Below the pieces are notes generated by a model. The model was not told the DNA's origin and searched no databases. It saw nothing but the letters and a program-made list of their open reading frames with translations. Made by a program: the position numbers and the translations under genes. This document shows positions 1 to 64,000 of a stretch of 64,000 nt of DNA, piece after piece. The DNA comes from Eledone cirrhosa (Eukaryota): positions 73,346,001 to 73,410,000 of the forward strand of contig OZ024740.1 in the NCBI GenBank assembly GCA_964016885.1, written 5' to 3'. Numbering within the stretch: position 1 is the stretch's first letter; the number at the start of each line of letters is the position of its first letter.

Positions 1-5
1 GTATA

Positions 6-343
<338 letters not shown>

Positions 344-488
344 AAATGTTATGAAACGAAAGGAGCTGTGTGGTTACTAAAAACAAGGTTTAGGATGGTG
401 GTTAGGACGGAACAGGAGGAGAAAGAAAGAAAGGAGTTTCCATCGTCAGCTGTAAATGTATCCCGAACCGATGTTTCGGCGCTGAATA

Positions 489-823
<335 letters not shown>

Positions 824-989
824 AAAGAGTGAGAGGGGGAGGACAGAGAGGAGGAGGAAGGAGAGAGAGAAGGGGGGAGAGATGGAGAAAAAGAGAGGGA
901 GAGAGAGTGTGAGACAAAGCGTTGGAGAAGAAACTGGAAACAAAACAAAAGAAGCAACAATTATAAGACAATAGTAATATCAACAATGA

Positions 990-1205
990 CGCCAATGGTG
1001 ATGATGATGATGATGATGGTGGTGTTGGTGATGATGGTGATGATGGTGATGGTGATGATGATAATGATGATGATGATGGTGATGATGGTGATGATGGTGA
1101 TGCTGCTACTGCTGCCACAGCTGATGGTGATGATGATGGTGATGATGGTGATGGTGGTGGTGAAGGTGATGATAGTGATGGTGATGGTAGTGTTGTTGCT
1201 GCTAC

Positions 1206-1258
<53 letters not shown>

Positions 1259-1360
1259 GTGATGATGATGGTGGTGGCGGCGGCGGCGGTGGTGGTGGTG
1301 GTGGAAGTGGTGGTGGTGGCGGTGGCAGTGGTGGTAATGGCGACGACGGTGATGATGATT
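990..1360. repeat. Compound (GAT/GGT)n trinucleotide microsatellite
   Basis: Direct sequence. Confidence 0.95.
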
Positions 1361-1919
1361 TTTATCACCAGCCAGAGGGCGACACAACGTTTAATGTCAA
1401 CAATTGTAGTTTTAAGTCATAAGAAAACAATAACTCACTGATTGTGTCTCTCTCTGTGTGTGGAAAAACAGTCGACTGTACATTATAGAGGAAAGAGAAG
1501 AAAGAAGAGAAAAGAGATAAGAGAGACAGCAGAGGCAGGGGTAGGGGGAGAAAGAAGAGGAATAGTAAGATGGAGTGAAGAGTGAGGAGGGGAGATAATC
1601 GATTAGAACGGTGTAAAACGTTGGTCCAACAGCGACCAGCGTTTGTTTATAGTATTGTCTCTAATGTTTTCTTGGCGTTCGTTCTGATCAAAGCCGACGT
1701 GCAGACACTACTAATATTAGACTGCAATACAAAAACTAAGCAACATCAATCAACGCAGACTGTTGTGATTGTATGATGTTGTGTGGTTCTCTGTGATTTT
1801 CTGTGATTTTCTCTGATTTTCTCTGATTTTGTGTGGTTTTGTGTGGTTTTCTATGCGTTTGTATAATTTTTGTAATTTTGTAATTTTTCATACAGCCAGC
1901 GAACAACACACATGATGGC

Positions 1920-3752
1920 TAGGTAGGTATCTAGGTAGGTAAGTAGGTAGGTAGGTAGGTAGGTATCTAGGTAGGTAAGTAGGTAGGTAGGTAGGTAGGT
2001 AGGTAGGTAGGTAGGTAGGTAGGTAGGTAGGTAGGTAGGTAGGTACGTAGGTGGGTGGGTAGGTAGGTAGGTAGGTAGGTATATAGGTAGGTAGGTAGGT
2101 AGGTAGGTAGGTAGGTAGGTAGGTAGGTAGGTAGGTAGGTAGATAGGTAGGTAGGTGGGTAGGTGGGTAGGTAGGTAAGTAGGTAGGTAGGAAGGTAGGT
2201 AGGTAGGTAGGTAGGTAGGTAGGTGGGTATGTAGGTAGGTAGGTAGGTAGGTAGGTAGGTAGGTAGGTAGGTAGGTAGGTAGGTAGGTGGGTAGGTAGGT
2301 AGGTGGGTAGGTAGGTAGGTAGGTAGGTGGGTAGGTAGGTAGGTAAGAAGGTAGGTAGGTAGGTAGGTAGGTAGGTAAGTAAGTAGGCAGATAGTTGGGT
2401 AGGTAGGTAGGTAGGTAGGGGGGTGGGTAGGTAGGTAGGTAGGTAGGTAGGTAGGTAGGTAGGTAGGTAGGTAGGTGGGTAGGTAGGTAAGTAGGTAGGT
2501 AGGTAGGTGGGTAGGTAGGTAGGTGGGTAGGTGGGTAGGTAGGTAAGTAGGTAGGTAGGAAGGTAGGTAGGTAGGTAGGTAGGTAGGTAGGTAGGTGGGT
2601 AGGTAGGTAGGTAGGTAGGTAGGTAGGTAGGTAGGTAGGTAGGTGGGTAGGTAGGTAGGTGGGTAGGTGGGTAGGTAGGTAGGTAGGTAGGTGGGTAGGT
2701 AGGTAAGTAGGTAGGTAGGTAGGTTAGTAGGTAGGTAGGTAGGTAGGTAGGTGGGTGGGTAGGTAGGTAGGTAGGTGGGTGGGTAGGTAGGTAGGTAGGT
2801 AGGTAGGTAGGTAGGTAGGTAGGTAGGTGGGTAGGTAGGTAAGTAGGTAGGTAGGTAGGTGGGTAGGTAGGTAGGTGGGTAGGTAGGTAGGTAGCTAGGT
2901 AGGTGGGTAGGTAGGTAGGTAGGTAGGTAGGTAGGTAGGTAGGTAAGTAGGTAGGTAGGTAGGTAGGTAGGTAGGTAGGTGGGTAGGTAGGTAGGTAGGT
3001 AGGTGGGTAGGTAGGTAGGTAGGTAGGTAAGTAGGTAGGTAGGTAGGTAGGTAGGTAGGTAAGTAAGTAGGCAGATAGGTGGGTAGGTAGGTAGGTAGGT
3101 AGGTGGGTGGGTAGGTAGGTAGGTAGGTAGGTAGGCGAGTAGGTAGGTAGGTGGGTAGGTAGGTAGGTAGGTAGGTAGGTAGGTAGGTAGGTGGGTAGGT
3201 GGGTAGGTAGGTAGGTAGCTAGGTAGGTGGGTAGGTAGGTAGGTAGGTAGGTAGGTAGGTAGGTAAGTAGGTAGGTCGGTAGGTAGGTAGGTAGGTGGGT
3301 AGGTAGGTAGGTAGCTAGGTAGGTGGGTAGGTAAGTAGGTAGGTAGGTAGGTAAGTAGGTAGGTAGGTAGGTAGGTAGGTAGGTAGGTAGGTAGGTAGGT
3401 AGGTAAGTAAGTAGGCAGATAGGTGGGTAGGTAGGTAGGTAGGTAGGTAGGTAGGTAGGTAGGTAGGTAGGTAGGTAGGTAGATAGGTAGGTAGGTAGGT
3501 AGGTAGGTAGGTAGGTGGCTAGGTAGGTAGATATGTAGGTAGGTAGGTAGGTAGGTAGGTAGGTAGGTAGGTAGGTAGGTAGGTAGGCAGATAGGTGGGT
3601 AGGTAGGTGGGTAGGTAGGTAGGTAGGTAGGTAGGTAGGTAGGTGGGTAGGTAGGTAGGTAGGTAGGTAGGTAGGTAGGTAGGTAGGTAGGTAGGTAGGT
3701 AGGTAGGTAGGTAGGTAGGTAGGCGAGTAAGTAGGTAGGTAGGTATGTAAGT
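1920..3752. repeat. ~1.8 kb (TAGG)n/(CCTA)n tetranucleotide array with recurrent variants
   Basis: Direct sequence; source of the 601-aa YLPT ORF. Confidence 0.98.
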
Positions 3753-3812
3753 AGATAGATATAGATATACATAGAGAGAGAAGGGGTAGCTAGCTAGCTA
3801 GATAAATAGATA

Positions 3813-6800
3813 TGTTTCTTTTATTTGCCACCAGGGCATCAAAAGTGGGACAAGAACAATGGGGGGAGTTTACAAAACAAGGCGTCCTCAATAAGGAGGA
3901 GGCAATAACAATATATAAAAATAAAATAAAATATAACAAAAAATAAAATTTATAACAAAGTCCTCAATGGAGAGGAGGCGCCTTGGGGGGTCGCACACGC
4001 CCCCGAAAAAAGTGTGCAACCCTTCTCCTCAGGAGCACAGAGAAGGGGTGCTCCCTTGGTCTTTCATCTTCCTCACCTATAGTCTGATGTAGAGTGAAGG
4101 CCCATTCACACGGGCCATTCTCGCCACTTTCACCCATCTTTCATAGAAACGGCTGGGGTGCAACACCTCTCTCTCCATCCTGATCCTTCTTCCGAAATGA
4201 TATCGGAAGAAACGGACCAGTTGTTGGCCAGAGAGAAAGGTGCCTGACCTCAGTCCTTTCAGACGCGTCCACCATACAACCTCTTTCGCCATGGCTATTA
4301 CGCACAGAAACACCGCCTCTGCTTCATCTTTGAAGGGGGGAGGCGGCTTGATCATTACAATAGACTCGGTGGTCAACCGGATCGGTCCCACCCTTGACAG
4401 CAGTTGTTCGACATAGCCCCACAGATCGGCTACGCCCGAGCAGTGTACCAATGCGTGTGCAACGGTTTCCTCGTCGCACACGCATCTGGGACAGATCTTT
4501 TTGGCGGGGTCCCTCCCCGGGCGCCCGTGTCTGTAGAGCCTTTCTCGAACGGTAAAGCTCCTCGGTAGCACTGCCAGGCCAGGGACTTCTGGAAGTTGTC
4601 CATAGGTCCCGGGCTGAATGTCCTACCGAACAGGCCGGCCAGTTCGTCCTCCTCCATGTCTAGGGCTTCTCCGAGGGCGTCGTCGCACCTGCTGCGTACC
4701 AGCCCTCTATAGAATGTTGCGGTGGAGTCTCCACTGATAACCGGATCCGCCTGTCAGAGGGCGGTGAGCGCCTGGGCACACTCAGTGTGCCAGGCGCCCA
4801 GTTTTCTCGGTCTTTGCTTGACCCAGGATTGCAGCTCGGTGAGTGAGACGAGTCTGGGAAAGGTTCGTCTCACAAACGAGGCCCACACCGGTTGTCTGGT
4901 GAGGAATACGTAGAGGTGCCGTAGCCTTAATGCGTGTTTACGCATCATTAGCCACGGCATCCCCAGCCCTCCTTTCGAAGGGTGTTGACAGCAGATGGAT
5001 CTCCTCACCATAGGAGCCCGCCTCTTCCAAAGGAATTGGAAGAGCGCGCGCTCCATCTTGGTGAGGGTTTCCCTTGGGCAGGGCACTACGGTCAGGCGGT
5101 AGTAGATGACGGACGCTATGTAGGTGTTCGCCACCTCCGCCCGACCTTTCAGGGATAGTTTGCAACTGGCCCACTTCTGGGTCAGTGCAAACACCCTGTT
5201 CGTAACCTCCGCCCAGTTTTTCTCCACCTGGAGGTCCGGTCCGAACCAGACCCCGAGCAACTTCACCGGGCCCTCCGTCCAGCGTCCGACGACGCCATCG
5301 GAGGGCATCGGTCTGCCCCTCCACGTGCCGAATTGCAAACCGATCGACTTGTCCCGGTTCAGCTTAGCCCCTGTGAACTTTTCGTACTCCTCCAGTAAGG
5401 TGCCGACCGCCTCGATTTCGGAGGCCGTCGACACCATTACTGTCACGTCATCGGCGTAGGCCGACACCGCTTTCCGCAATCCCGGTTCCAAAGGGATGCC
5501 CTGCAACAACTCCAACTTCCGCAGTAGTGGCTCGAGAGTCAACACATACAGAAGGGAGGAGAGAGGGCACCCTTGTCGGATGGACCGCGCGATTTTGAAC
5601 GGCTCCGAGAGGTAGCCGTTCACCTTGACCCTAGAGCAGATGCGGCTGCTGTGCATAGCAGTGATCCAGCCCCTGAAAACGGGTCCGAAGCCTGCCGCCG
5701 CTAGCACCGCATCCAGGTAACCATGGTCGACCCTATCGAACGCCTTAGATTGATCCAAGTTGATCAGAGCCCCACCAAAGCCGGGTTCGTTCCCAACCCT
5801 CTCTATGATGTATCGCATGAGGTGGAGGTTGTCATGGATGGACCTGGACGGGATAGCGCATGTCTGCGCATCACCCACCAGGTTGCCCACGACAAGCGCC
5901 AACCTCTTTGCTAGCACCTTGGCCAAAATCTGTAACTCTGTGTTTAGCAGAGTTATGGGCCTGAAGTTACTTATTTCGTCCCCCTTGTTCTCGTCCTTCC
6001 TCACTAGCGTGACTACGCCCTTGGTCACAGTACAGGGAATTCTCCCGTTCTGTTGCCAGTTGCAGTAGACCGCCTCGAGGAGATCGGGGAACAAGTCCGG
6101 CATAGCTAGATATAATTCGTAAGGAAGACCATCGAGACCCGGGGATTTGCGTTTGCCGCATTGGCTCAGCACGTCCTCTATCTCAGCGGCCGAAATCGGC
6201 TCCTCGCAGGACTTCGCCTCCCTGTCCGAGAGGCGCGGCAGGCCGTCGAGGTATGGACCGAAGTCCACGTTCCCAACCGGCTCCCCGCCCCTCCCGAACA
6301 GTCGGGAAAAGTGCCTTTGAAAGGCCTCACACATCTGCTTAGGCTCAAGAATCGCCCGTCCATCCAGGTCTCGCAAAGACCGGATGGTGGATTTAGTTCC
6401 ACTGTTGGCCTCTGTCACGCGGGCCCAGCTAACAGCTTTGGTCCCCTCGTTCCCTAGAGCACGTATTTTACTTCGGACAACGCAGCCTTCGTGCTTCGCG
6501 TCGAAAAACTGGCTCAAAGCCGTTCTCGACGCTAGCACTCTGGCCACGTCGCCGCTTCTAATTGCCTCTTCTACTCTATCTATTAGCTCCCTTTCCTTCC
6601 TATTCCTATCCGCAGCTAGAACCTTACTAAATTCTATCGAGACTACTCTAATCTCTCTCTTTAGAGATACCCACCACCTGCTGTTGACGATCGCTCCAGT
6701 CAACCGTTCCTTAACTAACGTACTAATCCGATTCCTGTAGGCTCTACTTGCCGGCAAGGACAAGTTGAGCTTCCAGTAACCGGGGCCCTGTCTATGAGTT

Positions 6801-7768
6801 CTGTCAAGTTTGACCATGCAGGTCACTAATTTGTGGTCTGAATAGCCAACCATGCGCATTTTTGGACAACTTAAAAAGTCCTTATCCTTAATTCTAACTA
6901 AGAACCTATCTAGGTACGACCTAGATGATCCGCTACGATTTGCCCAAGTCCAGGTTGGCGCAGTCGGAAAATCTAGTCGATATCTATCGGCCAGGTCAAA
7001 TCGACCGATTAACCCTTTGAGGCTATTACACCCCTCTCTATCGGGGCAGGCCCCTACGTAGTCCCAGCGTGCATCTAGGATACCATTCCAGTCCCCCACT
7101 AATAGCAAGGAGCGGGACGTCCCTAGAAAAGTCTCCAGACGATGGAAGAAGTCCGGCCGCATTGACCCGAAAGGGCCGTAGGCGGCTACCAACCTAAACG
7201 CTCCGCCTTTACCACTGCCAAGGTCCAGAACCACTAGTCGACCCTCCGGGTCCAAATGTACCATCTGTGTTGCGAGACCCAGATGTTTTTGCAGCAGAAC
7301 GACAACTCCACCCCCACCTCCGGGCTGACAGAGAGATGCGTTCATCTCAAAGTCATCAAAGGCGGGGGCCAGCTGTCGCACGTTGCTGATCCGGGCCTCG
7401 CAAATAACCATCACATCTATACGTTGTGACCTGAGGTCATTTAGAAGCATTGCTTGCTTCCAAGTTGAGCCCAGGCCACGCGCATTTAAACAGCCTACTC
7501 TTAGCATAGCCATGTTGGTGGTGAAGAGAAAAGGCACTTACCTCTCTGCGTCCCGGGTATCGGGCTGCACAATTTCCATTAGGGTGGGGGATGGGTTGTT
7601 GGGTGGGGTGGTGGTTTGTGGAAGTGTGGGGGCATCAGTGTGTTGTGTGGTTGGGGAGCTTGGAGTTGTGTGGGTGTTTGGGGAGGGGGTGGGATAGTTT
7701 TTTAGGAGGACGCGGTTAATGGGCCCGACGCAGGGGGGACCCACGTCCTCTTTAAAATTGTTTTTTAA
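3813..7768 (-). mobile_element. Tx1/L1-clade non-LTR retrotransposon, 5'-truncated within ORF1, with 17-bp target site duplication
   Basis: ORF2 has APE (LNARG, GDWN, SYLDR, SDHK), RT (KSPGLDG, DQSKAFDRV, RQGCPLS, YADD) and a C-terminal CPRC...H...C motif; AATAAA near the 3' end; agctagataaatagata at 3796-3812 and 7769-7785. Confidence 0.93.
4077..7513 (-). pseudogene. LINE ORF2 (APE endonuclease-reverse transcriptase-zinc motif) with one premature TGA (4754-4756) and one frameshift (~4550)
   Basis: ORF 4430-4657 is in the same frame as the 927-aa ORF, past the stop; 4077-4571 is the shifted C-terminus; all pieces are collinear with the paralogue at 35044-38416. Confidence 0.9.
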
Positions 7769-8269
7769 AGCTAGATAAATAGATAGATAGATAGATAGAT
7801 AGATAGATTGATCGATAGATAGATTGATTGATAGATAGACATGTTTATGTATGCATAACACACTCAAACATAAACACATACATGTTTGCACATATATGTA
7901 TAAACATATAAATATACATGGCATATATATGTATGTTCGTATGTAAGTAAATATATATATATGTGTGTATGTATATATAACAGGCAATACAATTAAATAT
8001 GATAAATTAGGACAACTAATAAACCAAAATAGGACAGCAATAACAACAATAACAACAATAACACGGATAAAACAAATAAAAACTAAAAAACAAATAAAGA
8101 CACACGCAAAAAATGCTGACGTAAGACGTTTGGCTTTCGGAGAAAAACTAGAAACTCTAATTAAATTTAAAATAAATGGAATTGAAGCAATTTTCGTTGA
8201 CCAGAGAACAGAAGTCTAGTCTACTTTATCCGGCGTTGTTAGAAAACAACAATGAATATAATAAATTAA

Positions 8270-9050
8270 GGCAACATATATAGCAACCATAGACCAAAAT
8301 AGAACAACTACCATAGCAACCATAGATCAAAATAGGACAACTAACATAACAACAATAGACTGAAATAGGACAACTAGCATAGCAGCGATAGACCGAAATA
8401 GGACAACCAACATAGCAACGATAGACCGAAATAAGACAACTACCATAGCAGCGATAGACCGAAATAGGACAACTAACAGCAACAATAGACTGAAATAGGA
8501 CAACTAGCATAGCAGCGATAGACCGAAATAGGACAACCAACATAGCAACGATAGACCGAAATAGGACAACCAACATAGCAACGATAGACCGAAATAGGAC
8601 AACTAACATAGCAACGATAGACTGAAATAGGATAACATAGTAACAATAGACTGAAATAGAACAACTACCATAGCAGCGATAGACCGAAATAGGACAACTA
8701 ACAGCAACGATAGACCGAAATAAGACAACTACCATAGCAGCGATAGACCGAAATAGGACAACTAACAGCAACAATAGACTGAAATAGGACAACTACCATA
8801 GCAGCGATAGACCGAAATAGGACAACTAACAGCAACGATAGACCGAAATAAGACAACTACCATAGCAGCGATAGACCGAAATAGGACAACTAACAGCAAC
8901 GATAGACCGAAATAAGACAACTACCATAGCAGCGATAGACCGAAATAGGACAACTAACATAGCAACGATAGACTGAAATAGGATAACATAGTAACAATAG
9001 ACTGAAATAGGACAACATAGCAACAATAGACTGAAATAGAACAACTACCA
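8270..9050. repeat. Minisatellite, ~33-bp unit (catagcaacgatagaccgaaataggacaaccaa) with 29/31-bp variants
   Basis: gaccgaaata recurs at 8521 and 8554; bracketed by ~95-bp diverged direct repeats at ~8145-8240 and ~9279-9372. Confidence 0.93.
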
Positions 9051-9747
9051 AACCGGTTCAACAAAAATACTATAAAATAGAACAACTAATACAGCAAAAT
9101 AAATTAAAATGGGGCGACACCCACTAGGACAACAACAACAATAACAATAGTTACAATAACAACAACAATAGCAACAACATTAGCCATAGTTACAAGAACA
9201 ACAACAATAAAATAAACAGCTCCTATACTGTCATAGAGACACAGAATAATAAAATAATAGAGACAGAGGAAAAGTAGAAAACTAGAAACTCTAATGAGAT
9301 CTTAAATAAGTGGAATTGGAGCAGTTTTCTTTGACCGGAGAACTGAAATCTAGTCCACTTTATCCGGGGTTATTTTTAATGGGAATGGGTCAGCCATTTT
9401 AACTTCTTGTTCATCTAATGTTTATCTTTCTTATTCTCTCTGTCTTGTTCTCTCCCTCTCTATCTATCTCTCTCTCACTCTCTCCCTCTCTCTCCCTCTC
9501 TCCTTCTCTCTCTCTATCTCTCTCTGCCTCCCTCTCACTGCCTCCTTCTCTCTCTCTCGCACTCTCCCTCTCTCCGTCCACTAATAGTCTTCCTCCAACC
9601 CATCCTTACACTACCTTTCGATGCTTCACCATCCCCACACTGGGGTTTTTTGGGTTTTTTTACATGATTACAGTTATTGTACACTTTCTTACCTACCATC
9701 TCCTCTGAATGGGGGAATGGAGGAGGAGGGGAGGGGGGGGGGGGGGA

Positions 9748-9937
9748 GAAGAAGAAGAAGAAGAAGAAGAAGAAGAAGAAGAAGAAGAAGAAGAAGAAGA
9801 AGAAGAAGAAGAAGATATTTCTACTAAGCTTGTAGTTGGTCTTACAGTGATTTTAGTTTTCTTCTTCTTCTTCTTCTTCTTCTTCTTCTTCTTCTTCTTC
9901 TTCTTCTTCTTCTTCTTCTTCTTCTTCTTCTTCTTCA
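9748..9937. repeat. (GAA)n and (TTC)n tracts facing each other across a ~45-bp spacer
   Basis: Direct sequence. Confidence 0.95.
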
Positions 9938-10215
9938 CCTCTCCTCCTCCGCAAAGTAGCCATATTGTCCCATCTTACTATATCCCTGCAACTAATCTGA
10001 AACTTCCTGTCCCAGAACAACAATACATCGTCGTTGTTATCATGGTTAACGTGATCATTATCGTGGGACCGTCATCATAATAATAATAGAGGTGACGATA
10101 ACGATGGTGAAGATGATGATGATGATGATGATGATGATGAGGATGATGATGGTGGTGGTGGTGGTGGTGGTGGTGGTGGTGGTGGTGGTGGTGGTGGTGG
10201 TGGTGGTGGTGATGT

Positions 10216-10254
<39 letters not shown>

Positions 10255-10258
<4 letters not shown>

Positions 10259-11135
10259 TCATTGTGTAAGGAGTGAAAGGAGAACGCTTTCAGAATGTTT
10301 GGTAAACAGTGACGAAGAGTTGTTGCAATATACAGCAGAAGCTATGGGTATAAATGCAATAGAAATGGTTGTAAAGGGAGAGTTTAACAAAAGAGGCGAA
10401 GAGAAAAAAAGGATCTTCTAGGAATGAGAATGCATGGTCAATTTGAAAGAAATACACAGGGTGTCAAGGATAAAACAACATCGTGAACATGGTTTAAGCA
10501 AGGCGATTGGAAACGTGCCACTCAAAGCCTTGTATTTGCAGCGCAAGACCAATCTACAAAGCTTCTGACACCCACTTGGTAAGTGAATGTGAGAGCCTTG
10601 CGCAAAAAGAGTACAAGCGCCGCCATGATAAAGTCTGCCTGTACCTTCATTGACGTTTGTGTCATAAATACCAATACAAAGTCATAGGGAATTGTAAAGT
10701 AATGGAGGAGGGTGAGAAAGCAACGGTATTCTGGAATTATGGTTTTTAAACTGATAGAATAATTAAGCATCACCGAGCAGATATTGTCGTATTAACAAGA
10801 AAGACAAATACTGTCAGATAATCGGGGTGGTCATACCAAATGACATGAATATTGCGAGTAAGGAGATTGTAAATATCACCAAGTACTCAGAATTGAAAGT
10901 GGAGTTGGCAGGATTATTTAGAATGCAAGAGGGTAATGTGAAAGTGATACCAGTTGTTATCGGGGCAGTAGGGTCAATCTCAATGAAACTTCAAAACTTT
11001 TAAAAGCGACTGGGAATACCATACATGTTAGGTGTCATAACAAATGGCGGCTTTGCTAGGTACTGCGCACAATATGAGGAAAGTATTATCTATCTGAGGG
11101 ACTTGTTGTGAATTGACAGATGACTAAATAACCCA
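10255..11135 (+). mobile_element. Degenerate 3' part of an R4/Dong-like non-LTR element (restriction-like endonuclease domain)
   Basis: Broken-frame translation gives HRADIVV..NKKDKYCQIIGVVIPND..KEIVNITKYSELKVEL..VKVIPVVIGAVGSI, resembling the PD-(D/E)xK RLE C-terminus. Confidence 0.7.
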
Positions 11136-11229
11136 GTGGATTATCCATCTGCACTGGGTGACAAAGCGGTAATAATACCACTTAGCTCCAATGGGGGAAA
11201 TGGTACAAGCTTCTGTGACACTGCTCTGG

Positions 11230-11467
11230 CCAGGAAACTAAGCCATCTATTTTATATGGATGACCTAAAACTATATGGTAAAGACAATGATGAGCTGGAA
11301 GGCCTTTTACGCACTGTGAAAGCATTAAATGATGACATCGGGATAGAGTTTGAGCTTGGTAAGTATACTAAGGATACTTTCAAGAAAGAGAAGTTGATAA
11401 ACTCAAATTCAGTCGAATCGGATGTTGAAACATTTACAAAAGAACTTAAGCCTATAAATACCTACGT
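11230..11467 (+). mobile_element. RT fragment of an R4/Dong-like element
   Basis: LSHLFYMDDLKLYGK...DDIGIEFELGK. Confidence 0.75.
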
Positions 11468-11667
11468 NNNNNNNNNNNNNNNNNNNNNNNNNNNNNNNNN
11501 NNNNNNNNNNNNNNNNNNNNNNNNNNNNNNNNNNNNNNNNNNNNNNNNNNNNNNNNNNNNNNNNNNNNNNNNNNNNNNNNNNNNNNNNNNNNNNNNNNNN
11601 NNNNNNNNNNNNNNNNNNNNNNNNNNNNNNNNNNNNNNNNNNNNNNNNNNNNNNNNNNNNNNNNNNN
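11468..11667. other. Assembly gap (200 N)
   Basis: Direct sequence. Confidence 1.
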
Positions 11668-11674
11668 CTCTATC

Positions 11675-12783
11675 ATAACTTTGACTTTAAAAAAGCCTTT
11701 GGCTATGTTTGGCATAAGGGTTTGTTGTAGATGATGAATGATTGACAGTAACCTCATTGAAGTAATCAAAGTACTATATGACAATTCAAACAGTGCAATT
11801 CTCCTGAATAACAACACTGGAGAATTCTTCAGAACAACAGTGGAAGTTTGACAAGGATGTCTCTTTTCTCCAGTGCTTTTCAACATCTTCCTGGAAAACA
11901 TCATGCGAGAGACTCTCCAAGACTTCCACACCTCAGTTTCCATTGGAGGATGGCCCATTTCTAACCTGTGATTTGCTGATGACACTGAACTGTTAGGAAG
12001 CAATGAAGCAGAACTCCAGGAGCTCACTTCCAGACTGAAAAAAGGATCAGGAGCATATGGAATGGAAATCAACTCAGAAAAGAGCAAGATTCTGGTTAAC
12101 AGTAATAATCATTATACAGTAAACAACATCATACTGAATGGAGGAAGACTTCAAGAAGTGGACACTTTCAAGTACCTAAGATCCACTCTGATCAAAGATG
12201 GCATATCTGAAAAGGAGATACTGACAAGTCTCGCCCTGGTTACTTCTGCCATGGTAAAGCTGAATGTCATATGGAGAGGCAACTCCATCAGTTTTCCAAC
12301 GAAGCTCAAACTGTACAAGTCTTTGGTGACTTCGATCCTTTTGCATAGGTGTGAGAGTTGGACTCTCATAGCTGACATGGAATGAAGAATCCAGTCATTT
12401 GAGCACAAGTGCTTCAGAAGAATGCTATACATCCAATACACGGAGCACAAAACAAACAGCTTTGTGAGGCACCAAGTTAACAAATATCTTGGCAGACAGG
12501 AACCACTCCTTGCGATAGTGAAAAGACGGAAGCTTGCCTGGTATAGTCATATATCTTGCCACAACTTCTTGTCCAATACCATCTTTCGTGACACAGTCAA
12601 GGGATGGCGAAGAAAAGGCAGACAAAGAAAATCCTGGTCTGACAACATCAAAGACTGAACTGGTTACAACACGGAAACCCTTCTGCGCATGATGGAGAAT
12701 AGAGACGGATGGCGTCTAGAGTAGCACTCCAACGACTGACAGCACCAGCTCCAGTAACCAGATGATGATGATGATGATGATGA
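11675..12783 (+). mobile_element. 3' fragment of an RTE-like LINE with (GAT)n tail
   Basis: DFKKAF..QGCLFSPVLFNIFLE..FADD..VDTFKYL..ESWTL..RRKGRQRKSWSDNIK with stops; ends in gatgatgat. Confidence 0.85.
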
Positions 12784-12800
12784 TATATATATATATATAT

Positions 12801-13252
12801 ACAATATATTAATAAATGGAAACTATATTTATAAAACCATATTTAGTTTATTATATATATTTCAAAGGCAACCAAGGCAAATTATGGTGCGCTTTCATCA
12901 GATAAAATACAGATTTGTTTTATAAATAAATATTGACATACCCGGAAAAAAAACAACCTTAACGGTTGGAGCTTCCTGGATAGTGGAAGCTCCAACCGTT
13001 AAGGTTGTTTTATATTCCGGGTATGTCAATATTTATTTATAAAACAAATCTGTATTTTATCTGATGAAAGCGCACCATAATTTGCCTTGGTTGCCTTTGA
13101 AATATATATAATAAACTAAATATGGTTTTATAAATATAGTTTCCATTTATTAATATATTGTGTATTTACTCCACTAACTTGTTGAGTGCTTTATATCAGT
13201 TATAAAAATGTTTAAGCTTGTTGAATCCCAACAAATTAAATATAACCTCTGC
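12801..13252 (+). mobile_element. Near-perfect ~360-bp palindromic cassette (12801-13161) plus unique tail, carrying an HHR; family also at 31767-31935 and 40712-41140
   Basis: Arms of ~175 bp around an 8-nt apex at ~12981; flanked by TA repeats. Confidence 0.85.
13056..13115 (+). ncRNA. Type I hammerhead ribozyme motif (mirror copy on minus at ~12848-12907)
   Basis: TTTAT-CTGATGA-AAGCGCACC...GGTTGCCTTT-GAAA-TATATA-TA-ATAAA. Confidence 0.75.
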
Positions 13253-13262
13253 ATATATATAG

Positions 13263-13334
<72 letters not shown>

Positions 13335-13342
<8 letters not shown>

Positions 13343-13510
13343 GCACAGAAAAGTTCATAGGTTGACTATGAAGGATTGATGCTAGGGCTGTGAAATCTTG
13401 CCTGCATTAATTTCAAATCCACTCAATAAATGCATTGTTTCTTTTCAGAGACTATGCTGAAGAATAAACTTCATTTGGTAATTCCATGAACTTTTCAGCC
13501 GACTCTCGTA
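13335..13510. mobile_element. Tc1/mariner-type MITE remnant
   Basis: Ends gaggggtgcacagaaaagttc and (reverse complement) tacgagagtcggctgaaaagttc resemble mariner TIRs. Confidence 0.6.
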
Positions 13511-13517
13511 CACCCCT

Positions 13518-13518
<1 letters not shown>

Positions 13519-13596
<78 letters not shown>

Positions 13597-13644
13597 CATA
13601 CATACATGCATATATATATATATATACATACATACATACATGCA

Positions 13645-13704
<60 letters not shown>

Positions 13705-13771
13705 CATACATACATACATGCATGCATATATATATATATATATATATACATACATACATACATACATGCAA

Positions 13772-13808
<37 letters not shown>

Positions 13809-13950
13809 CATACATACATACATGCATATATATATATATATATATATATATGCATGTATGTATGCATGTATGTATGTATGTATATATATATATATATATA
13901 TGCATGTATGTATGTATGTATGTATATATATATATATGCATGCATGTATG

Positions 13951-14002
<52 letters not shown>
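13519..14002. repeat. Compound (TA)/(TACA)/(TGTA) microsatellite, roughly self-complementary
   Basis: Direct sequence. Confidence 0.95.
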
Positions 14003-14007
<5 letters not shown>

Positions 14008-14279
14008 CCATACAAACATTCACATTCTCTGCTCTGCTCGATCTTGTCCTCTCCTCTTCAACCATTAATACCATTAATATTTACTCATCAAGAATTCACT
14101 TTAATTTCATTTTATTGATTTAATCACTAATTCTTCTATTTTCCATTAATACCGTAATTGGTGCTGATCACTTCCTCGGAAATTGATAGATCATATAATC
14201 GATGACACTTCAGCTGTATTAACATTTCCAACAGTCTATTCCACTAATCACTTACTTTCCAGCGGCCTTAAATACAGGA

Positions 14280-14630
14280 CGTGGGCGCAATATGACTGAA
14301 TGGTTAAGACGTTAGCTTCACAATCATAAAGTCAGGGTTTCGATCTCACTACATTGTATCTCGGGGAGCGGTCATTTACCATAGCTTTGGGGCCACCCAG
14401 GCTTTCTGGTTCAAATTTAGGGAGCGGAAACTGTTTGGAAGCCCGTCTGATGGATTGCAATTCGGAAGTTCCAGTCATGTCACACAGTGTGTCATGCTGA
14501 ATCTCCCTGAGAATTACGTTAAGGTTACACGTGTATCTGAAATCCTCAGTTACTTATTCGTAAGTAAATTTCACAGGCAGACTGGTCCGGTGTTCGAACA
14601 ACTGAAACTCTCCTCGTCGAAACCAACTGA
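14280..14630 (+). mobile_element. tRNA-derived SINE (degenerate); related 3' segment at ~33335-33515 minus
   Basis: A-box-like tgactgaatggttaag, B-box-like gtttcgatctc, ggaaactg..gaagcccgtc body. Confidence 0.6.
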
Positions 14631-14747
14631 GGTCCCTTCCATTTCTTGTATGTATGTATGTATGCATGAATGCATTTGTATAAGTGTTTATGTGTGTATA
14701 TTCATGTATGAATACCCCCCTCTCTCTCTATATATATATATATACAC

Positions 14748-15039
14748 TGAGGATGAAAAACTCAGAGCTGTATGGGAGCCTCCTAAAAGTCAGCTCAAAG
14801 GTGACACAGAGGAGACTGAGGTTAGCTGGACATGCTCACCGACATTCAGAGTTGACATTGCACTCAGTGCTCCTGTGGGAGACCCTACATGGACATACTG
14901 GAAGAGGAAGACCAAGGTTAACGTATGTTGATGCCCTAAGGACAGACACTGGTCTGTTGGAGACGCAGGATATGGCAGCGATAATGAGGGACAGAGAACG
15001 CTGGAGAGAACTCGTCCATGGATCTCGGGAATTTTACCC

Positions 15040-15047
<8 letters not shown>
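14748..15047 (+). mobile_element. 3' end of an RTE-group LINE inserted in (TA)n
   Basis: ELYG..RRLRLAGHAHRH..VLLWE..GRGRPRLTYVDAL..DRERWR. Confidence 0.8.
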
Positions 15048-15124
<77 letters not shown>

Positions 15125-15344
15125 GAGAGGTATAGAGATTGTTTTAGCAAGAAGCTAACGGCATTCTATAACATATATGCGACTATAACGTCAAGATGGG
15201 AAAAGTAGTTAACGAAAGATTTAGGAAAAATAACTCAAACTCATCTCAAAAGAGAATCAGGATATAAATTCATCCACAGAATTTAGTAAAATCCAGGGAA
15301 AATCTATAGACCTTTAACTCATGATAAAATAAAGTTTGAAACAC

Positions 15345-15422
<78 letters not shown>

Positions 15423-15630
15423 GTACCTAATTATGTATGGTTAACTATATGTCTAGTCAATTTCTACAGGTAAATTTTATGTAGCTATAAGTCGCTATCT
15501 ATTGTTTCTTCATAAGTACATTTTAAACTTATAGCCTGGTTTAAATGATTTTTTGTGTGGTTGTTTTATGCTGTTTGGGAGAAGAAATACTGTATATATT
15601 TTATCTAATGATTCTATGGACTTACTTTTT

Positions 15631-15690
<60 letters not shown>

Positions 15691-15804
15691 ATTCCAGTTC
15701 CTCAGAGGAATAACAATGCAACCAGGAGCTGGACGTATCAATGTATCGACGGAGTAAAACACACTTCAACAACATGTGACCCTGTCTTTCCCACACCAAT
15801 TCGG

Positions 15805-15859
15805 ACTGCCTGAAGAGGTCACAGCCAATGATGGCTGTCACCGAAATAAATATACCAGT
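15805..15859 (+). ncRNA. Type I hammerhead ribozyme motif
   Basis: ACTGc-CTGAAGA-GGTcACAGCCA atga TGGCTGTcACC-GAAA-TAAATA-TA-cCAGT; cassette ~15690-15915 lies between TA tracts. Confidence 0.8.
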
Positions 15860-15910
15860 ATATCTATAATTTATAATAAACGAAGCCAAATTTTACATAT
15901 TTGACTTAAT

Positions 15911-15949
<39 letters not shown>

Positions 15950-16105
15950 CAGTGGTAAACGTTTGGTAGAAATATACAAAGGTAAGGGCACTCAGTCCAT
16001 AGGACGAGTTTAGTATAAATATTTACAGCAATGACATATACAGGTACTTAAATTTTGTTGGGTTCGAGACCCCACCAGAACCCAACGAAACTTAAATCAC
16101 TGTCG

Positions 16106-16228
<123 letters not shown>

Positions 16229-16265
16229 CTTCCCGCTCTTTCTCTTTTTCTCTATCTCTTTCTCT

Positions 16266-16297
<32 letters not shown>

Positions 16298-16308
16298 ACT
16301 CTCTCTCA

Positions 16309-16356
<48 letters not shown>

Positions 16357-16465
16357 CATCATCATCATCATCATCATCGTTTAACGTCCATCTTCCACGC
16401 TAGCATGGGTTAGAAGGTTTTGTTCCATTTGATGCGGAAATGGTCGGGAGACCGTGTCTCGCTCG
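16357..16465 (-). mobile_element. RTE-type LINE/SINE 3' tail with (GAT)n; further copies ~29075-29360, 46800-46930, 59625-59770, 60140-60190
   Basis: catcatcat..ttaacgtcc..ttccacgctagcatgggttag motif recurs. Confidence 0.65.
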
Positions 16466-17079
16466 TACGTATATATGTATAAAGAGAGAGACGGGGGGAG
16501 AAGAGAAAAGATAAAGAGGGGAGGAGAGAAAGGAAGAGAGAAGCGTGGGTGGAGGAGGAGGAAGAAGAAAAAGAGGAAAAGAGAGAAAAAGGAGGAAAAG
16601 GAGACGAGAGAGAGAGAGAAAGCGTGTGGGGGGGGACATGAAGAGAAAAAGAAAGATATAGAGATAGATGAATAAAATAAAGAATTAGAGGGTAAGCCTA
16701 AGAAAGAGATGAAGTGATTAGAGGGAGATAGAATGACGTAAAAAAAAGATCGTGGGGGCGGGGATTCAAATGAATTGTAGAAGAAGGGAGGAACTATAAG
16801 AAAGAAGGGTCGGGAAAAGTATTTGGTGGAAAGGAATAGAGGGGTGTAAAGTGGTGAGAGTGTCACAAAAATGTATGTTTTGTACATAAATATTGTTGTG
16901 TATGTGTGGCAGGGGTAGAGTTAGGGTTAGGGTTAGGGTTAGCTGGAGGCAATGGAAAGGAAAGTTTTCTTCTTTCGTTATAAACGATTCCACGGCTGAC
17001 AAAAGAAACGGCTCCAATGGGACAAATTAGATATAATGAAATACCAATTATATTTTTAAAAGGCTTTCCCCCAAATCTC

Positions 17080-17136
<57 letters not shown>

Positions 17137-17188
17137 GGTGGTGGTGGTGGTGGTGGTGGTGGTGGTATTGGTGGTAGTAGTAGTAGTG

Positions 17189-17234
<46 letters not shown>

Positions 17235-17257
17235 CGGTGGTGGTGGTGGTGGTGGTG

Positions 17258-17301
<44 letters not shown>

Positions 17302-17371
17302 GGTGGTGGTGGTGGTGGTGGTGGTGGTGGTGGTGGTGGTGGTGGTAGTAGTAATAGTAGTAGTAGTAGTA

Positions 17372-17410
<39 letters not shown>

Positions 17411-17478
17411 TTGGCGGTGGTGGTGGTGGTGGTGGTGGTGGTAGTAGTAGGTAGTAGAAGTAGTAGTTGTAGTAGTGG
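17080..17478. repeat. Compound (AGT)n/(GGT)n microsatellite
   Basis: Direct sequence. Confidence 0.97.
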
Positions 17479-18156
17479 TAACAATAATATAAATTAGCAT
17501 ATTTCGGCTATTGGAAATTAGCGAAAAAACAATTTCCGAGATGTGTGACAAGCGCTCCATAGAAGCTAGTGAACTAGAGTTACAACATAAGTTAAAAGGC
17601 CAAACACACTGAGACGATGGTTAAACCATTATTCGCGCAGCCATAGAAACGACCAAGTAATTCGGGTCAAACAAATAAAATATGATTGAAAATTATACCC
17701 GGACCCCTGGAAGGTTGGTAAAATCCAGCATTTGGGTTTCTGCAACTCCTAAATCAAGTACTGTCTGATTAGACAAATAATGTTAAGCTTTTGGTAAGAC
17801 GATCGAACAAGGAAGTCATTTTCTCAACAGGCTTTTAGTTCAAGTGCCAAGCGAAGAACTGACCGTTATCAAAACCCACGTGGGGCTCGACAAGGGGGGG
17901 GGGGCAACCCTTAGTTTTGGCGGATGAATATATATATATACATATAACAAAGGAATCGTGGTAAGGAACCAGATGGACCATGACGCACCAGAGTACTCAA
18001 TACTTAGGGTAGTAGAGTGGGAAATAGCAAAAAGTATGACCCCGACGGCAGAGATCAAGCCGTTTCGACGGCTATTTCTGGAGTCCAGAAATAGTCGTCG
18101 ATACGGCTTGAGCTCTGCTGTCGGGGTCATACTTTTTCCTACATATATATATATAT

Positions 18157-18886
18157 GATAAAATGGGGAGAAAAATACTGCTGGTAGCACATGGATAACA
18201 TGTAATAAAATAAGTCCCTCATCAGTGATTTGCCGACGATCATAGATATTTCATTGCATTAAAAATCATATACCTCACGTCGGTGCAATAATAACTAAAT
18301 TAAGTTATTAGGACAATTAAAACGCGTAAAGCGAGTGAAACAGGAAAACAACAAAGAGTAGAGCTAACCGTAGAGGAAGGAAACAAGCTTCATAGTTTTT
18401 CTGTTAGCATAAGCGATGTGAATATATGAGCGCTTAGAAAAAAGACCTTTCGCGAACGAATGCAATGTAAGAAAGAGAGAAATTGCTTTCGTTGCGAACG
18501 GGGTGAAGTGAGGAGAGGAGAAACAGTGAGTGAGTGAGTGGAAGTGTGAGGAAGAGTTAACTGACATGACAGAGGGGGCGAAAGAAAGTAGGAGAAACAG
18601 AGAGAATGAGGGAGCAGTAAGAGAGAGAGAGAGAGAAAAAACAGAATCGCAGTTTAGGTAAATATATGTGATAAAATGGGGAGAAAAATACTGGTGGTAG
18701 CACATGGATAACATGTAATAAAATAAGTCCCTCATCAGTGATTTGCCGACGATTATAGATATTTCATTGCATTAAAAATCATATACCTCACGTCGGTGCA
18801 ATAATAACTAAATTAAGTTATTAGGACAATTAAAACGCGTAAGCGAGTGAAACAGGAAAACAACAAAGAGTAGAGCTAACCGTAGA

Positions 18887-18889
<3 letters not shown>
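18157..18889 (-). mobile_element. 1.4-mer of a ~512-nt non-coding unit containing CTGATGAGGGAC (HHR 5' half); related copy ~26845-27165
   Basis: 18157-18378 is repeated at 18670-18889; TA tracts on both sides. Confidence 0.7.
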
Positions 18890-18932
<43 letters not shown>

Positions 18933-18954
18933 GTATATATATATATATATATAC

Positions 18955-19074
<120 letters not shown>

Positions 19075-19351
19075 TATATACATATATACCCAGCCACCCA
19101 CACTCTCAAGAGCGTGAAACTAATAAACCTTTGTTCGTACTGCCTCTATTTTGTTCCCATTCCATTTTTCACTATATATATATATATACACACAGTTCAA
19201 GAGTAACCAATCTTAAAGAGAGAGATGGAGATAGGAGAGGAGAAGAGAGATTGGTGAATTAGTTAGAAGCAAAAGCTTATATATATATATATATTTCGTT
19301 TCTGAATTTGTTTAGCAAGATTCTTTATCTGAAAACGTGTGTTGAAACCGA

Positions 19352-20085
19352 TATTGTTATACTTTCGAGAGGGTCATGTTGCTAATAAGAAACACACGCA
19401 CCAGTTGCTTTGACTTCAATTTATTATAATAAATTTATAAATTTAGGAATTTATAAATTTACGGTTGGTTGGTTGGTTGGTTCCACAACCAGATGGTTGT
19501 TTATATATTGTCAAAGTTCTTTCGTCACACATTCTGTGACCTCTTCAGTGACTGGGGATTCTTTTCTTTGTTTTTTGTGCCTCTCCTTTGTTCTGTCCTA
19601 CGCCATCTTGTTTTTGTGTGTGTGTTGTGTGCTTAGTTTGCGCATGTATTACATCCGGGTGTCTGTGTGTGTTTATATTCGTTTATTTATTTGTTTATTT
19701 ACATGTTACTGGTTGGTTGTTTGTTCTATGTGCGTGTGTGTTTTCATTTTGTCCTTAATTGTAAGTTGTGATGTTGCTGTTCCACTCATGTTTTCTATTT
19801 AATTTTGGTTGTAATTCATTTATGTTTTTTATTGCCTCTGTGATTTGTCTAAACATTGCGTCTTTTCTGTGTGTAGATTCTATTTTTATTTCTATGTTCT
19901 CTAATTTACCCTTATGTTCTATTTTAGCATGTTGGTAGAGTACAGATGATTCTTTACTATCTTGAAGGTCTCGCCAGTGTTCATTTATCCGTTCCCCTAT
20001 ACTACGAGCTGTCTCACCTATGTACACTATATTTTTATCTCTACATTTTCCTTCAGTACATCTTATGATATATACTACATTTCTA

Positions 20086-20086
<1 letters not shown>
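19352..20086 (-). mobile_element. Penelope-like element 3' fragment: GIY-YIG endonuclease C-terminus, HHR and tail
   Basis: YIGETARSIGERINEH...RQITEAI..ELQPKLNRKHEW; HHR at 19510-19552. Confidence 0.88.
19510..19552 (-). ncRNA. Type I hammerhead ribozyme (inverted copy of 22426-22468)
   Basis: Reverse complement reads GTCA-CTGAAGA-G-GTCACA gaatg TGTGAC-GAAA-GAAC-TT-TGAC. Confidence 0.8.
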
Positions 20087-21321
<1,235 letters not shown>

Positions 21322-22610
21322 TGCTGTGGAGAAATGCGTAGAAATGATCAGTCAGAGCAATGTTGAATTCCGTGGGATTGATACCAGTGAGCTGGGACTC
21401 CTACTTAAACTTACCTATAGTAATAATTATCTAGACACATATGACCTTAGCAACCTGTTCCCTACAAGACCAGCAAGAGGCAGACCACCTACCATTACCT
21501 AAATGGCCAAGAAAACCCACACAGATAGATGGAACGGGTGGACCAGAGCCATACGGACACCCGAAAACCACGATGAACTGAAGAAAATGATTGCACATGC
21601 GGTAGGGGCCAAATGGGAAAAAATGGTAAATAATGACACAAATGGGACCTGCCCCTTGTATAGGAGCAAATTTTGGAATAGAATAGAAAGAACTAGGAAT
21701 AAGGCTAATAGAATAAACTCATGGTATTATAGCAATAAATACCAGTGTAATGTTCATCGATACAACCCCTAGAGGTGAATTAACTTACAAATTTAGAAGG
21801 GCCCTAGATAAACATAAACTCAATATTAAGATAGTAGAAAGACCAGGTACCTCCATAAAAACACTTATTAGCAAGACATACCCTATTCAAAGACCTCCCT
21901 GTATAGATAAGAAATGTATAATCTGTAAATTAAGCCCCCATATTAACTGTAAAACTAGAAATGTAGTATATAGCATAAGATGTACTGAAGGACAATGTAG
22001 AGATAAAAATATAGTGTAAATAGGTGAGACAGCTCGTAGTATACGATAGTAAAGAATCATCTGTACTCTACCAACATGCTAAAATAGAACATAAGGGTAA
22101 ATTAGAGAACATAGAAAAGACGCAATGTTTAGACAAATCACAGAGGCAATAAACATAAAAGAATTACAACCAAAATTAAATAGAAAACATGAGTGGAACA
22201 GCAACATCACAACTTACAATTAAGGACAAAACGAAAACACACACGCACATAGAACAAACAACCAACCAGTAACATGTAAATAAACAAATAAATAAACGAA
22301 TATAAACACACACAGACACCCGGATGTAACACATGCGCAAACTAAGCACACAACACACACACAAAAACAAGATGGCGTAGGACAGAACAAAGGAGAGGCA
22401 CAAAAAACAAAGAAAAGAATCCCCAGTCACTGAAGAGGTCACAGAATGTGTGACGAAAGAACTTTGACAATATATAAACAACCATCTGGTTGTGGAACCA
22501 ACCAACCGTAAATTTATAAATTTCTAAATTTATAAATTTATTATAATAAATTGAAGTCAAAGCAACTGGTGTGTGTGTTTCTTATTAGCAACATGACTCT
22601 CCCAAAGTAT

Positions 22611-22618
<8 letters not shown>
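21322..22618 (+). mobile_element. Internally deleted Penelope-like element (RT-flank remnants, Cys-rich linker, GIY-YIG, HHR, tail)
   Basis: PLYRSKFWNR..MFIDTTPRGEL..IKIVERPG..CIDKKCIIC..CKTRNVVYSIRC..(Y)IGETARS. Confidence 0.85.
22426..22468 (+). ncRNA. Type I hammerhead ribozyme in the PLE 3' repeat; degenerate relative at ~44587-44630 minus
   Basis: GTCA-CTGAAGA-G-GTCACA gaatg TGTGAC-GAAA-GAAC-TT-TGAC, sense to GIY-YIG and ~200 nt after its stop. Confidence 0.82.
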
Positions 22619-22675
<57 letters not shown>

Positions 22676-22678
22676 TAT

Positions 22679-22742
<64 letters not shown>

Positions 22743-22921
22743 CAGTAAATAAAGGATTATGGGTTCATACAATTGACTTATTTTTCGTCACTATATATAT
22801 ATATATATATATATAAAGAAAAAAAGATGAAATCGAAAATGCAACTGGAGTCTTATTTTTTTTAAAATATACATATTTATTTGGATGTGAGAAAAACCAC
22901 AAACCCTCCATCTCAACTCTA

Positions 22922-22957
22922 CTTTTGAAAAGCAGAAGAACTGCGAAACCGGTAAAG
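22922..22957 (+). ncRNA. Variant-core minimal hammerhead (mirror at ~20909-20945 minus) inside a small palindromic cassette 22815-23030
   Basis: CTT-TTGAAAA-GCAG aagaa CTGC-GAAA-CCGG-TA-AAG. Confidence 0.6.
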
Positions 22958-23088
22958 GAGCCAAATAAATATATATATTTTTTTAAAAATAAGACTCCAG
23001 TTGCATTTTCGATTTCATCTTTTTTTCTTTATACTTTCACTCGTGTAGGACACCTCGGTTATTTTTCATTTTGTAAAAAAACCCTCAC

Positions 23089-23194
<106 letters not shown>

Positions 23195-23629
23195 TATATA
23201 ACAAAGAAAGCGTGGTAAGATACCAGGTGGACCATATCGCACCAGACTACTCGATACACTCGAAATAGCCGGAGCTCAGCCGTCGGGGTCCTGACTCTTT
23301 TCCTACATGCTATAATATATATATATATAATATGTATATACTAATATCTCACGACTCACAAACTCTTTTCTTTTACTAACTCTCTCACCCTCACTCTCTA
23401 AATATTCTTTTCCCTTCCCACCCAGTTAAGAGACCTGCTTTTTTCGCGAAGAAGTTTTTTCCGTTTTTACCCTTGGTCACTTTCTCCTATCTTTCTATTT
23501 CTTCTTTAATTTCTCATTCTATTTTATGCTAAAGGACTTGCGTCTGAAACATTAAGACTCTTTTCCTACTATATTAAGCGTGAAACTAATATATATCTTT
23601 ATCGCCACACACACACACACACGTATATA

Positions 23630-24000
23630 CACAACCACCACCTTCAGCCCTCCCCGCTCGGACATCCCGCCTCACTCTCCCCACTCCACCCGCCACCACC
23701 CCTACACGCCCCACATTCTTCCACCACTTGTTTATCTTCATGTTTATTTTTATTTTTATTTGTACCCCTTCCACCGTTTTCCTCCCTTTACTCCCCCTTT
23801 TTTTTCTATATGTCTCTCCACCACTCCCCCACACACCCTCGGAACTCTCTTCCCACCCACCTTTCGCCTGAAGAAGGGCTTATGCCCGAAATGCCGTCAC
23901 CCCCCACCCCCCACCCCACACACACACTATCAAGAGCGTGAAACTAATAAACCTTTGTTTGTACTGCCTCTCTGTTTTGTTCCCGTTCCATTTTTCACTA
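23630..24000 (+). mobile_element. Solo 3' repeat of the second PLE family (matches 30700-31120); HHR at 23868-23898
   Basis: CTGAAGA-A-GGGC ttat GCCC-GAAA-TGCCG-TC; tail agagcgtgaaactaataaacc also at ~19105-19172. Confidence 0.8.
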
Positions 24001-24001
24001 T

Positions 24002-24039
<38 letters not shown>

Positions 24040-24859
24040 TCGGGGACACACACACAGATACATATATATATATATGACAATTATTGTTATTATTATTATT
24101 GCTTTTTAATTTAGGCACAAGGTCAACGATTTGGTGCGTAGCAACATCGATTTAATCGACCCAGTACTTGACTGGTACTTCCCCAAATCTCTGACCATGT
24201 GCCTAAATAAGAAACCATTATTGCATTCCAGCAAATTTGTTGAAAGGTAAATGAAAGTACCGACATTGGTCTTAGTTATTTGGGCCTATTCTGAATATAT
24301 ACCTGTAGCATTTTTTTTTTCATGTATTTAACCCTTTTGTGTCTATATTTCAGATGATTTACTGTATTCGGATGTTTGGGTTAATTTTTAAAATAAAAAA
24401 TTCTGTGGGGTACCATCTGACATTATCAACAAAAGATTCTTCCATAAAACTATGATGGAAGATTAAATTTAAATCTATGTACATTTTAATATGAGACTTG
24501 TGTGATGGAACCATTAACACCCTCAAGCGGGTTGGTATTGAAAAGTCAAGGGACTGTGTTACACCAAAGAAAAGGTATCTCGGATTGAGATTACGCTGAT
24601 TTCTAGACTGCAAATTTGGGGTTATATCGACTCTAGTGCTTATGTTATCGACCTTGGAAGGATATAAAGCATAGTTGGTGTTTGGCGGGATTTGACCTAA
24701 GACAGCACACAAGGTAAAACTAAATTGCACATTTTGTTTGATGATCTACCGATTCTGTCAATCCATCAACAAATTCGGCCTCGACGAGATTTAATGAAAT
24801 ACTGCAAAACATTCTGTTCGGCGTTCTATCGACTTTGCCAATAATAATTATAATATTGT

Positions 24860-25040
24860 TTCTACTTTGGGCACAAGGCCAGCAATTATCCCAGAACATT
24901 ACTGGTGCTTTATTTTATCGACCCCGAAAGGATGAAAGGCAAAGTTAACCTCGGCGAGAATTTAACTCAGACCGTAAAGGGTCGTAACTCTATGCTGCTA
25001 AGCATGGCGCCCGATCCTCTACTGATACTGCCAACCCACC
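24860..25040 (-). mobile_element. Abundant tRNA-derived SINE (Octopus-type); copies also ~25430-25625, 26270-26375, 32505-32690, 33140-33300, 39780-39920(+), 46410-46565, 57005-57210, 58690-58835, 62550-62730(+), 63300-63380(+), 63745-63897
   Basis: Recurrent tggtactttattttatcgaccccg.aaggatgaaaggcaaagttaacctcggcg...tgaactcag; B-box gagttcaaatcc on the sense strand. Confidence 0.85.
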
Positions 25041-25043
25041 ACA

Positions 25044-25408
25044 ATCTTATTTTATGTTGCTAAAAATGTGAAAATAGTTTACCGGAACTGATGTCATCAT
25101 ACGCCCACAAACATTCCACAAACACATGTAACATCACATCCTGTTTTCTATACATGTTCTCTTATTCTTAAAATTTCTTGTTATGAATCTCAACGCTAAG
25201 AAAAAATGTAGAGAAAAGAAAATATAGAAACAAAAATGTAGAGAAAATATTTAGATTTCTAACAGGATATGTTAGAAATAAAAGACCGTGTAGAGAAAAG
25301 AAAATGTGATTTTACGCGTGTTTATGGAATGTGTGTGTGTGTGTATAGTGACGTCAGTTCCGGTAAGTTATTTTCATTTTTTGTTTTTAGCAGCGTAAAA
25401 TAAGATTC
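25044..25408. mobile_element. Degenerate MITE/fold-back element with ~95-bp imperfect TIRs
   Basis: atcttattttatgttgctaaaaa..ttaccggaactgatgtca / tgacgtcagttccggtaa..tttttagcagcgtaaaataagat. Confidence 0.65.
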
Positions 25409-26406
25409 AACTTCATATCGATTTCTAGCATTAGCATAAAGTCACACAGTTTGGAGGAGGACATAGTCGATTAAATCGATTCAAGTATTTAACGTGTCTT
25501 TTATTTTATCGATCTCCGGAGGATTAAATATAAAATCGAACTTGACAGAATTCAAAAATCAGAACGTAAAAAATCGTAACTAAATATAACAAGTTTTGTT
25601 CGATTCTTCATTGATTCTGCCAATAATAATACAGCTACATCAATTTACCGGCAGCTAATGGTCCGGGATCTCTTTTAATCCGGACATAAATATGGATGGA
25701 CACTTGAATATTCTACGGAACTTCCCCCATCCCGCACCCTACTAACTAATTCACGTTAGGACGTTACTGAGTGGTGTTAAATTCAATTTGAAATGTTTTC
25801 GGCCTTCATGTAGTCGAACGGTTGGAATAGGTTATTGGCTTCAAATGTGTTTCTAGTCCAGCAAAACGGATAATCCACGTCGCATTTTGGAACTAAAGAT
25901 GCCACGAAATCGATAGTGTATTTGTCTTCTTCTTCCTCTTCATTGCCGACTTATTCCTGTGAGGCAGAGTCCTCAAGCACGCTTTCCAGCGGGTCCTGTC
26001 AGAAATGACTATCTCTAGTTCATCAGGTTGAATCCCCAAGCAAGACCAGCCGGGATCATGGATGTTATCCAATCATCTTGCTCGACGTATACCCCAAGAG
26101 AGATAGGTACAAAAGCCAAATTCTTTATCTTCAATTTGGTATTTTTGCCAAACCTTATCTATGGTCATGAATACAAGTGGCCGAAATGGAAGTTCTCCAG
26201 AAGGGTCTTCAGTTTATCTATAAAAAAAATAATATTTGTACTAATTCTTTTTAACATACGCACTGGACCAGCAATTTGCGGGAATGGGAAAGTCGAATAT
26301 AATCTACACCAGTACTTGACTGGTACTATATTAATTATCGACTCTGGAAGGATAAAAGGTAAAGTTGACTGCACCGCTACGATTCCATCAGGAGTTACGT
26401 ATCCAT

Positions 26407-26579
<173 letters not shown>

Positions 26580-26776
26580 ATATTTTATCTGAGTGACCCG
26601 AATCTTCCTGGTCGTAATTTTTCGGCCGCATGGGTGATTTTAGACATAATCTTTGTGTGTTGGTATTTTAACGATAGTTATAGCTCTGATTTATCTGAAT
26701 TATTGAGCCCTCTGCCATTCATGTCGAATTTGTTTATCGTAAACTCGTGAGCCGATTTTCCGATACTCGATTATTC

Positions 26777-26849
<73 letters not shown>

Positions 26850-27234
26850 GAGAAGAAGGAGGAATACTGCGTGGTTGCACATGGGTTAGATATTATAAAA
26901 TTAGTCCCTCGTCAGTGATTTGCCAACCATCATTGGTATTTCATCGCATTAAAAATCATATACCTCAGGTTGGTGCGAGCAATAACTAAAAAAAGCTATT
27001 GGGACAAGTGAGTCGCGTAAAGCGAGTGAGACAAGTAAACAACATAGAAGGATAAAAGCAAACCGAAGATAGGAAAAAAAACAAGCAACATGGTTATCGG
27101 GTCAGCATAGGCTGGGTGAATTTCATGAGCGTTCAGAATACAGACCGTCCGACGTGAGTGAGATGTGAGCCCCGACGACTGAGCTCCGGCCGTTTCGACA
27201 GCTATATAGGTTGAACAATTAAAACAAAGGCGAG

Positions 27235-27358
27235 GTTCATTGTTTTACGATCGTTTCAAAAGATTAAATGAACCATAACAATTCAATGTATTGACTAAGC
27301 GATAGCAGTTATGCAACTCCATATATACATCACAAGGTTCTCGTCAGAAACAATGAAC
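27235..27358 (-). ncRNA. Type I hammerhead with 11-bp stem I and expanded stem II
   Basis: Reverse complement: GTTCATTGTTT-CTGACGA-GAACC...GGTTC..TTTT-GAAAC-GATC-GTA-AAACAATGAAC. Confidence 0.75.
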
Positions 27359-27394
27359 TAATCAAGTACTAAACCTCGCCTTCTTTGTTCAACC

Positions 27395-27428
<34 letters not shown>

Positions 27429-27566
27429 AGTACAGAATTAGCCGTCGAAACGGCTTGAGCTCAGCCGTCGGGGTCTTACTTACTCCTATTACCCACTCTA
27501 CTACCCTAAGTATTGAGTACTTTGGTGCGTTATGGTCCACCTGGTTCCTTACCACTTTTCCTTCGC

Positions 27567-27690
<124 letters not shown>

Positions 27691-27724
27691 CGTGTGTGTG
27701 TATATTGCTGAGTCATGTATAGGT

Positions 27725-27794
27725 ATAGGTCTCCGTAACTATGTGTTTACACTCTTTACAAGTTATCCCCTGTCAATGTTTGATATGCTTATTT

Positions 27795-27872
<78 letters not shown>

Positions 27873-28520
27873 AATCGATTTTTTATTTAATGTTAATAAA
27901 TGCTCGCATTTATTGCTTGGAATCTTTGAGCTTATTCTACAGGTGGTATGGTGCATGTTTCTGATATTCTCAGACATGGCATCTTTAATTTAATTTTGCT
28001 AGTATTTACGGCTCCTAAGTATTCTGTTAGTAGAGCTTTTTATGTTGAAAGGATTCGGCTGCTATTTCTAGCTGTCGACAACCCTATTCACGCCACTGGC
28101 TTGACGGCGGGGCGATGTGTATGTTTTAAAACCACATGTATTTTTCGTCGTTATTTCCTGATTTGCTTTTAGTGTGTAATCACAGTTAAATCTCCTCCTT
28201 TACCTATGATCCAAGAATTGACATCTGTGATTCACTGATTAATGGTGAAATATATTTCTTTAATATACAAAGGAGATTAATCATTATTGCAAAGTATCTA
28301 TATTCAGGCTCCGTAATTATGTGTGTTTACAAATTATCCCCTGTAACTGTTTGATATGTTTATTTTATATATATATATGTCAATCGATTCTTAATTTAAT
28401 GTTATTAAATGCTCAGGTTTACAGGTTTATTACTTAGAATCTTTGAGCTTATTCTACAGGTGGTATGGCGCATGTTTCTGATATTCTTAGACATGACATC
28501 TTTAATTTAATTTTGGTAAT
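27725..28520. repeat. Diverged partial tandem duplication (period ~510 nt outside the microsatellite expansion)
   Basis: ctccgtaa.tatgtgt..ttatcccctgt..gtcaatcgatt..agacatg.catctttaatttaattttg occurs twice. Confidence 0.8.
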
Positions 28521-28534
28521 ATATATATATATAT

Positions 28535-29067
28535 ATATAAAATCGACGTCTAGCAAATAGATAAAAGTTTTAAAATAAATTTTTAAAAATTCGCTGTACT
28601 TACTATATGCGCCTTTACCGCGGTTTCATGCTCCAGAATAAACGGAAAATCCAAGCGGATTTTCATTGAGAAGGGAGCAATCTTCAGAAGGCTCTTCTCC
28701 CTCGGAGAATATAAAATTCCCGAGTTCAAATCACAAACTGACGCCATACAAAACCATTCCCAAATGAGAGCGGATGATGAAAGAAATAATTCTGCTTGGT
28801 GCCGTGTGCAAAGACAAAAGGCAGGGTGGACAGGTCAATGTCCTGCCACTAGAAATAGCAGCAGTCCAAACGGCTAAAATGTTATCTCTACCTTAGGGAG
28901 AGATCAATAATAATAAAGTATGAATTCCTACGTGTAAAAAATACATATAGGGAAACAAGTATTATCCAACCGTATGCCAATGTGGTTCTATGGCGGGTTA
29001 ACAAATTAACAAGCCAGAACATATAAAATCGAGGTCTAGCAAATAAAGAAAAAGTTTTAAAATAAAT
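28535..29067 (-). mobile_element. ~486-nt non-coding unit with ~45-nt terminal redundancy and one intact HHR (retrozyme-like)
   Basis: atataaaatcga.gtctagcaaata..aaaagttttaaaataaat at 28535 and 29021. Confidence 0.7.
28611..28692 (-). ncRNA. Type I hammerhead ribozyme with intact core and branched stem II
   Basis: Reverse complement: GCCTT-CTGAAGA-tTGCTCC..(GAAAATCC gctt GGATTTTC)..GGAGCAt-GAAAC-CGCG-GTA-AAGGC. Confidence 0.85.
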
Positions 29068-29116
29068 TATTCAGTTCCTGTCCCACCCTTGCAAGCAAGA
29101 AAAAAGCGGACGTAAA

Positions 29117-29148
<32 letters not shown>

Positions 29149-29496
29149 ATCATCATCATCACTATTTTACGTCCGTTCTTCTATGCTAGCATGGGTTAGA
29201 CGGGTTGTCCTGTTGTGGGCAGTGTCCGGTTGGCTGACCTTGTCTTGCTCATACGTGAACTGATTTGGGCTTGATTTCTACAGCTGGATGCCCTTCCTAA
29301 CACCAACCTTATTTACAGTGAGTGCTGGGTACTTTTCTTCCGTGGTGCCTACATGTCCACTTTATAGTGTGGGTTGATATATATATAATATATTTAATAT
29401 ATATATATATCTGATATATATATATAACATATATATATATATATATATAAAATATAATATATATAACATATATATATATATAATATAATATATATA

Positions 29497-30654
29497 TCTC
29501 CGCGCCCGTGCTGTCCATCGCTCCACCACCCTCACCCCACGCCACCGCACACCCACCCACCGTCTCCCCTTCCCCATCACCTACGTCGGACAGACGGGAC
29601 GTCGCCTGGCGGACCGATTCACTGAGCACCTCCGGGATATTCGTCTCGGTGGTAGTTCCCCCATCGCCCGCCACTTTGGTGCCCCTGGACATTCCGCACG
29701 CCATCTCACAGTCTATGGCCTACTCCAATGCCACGGAACACCCGCCAATCTCCTCAGAGTCGAACAAAGAACCATCTTCATCTTACAGACCCACACTCCC
29801 TCCGGCCTGAACTCCCCACCCTTATTCCTTTAGCCTTCAACCGCCCCCTCCCCCCACACATATCCCCCACTAACACCACTAACACACCCCTCCTTTTCAC
29901 CGCCCACCCCACAACTAACAATACTAACTTCTTCTCCTCCCCCTCCTTATCACACGCACACACCCACCGGCACATATATACACGCGCTCACACTAAACAC
30001 ACACCCTACTACCAGCACTAACCCTCACCCCCACACCTCCATCCCTCCATCGACCCCCACACCCTTCTCTCCCCGCTCCACCCACACCCTTTCTCCACAC
30101 TCACTCATCCCACTAACACCTCTACTAATACACACACACACACCCTCCTCACTCCAACGTTCACACCTACCCATCCTCGCCCCTTTACCATTCCACCCGA
30201 CTGCTGCTATGCCCTCTGACCACCTCCCAGCACAAACAGACACACAGCACTCCCACCGCCTTGACCACTTCCTGTTGCGCGCGCACCCCACATCTCTCCT
30301 CTTCCGACCATCTCTTCATGGAATACTCGTATGTGGAACTTGACCACCGTGGAATCTACTAACATCATAGGAGTTTACCAACATTTCAACCACATCCTCT
30401 TACGGAATCACCTATATAACTCACCCACACACACACACAAAAAAAAATTTTTTCTCCCACACGCCACCTACACCCACAACACGCTTAAACCCCACACACT
30501 CGTGCTTTCCACCACATATTTACACCTTCAGCCTCCGGATTCCTCTCCCCCCACCCCTCTATCCACACACGCACAGACACTCCGACCTACACCCCCACCC
30601 CACACACACCTCTTCCTGAACATGCAACCCCGTTCTTCCCCCAACCCTTGCTTT

Positions 30655-30691
<37 letters not shown>

Positions 30692-31120
30692 ACACCTACA
30701 CACACACACCACCTTCAGCCCTCCCCGCTCGGACACCCCGTCTCCCTCTCCCCACTCCCCCCGCCACCACCCCTACACACCCCACACCCTTCCACCACCT
30801 GTTTTACCCCTTTTTAATTTCAGTTTATTTTGATCATGCTTTTATACTTATTTTTATTTCATTTCATTTTATTTTGATCATGCTTTATTTTTATTTTTAT
30901 TTTTAATTTCATTCGCACCGTTTCCTCCCACCCCCTTTTCGCTATATGTCTCTCCACCACTCCCCTACACACCCTTTGAACTCTCTTCCCACACACTTCT
31001 CACCTGAGGAAGGGCTTATGCCCGAAACGTCGTTCCCCACCACCACCCCACTCTCCAGAGCGTGAAATTAATAAACATTCGTTGTACTGCCTCTCTGTTT
31101 TGTTCCTGTTCAAATTTTCC

Positions 31121-31122
<2 letters not shown>
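29497..31122 (+). mobile_element. 5'-truncated Penelope-like element: GIY-YIG C-terminus, long C/A-rich 3' region, HHR and tail, between TA tracts
   Basis: 29582-29833 translates YVGQTGRRLADRFTEHLRDIR..SPIARHF..PGHS..EQRTIFILQTHTPSGLN (not in the ORF track); HHR at 31004-31031. Confidence 0.88.
31004..31031 (+). ncRNA. Minimal PLE-type hammerhead
   Basis: CTGAGGA-A-GGGC ttat GCCC-GAAA-CG-TC; stem I is weak. Confidence 0.75.
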
Positions 31123-31154
<32 letters not shown>

Positions 31155-31163
31155 TGTGTGTGT

Positions 31164-31683
31164 GTATGTATAGTATATTTGGCAATATACCGTATGTTTA
31201 ATCAAAAAGATTTTGAAGACCATACGCTATCGGTTTTAAAGTAGTGACTATGCCACTTACTTCTCTTCAGCGAAAGAAGGGAGAGAAGCTAACAGTCTGT
31301 TTCACGCCGTTGGCCTCCATTAGAGCCAGGCACTCCCCGCTTTCGCCGAAAATTATAGAAGCCAAATATACTATACATACATTCATGTCTACATCGCTAT
31401 TTCAGAGCACCAATCCTAATACCTAATTTTTGTTGGACCGGCAATCGCTCTGTATAATCAGCTCCTGATTATTACTGGAATTCTATAAGAATCCAGCTTC
31501 GGAAAGCGGGGAGTGCGTGGCTCTAATGGAGGCCAACGGCGTGAAACAGACTGTTAGCTTCTCTCCCTTCTTTCGCTGAAGAGAAGTAAGTGGCATAGTC
31601 ACTACTTTAAAACCGATAGCGTATGGTCTTCAAAATCTTTTTGATTAAACATACGGTATATTGCCAAATATACTATACATACA

Positions 31684-31688
<5 letters not shown>
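31164..31688 (+). mobile_element. Palindromic cassette (arms 31164-31344 and 31500-31682) containing a ~302-nt unit and a degenerate-core HHR at 31520-31558
   Basis: GCT-CTAATGG-AGGCC aac GGCGT-GAAAC-AGACT-GTT-AGC; gccaaatatactatacatacattcat at 31361 and 31663. Confidence 0.8.
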
Positions 31689-31771
<83 letters not shown>

Positions 31772-31812
31772 GATATTAAATAAATGAAAACTATATTTAT
31801 AAAACCATATTT

Positions 31813-31872
31813 ATTCTATTATATATATTTCAAGGGTACCAAAACTTTGGTACGCTCTCATCAGATAAAATA
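31813..31872 (-). ncRNA. Type I hammerhead (family of 13056)
   Basis: Reverse complement: TATTTTAT-CTGATGA-GAGC-GTACCAAA gt TTTGGTAC-CCTT-GAAA-TATATA-TA-ATAGAATA. Confidence 0.78.
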
Positions 31873-32227
31873 CAAAGTTTGTTTTATAAATATTGACATA
31901 ACCAGGTAGAACTTAACGGTTCAAGTTTTTCCTGGGTAAATATTTGTTGAATTACCAACAAATTCAATATCCCTTTTGCTTTTATATATATATATGAATA
32001 AATGTACGAGTAGAGTTTGTTTGTAAATAAATGTACAAACAAAAATATAAAATAAGTAAGATTGCTTACCAAAGTATTTTTCTCAACATGATCCTTGTAA
32101 ATTACAGTAATAGTCCAATAAGAGGGATCAGATTATAGTATCCAGGTGGAAGATCGCGGAGTAATAATATGTTTAAATGTATAGGAAAAACAAACACTAG
32201 GCGTGAAGTATGTTATGAAACGTTCGT

Positions 32228-32341
32228 TCTTTAACACATATTTCAATTCAATATAAGTCGACATAATACTGGTTGCATACTAATATTATTATTATGCTCA
32301 TTCACTAGCAATACATTAAATATTGCATTTCTTCAGAAAGA
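32228..32341 (-). ncRNA. Type I hammerhead with expanded stem II
   Basis: Reverse complement: TCTTT-CTGAAGA-AATgCAATAT...ATATTGaATT-GAAA-TATGTG-TT-AAAGA. Confidence 0.72.
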
Positions 32342-33025
32342 TTTCAAAAAGATTTCAAAGTACGTGGGAAGTTTGTCGCATCTTGCAGTGAAAATATTTC
32401 TACTGCTATCCGCTCTGGATAAAGGGCAACTGGGCTAAGGATAGAGGTAGAAAAAATATAATATGTAGGGACAGAAAGAGTGGGAAATAAGTAATAAAAA
32501 ATAATTGTTTCTACTTTTGGCACAAGGCCAGCAATTATCTAGTACATTACTGGTGCTTTATTTTATCGACCCCGTAAGGATGAAAGGCAAAGTTAACCTC
32601 GGCGGGAGTTGAACTCAGATCGTAAAGGGACGTAACTACGTTGGAAAGCATGTCCGACCTTTCCTACCAATACTGCCAATTCACCGCCCTTAAAGTAATA
32701 AAAAATAAATAGAAGTAATAAAAAATAATAAAATAATTTGGGGGAGATCAGTGAGGGTGTAAAAAAAGGACTACGCTAAAATGAAAATTATTTATTTATA
32801 TATTAACATTCCTCATTATGATTAGTTTCATTTTTAATTATACAGCAAATCCTAGTTTAACTTATATTTATAATAGGAATTTCGATCGACAAGATCCCAA
32901 CCTCATTCGCTTACTCAGATCGGATCAAGGAAACAATGTTTCTATTAGTCTTTCCATTACTGATACTATCTACCGATCGCAACACTTGGCAGAAGGAACA
33001 ACGGGAAATAAAGACATAACGCATC

Positions 33026-33098
33026 TCCCGACCCGGGAATCGAACTCACAACCTCATGGCTGTGAATCCAATTCTCTCACCACTAAGCCACGCGCCTT
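33026..33098 (-). mobile_element. tRNA-like SINE head
   Basis: ggcgcgtggcttagtgg (A box)..gagttcgattccc (B box); acceptor stem does not pair. Confidence 0.65.
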
Positions 33099-33814
33099 CA
33101 TATAACACGTATTTATAATAAGCCTAAAATTGATTTCTATAAATCTACTTCAGTATTTTACTGGTACTTTATTTTATTTACCTTGGTAGGATGAAAGGCA
33201 AAGTTGCCCGTGGCAGGATTTGAACTCAGAATGTAGAGCAAGACCAAATACCGTAATGGTATTCTATCCGACGCTCTACCAATTCTGCCAATCTACCACA
33301 TTTAATGAACATATAATTAACAACGCACTGGAATGGAGATCCGTCAGTTTCGACGATAAATGTTCTAGTTGCTGGAGCAACGGAACAGTCGGCTCGTGAG
33401 ATTTATGTGCAGCTGGCTGAGTATTCCACAGACACGTGTACTCTTAAAGTAATTTTCAGGCAGAATCGGTGCGATACAAAATATGATATCGTTGACCCCC
33501 TTCTTTGAATTATATAAAAGAAATTCTAAATTTTCTCCGACAGACTTCCCCAAATCTCCCGTCTATCCGTGGTTATGGTAAATGATATTCAAGATGCCTG
33601 GACATTAAGATTATCAAGTGAACTCCTTAACCACGTGGACACAACTTACCGCACCGTAAGCAAAATCTCACATCGAGTGGAGAGAGCCACGAAGGCTCAA
33701 ATCCAAAAGGCCTTGGGGTGCGTCTGGGCACGCAAAACCCACATCACCCGAGGCAGAAAGTAGGCCACAGTAGACGTACTTTTCGCCAACTCCCAGGAAG
33801 CAAAGTCTCACTCT

Positions 33815-35011
33815 TTGGAAACCCTAAAGAGTGAGGAGATAGTCTTGGTGCCCTCCTACTGCGGGCAGAAAATTGTGAGGGTCAAAGTGACCCAGGTCCC
33901 ACCCGACGTGCCCATACCTTGGCTGGCCACGTCTGTCCTTGCTGGAATCGAGAACAAGGCGACCATGCTGCAAGTAGAAAAAATAGGGAGAGAGAACTGG
34001 TCAGGTATAGGCATGCAAATGCTTATACAAACTGACCAGGAATGTATCGACGCTATCCCCGATATCATAGACATCGAGGAAGGACTCCAACTCCCTATAA
34101 GTGTAAAAGGAAGACGGCCAAAATGTTATCTCTGTGGGTCGAAGGGTCACCTCAGGGCCTTTTGCCCGAAGAAAACAGCGAAGAAGGCCCCTCTACTTCC
34201 AATACCTGGTCCGCTGCTACCAAGAGCAGGGCAGGCAACAAACGAAGAAGCCCCTTCCACGGTGAGTAGGAGGGCAACGTCCATAGCACCCGTACCGAGG
34301 CCACAGACAACTAAAGCAGCATCATCAGTGGCGGCAACACCAATAGCTACATTTGAAGTAGCTACACCAGCAACAAAATTGCCGAAGAGGGCTCCACTAC
34401 CACCACCAACAGCCGTGGAGCACATACCTCTCTCAGACGCCACAGAATCCGACATGGAGTTTGAGGCGGGAGTGAAGTGGCAAACGGTCTGCCACAAAAA
34501 ACAAAAAACAAAAAAACCCTTAGATTCACCCTTCAAAAGCGAAGACATACAAAGAGGGGTAAAGGCAGCAAGGAAACTTGCAGCAACACCACCACCACCA
34601 CAAGCACCACGGACAAAAACAACCACACCACCACCAGCATCACCAAAAACACCAACAACGCAAACACAAGACACACACACCAAACAGCAACAAAATCACC
34701 CCTCCCCCAAAAAATTACACAGCCATAAACATGGCAAAAAAAGAACTCATATAATATATAAAGCAGCACACAGACATCACAGAAAAAAACTACTACACCC
34801 ACCAACACCAAGAACTCTCCTGACAAACATAAGCATCATCGAAATCTCAATAGAACAGTACAAACCTTTAAAACAAAAATTCCCCAACGCATTTGGAGAC
34901 TTCAGAGGGTCGGTTACCAAGAGGATATACACTGACATCCTCTTGGAAACACCCATGACCAGCGAAAGGGACGGTTCTACTGTCCCTTCACCACACGAAC
35001 AAGGTAAGTGA
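33815..35011 (+). pseudogene. LINE ORF1 (gag-like, CCHC knuckle); probably began upstream near 33570
   Basis: CYLCGSKGHLRAFC followed by a Pro/Thr/Lys-rich region, directly upstream of ORF2. Confidence 0.8.
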
Positions 35012-35043
35012 CCCTTTCTCACTTGCCCCGTTTCTCATCCAAC

Positions 35044-38000
35044 ATGGCCGTACTCAGAATAGGCAGTATAAATGCACGTGGCCTGGGGTCATCTTGGAAG
35101 CAGGGTCACCTGCTCAACGACCTCAGGTCACGAAACATAGATGTGGTGGCCATCAGTGAAACCAGAATCTCCGAAGCACAAGCCTTCGCACCGATTTTCG
35201 GCGGCTACGAAGTATACGCATCTCCCAGCCGTCCACGATCGGGGGGAGGGGTTGCCGTCCTTTTTCGGAGAGGCTTAGATCTCGCGATACGGGCCATCTT
35301 CCTAGACCCAGAAGGTAAGTCGGTGGTGCTGGACGTGACCGGCAGCGAAGGCAATGCTTTCAGGCTAGTAGCCGTCTACGCCCCAACAAGGGGCAGGACG
35401 GCCAGATTTCTTCAGACGACTAGAGACCTTTCTTGGAACGTCCCGCTCTTTAGTGTAGTGGGCGACTGGAACGGTATCTTGGATGCACGCTGGGATCGTG
35501 TGGGGCTAGTGGTTAGGGGAGGAGAGTGCAAGAGCCTCACCAACCTGCTCAGACGTTTTGAACTGTCTGACAGGTATCGACTGGATCACCCGAATGTGCC
35601 AATGTGGACATGGACAAACCGCATCGGGTCACCCAGATCGTATCTCGATAGGGTATTCTGCAGAGAACTAGATAAGTTGTCCACAATTTAAAATAGTCGA
35701 CTACACAGACCACAAATTTGTGATCTGTGAGATTGACATAGAAAGACTTCATAGACAAGGGCCTGGTTACTGGAAGCTGAACGCGTCTTTCCCGTCGCGC
35801 AAAGCCTACAGAGACCGGATTAGCGTATTAGTTAAGCGGGCGTTGACGGGAGCGATCGCCAACAACAGGTGGTGGTTCGCCCTGAAAAGGGCAATTAAAG
35901 TAGAGTCGATTAGGTTTAGCAAAGGAGTAGTGATAGAGGAAAATAGAGTAGAGGGAGAGCTAGTCAGAAAGCTAGAAGAGGCGTTTAGGACAGGCATCGT
36001 AACCGACGTGCTTGCGGCGAAATTGGCACTCGACCAATTCTTCAACGCAAAACACAAAGGCTGCGTTGTCAGAGCTAGAGCGCGTACTCTGAAACACGAG
36101 GGGACAAAAGCCGTCCAATGGGCCCGGGTGGCAGAGGCGCGACGTGGCAACAAAGCCACAATTCGGTCTTTGTGTGACAAAAATGGGTGCGTGATGCTCG
36201 AACCTGAGCGGATGTGTGAAGCTTTTCAGAAACACTTTGGACTTCAATGCATACACTTTGGACTTCAGTGCATACCTCGACGGACTGCCTCGGCTCTCGA
36301 CGACCGCAGCACAGTGTTGCGAAAAGCCAATAACAGCTGGTGAAATACGGGAAGCGATGGCTAACTGCACAAGGGGTAAATCGCCAGGTTTGGATGGTCT
36401 GCCCTACGAGCTTTATGCATTTATGCCAGATTTGTTCGGTGACCTCTTGGCAGACGTCTACTGCAACTGGCAGCAGAACGAGAGCATTCCCAGTTTTATG
36501 AGCCGGGGAGCAGTGGCGCTGCTGAGAAAAGACCCGAACAAGGGGGATGTTATCGATAATTTCAGGCCCATAACCCTGCTAAACGCAGAGTTCAAGATTT
36601 TGGCCAAGGTGTTAGCAACGAGGTTGGCGCTTGTCGTCAAGGGTCTGGTGGGAGAGCCGCAGACATGCGCCATTCCGGACAGATCCATACACGACAACCT
36701 CCACCTCATGCGATACATCATAGAGAGGGTGGTTAAGGAACCTGGAAAGGGTGGGGCCCTGATCAACTTGGCTCAATCCAAAGCATTCGATAGGGTCGAC
36801 CATCGGTACCTGGCGGCGGTCCTCGAGGCAGCCGGTTTCGGGCCCGTTTTCAGGGGTTGGATCGCAGCAATGTACAGCGACATCTGCTCAGTTGTGAGGG
36901 TGAACGGTCACCTGTCGCAGCCGTTCAGCATCATGCGCTCAGTCCGCCAGGGTTGTCCCCTCTCGTCCCTCTTGTACGTATTGGCTCTCGAGCCGTTACT
37001 GCACAAACTGGGGGCGATGAGGGGCGTCCCACGCGAACTAGGATGCGGGAAATCCGAGTCGGCTTACGCTGATGACGTCACCGTGGTGGTGTCGAGCACC
37101 AGACACGTCCAGATGCTCGGCACCGCTCTCAAGGAATACGAAGCGGTGACAAGAGCAAAGATAAACCAGGAAAAGTCGGTGGGCTTGCAGCTCGGCACCT
37201 GGAGAGGCAAGTCTATACCGTCCGATAGCGTCGTGGGGCGTTGGACGGACGGACCAGTTAAATTGCTCGGAGTCTGGTTCGGACCGGACCTCCAGATGGA
37301 GAAAAACTGGATCGAGGTGACGAGCAGGGTGGCCTCCCTCACTCAGAAATGGGCTGAGAGAAAGCTGTCCCTGAAAGGCCGGGCGGAGGTGGCGAATGCG
37401 TACATCGCATCCGTCATCTGCTACCGCCTCACCGTCGTCCCTTGCTCCAGCCCAACTCTCACCAAAATGGAGCGCTCCTCTTCCGCTTTTTGTGGAAGGG
37501 ACGCGCTCCCATAGTCAGACGATCCATCTGCTGTCAACACCCGTTGCGTGGAGGACTGGGCATGCCATGGCTGATGATACGCAAACATGCGCTGAGGCTG
37601 CGACATCTCTGGTGCTTCCTTGATGGTGAGCAGGTGTGGTCGCCGTTCGCCAGGCACGTTTTCCCATAGCTCGTCTCCTTGACGGAGGTGCAGTCCTGGG
37701 ACAGAAAAAGACCGAGGGATAGCGCTTGGAAACTGGAATGTCTCCAGGCGCTCAGTGCCCTCTCCCAGCTGGGCACCAGTATCGGTGGAACATCCACCTC
37801 GGCGTTCTATAGAGGACTAGTGGGGGGGAAGAGCGACGACATTCTCGGAGAGATCCTGGGTGTCGAAGAAGATCAGCTGTTTGCTCTCTTCAGGAGAACT
37901 TTCAGCCCGGGGCCTATGGATAACTTCCCAAAATCCCTGGCCTGGCAGTGCTACCGGGGAGCGCTGCCGGTTCGAGATAAGCTCTACAGGCACGGAAGTG

Positions 38001-38416
38001 CCGTCAGCCGAGCCTGTCCGAGATGCGCGCAGAGCGACGAAACCGTCGTGCACGCACTCGTTCAGTGCCCGAGCATTGCTGACTTGTGGAGCTATGTCGA
38101 ACAGTTGCTGTCGCGTGTGGGACTGATCCAGTTGTCGACTGAGTCCATTGTGCAGATGGTCTCGCCGTCTTCCTTCGAGGGGGAAGGGCAGGCGGTTTTC
38201 ATCTGCTTGGTGGCTATGGCGAAAGAGATTGTGTGGTGGACAAGGTTAAAAGGGTTAAAGACAGACACTTTCCTCTTCGGCGAATCCCTAATTAACTTTT
38301 TCAAGTTTCACTTGAAGAGGAAAATCAGGGTGGAGAGGCAAGTGCTGCTTTCTAGCAAGTTTGTTGAAAGGTGGGTAAATGTAGCGAGAATGGTCCGAGT
38401 GAATATACGTCTGTAG
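35044..38416 (+). pseudogene. LINE ORF2 (APE-RT-zinc motif) with multiple frameshifts and stops
   Basis: INARG, GDWN, KSPGLDG, QSKAFDRV, RQGCPLS, YADD, CPRC..H..C spread over ORFs 35008, 35720, 36216, 37442 and 37679. Confidence 0.9.
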
Positions 38417-38700
38417 TTTGAGAGATGGAAAAATTGAGAGTGGCCGTGGTCTTTTGTGTGGTTTTCGCCACGAGTAACCCTCGGAGGTTTCCCCCCTATT
38501 GGGGAATTTTTCATTGTTTCAATTTTCATTTTTATTGTTTATATATATATATGTTTCTATGTCCTTTTTTTTTTCTTCTTTTCTTATATAAATAATAAAA
38601 AATATTTACACGCACAAAACCCACATCGTACCGTCCTGTGCCGTCTGTAATGTTTTTCTTGATGTTAGCCCTTGTGGCCAATAAAGAAATCATTATTATT

Positions 38701-39096
38701 TGAAAAGGAAAATCAGGGTAGAAAGGGAAGTGCTCTCTTCCCAGCATTTTGTTGAAAGATGGGTGAGAGAGGCAAGAATGGCCCGAGTCAATGGGCCTAC
38801 TCTGAGTATGTGTCTGTAAATTAAAGGTGGAAAATTGGGAGAGGGCACTTGCCCTGGTGGTCAGGGTCACTGTGGCTTTTTAATGGGCTTTCTCCACGAA
38901 TGTCCCTCGGAAGTCTCCCCCCTATTGGGGAATTTTTTCATTGTTCTATTATTACATCCTCTGTTTCTTGTTTTTTACACGCAGAAATGCCCATTTGTAC
39001 CGTCCTGTATTGTCCTGTACTGTCCTTAATGTCTACTTTATGTAAACCCTTGTGGTTAACAAAGAAAGCATTATTATTATTATTATTATTATTATT
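38701..39096 (+). mobile_element. Second, 5'-truncated 3' end of a related Tx1 element with (TTA)n tail, in tandem with the first
   Basis: Diverged repeat of 38313-38700. Confidence 0.85.
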
Positions 39097-40103
39097 TGAC
39101 CATTTCTTCGTCCAACCGTTGACAGATGGAAATGACCGACACTGGTCAAACATCACTGGTCAACGCTCCTGTATAATTTTTTGTTGTAATTAAATAGAAG
39201 ACAACCTTATGTTTTCTTTTGCCAATTCGCTTTTTTTTTTCTTTTTTATCTTCTCTATCTCACTGCAGTACTTACTACCGTGAAAGGAAGGGGAGATAAA
39301 CAAACGATGTATGCAAAGGGGGGGGGGCGTGATTCTGACTTCCGGTGAGTCTATTAAGCCGCCATAAAGGTAGTAACAGCCATGCCTCACCTCCAGATGA
39401 CCGTTACAATAATGCAACACTGAATTCCTGCCCTTACAGGGGATAAAGAGCGGAAAGGGTTATTGAGGCCTATTGTTTAACCCAGGAAGGAATACTGGAC
39501 TGTGGACTGGCAAAAACTAATCAAGACCAATCGGAGTTACTCAATTCACAAGTAATGTTATTATAATACACAGGTTAGATACAACCACGCCATTTCCTCT
39601 TCACGTCATACTTTATTTCATTTAAAGAATATCTGGACAATGGCCTTCCCCAATAGCTTTCTACAGTGTCATTTTACGAAAAGAAATTTGTGGATGAAGT
39701 TGTTTAGTTTATTTTATATATTTATCTATCTATTTATTTGTATTTTATTTGTATTTTACTTCCTGTTTGTTTTCATAAAGGCGATGAATTTGTGAAATCG
39801 TTAGGGCATCGGATTAAAAATACCTCGGTAATTTTTCAGGCTCTCTGAATCCTCAGTTCAAATCTCTGTGATATCAATTTTTCGGTCGATAAATAAAGTA
39901 CTAGTCAAATACTGGCGTCGATTCTTCCTCTTTATCCGTTTTTTTCTCTCCTTCCCTGGAAAAAATGGCTATGTTCAGACCTAGAGAGAAGCCGTTAAAA
40001 CAGCTAACGGTTGTTCTAGCGATGAGTTTTCTCATTTTTAGATGTATTCATATACACTCGCGCTTCGTCTCGATCAGAGGTAACACTTTATTCATTTAAC
40101 ATT

Positions 40104-40373
40104 ATCATAGCTGTGATTAGCTTCCTATTTAGGACAGACACCACAGCTTGAGGTCCACAATGAGTTTTCTTATTTCTATATGTATGTGTATATATATATA
40201 TTTGCTCAAGGTTACAACACGATCATAATGTCATGGGTTCGATTCCTGGGTTGCGTGTTGTGACCTTGAGCAAATATATATATATATATACACATACATA
40301 TAAAAATAAGGAAACCCATTGTGGACCTCAAGCTGTGGTGTGTCCTAAATAGAAAGCTAATCATAGCTATGAT
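40104..40373. repeat. Imperfect palindrome whose core is a SINE fragment
   Basis: atcatagctgtgattagcttcctatttaggaca.. / ..tgtcctaaatagaaagctaatcatagctatgat; centre gggttcgattcctggg. Confidence 0.8.
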
Positions 40374-40668
40374 ATATATATATATATATATAGTAAGGTG
40401 CATTATTGGTTGTGTCAAACGGTCTAATAAATTTTTGTTAGCAATATTAAGTTCTTCACGCTTTTGTATATCTCCAATTCAATTTATGGGAACAGCTAGA
40501 TGATGTAAAACGGAGTATTTGTATCAAAATAAGGATCCGAAGGCATGGTATAAATTTTCAATCATTTTAATCACGACACATGTTTCAATAAGAGATAGAT
40601 CTACTACCCTAAGTATTGAGTACTTTGGTGCGTTATGGTCCACTTGGTTCCTTACCACATTTCCTTCG

Positions 40669-40711
<43 letters not shown>

Positions 40712-40715
<4 letters not shown>

Positions 40716-41140
40716 AAAGTTAACCAAGGTTCAATGAATTAATCAAAGAATGAATTTTACAATAGATTGGAAGCACTCAACAGCTTGGTTTTCCAGAGTT
40801 ATTAATATTAATTCAAAATATTAACAAAATAGATATTCTTGTGATCAAGTATATTTTATTATACATATTTCAGAGGTACTGAGTTAACTTCAACCCATCT
40901 ACTATGTCAGGGTATGTCATGCATCATCTTATTTTATATGATGAGGACGTACTGTTGAGGACGTACTCAGTACCTCTGAAATATGTATAATAAAATATAC
41001 TTGATCACAAGAATATCTATTTTGTTAATATTTTGAATTAATATTAATAACTCTGGAAAACCATTTTTGTTGAGTGCTTCCAATCTATTGTAAAACTCAT
41101 TCTTTGATTTATTCATTGAACCTTGGTTAACTTTTAAATA
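40712..41140 (+). mobile_element. Palindromic cassette (~172-bp arms) with HHR at 40930-40997
   Basis: TATTTTAT-aTGATGA-GGACGTACT...AGTACCTCT-GAAA-TATGTA-TA-ATAAAATA; TA flanks. Confidence 0.8.
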
Positions 41141-41285
41141 TATATATATATATATTTCGTTTCTGAATTTGTTTAGCACGATTCTTTATCTGAAAACGTA
41201 TATGTATGTGTGTATATGTATGTGTGGTATATATATGTGTGTGTGTGTATATATATATGCGTGTGTGTGTGTGTATTTATATGTA

Positions 41286-41321
<36 letters not shown>

Positions 41322-41325
41322 GTGG

Positions 41326-41580
41326 ATTCACGTGGCCTAGTGGTATTGGTGTTGGACTTACGATCATAATGTCGTAGGTTCGATTCCTGGGCTGCGTGTT
41401 GTGTTCTTGAGCAAAACACTTCATTTCACATTGCTCCAGTATACTCAGCTGAAAATAGTGGTTAACCCTACGATGGTCTGGCGTCCTATCCAGGGGCGGG
41501 GGACGGAGTTTTGTACTCTCAGTTGCTCGGGAATAAGCACCGACCAAATGAGCCTTCTGGCTTAAGACAGACTTTAGATA
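41326..41580 (+). mobile_element. tRNA-derived SINE with V-domain-like core; relatives at ~43205-43390 (+) and ~58400-58612 (-)
   Basis: tggcctagtgg A box, ggttcgattcc B box, cttgagcaaaacacttcatttcac, cgatggtctggcgtcctatccagggg. Confidence 0.75.
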
Positions 41581-42699
41581 TATATGCAGTAGCACTAAGA
41601 TAAGTTGTGCATAATACTGATCGCATATGAAAACATATGTGATATGTTCATGTGTAATAAACAAATGAGAGCGTCGCTATCAAAGAAAGATACTTTTTCG
41701 GGAACATTTCAGTACCGGTTGAGTGAATGTCACCATTCAGAGATTAACGAATTTTGAAACAGCTTTACTGAGATCAAAATAGATTTTGCGTATTAAACAT
41801 TGAATATTTTTTCTTTGATAACGATGCCCTCGTGTTTATTGTACGTTAGCACATCGCATGTGTTTCCATAAACAGAATAAGGCAGTATTCTGGAATTTTA
41901 TATCATCTTATTAATTACGTTATGGAGGTAATTAATAGAATGATAATATTCCAGAATGCAGCCTTATTCTTCATTCTTATATATAAACATGTTTTATCCT
42001 ATTTGTAAATAGTCGAACGACTAATCAACTTGTCTTGTGTCCTTTTGTTATTATTTTTGTGCACAGAAGCCAGTTGTATCGATCTTCAAGCAACGAAACA
42101 ACGTATCTTTAGCAATCATCTGATGAGTTGGGACTGTCTGAATTTTGTTCGTTATTTCTCTTGCCTTCGCCTGTATTTATTCATTTTGTATGATTTTAGC
42201 ATCGTGTGACTCTTATATATAAGAACAAACAACGAAGTCTCGTTTATATGCATTTATGTTTTTATTGAGTATCGACTTGTTACGCACGTTTCGCAAATGA
42301 TTGGCTCAAGGTCACCTATAGAAGCTATGAACCCGACTCCAGCACCGATCGGACCATCAAACTGGTAATTAAACAAAAAATGAAATGTTTGTTGTGATCG
42401 GGGAAACTGTTGGGTATATAGAAACATCGGCCCTATTTTGCGTGGGTATGTAAACGTTTGAGTGCGTAGACATGCCCACTTGTGCGTGTACATACATGTA
42501 TGTGTGTATGTGATGTGTGTGTGTGTAATTCACTGAATCACCTACACTATATACGTATATATTTATACACACACATAAATTGAAATAGAAATAGAAGTTT
42601 CGCCGTAATATTTTGATTAGATAATGAAGTCAAAATACTACGGCGAACCTTCTATTACTACTCCAATTCTAAACTTCGCTCGCCGCGTTCCAAACATAC

Positions 42700-42746
<47 letters not shown>

Positions 42747-43614
42747 CACACATGCGCACGTAAATGTTAAGACTCAGGAATTTTCCTGAAGTCAAACCTA
42801 CAACGGAATAATCATGGTGTTAGAGAAATATTTATACTAACAATGTCAGACATAATAAATTTACTATTAATCTTTGACTTTCAATCATTGACTTCAGGAT
42901 GTACGTTCTAGCTTCACCGGAAGCAACCGCCATATTCTTATTCATACGGGAAATCGAATTGCTAGGAAATCTGTCAATTATCGCCTGCATTTATCTGTCA
43001 ATTGTCATTTTCCTATTTTATATTGTAAATTAATCTAGTCTAAATTAACGACAGTAATAAATCAACTATCATTATCAGCAAACAATTCAATGACATGGCG
43101 AATTAATGTCTTCATACTTTTAATTTTAGTTTTCTTAATAAAATTCAACAATAAAAACCAGATTAATATTGTTGGCTTGGGACAGACTTATTTCAACAAG
43201 GCAGAGTGGCGCGTTGTGTCCTTGAGCAAGACACTTCATTTCACAATGTTTCTGTCCACTCTGTTTAAAAGGGAAAAAAATGGGCAGCAACTGAGTGTTA
43301 ATCCTATGATGAACTGGCGTCCTGTCCAAGGGGAAATTTTGTACGCTCAGACGCTAAAGGTCAACGAAACCGGTGGTGGTAGTGGGTTGATGGTTCTAGC
43401 GGCGTAGTTATGATGTTAAGGTGGTAAAGGTGTTGTCGCTGTTGGAGGTGGTGGTAGTGTGGTGTTGTCGGCGGTGGAGTAGGTGGTGGTAACAGTGATT
43501 GTTGTATTGATATTGGTGGTGGTGGTGGTGGTGGTGATGATAGCGGTGGTTGGTGGTGGCAGTATTGTTTCTGGTGGTAACGGTGGTTTAGTATTGATGG
43601 TGGTGGTGGCGGCG

Positions 43615-44425
43615 ATAGTGGTAGCTGAGGTGACACTGTTGTTGCTCGTAGTAACGGTGATTGTAACATTGATGTTGGTGGTGGCTGTGTTGTGACACGA
43701 ACTACCCGAAGATTTATACCCGTTAGTCCAACAACTAATTAACTCTAAACAGGGGTGGCTCTTCCATTAAATATTTATTTCTGAATATAACATTTTAACA
43801 AAATTCCAATTGTTATTGATACATAATATAATTTATTGATACGCAATATAAGTATACATCTCTGAGCCTCTCAACCTCACTTCTCACCCCCCCCCCCTCT
43901 CAATACACTATAGTTTTCAATAGATTTTCTTTCTAAGTTTTCAACTGAATTCAAACTAGTGGCGTGAAAAATGTCACCATTTAAAAACCCTTTGTTGTTA
44001 AGAATACCAGTGACAGCTTGTTAAAACAATCATAGCGACGCCAAACAGATGTTTATTATACATAAACATTCCATATATGATTCAATATACAACCCTTGTT
44101 ACGTCTCATATGTCAGAGCATTATATATATAAACAGTAGTAATGCTCTGGGGGTGAGAAGTGAGGTTGAGAGGCTCAGAGATGTATACTTATATTGCGTA
44201 TCAATAAATTATATTATGTATCAATAACAATTGGAATTTTGTTAAAATGTTATATTCAGAAATAAATATTTAATGGAAGAGCCACCCCTGTTTAGAGTTA
44301 ATTAGTTGTTGGACTAACGGGTATAAAGCTTCGGGTAGTTCGTGTCACAACACAGCCACCACCAACATCAATGTTACAATCACCATTGCTATGAGCAATA
44401 ACAGTGTCACCTCAGCTTCCACTAT
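43615..44425. repeat. Inverted duplication with ~275-bp arms (43615-43890 and 44149-44425)
   Basis: Near-perfect reverse-complement match. Confidence 0.9.
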
Positions 44426-44717
44426 ATATAATGTAAATAATTCCTCGTCTCAAAAATATAGAACAGTAATATATATATATATCTTGTTATATTTGGTGGT
44501 GGTCAAGTTGCCAGTATTGCCAATAAAAAGAAACACATTCACCATATAATTTTCACTTTATCTTTATTGCTCGTTATTCATTCATTTGTCGGAGTTCTTT
44601 CATTACACATTCTGTGACCTCCTCAATGATTGTTTATGCCACCTCTTCTTTCTGGTCTTAAACTTCCACTCCACCTTGACTTTGTTTTGTGATGCGTTTT
44701 TCGTGATATATAAACGT

Positions 44718-44755
<38 letters not shown>

Positions 44756-44997
44756 CACACATAGATTTGTATTCCTTAAACAGTTATCGATATGGTATCA
44801 ACCGGAGTGTCGATAAGAAGAGGAACGGTTTTAAATCTACATCCTGCTTATTATATAATCCTGGATTATATAATAAACAGAGGATATACGTTTAAAACCG
44901 TCCCTCTTCTTTATAATATATATATAAAGAGAGAGAATAGAACACTGGAGGATTATATTAGTAGTAGTAGAGCACTCAGTCCATGGGACGAGTTTGG

Positions 44998-45128
44998 TAG
45001 AAGTAGTTCCACAACAGTTAGTTCACCATTCCGAGAACAAATGTTTCACTTTATGCAGATCGAGCTGAGGATCCGCATAAGGTGAAACATTTGTTCTCGG
45101 TATGGTGAACTAACTGTTGTGGAACTAC

Positions 45129-45133
<5 letters not shown>
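44998..45133 (+). mobile_element. ~135-bp palindrome with a core-intact minimal HHR at its apex (45061-45099)
   Basis: CGAG-CTGAGGA-tCC gcataa GGt-GAAAC-ATTT-GTT-CTCG. Confidence 0.78.
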
Positions 45134-45167
<34 letters not shown>

Positions 45168-46748
45168 AGCTTCTACACAGGTTCCATCTCCTCCTATTTT
45201 CGCTGACAAGGTTATAATAGAAATACTTACATAAGATGCCATGGGCTTGAACCTAAATCCGAATGGTTATTAAGCGAGATTCTTAACCACACACCTATGT
45301 CGTCAGTTATTGTATATAAGTCCATAGAACAATGGCGAAGAAGAAAAATAACAACAATTTTGTTCATGGTACCAGAAAATGGTTAATGTATGCTTTATTG
45401 TCATGTTGCATTGGAATAAGCACAATTTTTGGTATAGAACAATAAAAAGATAATTTCTGTATTTTAACAACAAACTTCACTATCTTATAAGATATAACGA
45501 ATGAACCAGCGTTTTTTTTTATGCTAGTGTTATTATTTTCAGTGACTTCACTACTGCAAAATACTATTGCTACTAGCTGAGATATTTGTTCCACAAGGTA
45601 AGTTTTTTTTATCTAGCAAAGACCATCAGAATAGATTGTCTGATGAAAAAGCCACAAAAATAGTTCTGTAATGTTCTTCAAAAGAAAAAAAGTTGTCTCA
45701 GAAAGTATATAGATTCATCAGAAAATAAATTGATTGGTGAAAAGATGCGAGAGGAAAGCAGGAGAATGAAGTATAGAGAGAGGGGGTGATAACTCATGTT
45801 AATACAGTTAACATATCATAAGAGGTTTGTTTAGTGTTTTAAAGATAGAGGATCTAGTCCTATCATGTTGTTGATACAGCTCACACATACGTAAGTTTGG
45901 TTGGCCTCCTACAAGGTTGTAAATCATACGGGGTTTCTTGGATGTTTTGATATGGGCTCCAGTCCTATGATGTTGTTACAATTCACACCTATGTAAGTTT
46001 AACTGGCTGTTTCTGGGTGTTTTAACGAGATGGGACCTTGTCCTATCATATTATTACAGCTTCAACTGGCCTCCTACGAGGTTGTATCTCATAGGATGTT
46101 TTTTGGGTGTATTAATGATAGAGGCTCCAGTCCTATCATTAAAAGACTTCCTCTCTAAGCCAGACGTGAAATGAAGCATCTTGTCCAAGGACGCAATCCA
46201 CCACCCGGGTGGAGAGAGAGAGATGGAAGGAATGTTGGAAAGAGGAACCAGCCGTGGACCGTTAATTCTTGATAGTCATAGAGACATTATCATGACATAC
46301 AGTGTATCATGGAAAATTAAAGCTGGTACAGCCCATCCATCCCCAAGCTGGAACACAGCCGATTTCTTCCTGAGAAATAGAAAGAGAAAAAAGATAGAGG
46401 AAGAACCGACCCCAGTATTGAACTGGTACTTTGTTTTAACGAGTCTGATTAGATGAAAGGCAAAGATGACATCAGCAGGATTTGAACTCAGTTTGCAGAG
46501 AGCCGGAACAAATATTGCAAGGTATTTTATCCAACGTTCTAATGACTCTGCCACTTCACCGCCGTGGAAATAGAGATAACAGAAGATAAAGCCAAAAGAA
46601 GAGACGTTTTTGTTTGTTTTTTGTCAAAATGTATTTCAAATCTTTTGGGTGTGTGTGTGGGGGGGGGGGGGGTGGAAGAACAACAGGAAAGAGAGATGGG
46701 TAGAAGGAAGAAAAAAACTGAAACATTTAAAATAATCTTTTTTGACAT

Positions 46749-46789
<41 letters not shown>

Positions 46790-47374
46790 AAAGTGGTTTA
46801 ACGTTAGGAAGGGCATCCAGCCGTAGAAACCAAGCAAAAAACGGAACATATGAACAGGACGTGGTCACCTGATCCGCCTAGCCCCAGCACGGGATAACCC
46901 ATCTAAGCATGAAAATAGACGTTAAACGGTAATGAATATATATATATATATATATATATATAATGGAAATGTTCTTTTGAAGTGGGAAGGATTCAGATGG
47001 GAGGTGGCTTGTTGTATAAAAAAGAAAAAAGAAAAAAACACATACACAAGACTTCCCAGAACTGACCTGGCACTGGGTAGGTAAAGATTTACAAGATGGC
47101 CAAATTAAAACATTTGTTTTTTTAAGCACACCCAATGTGATGTATTTTTTGGCTTTATCAGCAGTAAGAAACAGTGAATGTGGATACAGTTTACCACTAT
47201 CATATATAGAGAGAAAATATAGCATAATAATTTCATATCACTTTGCACACAGATATATGTGTGCGAGAGAGAAAGAGAGGGGGGGGGGTGTGACGGGAGA
47301 GAAAAATCAACAAAGAAAAACAATACAGTACAATGATATATATTAGTTTAACGTTTGATATAGTAGAAAAAGTG

Positions 47375-47410
47375 TCTTAACGTTTCGGACGTTAGCCCTT
47401 CATCGGAAAA
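47375..47410 (-). ncRNA. Minimal hammerhead variant (CCGATGA core); decayed relatives at ~20350-20385 and ~23520-23557
   Basis: Reverse complement: TTTT-CCGATGA-A-GGGC taac GTCC-GAAA-CG-TT-AAGA. Confidence 0.62.
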
Positions 47411-48084
47411 TAGAATTAGAAGAGAAGAAATAGTAAGATAGACGAAAGCAAGAAAATAACTTTTTTTTTCTCAGGAGAAAAGCATGCGAGTTCATTCATG
47501 TATAGTCGCCACAATGCAAATAATTATAAATATTTATAGTTAACTATTATTATAGTTATCTGCATTGTGGCGATATTATTTTAAAATTTCCTAATGCTTC
47601 GAAAGTCAATTAATTATATATATATATATAGTATTTATGCTAACAATTTGATTTATTTCTGTATTACATGTAGCTTCATAGATATAAACATGTCTACCTC
47701 CTTCACTCTGCAGTTTCGTAGACGTAAATACATCTAACTCTTTAACTAGTTATCTGAAAGAGATGTGTTTATGTCTATGAAACTACATGTAATGCAGAAA
47801 TATGTTAAACTGTTAACATGAAAACTCTCAGCTTTCACATAATGTATTGATTGCTTTCTTCTTTCATTTGTAGCCACAACTATAACTATATATATATATA
47901 GAGAGAGAGAGCGCAGAAATCATTGGAGTACTCAATGCATGGGAAGATGCAGAGTGGGTATAAAGATATGAACTTAACTGCGACAAGTGGTCGGGTTCAT
48001 CTCTCTCTCTCTCTCTCATATATGTGTGTGTGTATCCCGGGTTCAACCGGGGGTAAACACAGTAAGGTACTTACATAGCAGAGT

Positions 48085-48214
48085 ATAAATATTTGATATA
48101 GAAATGGCTTCTACAGGACTAGAACTGTTCCATTCAAAGGAAACCATCAGGAAAGCCTGATGATTTCCTTCGAATGAAACAATTCTAGTCCTGTAGAAGC
48201 CATTTCTATATTAA

Positions 48215-48218
<4 letters not shown>
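48085..48218 (+). mobile_element. Palindrome with HHR-like core at the apex (48157-48190), stem I lost
   Basis: CTGATGA-tTTC cttc GAAt-GAAAC-aattcta-GTC; arms tagaaatggcttctacaggactagaa. Confidence 0.6.
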
Positions 48219-48245
<27 letters not shown>

Positions 48246-49834
48246 AGAGAGAGAGAGTTGATCTTCCAAACGAACCACCTTCTATCAGGGGATAATTGAA
48301 GAGCTTATATTTTTTATTATAGCTATAAAACTACAACAATGACTAAAGAACCAGAAGTTTTGTGCCTAAAAACATTTATCTAACAATTTTATCAAAACTC
48401 CTGGTCACTGTTATAGCTTCACAGCTGCACTGAAATATATATCACTTGACTCATGTACTGAGTTTTGTTTCTCTCATTTGTACAGTAAGAAAATCAGAAA
48501 TTTGAATTGAAGCACCTCAAAAAAGTGATAACCACCATGAAGCTTCAAACATGTTTGTCAAACTAAGAGATCAGACATTACATTTAAATTATTCACTAAG
48601 CTGTATTTTATTATTTGTTAGTTATATCTTCTGAACGTATTTTTGTCTGTAGAGTTTGATAAGATACAAAGGTAACATAACGTATTGCAGCAGTAGAAAG
48701 AATCAGTTGACATTTGTAGTTTCTAAAATTTATATTAGTTTAGTATGATAAAAAAAATAATCAGTACGAGAGAAAGAGAAATGTTTTCAACAGAAAAATA
48801 AAACTGGGGAATATCAAACAAAATTAGAAACAAATTGATTGGAAACAAAACAAAGAGCTTAAGTTTTATTTGTGGTAGGATTTATGTTACTGAAGTTCTG
48901 TTGGTTGATTAGGTAGGATATCTGGCTATAGGTTGATTGAATGCTGGGTTGATGGCTTTCATCTTGGCTAATGGAAGAACCGTTACATAAACTATTGACC
49001 TACAAAATAAAGTAGTCAAATCCTCAGCGTTTATGTTATTGAGTTTCTGCTGGCTTAACAGATCACTAGCACTCAACTATCACTAGCCTACTGGTCAATG
49101 AGGGACATTCTACATGGTCACTTGACCTGCTAGAAATAGTAGCCAGATTCTATGGATTTATGTTACTACGTAACTGGTTCAGAATAGGTTCACCATATCC
49201 CTGCATGTTGTAAGAGGTGACTAAAAGGTTTGGTACCAGGAAGGACATTTGGACATAAAACTTACTACAAAAAGGATGCCATGATGAGTATGAAGCCTAC
49301 ATGATTAAGCCCAGTTTTAGCTGAGAAAATGGCATTTAAACTCTTGTTGTTGGCTGATTAGATCAGATATTTGGTTACCAATTGACTGGTCAGGGGTGGG
49401 TTAATAGTTGACTCCACCTTGGACAATGTGGGAAGAATTTCTATACAGTAGCTTAACTTGCTAGAAATAGCAGCTAAATTCAGTGGATTTATGTTTTTTT
49501 GAGATTTTTACTAGCTAATTATAGAGCTACAAGTTGATTAAATGGTGGTGGGTTGATGGTTGAGTTCACCTTGAATGATGGGGGGTTCTACATAGTAGCT
49601 CAACTTGCTAGAAATAGCAACCAAATTCCCTGGATGTATAATACTGAGGTTTAACTTGTGGCTAGGGTCAATATGATACTAAAGGGTTAAACCTACCCAA
49701 GTACTTGACAGGGATTTCATTTTATCAACCCTGAAAAAATGAAAAGACAAAAATCTTCTTTGAATTCAGGATGTAAAGAGTCAAACCTAAATACTACAAG
49801 ACATATTACTGACTCTGCAGTTTCCAACTTACTG

Positions 49835-50240
49835 TATTACAGATTCTACACAAGACACATTACTAACTCTGTATTAGAGATTCTACACAAGAGACATTAC
49901 TAACTCTGTATTAGAGATTCTACACAAGAGACATTACTAACTCTGTATTAGAGATTCTACACGAGAGACATTACTAACTCTGTATTAGAGATTCTACACA
50001 AGAGACACTAACTCTGTATTAGAGATTCTACACAAGAGACATTACTAACTCTGTATTAGAGATTCTACACAAGAGACACTAACTCTGTATTACAGATTCT
50101 ACACGAGACACTAACTCTGTATTACAGATTCTACACAAGAGACACTAACTCTGTATTACAGATTCTACACAGGAGACATTACTGACTCTGTAATATCAAA
50201 CTTACTGTATTATCCATATTCTACACAAAACACACTGACT
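49835..50240. repeat. Minisatellite, 37/34-bp units (acattactaactctgtattagagattctacacaagag)
   Basis: Period of 37 at 49861/49898. Confidence 0.93.
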
Positions 50241-50689
50241 CTATAGTATTTGACTTACTATATTATAGATTCTACCAATCAACTGAGCTAAAGTTATTAT
50301 ATAATGTAGCAAGTTAGGTGGGGTTATGTATTATTACCAGTTTTACATCCATTTTTCCATGTTGGCTTTTATTGAGCCAGACTTTCTGGGGCAGATTATT
50401 AAGACCAGATGCTGCTTCCTATTGAAAGGTGACTTGGTGGTGGCACAATACTATAAATAAAGCCATAGAAGCTAAAGGATGAACCTGGAAACACTGGAGG
50501 AAATGAGAGCAATATCAAGTAGCTAGGTTTACATAGCTCAGAGAGAAACAGAAAACAAGAGGTTTGTTCATGTTCTACAGTGAGAGGATTAGACATGTCA
50601 AGTGTTCTGGATTGCAATGAGTGTGCCAATGTGAATTGAGGTGTTGTTGGAAAAAAGTGTGTTTGGAATGACATTGGTGCACTTAGTCT

Positions 50690-51590
50690 TACTGATACAC
50701 AATAAAAAGGCCTGGAAATGTTTTTATACTAGGTTGCTGAATGGGGAAAATGTGTGGAAAGAAGAGGAACTATCCTCTGTAAACCCAATACAGGGACCAG
50801 CTAGCAAAGCATGGCTCAAGCTAGTCACTTGCACAGACAACAAGGTAATACATGTATCATACCCAATGACAGGCATAGCAGTATCGTCATACATTGCAAC
50901 AAGGGCAAAAGTGATGCCCTAGAAAACAGCAACTACACAAGCATCAAACTAATAGCTCAAGTTATGAAGGTAACAGAAAGATGTTTAGCACGACTGATTA
51001 GAAATAGAATTAGATGAGATGAGCTGCAGTTTGGATTTGTGCAGGACGGAGTACCACCGATGGACTTTTCTGAGACAGCTGCAAAAGAAGCTTCTAGTAG
51101 AGAGCAAGCCAGTATATTTAGCTTTCATTGATCTGGAGGAGGACTTCGACAAAGTACCACAATCTACAGCTTTTCAGAAATGACTGTTGCTTAATTTGCA
51201 AAAAAGGAGTAGATAGAAATGCTATACAGTGTACCCAGTGTAAACTATAGGTACACAATTGTTGGTATAGCATCACAAGCAAACTAAGAAAAAATATACT
51301 TTGTGTAGGGAAGATGCATAGGGGTATTCAGCAGTAAGCACCAGTGAAATAAATTCTTTCCAATCTGAGGAAGACTCCATAGCAGTAGCTGATAGCTTCA
51401 GTTATTTTGATAATCTAATTAGTAGTGAAGTAAAATGCTCTGAAAGCATAGTAGTCAGAATAAAAATAGTGGAAAAAGTTCAAGACCTCTATTGGCTATG
51501 AAGGAGTTCTGTCTTTATGCAAAGCATAGATTGTATGATGCCTGTGTATGTAGTGCAAGGTTGCATGGTAGTGTGACATAGGTATCTTTA
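50690..51590 (+). mobile_element. Highly degenerate RTE-like LINE remnant
   Basis: KGKSDALENSNYTSIKLIAQVMKVTER..LQFGF..YLAFIDLEEDFDKVP. Confidence 0.7.
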
Positions 51591-52687
51591 CCCTTGTCTT
51601 TCTTGGTCTTCCCCTTCCTTTAATTCCTTCTACATTCATTTCTTCCATTTCTTTCACCTAGTCACTTTCATCCTTCCTCATGTTACAGCCATCTCATTCT
51701 ATTTTCCTCCACACCATTAATCACTGGCTTTATTCCCTAAATCCTCTGGAATTTATAAGTAAAAAATAACATTTATTTATTGTCTTAGTCATAGGAAGAT
51801 AGATATAACCTTTGGCCCTTTCCAATATGCCCATGACTGATATATTTATCCTCACACCAACCAATGAATGCTTGCAGTGGCTGGTTGAGAGGTTTATACA
51901 TTTATAAAAGTGTAAGCTATGTCTCTGTGTTTAGAGTAGATACCCCTTTTCCTTGCAAGTTGTAAGTGGTTATTGAAAGGATTGACACCAGAAATGGCAT
52001 CCAGCTGATAAAACATTGCCTCAAAAGGGACCCTATGATGATTATGAAGCCTGTTATGATGCCCTGCAAGGCTAACCCCTGCTTTAGCAAGGAAAAGTCA
52101 CCTTAAAATGCTTGTTGTGAGAGCATTATCTACAAATACAAACCTCTAACGTTGGCTGAAAATAAAGTCAAAGATTTGATTAACTAAGAATTTAGTGTTA
52201 CTTCTCCATAGCTGCCATTACAATAATGATAATTTGTTAAAATGTGTATGAGAAAAGAAAACAGAAATGTGTGATATAATGAAGCGAACCTTTACATGGT
52301 CATTAGGTCTGCAAGAAATAGTAGCCAACACTCACTTTATTTATATCCTAGGGAAGAGACACATTGAATAATGAGCTTCCTTTCACCTTCAAAAAAAATA
52401 AGAGGTGATGATCATAGCTGGAATTCCTCTGATCATAGGTCTGGGATGCCCTAAAACCACAAAACTAAATGACATCTACTAATATGATTATGGTTACCTT
52501 TGATTCAGCCCAAGATGAATGTTTGCAGGGGTAAGGTATAGTTATTGAATCACTATCCAGCTATTTTATTGACCCCAGAGGACTGTGAGATACTCAGCAC
52601 AAAATGAACATTTCTAGGGATAATATATAGCTTATTGACTCACTAACAGTAAAACGTTCCTGACATGAAAAAACAAAAAAGATCTTA

Positions 52688-52730
52688 TACTCACTGATGA
52701 GTGTCTTTTAGACAGAAACAATTATGAATA
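52688..52730 (+). ncRNA. Isolated minimal hammerhead motif
   Basis: TAcTCA-CTGATGA-G-TGTCT ttt AGACA-GAAA-CAAT-TA-TGAaTA. Confidence 0.62.
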
Positions 52731-54139
52731 AATCAGTACGTTTAATTTTTATACACATTATTTGGCCTTCCAATCATTTGAAATTGCCACGGAGCTATTT
52801 TATGACCCCCAAAGGACTGAAAGATACAATCAACACACTACCTATCCCTTATTGGACTCTTTAAGATCCTAGAAAGAGATTTTACAAGAGAAAGGAAATG
52901 AGATGTTGTAGGGTTCATGCTGCTCTCAATGGTGAATGATATAACTGAAGTGGTTCTAATTTAGAATCAAAATTACATTGTACTTTACATTTATAACCAA
53001 TTTGGTACCAAACCATTTTGTTTTAAAGTATTTAGATTTATCTAAAAACCTTCCATCATAATTTTATGTAAGAACTTTTGTTAAGTTATGTTCCAAACAC
53101 CAGCTTAATAATGAGAAAATCTATTACTAAATCCCTCCAAAATTGTGATTGTTTTTAAAATTAATTGTAAACCATATACAGTGTATTTCATTAGAAATAT
53201 TGGTAAAGAAATGGTAAAGATGTTTATATTTATCAAAAAATTTCTATCATAATTTTATGTAAAAATCTTTATATCTTAAACAACAGCTAAAAATGAGAAA
53301 GTTAGTTATACTAAATACCTACAAATTATTTGAAAACCATAAGCAGTGTTTTCCACTAGAAATATGCTAATGAAAGGGTTGAACAGTTTACCAATGCTTT
53401 ACAGCAAGTAGTATAAAGTTTGTTGTTTAAAGGAAACTGAGATGTTGGTGGTGGTGGTGATGATGCTATTTTTGGTGGGGTGGAGGTGGTAGTGGCGTTG
53501 TTATTGGTGTTGGAGTGATGGTGGTGGTGGTAGTGTTGGCATTGGTTCTAATAAATATTATATTGTTGACTGACACACCACAAAACCTACCAGAGCTCCT
53601 TCTCTCTAACTTTATTATCTGCAGTGGGATTTTTTTAAAGGCTTTAGTCAGAGGATGAATGTTAGACCTCATGAATTCTTTCAGGGATTTCATGGGTGGT
53701 AGGAGGAGAGTTATCGTTAGACAAGAGACCTGGATTCTACTAAGAGGCACCGAAGGACCAGGTGGTGGTGTTAAACCAGAAACTCAACTCACTTAACACT
53801 GCAAGCTAACAAAAATCAGTTGCCAATTATACAATGATCTTGTTGCTTAAAACAGTGCAATGTTCTTTCTCAGAATACACATTCATTGAACATAAAGTAC
53901 TAGCCATGGACACAGCACAACCGTTCAGTACTAACAGTACTTTGGCAGATAGTAGATCAACATCCAATATGTCTGTTCAGTAGCTATAACTATGATTTAG
54001 TATAACAATAGAAACATTACCATTGCATTACACATTTTACTTACTAATATATCACCAAACATAAAAAAAACATCAGTCAGAAATAAGTCTACAGTGGTAA
54101 ACATATTTCATACCATATATGGACTCTACATAACTGTTT

Positions 54140-54300
54140 AGTGCTTAGATAATAACATTTATCACTTAGATAATAATAACAGTTATCACTTAGACAATAA
54201 TAGTTATCACCTTGATAATAACAGTTATCACTGATAAGTTATCACTTACCTAATAACCATTATGACTTAGATAATAACAGTTATCAGTTTATTCTGATAA
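54140..54300. repeat. Degenerate ~21-bp minisatellite (gataataacagttatcactta)
   Basis: Direct sequence. Confidence 0.8.
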
Positions 54301-57300
54301 CTAAGAAGCCTACATCTTGGCGTGTTCCCGGCAGAATCCAGGTGTGTACATCATTGAACCTGACAGTATTAGTGGTAGACCGTAGTGAGAAGCGTTCTTG
54401 CTATTCTGCATGACAAGGTCTGCAGACTTCGACAAAGCATGATTAGAGACAAGCAGGTGGAAGTTCCGTTGAACAACACTGGAGGGTATAATTTTTGTCA
54501 GCTGACAAAGACCTAACCCACCATCACACCTGCTACTATATAGGAATTAAATCAAGGTCAATTCGTGCAGATGCAACATCCTATGGGTCCCCATGCGAAT
54601 AACCATGTCCAACACTTCAAGATTGTTCTGAGCAGGTAAGACCTGCGACAGGATGTAAAACAACCCAAGCAAGTAGTACTGCAACAGAAGATGGAATTTC
54701 TTTTGGGGTTTCATATTGCTATACGGTAATCACAATGCTATAGCCACACTTAGCAATGGTTAGCAATCGTAACCAGATTTTTGGAGACACTACAAGAAGA
54801 AACAAACATTATTTAGTGCTGTCATTTAGTTTTAATCGAGTGTTAATAACTCTGATAATCTCAGTGAAACTAAATTTGAGGAAGGAATGAATTGATGATG
54901 CAAACATAATCTCATTGAGTTTAAATGGAAAGAACGAAACATGAGTTAAATGCTTTTTAATAATCATTTCATCTACATCTAATGGCACATTGTAATAACT
55001 CTATGGTCCTTTCAGCTCAGCTATTAACACATTGTGTAATAACTGTGTGATCCTTCCACTCCAGATATTGACATTGTAATAACTGTGTGGTCCTTCCACC
55101 CCAGCTAATGACATTGTAATAACTGTGTGTTCCTTTCACCCCAACTAATGATATTGTAAATACTGTATGGTACCCTATAAGAAGTAATACTTCTTTGATG
55201 AAAAATCTAAATGAATGTGAAATCAATTGAGAATTATTGATTGGGAAGTATAATTTTCTTACCATCCTGTAATAATTTAGCAGAAAATATCTAAAATCAG
55301 ATTTGTTAATTCAAATGTTTATAGTAAACAGATTGTTGTGTAAGTTTGCAGTAATAAAAGTAAAGACTTTAATTTTGAATGTGATGCAATCACAATGCTG
55401 TTTTATACTTTTCAAGAACGTCTTGCTAATGTGGTTTCATGTGATTTGCTTATTCAAATGTTTACTGGTAGACAAATCATTGTAAAAATTTGTAACATTA
55501 GAATAACAACTTTAATTTTTAATGTGATTCAGTCATAGTGATGTTTTGTACTTCTCAAGAATGTATTGCTAATGTGGTTTCATATGGTACAGGATGTTAA
55601 GAGTTAAATAAATTGAACATAAAAAAAAAAGTAATTCTTCATAGTTTTAAGAGAGTTAAACATTGCTTTACTTACAATTAATACTTGAAATTGTCAAGTG
55701 TTATAATCAGTTCTTATGGAATCACAGATGACAAACCAATACATTTATAGATGTTTTTTTATCATAATAGAAAATATACCACAATTTATCATTTATTTCC
55801 ACCAGCAAACCAATATAATCTTTACTTAACTCTTAACATGCTGTAAAGATATAGCAGGAAATGAGTTTGTTAATCCAAATGTTTGTAGTATCTTTACAAA
55901 TAGACAGATTGTTGTGAATATTTGCAGTAAACTAAAGATTTGAATTATTACTGTAATGCAGTTATAGTGTTTTGTACTAATGCAGTTTTATGTGGTACAG
56001 GGAGTTAAGAATTAAGATTGTACACTTCAGAAAATGCCTTCCCAACCTTAAAATTGTTTTCATGCAGTTGCATGTGTTAAAGTGGTGGTAGTAGAAGGAA
56101 GAGTGGAAGTAGTAATAGTAATAAAACCCCAACTTTATTGTATTTTTAATAATTTACTACCCAGGGCCGTATTATTCATTAGGCAGATGAGGCTGAAACC
56201 TACAATCTCCACAGCAACTAGGGGTCATCACAGTGACTGGGGGTCAACACAGTGATTAAGAGTTTCCACTGCAACTAGGGGTTCCACAATGACTAGCGGT
56301 CTCCACTATGGCTAGGGGCTCCACAGCTACTATGGGCTTTACAAGGAGTAAGAACCCACAGGGACTAGGGGTCTCCAAAGAGACTATGGGCTTTGCAAGG
56401 AGTAGGAATCCACATGGTCTAAGGGGTTCATCAATTTACTTGTTTGTTTGTTTGATTTTTTTTGCTGTAGTGGTAGTAGCAGTTTGAGGTGCCACTTAGA
56501 GACCACAAATACCTAAAATACTAGGGGTTCAGACAGGGTTAATATAGCCTAGTTACCACCATGTACTGATGCAGTTTTATTTGTTGTTTTTTAATGACAG
56601 AGCAATGTTTAATGGTTGGTCTGGTTTCATTATCATGGCTGAACGAAAAAAAAAAAAAACTGGATGCTTTTCACCCTGACTGACGAAAACTGAAGAAACT
56701 GGCTTGTTTGTAAACAGGTATACAGACAATGTAGAAATGAATATTAAAGCCATTGTTGTGTGTAAATGTAGGAGCATGTAATGTTGAATATTAAAGCCAT
56801 TGTGTGGAAATGTAGCAGTGGAAAATTGGTTGTGGCTAGAAAAAATATTTAGCAGAGCCATGCTTTGTAGTTGGAGTTGATGCCAAGTCAGCACAAAGAG
56901 TGGCATGGGATGAAGTTTACCATACACCCTGAACCTTACACAGTAACAATGTAACAGGAGTCTGAAAGTAAAGAAAAAAAAAAGAGTAAATAATAATTGT
57001 TTGTACATTTGGCACAAGGCCAGCAATTTGGCGGAAAAAGGAAAGTAGATTATATCAACCCAGTGTGTTACTGGTACTTTATTTTATCAACCTCATAAGA
57101 ATGAAAGGCAAAGCTAACCTCCGAGATTTAAACTCAGAACATAAAAGGATGTAACTATATGCTGCAAAGCATGTTGTCCAACATTCTACTGATACTTTCA
57201 ATCCACCAAAAGTATATCAAATATAAATATAGTGGCCACATGTCATCAATAATAAACAGCAATAACATTGAATATATTCTATTTTTGGAGTACAACATTG

Positions 57301-57699
57301 GTATGCCATATATATATCAGGATTACTGGATATATGAAGAATCATACAAACTGGGAAATTAGTGTTTTGATAAATTTATGCTTTGCACAAGAGAAACTTT
57401 ATAGTGTATGCTGATTACTGATGTGGTGGTGATTTAAGATAAAAATGATATTTTAATAATTTATTTGAAGGATATAATTACATGAATATTTAGCTTGAAT
57501 GTTACAAATGACATATAAGATGAAATATGTGAGTAACTAAGGAAAAAAAAAATATTTACAAGGACAACTGTAGGTTTAGAACCCAGGGCCTTGTGATTGG
57601 AAAAAAAAAATTCTTATTGTAGCAATATGTCTGAGAAGAAATGCACTATGCATGTGTTTAAATTTGAAAGAGTTACAGACATATATATATATATATATA

Positions 57700-58190
57700 T
57701 ATCATCAACGTTTTTACATCTGCTTTTTTACGCTTGCATAGGTTGGGCTGGTCTTTCTCAGCATAACATCTTTCCACATGTCGCAATCCTTTGTCATCTC
57801 CTCTGTAAGTCTCAGTGATTTGGGACAGCTCTCATAACCTCTGCCCAGGCCATTCTTGGTCTATCTCTACCACGGCTTCTTTCCACTGACATTTCCTGGC
57901 ACTTCTTCACCCAATGATCATTGTCTATGCACATCACATGTCCAAACCAATGCAGTCTTCTCTCCTGCACACCACCTGCATTCTCTTAAACCCAGCTTCT
58001 CCCTCAACTCTTTTCTCTCACACTTACATTGCACATCCAATGGGGCATGGTTGCTTCATTTCTCTCCAGTCTACACATGTCCTCTGCAATCACAACCCAT
58101 GTTTCAGTCCCATGCAACATCGCATTTCATACATAGGCAACATACAGTTGTCCTTTTTTGTACATAACGATAAACCTTTTGTGATCAACA
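57700..58190 (-). mobile_element. Degenerate RTE-like LINE 3' remnant
   Basis: Same tail motif as the 16357 family plus cacatgtccaaaccaatgcagtct (RLHWFGHV on the minus strand). Confidence 0.6.
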
Positions 58191-58205
58191 GTATATATAT
58201 ATATA

Positions 58206-58310
58206 TTTTTTTTCTGAAATCAAACATAATACACTATATGTGTTTGTGTGTGTATATATATACACACACAAACACATATAGTGTATTATGTTTGATTTCA
58301 GAAAAAAAAA
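58206..58310. repeat. Perfect ~105-bp palindrome centred on (TA)n
   Basis: tttttttctgaaatcaaacataatacactatatgtgtttgtgtgtg-tatatatata-cacacacaaacacatatagtgtattatgtttgatttcagaaaaaaa. Confidence 0.92.
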
Positions 58311-59342
58311 ATTTTTTTTAACTTAGGCAGAAGGCAAGCAATTTAGTAGGGAGAGGAAAGCCAATTAAATTGATCCCAGTAGTTGTCTAAAGTCTAAAGT
58401 CTGTCTCAAGCCCAGAGCTTATCCTAGTTTACGTGGCATTAAGCAACTGAGAGTACAAAACTCACAGCTGGACATGACACCAGTCCATCACAGGGCTAAA
58501 CCCCCAACTATTGCTGGTATACATTTCAGCTGAGTATACGAGAGCAACATGAAATGAAATGCTTTGCTCAAGAACATAACACACAACTCAGTCTAGGAAT
58601 TGAACCCACAACATTATAATAATAATAATGAAATTTTTGTGTACAGTGCTCAGGTGCACTACAACAACTACAATCGTGTGCCTTCACTCCAGTACTTGAC
58701 TGGTACTTTATTTTATTGACCTCAGAAGGGTGAAAGGCGAAGTTGATCTTAGTAGGGTTTGAACTCATAATGTAAAGAGTCAGAAGAAATACCATGAGAT
58801 ATCTTATCTGATACTCTACCAATTCTACCATTTAACCACTCTAATTATTGATTAATCAAAGAATAATAAAAATTTCAAAAAAATATATTAAATATTTATA
58901 TACTTCAATATTCTTTAAAAAGAAGAAAATAACTATAGCCATCACTCATAATCGAGCATAACTTGGTAGTATATACCATGCTTTCTCTTGAGATTTTAGA
59001 TATCCGAGCACACAGACACCCACTTGATCCAGCAGAGCATCCAGGATATGCTACTAAATTGACCACTAAACAATTTCAATAATTAAATGGTTACTGAAAA
59101 AAGCAGTATTAAACATATAGAAAAAGGACCATTTTATGAGATTTCATTTCTTATACAAATCTCAGATTTTGGCCCCTAAGTTCAATTGACCCCACTCTCT
59201 GAGTAGTCCCATGGACTGCTGGAGTTGGTATCAAACTATGCTTGGGATCTCTGCTCTAAATGTTAACCTATTTATGAAAATACGACACACACACACACAC
59301 ACACACACGTATATTAGTGACTTTAAATGAAACATCACTTAC

Positions 59343-59443
59343 CCAAATAGAAACTGTTCTGCTGATATTTACTATCTGTATCCATCCAGTTCACAGGCTT
59401 TAGCAATTATAGTTGGTACGTCAACTTTAGTATAGGGGAAATT
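59343..59443 (-). other. Candidate spliced exon (101 nt)
   Basis: ttgttctatttttgtAG | aatttcccc...ctatttgg | GTAAGT; phase-0 frame reads NFPYTKVDVPTIIAKACELDGYR then stop. Confidence 0.35.
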
Positions 59444-60289
59444 CTACAAAAATAGAACAAAGCCATCATATTAGTTATATATGAATACTGAAATATTAAA
59501 AACAATGGTTACATTATACAGACCATAAAACAGCCATTAACAAATATATATTTATATATCCATATAAGATAATTATGCTGGAGTCAGGATAATATACTCT
59601 AAGTACATGCTGTGATATGGTTGACATTAGAAAGGGCATCCAGCTGTAAAAACCATGCCAAAATGGAACCTATGAGCAAGATACAGTTCATCTGACCTCA
59701 AAACGTGTCAACCTGTCTTACCCATGCTAGCATGAAAAATAAACATAAAACTGAAATAGAGATGATGATGGTGGTGGTGGTGATGGTCATGATGGCAGTG
59801 GCGGTGATGGTCATGATGGCAGTGGCGGTGATGGTCGTGATGGTGGTGGTGAAGGTGATGGTGGGTTGATGATAATGTATATACACAACAAATAAAAATG
59901 TTATAAAAACAGTAATATTTCTCAGTATAGTTTACATGTTCAGAAAGCTGGTACAATATAAAGGTGATACTGGAGTAAAAGGATGATAAAACAAGATAAA
60001 ATAATGTTTTTACCCATTATATTGCCAAACAAAGGGTTGGGAAGACCCGCAAGTTGTGTCAAAAACATGACAACCTAGTGCTGGTGCCATAATAAAATGT
60101 ACTTGATAGAACATAGAACTATATCTAAGTAAGATGTGAACCCCAATCCAACCCTTGCTAGCAGGGAAAGTGGATGTTAAATGATGATCTTAAATGATAT
60201 AAAGATCTTTTCATTTGAAAATGAGGTCACTGCTTTGAAGGGTTTAGTCAGTTATTTTGACCGTTTTACTGAACAAAAGAGATGTAGCC

Positions 60290-61305
60290 AACCTTAACAT
60301 CATCATTGAACAAAAGAGAGGGAGCCAACTTTAACATGACCACCACTACTGAACAGAAGAGAGGAAACCAACTTTAACATGACCACCACTACTGAACAGA
60401 AGAGAGGAAACCAACTTTAACATGACCACCACTACTGAACAGAAGAGAGGAAACCAACTTTAACATGACCACCACTACTGAACAGAAGAGAGGAAACCAA
60501 CTTTAACATGACCACCACTACTGAACAGAAGAGAGGAAACCAACTTTAACATGACCACCACTACTGAACAGAAGAGAGGAAACCAACTTTAACATGACCA
60601 CCACTACTGAACAGAAGAGAGGAAACCAACTTTAACATGACCACCACTACTGAACAGAAGAGAGGAAACCAACTTTAACATGACCACCACTACTGAACAG
60701 AAGAGAGGAAACCAACTTTAACATAACCACCACTACTGAACAGAAGAAAGGGAGCCAACTTTAACATGACCACCACTACTGAACAGAAGAAAGGGAGCCA
60801 ACTTTAACATGACCACCACTACTGAACAGAAGAGAGGAAACCAACTTTAACATGACCACCACTACTGAACAGAAGAGAGGAAACCAACTTTAACATGACC
60901 ACCACTACTGAACAGAAGAGAGGAAACCAACTTTAACATGACCACCACTACTGAACAGAAGAGAGGAAACCAACTTTAACATGACCACCACTACTGAACA
61001 GAAGAGAGGAAACCAACTTTAACATGACCACCACTACTGAACAGAAGAAAGGGAGCCAACTTTAACATGACCACCACTACTGAACAGAAGAGAGGAAACC
61101 AACTTTAACATGACCACCACTACTGAACAGAAGAGAGGAAACCAACTTTAACATGACCACCACTACTGAACAGAAGAAAGGGAGCCAACTTTAACATGAC
61201 CACCACTACTGAACAGAAGAGAGGAAACCAACTTTAACATGACCACCACTACTGAACAGAAGAGAGGGAGCCAACTTTAACATGACCACCACTACTGAAC
61301 AGAAG
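60290..61305. repeat. Homogeneous 43-bp minisatellite, ~23-24 copies, two unit variants
   Basis: aaccaactttaacatgaccaccactactgaacagaagagagga; period of 43 at 60361/60404. Confidence 0.97.
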
Positions 61306-64000
61306 AAAAACAGCCTGTAGGAATCTTGAGGAGTCAATCACTTCATTTAATTTCAGTTCATTTCAATTGATCCCTAAAACTATATGAGTAGCCTCATCAA
61401 TATCCAGTTTCCAAATACAATGATCACCGATCAACGACCAAGAGAGCAACCGACCGACCAACCAGACCAAGCATTAGCTGTTAGCAGCTCGTTATCTGTG
61501 TTAATTAAGCCGTTGTGACAAGATATTACTTACATAATGACAGACTTGGTACAATGGCCTATTACAAGTGTTATAACATTGTTTGAAGTTATAATCTAAT
61601 TTGTGGCAAACTCTAGCGCTAGCCTGTTATTTTCATAGCAAAGCCGAGTGACACCTTTAGGGAGAAAGTGAAAGAGAGACAACACTGCAGTTATACACAC
61701 ACAGTCAGTCTCTCTATGTTTCTGTCACTGTCTCTCACCCTCCCTCTCTCTGTCTCCTCCCACTCATACAGTCACTCATTTGTGTCTAATTTCCTGTTAA
61801 TGATAGGTGCTTCTCTACTAGCTTTACTCTACACAAAGACAGGCTGTAAAAGGGTCTGGTGGTGGAAAGGGAATACTTTATGTTCTTAAGCAGATGCAAA
61901 TAATTGAAGTTCTGTAATTCATCATTAAAGAGACAAGACCACACCATGGACTGAAGGAGGGGAAGGGAGGAGGATAAAAGTAAGGACAGCAGATAGGACA
62001 GAGGGGAGAAGAAACATGAGGGAGAGACAGGTGAGGTTGAGAGAGAGAAAGAGAGGTAGAGAGAAAGAGGGTGTGGTGTAGAAAGAGAACTTGAAAGAGG
62101 TGAGTATGATGTAGAGAGCGAGAGAGTGGAGTGAGAGAGAGATGTAGAGAGAGAGGAGCAAAATGAGCAAGCGAAGAGAAGAGAAAAAAAGATCCAGTAA
62201 TAAAAGAGGGAAAGAAAATAAAAAGTGTGGGGGGGGGGGGGGGGGTAAAAAAAAGAAAGGCTATAAGTGAAGAAGTTTGACATGAAGAAACTGAGGAAGG
62301 TGAAAGACTGAAAATGAAGGAGAAAGGGGGAAATTAATATAATTTGTAAGAGAAAGAAAGACTAAGACTTAGAACTAAAGAATGCTGGACAAGAATCTGG
62401 TGAGGTGGGGGGGGAATACTCAATACTACCCTACCCTTGTGACAAGCAATGGGTTTTTAAATACAAAGATAACCACTCCACACCTACAGCCCCTGATGTT
62501 AATTAGCTTTAACTCCTCATCTAAATATTCTTTCATTCTTGTAGTATCAGTGGATTGGCACTATCGGTAGAGGGTCGGACGCCATGCTTTCAAGCATAGT
62601 TACGTCCCTTTACGATCTGAGTTCAAATCCCGCCGAGGTTGACTTTGCCTTTCATCCTTACGGGGTCGATAAAATAAAGTACCAGTAATGCACTGGGTAA
62701 TTGCTGGCCTTGTGCCTAAAGTAGAAACAAGTATTTACACAGACAGAAAAATAACCATTATGACCACTAGTACATCTAGAAGTGGCACTAACATACCATG
62801 GTTCCTTATACATAATACTGAATGAAATGGTTGTATTCACACACACACACATATATATATAATAGAAATGGTTGTATTCACACACACACACATATATATA
62901 TAATATTTGTAAATCGAACATTAGCTGCAGTACAGCAAGTACTATTCGATTGAGGCAATCACAAAGCACTCAATGGATCAAAAGTTAAAAACAAACATTA
63001 AGTCCAGAGTTAACACCATAGTGTGGACACCAAGAACACCGGCTGAAGGCACAAACTATACATGCAACAAAATTACGATAGTGTATTGGTGTGTAAAATT
63101 AATTAATTAATAGTTCCCCAGTTTGAGCACTCAATGCTAATATATGGGTTCAGCTACCGAGAATCGACAAGTTATCAATTCCAGAGTTGGGCCCCGATCA
63201 CTAACAATTGTACCTTGAATGGATCAATCATGAAACACGTGTCATGTGTGAATAAACATCATGTTATATTCATACTTTGTTCCTGCTCATAATTATTATT
63301 ATTACGGGGTCGATAAAATAAAGTAGCAGTAATGTACTGGATAATTGCTGGCCTTGTGCCTAAAGTAGAAACAATTATTTAGAGAGAGAGAGAGAACATC
63401 AACATCATTTAACATCTATTTTCAATATTGAGCAATATCAAATGCAAATATTGAAAATATGATAATTTCTTCCTTTTTGAAATTTGTGTTTTAACTGAAA
63501 ATTTCTGGAGAACATAACATTTAGAAACAAGACAAGTGAAGTTCCTGAGAACAATAAAGACAGGTAAAATACAATAACAACAACAGCAGATGAGAAGAAA
63601 GGTGGAGATAATGAGAGGAAATCAAATAATTGACTACAAACTCGAAAGCAAAAATAAAATAGTAAAAACGTTTAACTCTTTTGATACCAAACTGCCCTTG
63701 GTTCTATGATAAGAAACTATTCATTTTACATTTTACATTTTATTATCCAGTGCATTACCGGTACTTTATTTTATCGACCCCGTAAGGATGAAAGGCAAAG
63801 TTAACCTCGGCGGGATATGAACTCAGACCATCAAGAACTGTAACTCTATGCTGCAAAGCATGGTGTCCAACTCTCTACCGATACTGCCAATTCACCGTAT
63901 TTTTACACCACTAGTTTGAATTCAGTCCCAGTTATTTGCCTCACAATAGAAACTTCAATTTTAATTTAACTGTTTAATTTAACCACATCAAACACACCTG

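What the first reader, a model, noticed from the sequence alone, without database searches (positions are those of the whole stretch)
28535..29067. Best single retrozyme candidate: ~486-nt non-coding monomer with terminal redundancy and an intact HHR
The unit starts and ends with the same ~45 nt, has no ORF, and carries a canonical HHR on the minus strand (5-bp stem I, CUGAAGA, 6-bp stem II base with a nested 8-bp hairpin, GAAAC-CGCG-GUA). Slightly-more-than-unit length is what reverse transcription of a circular or tandem RNA would leave.
Basis: partly seen in the sequence, partly recalled or inferred. Interest (0 to 1): 0.75.

Follow-up and report, generated by a model that had tools for sequence, protein, structure and literature searches.

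The report
Penelope-copied hammerhead retrozyme, truncated copy
This is one truncated copy of a 486-base non-coding repeat that carries a predicted self-cutting RNA and sits at hundreds of TA-repeat sites in this animal genome, and the ends of its copies indicate that Penelope-type jumping genes likely pasted it there from two fixed start points on its RNA.

Summary
The repeat and the hammerhead are real; the reading of the repeat as a circle's footprint is not supported. The 486-nt unit belongs to a dispersed family (556 exact hits of a 16-nt ribozyme motif) with one 19.5-unit array. Its type I hammerhead shows compensatory changes across subfamilies. It has a U·U at the base of stem II and a palindromic stem III, so it is predicted to work as a dimer.

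Copy ends are not circularly permuted: 148 of 169 RNA 3' ends fall at two sites 110 nt apart, mostly in (TA)n. The 5' ends scatter and are not enriched at the cut site. In 37 of 40 classifiable two-armed insertions, one arm uses each site. This is the Penelope 'tail' footprint, also seen in autonomous Penelope-like elements here. The ~50-nt 'terminal redundancy' is a chance 5' truncation in the second unit, and this copy has only one ribozyme.

Verdict: a new non-LTR retrozyme family, likely Penelope-mobilised. A circular template is plausible but not shown; no RNA data were available and no partner element was identified. The scan reported the same kind of element, in other families, elsewhere in this genome.

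The parts
28535..29020 (-). One full 486-nt non-coding unit of the retrozyme family (RNA sense = minus strand); q = window position minus 28534
   Evidence: nearest copies 95-97% identical
29021..29070 (-). First ~50 nt of a second unit: the variable 5'-truncated end (the 'terminal redundancy')
   Evidence: 5' ends of 177 arms spread over q25-486
28611..28692 (-). Type I hammerhead: 5-bp stem I, U·U at the base of an extended stem II with nested hairpin, palindromic ACCGCGGU stem III; predicted cut 28616/28615
   Evidence: dimer fold
28519..28540 (.). (TA)n target, merging with the inner fixed 3' end (q1, RNA ...UUUUAUAU)
   Evidence: 95 of 169 arms end at q1-5
28906..28915 (-). Outer fixed 3' end used by other copies (q372-381, RNA ...CUUUAUUAU); internal in this copy
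   Evidence: 53 of 169 arms end here
28910..29020 (-). 110-nt 'tail' between the two ends; begins with a motif (AUAUGUUCUGG...CAUNGAACCA) kept in all subfamilies and the sister family

Best explanation
This is a 5'-truncated, single-ribozyme copy of a non-coding hammerhead repeat family (a non-LTR retrozyme) that was likely inserted into a (TA)n tract by the reverse transcriptase and endonuclease of a Penelope-like element acting in trans. Shown: dispersed copies in (TA)n, two fixed RNA 3' ends 110 nt apart, variable 5' ends, two-armed insertions with one arm from each end, both arms sharing subfamily markers, and read-through of the cut site. Inferred: multi-unit loci are transcribed; pairs of hammerheads cut via an 8-bp intermolecular stem III; the Penelope protein cuts both strands of (TA)n and starts cDNA at the two internal AU-rich sites, perhaps helped by 4-5 nt of pairing with the nicked TA end; it copies a longer-than-unit template (circle or uncut multimer) until it drops off. 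The two cDNAs then join head to head, or one survives, as here.
For: Ends and arms: (116 distinct insertions: 59 one-armed, 55 two-armed, 2 complex). One arm at each site in 37 of 40 classifiable two-armed insertions (p 1e-8) and 19 of 21 in the pattern-sampled subset (p 1e-4). TA-like flank at 120 of 169 3' ends. The 459-nt sister family has the same two-end rule (ends 105 nt apart; 6 of 6 two-armed copies mixed). An autonomous RT + GIY-YIG element here shows the same geometry in (TA)n with a ~55-60-nt tail (L158), and its hammerhead has the same CUGAAGA-U-UGC...GCA-U-GAAA stem II base. One insertion (L032) joins a retrozyme arm head to head with that element's last 77 nt at 93.5%. Arms of one insertion share common variants in 67 of 94 comparisons, against 12.6% between insertions. 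Frangieh 2024 (PMC11167929, parts 1-2 of 4 read): a Penelope-like protein nicks and extends both strands of AT-rich DNA from two internal RNA sites that define the tail, on uncut RNA.
Against: No autonomous element with a homologous 3' end was found: a profile of the ribozyme-to-tail region hit none of the PLE ends in 50 GIY-YIG loci (7 families), out of 10,596 candidates. No RNA data. Cleavage untested; Li 2026 found cleavage in only 1 of 9 predicted Xenopus dimers. The L032 chimera is a single case and could be a nested insertion in a shared TA tract. In Frangieh 2024 the start sites are not homologous to the cut DNA, unlike the pairing suggested here. 21 of 169 3' ends fall elsewhere, and loci L001-L072 were picked with queries that begin at q1.
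Confidence: 0.82

Rival explanations
1. One reading: a 486-nt circular RNA closed at the GUA site is reverse transcribed from random entry points, leaving slightly-more-than-unit, circularly permuted copies.
For: Copies read through the cut site without a seam; 19 of 87 pattern-sampled arms exceed one unit. Units of one insertion share variants. The family consensus folds well as a circle (MFE -131 vs -104.5 +/- 6.7, 60 shuffles, z -4.0).
Against: Entry points are two fixed sites, not random. A linear multimer explains the same read-through. Only 8 private shared variants, with no A-to-G excess that would mark one RNA molecule copied repeatedly. A circle entered at the two fixed sites stays open (about 50%); random entry does not.
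Confidence: 0.05
2. The copies are the severed pseudo-LTR or 3' end of an autonomous Penelope-like element, made in cis by 5' truncation, and the unit has no life of its own.
For: End geometry and hammerhead resemble those of autonomous elements in this genome; Li 2026 derives retrozymes from pLTRs.
Against: Upstream of the unit lies another unit, never coding sequence: none of 171 fetched family loci (redundant ones included) runs into a PLE frame; 7 have PLE-like coding sequence at least 300 nt away. Subfamilies at 72-96% identity keep the non-coding tandem form. An origin from a pLTR long ago is not excluded.
Confidence: 0.07
3. A satellite-like repeat spread by DNA-level recombination from the 19.5-unit array, or retroposed by a LINE (RTE or CR1 type) instead of a Penelope-like element.
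For: The array was amplified locally (neighbouring units share variants); LINEs with AP endonuclease lie in the window.
Against: Three array-specific variants occur in 12-15 of 19 array units and 0 of 61 dispersed units, so the array is not the source; it has the same q1 end in (TA)n. Two alternative internal 3' ends with one per arm are not LINE features (own knowledge; Craig 2021 passages say the tail is not seen in non-LTR TPRT).
Confidence: 0.06

Closest known systems
Metazoan non-LTR retrozymes (Cervera and de la Pena 2020, PMC7229834; parts 2-4 of 6 read), especially axolotl Rtz_353 / HHR_Amex2
   Same: Non-coding, GC under 50%, tandem units with a type I hammerhead, no LTR/PBS/PPT; Amex2 has the same U·U at the base of helix II and a two-pair helix III with a tetraloop, and cuts better as a dimer
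   Different: Unit is 486 nt (they report ~170-400); helix II is extended by a nested hairpin; mostly dispersed 0.2-3-unit copies in (TA)n with two fixed ends and inverted arms, which the parts read do not describe; expression and circles not shown here
Penelope-like elements with C-terminal GIY-YIG (Neptune/Poseidon; Craig 2021 PMC8557442 passages; Frangieh 2024 PMC11167929)
   Same: 5' truncation, partial tandems, inverted 5' copy, tail at one end only, microsatellite targeting, hammerhead upstream of the 3' end
   Different: No ORF; tail 110 nt rather than the 30-40 bp cited; start sites are AU-rich and match the target
Vertebrate retrozymes as non-autonomous PLE derivatives (Li, Clavereau and Pollet 2026, 10.64898/2026.07.22.740005; parts 1-3 of 5 read)
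   Same: Co-occurrence with PLEs, monomers dispersed and few long arrays, unit size inside their 51-972 bp range
   Different: Their link rests on pLTR homology and co-occurrence; here it rests on insertion anatomy, and no homologous pLTR was found. By their definition (two consecutive units with complete HHRs) this copy is a monomer, not an active retrozyme

Membership tests
Non-LTR retrozyme | Type I hammerhead in each unit | tested here: met
   core and stems intact with CGCG in 39 of 61 dispersed and 6 of 19 array units
Non-LTR retrozyme | Tandem non-coding units of a few hundred nt, no LTR or ORF | tested here: met
   dimers and a 19.5-mer; no conserved ORF
Non-LTR retrozyme | Two ribozymes flanking a monomer in this copy | tested here: not met
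   one hammerhead only in 28535-29070; met by other members of the family
Non-LTR retrozyme | Self-cleavage of the transcript | not testable with these tools
   predicted dimer fold only; 5' ends not enriched at the cut site, 5 of 177, p 0.11
Non-LTR retrozyme | Expressed as linear and circular monomers | not testable with these tools
   no RNA holder listed
Non-LTR retrozyme | Target-site duplication | tested here: inconclusive
   hidden by (TA)n: TA-like at 120 of 169 3' ends and 28 of 59 one-armed 5' ends
Non-autonomous Penelope-mobilised element | Fixed 3' ends with a tail at one end, 5' truncation, inverted 5' copy | tested here: met
Non-autonomous Penelope-mobilised element | 3' end homologous to an autonomous PLE of the same genome | tested here: inconclusive
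   none in 50 GIY-YIG loci; only a shared stem II base and one chimeric insertion
Autonomous Penelope-like element | RT + GIY-YIG ORF | tested here: not met
Rfam hammerhead families | Covariance-model match | tested here: not met

The most novel reading that the evidence does not exclude
A Penelope-type RT dimer loads on one 486-nt ribozyme-made RNA circle at two fixed AU-rich sites 110 nt apart, primes from both nicked strands of a (TA)n break by base pairing, and rolls round the circle in both arms; the genome would then record the missing circle-to-DNA step of the retrozyme life cycle, with a conserved RNA motif at the start of the tail as the parasite's loading signal.
Probability: 0.4. 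Interest if true: 0.7.

Novelty: new member of a known kind. Interest (0 to 1): 0.42.

Why it matters
How animal retrozymes get back into DNA is proposed but not shown in the papers read. This family gives exact predicted start sites, a target sequence, a rule (one arm per start site) and candidate enzymes in the same genome, so the step can be tested in an existing in vitro Penelope assay, circle against linear multimer. The copy in the window is an ordinary dead-end member.

Tried and rejected
- Circular permutation: rejected.
- Enrichment of 5' ends at the cut site: not found (5 of 177; one exact cut-site-to-TA junction genome-wide).
- Long array as master source: rejected.
- A-to-I editing scars on variants shared within an insertion: not seen; A>G made up 0 of 8 private, 7 of 38 rare and 4 of 132 common shared variants.
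- Selection on single copies: none; ribozyme core and rest decay alike, 3.3% vs 3.2% in L001-L041. Conservation shows only between subfamilies.
- Autonomous partner: BLAST and nhmmer on 50 GIY-YIG loci found none. A 16-nt match to two PLE frames is on the wrong strand and was treated as chance.
- Expression: no RNA holder listed. The three runs laid are contigs of one sample of unknown kind and only confirm the family.
- Covariation: one search used a structure shifted by one column and is void except as an off-register control. One search is the valid count, with one nested-hairpin pair (31-52) set wrongly.
- Rfam: no hammerhead hit.
- A suspected second array at C1:43.30-43.31 Mb is two separate insertions.
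- Literature searches listed no paper on this end pattern in retrozymes or on cephalopod retrozymes. Supplements of Cervera 2020 and Li 2026 were not seen and may hold related families.

Full report
Coordinates. q is the window position minus 28534, so the unit 28535-29020 is q1-486 on the + strand. The ribozyme is on the minus strand, so low q is the RNA 3' direction. The genome (G000) has 3.0 Gb; earlier scan notes call it a cephalopod, which I did not test.

Observation. The repeat is real (90.2% over 51 columns, period 486), and so is the hammerhead at 28692-28611. It is not fully canonical: U·U replaces G-C at the base of stem II, and stem III is two pairs around CGCG. ACCGCGGU is a palindrome, and two copies co-fold into a double hammerhead with an 8-bp intermolecular stem III. 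A single copy's minimum-energy fold misses the core (z -1.5). Rfam has no match. Across 13 hand-picked representatives of subfamilies and sister families, 5 of 6 stem II pairs and 2 of 5 stem I pairs change on both sides, 84.9% of cells pair, and 0 of 500 shuffles reach the covariation score (relatedness inflates this control, and several rows were found with a motif from the ribozyme's 3' half). There is no conserved ORF.

Family. A DNA search gave 2,291 first-look candidates, of which 40 were scored. Exact motif counts are 150 (24-mer) and 556 (16-mer), with 0 for reversed controls. The 16-mer is intact in 17 of 29 full units found independently, so ribozyme-bearing segments number roughly a thousand. 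Dispersed full units are 3.7% from their consensus; older subfamilies at 72-88% exist. A 459-nt sister family with a homologous ribozyme has 1,905 candidates.

Ends. I tallied 116 distinct insertions from loci L001-L072, L074-L092, L097-L112 and L163-L192; the array and PLE loci were left out. There are 59 one-armed, 55 two-armed and 2 complex insertions. Of 169 arm 3' ends, 95 lie at q1-5, 53 at q372-381 and 21 elsewhere. In the 59 insertions picked only by a ribozyme motif the figures are 48, 28 and 11 of 87. Both sites end in U-rich-AUAU and run into (TA)n (120 of 169 flanks TA-like). The 5' ends spread over the whole unit, with 5 of 177 at the cut site (p 0.11). Two-armed insertions join two 5' ends head to head; where both outer ends are classifiable, 37 of 40 use one site each (p 1e-8; 19 of 21 in the pattern-picked set, p 1e-4). 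Fifteen of the 55 had at least one unclassified end and were not counted. The sister family follows the same rule (6 of 6).

This copy. It starts at the inner site in a TA tract, runs 486 nt plus about 50 nt, and abuts a different repeat at 29071. The redundancy is where this cDNA stopped, or where the neighbour cut it. It holds one ribozyme and cannot excise a monomer alone.

Array. C1:176443890-176453336 holds 19.5 units with the q1 end and TA on both sides. Three variants occur in 12-15 of 19 array units and in 0 of 61 dispersed units; neighbouring units share further variants, and at some of these sites the edge units keep the family base. It therefore grew or was homogenised in place. It is neither the source of the dispersed copies sampled nor proof of rolling-circle copying.

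Enzyme. The genome has 10,596 GIY-YIG candidates. Fetched loci encode RT with a C-terminal GIY-YIG, most with a cysteine motif before it, which I read as Neptune-like from Craig 2021 passages; no tree was built. One family (L142, L146, L147, L152, L156, L158) ends in (TA)n at two sites about 55-60 nt apart, one per arm in L158. Five of these six loci gave a hammerhead with the same U·U plus UGC/GCA stem II base as our unit. L032 joins 2.4 units head to head with that family's last 77 nt; this is one case and could be a nested insertion. A profile of the ribozyme-to-tail region found no homologous PLE end in 50 loci, so the partner is unidentified. Frangieh 2024 (parts 1-2 read) showed that a Penelope-like protein cuts and extends both strands of AT-rich DNA from two internal RNA sites that bound the tail, using uncut RNA. 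That matches the anatomy here.

Template. Segments of one insertion share non-consensus bases at 17.3% of variable sites, against 3.7% between insertions. At 19 common variants outside the A/T run and CpGs, both arms carry the variant in 67 of 94 comparisons and same-arm units in 74 of 109, against 12.6% between insertions. Both arms thus come from one source type. Private shared variants are few (8) and show no editing bias, so a circle and a homogeneous linear multimer cannot be told apart. A good circular fold (z -4.0) and the survival of multi-unit copies through several subfamilies favour some regenerating step (inference). Single copies decay neutrally. No RNA run was available.

Comparison. 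It works like, and fits the sequence-level definition of, a metazoan non-LTR retrozyme; axolotl HHR_Amex2 has the same U·U and short helix III (Cervera 2020, parts 2-4 read). Palindromic helix III and dimer activity are known for metazoan hammerheads (Cervera 2014, PMC4209133, passages read). A Penelope link is proposed by Cervera 2020 and supported by homology in Li 2026 (parts 1-3 read). The end rule was not found in five searches; supplements were not seen. Earlier scan notes describe the same two-armed pattern for 310-, 422-, 467- and 520-600-nt families in this genome; none matched this family by sequence. My reading was written before I saw them; the editing test came from one of them.

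Verdict. Real feature, new family of a known kind, likely Penelope-mobilised; cleavage, expression, circle and partner are untested. Interest 0.42.

Noticed in passing
window 12794-13168: Two-armed inverted insertion (96% arms) with a hammerhead in each arm (12906-12847 minus, 13056-13115 plus; palindromic UAUAUA stem III); a relative at 31749-31903 (85%) and one in L153 near 5851
   Followed up: partly
window 27236-27357 (minus): Another long-stem hammerhead candidate with a 10-bp stem I and a CGAUCG palindrome
   Followed up: no
window 27731-28008 and 28309-28525: Diverged direct repeat (83-86%, offset about 510-580 nt) just left of the finding; possibly another tandem element
   Followed up: no
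window 29071-29375: Two very abundant SINE-like pieces tail to tail around an (ATG)n/(CAT)n tract; the left one is cut at 29071 where it meets the retrozyme. RTE-type origin is recalled, not tested
   Followed up: partly
L144:5502-6420 (G000 C5 ~100.722 Mb): 459-nt sister retrozyme family, 1,905 first-look candidates, two 3' ends 105 nt apart, CGUCG loop that is not a perfect palindrome; further relatives at L092:2572-2656 and L179:2226-2311
   Followed up: partly
G000 C1:176443890-176453336 (L073, L093): 19.5-unit array of this family with locally shared variants; 6 of 19 units keep an intact ribozyme
   Followed up: yes
L032:2859-2939: Retrozyme arm joined head to head with the last 77 nt of an autonomous Penelope-like element, TA on both outer sides
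   Followed up: partly
family q~282 (window ~28816): 5' ends cluster at q269-289 (7 at q282) and q100-150, next to predicted hairpins; may be RT pause sites or junction microhomology
   Followed up: no
window 4754-7537 (minus) and 33764-38416 (plus): Two LINEs with AP endonuclease and RT, the first with a 927-aa open frame; RT fragments at 11124-12385
   Followed up: no
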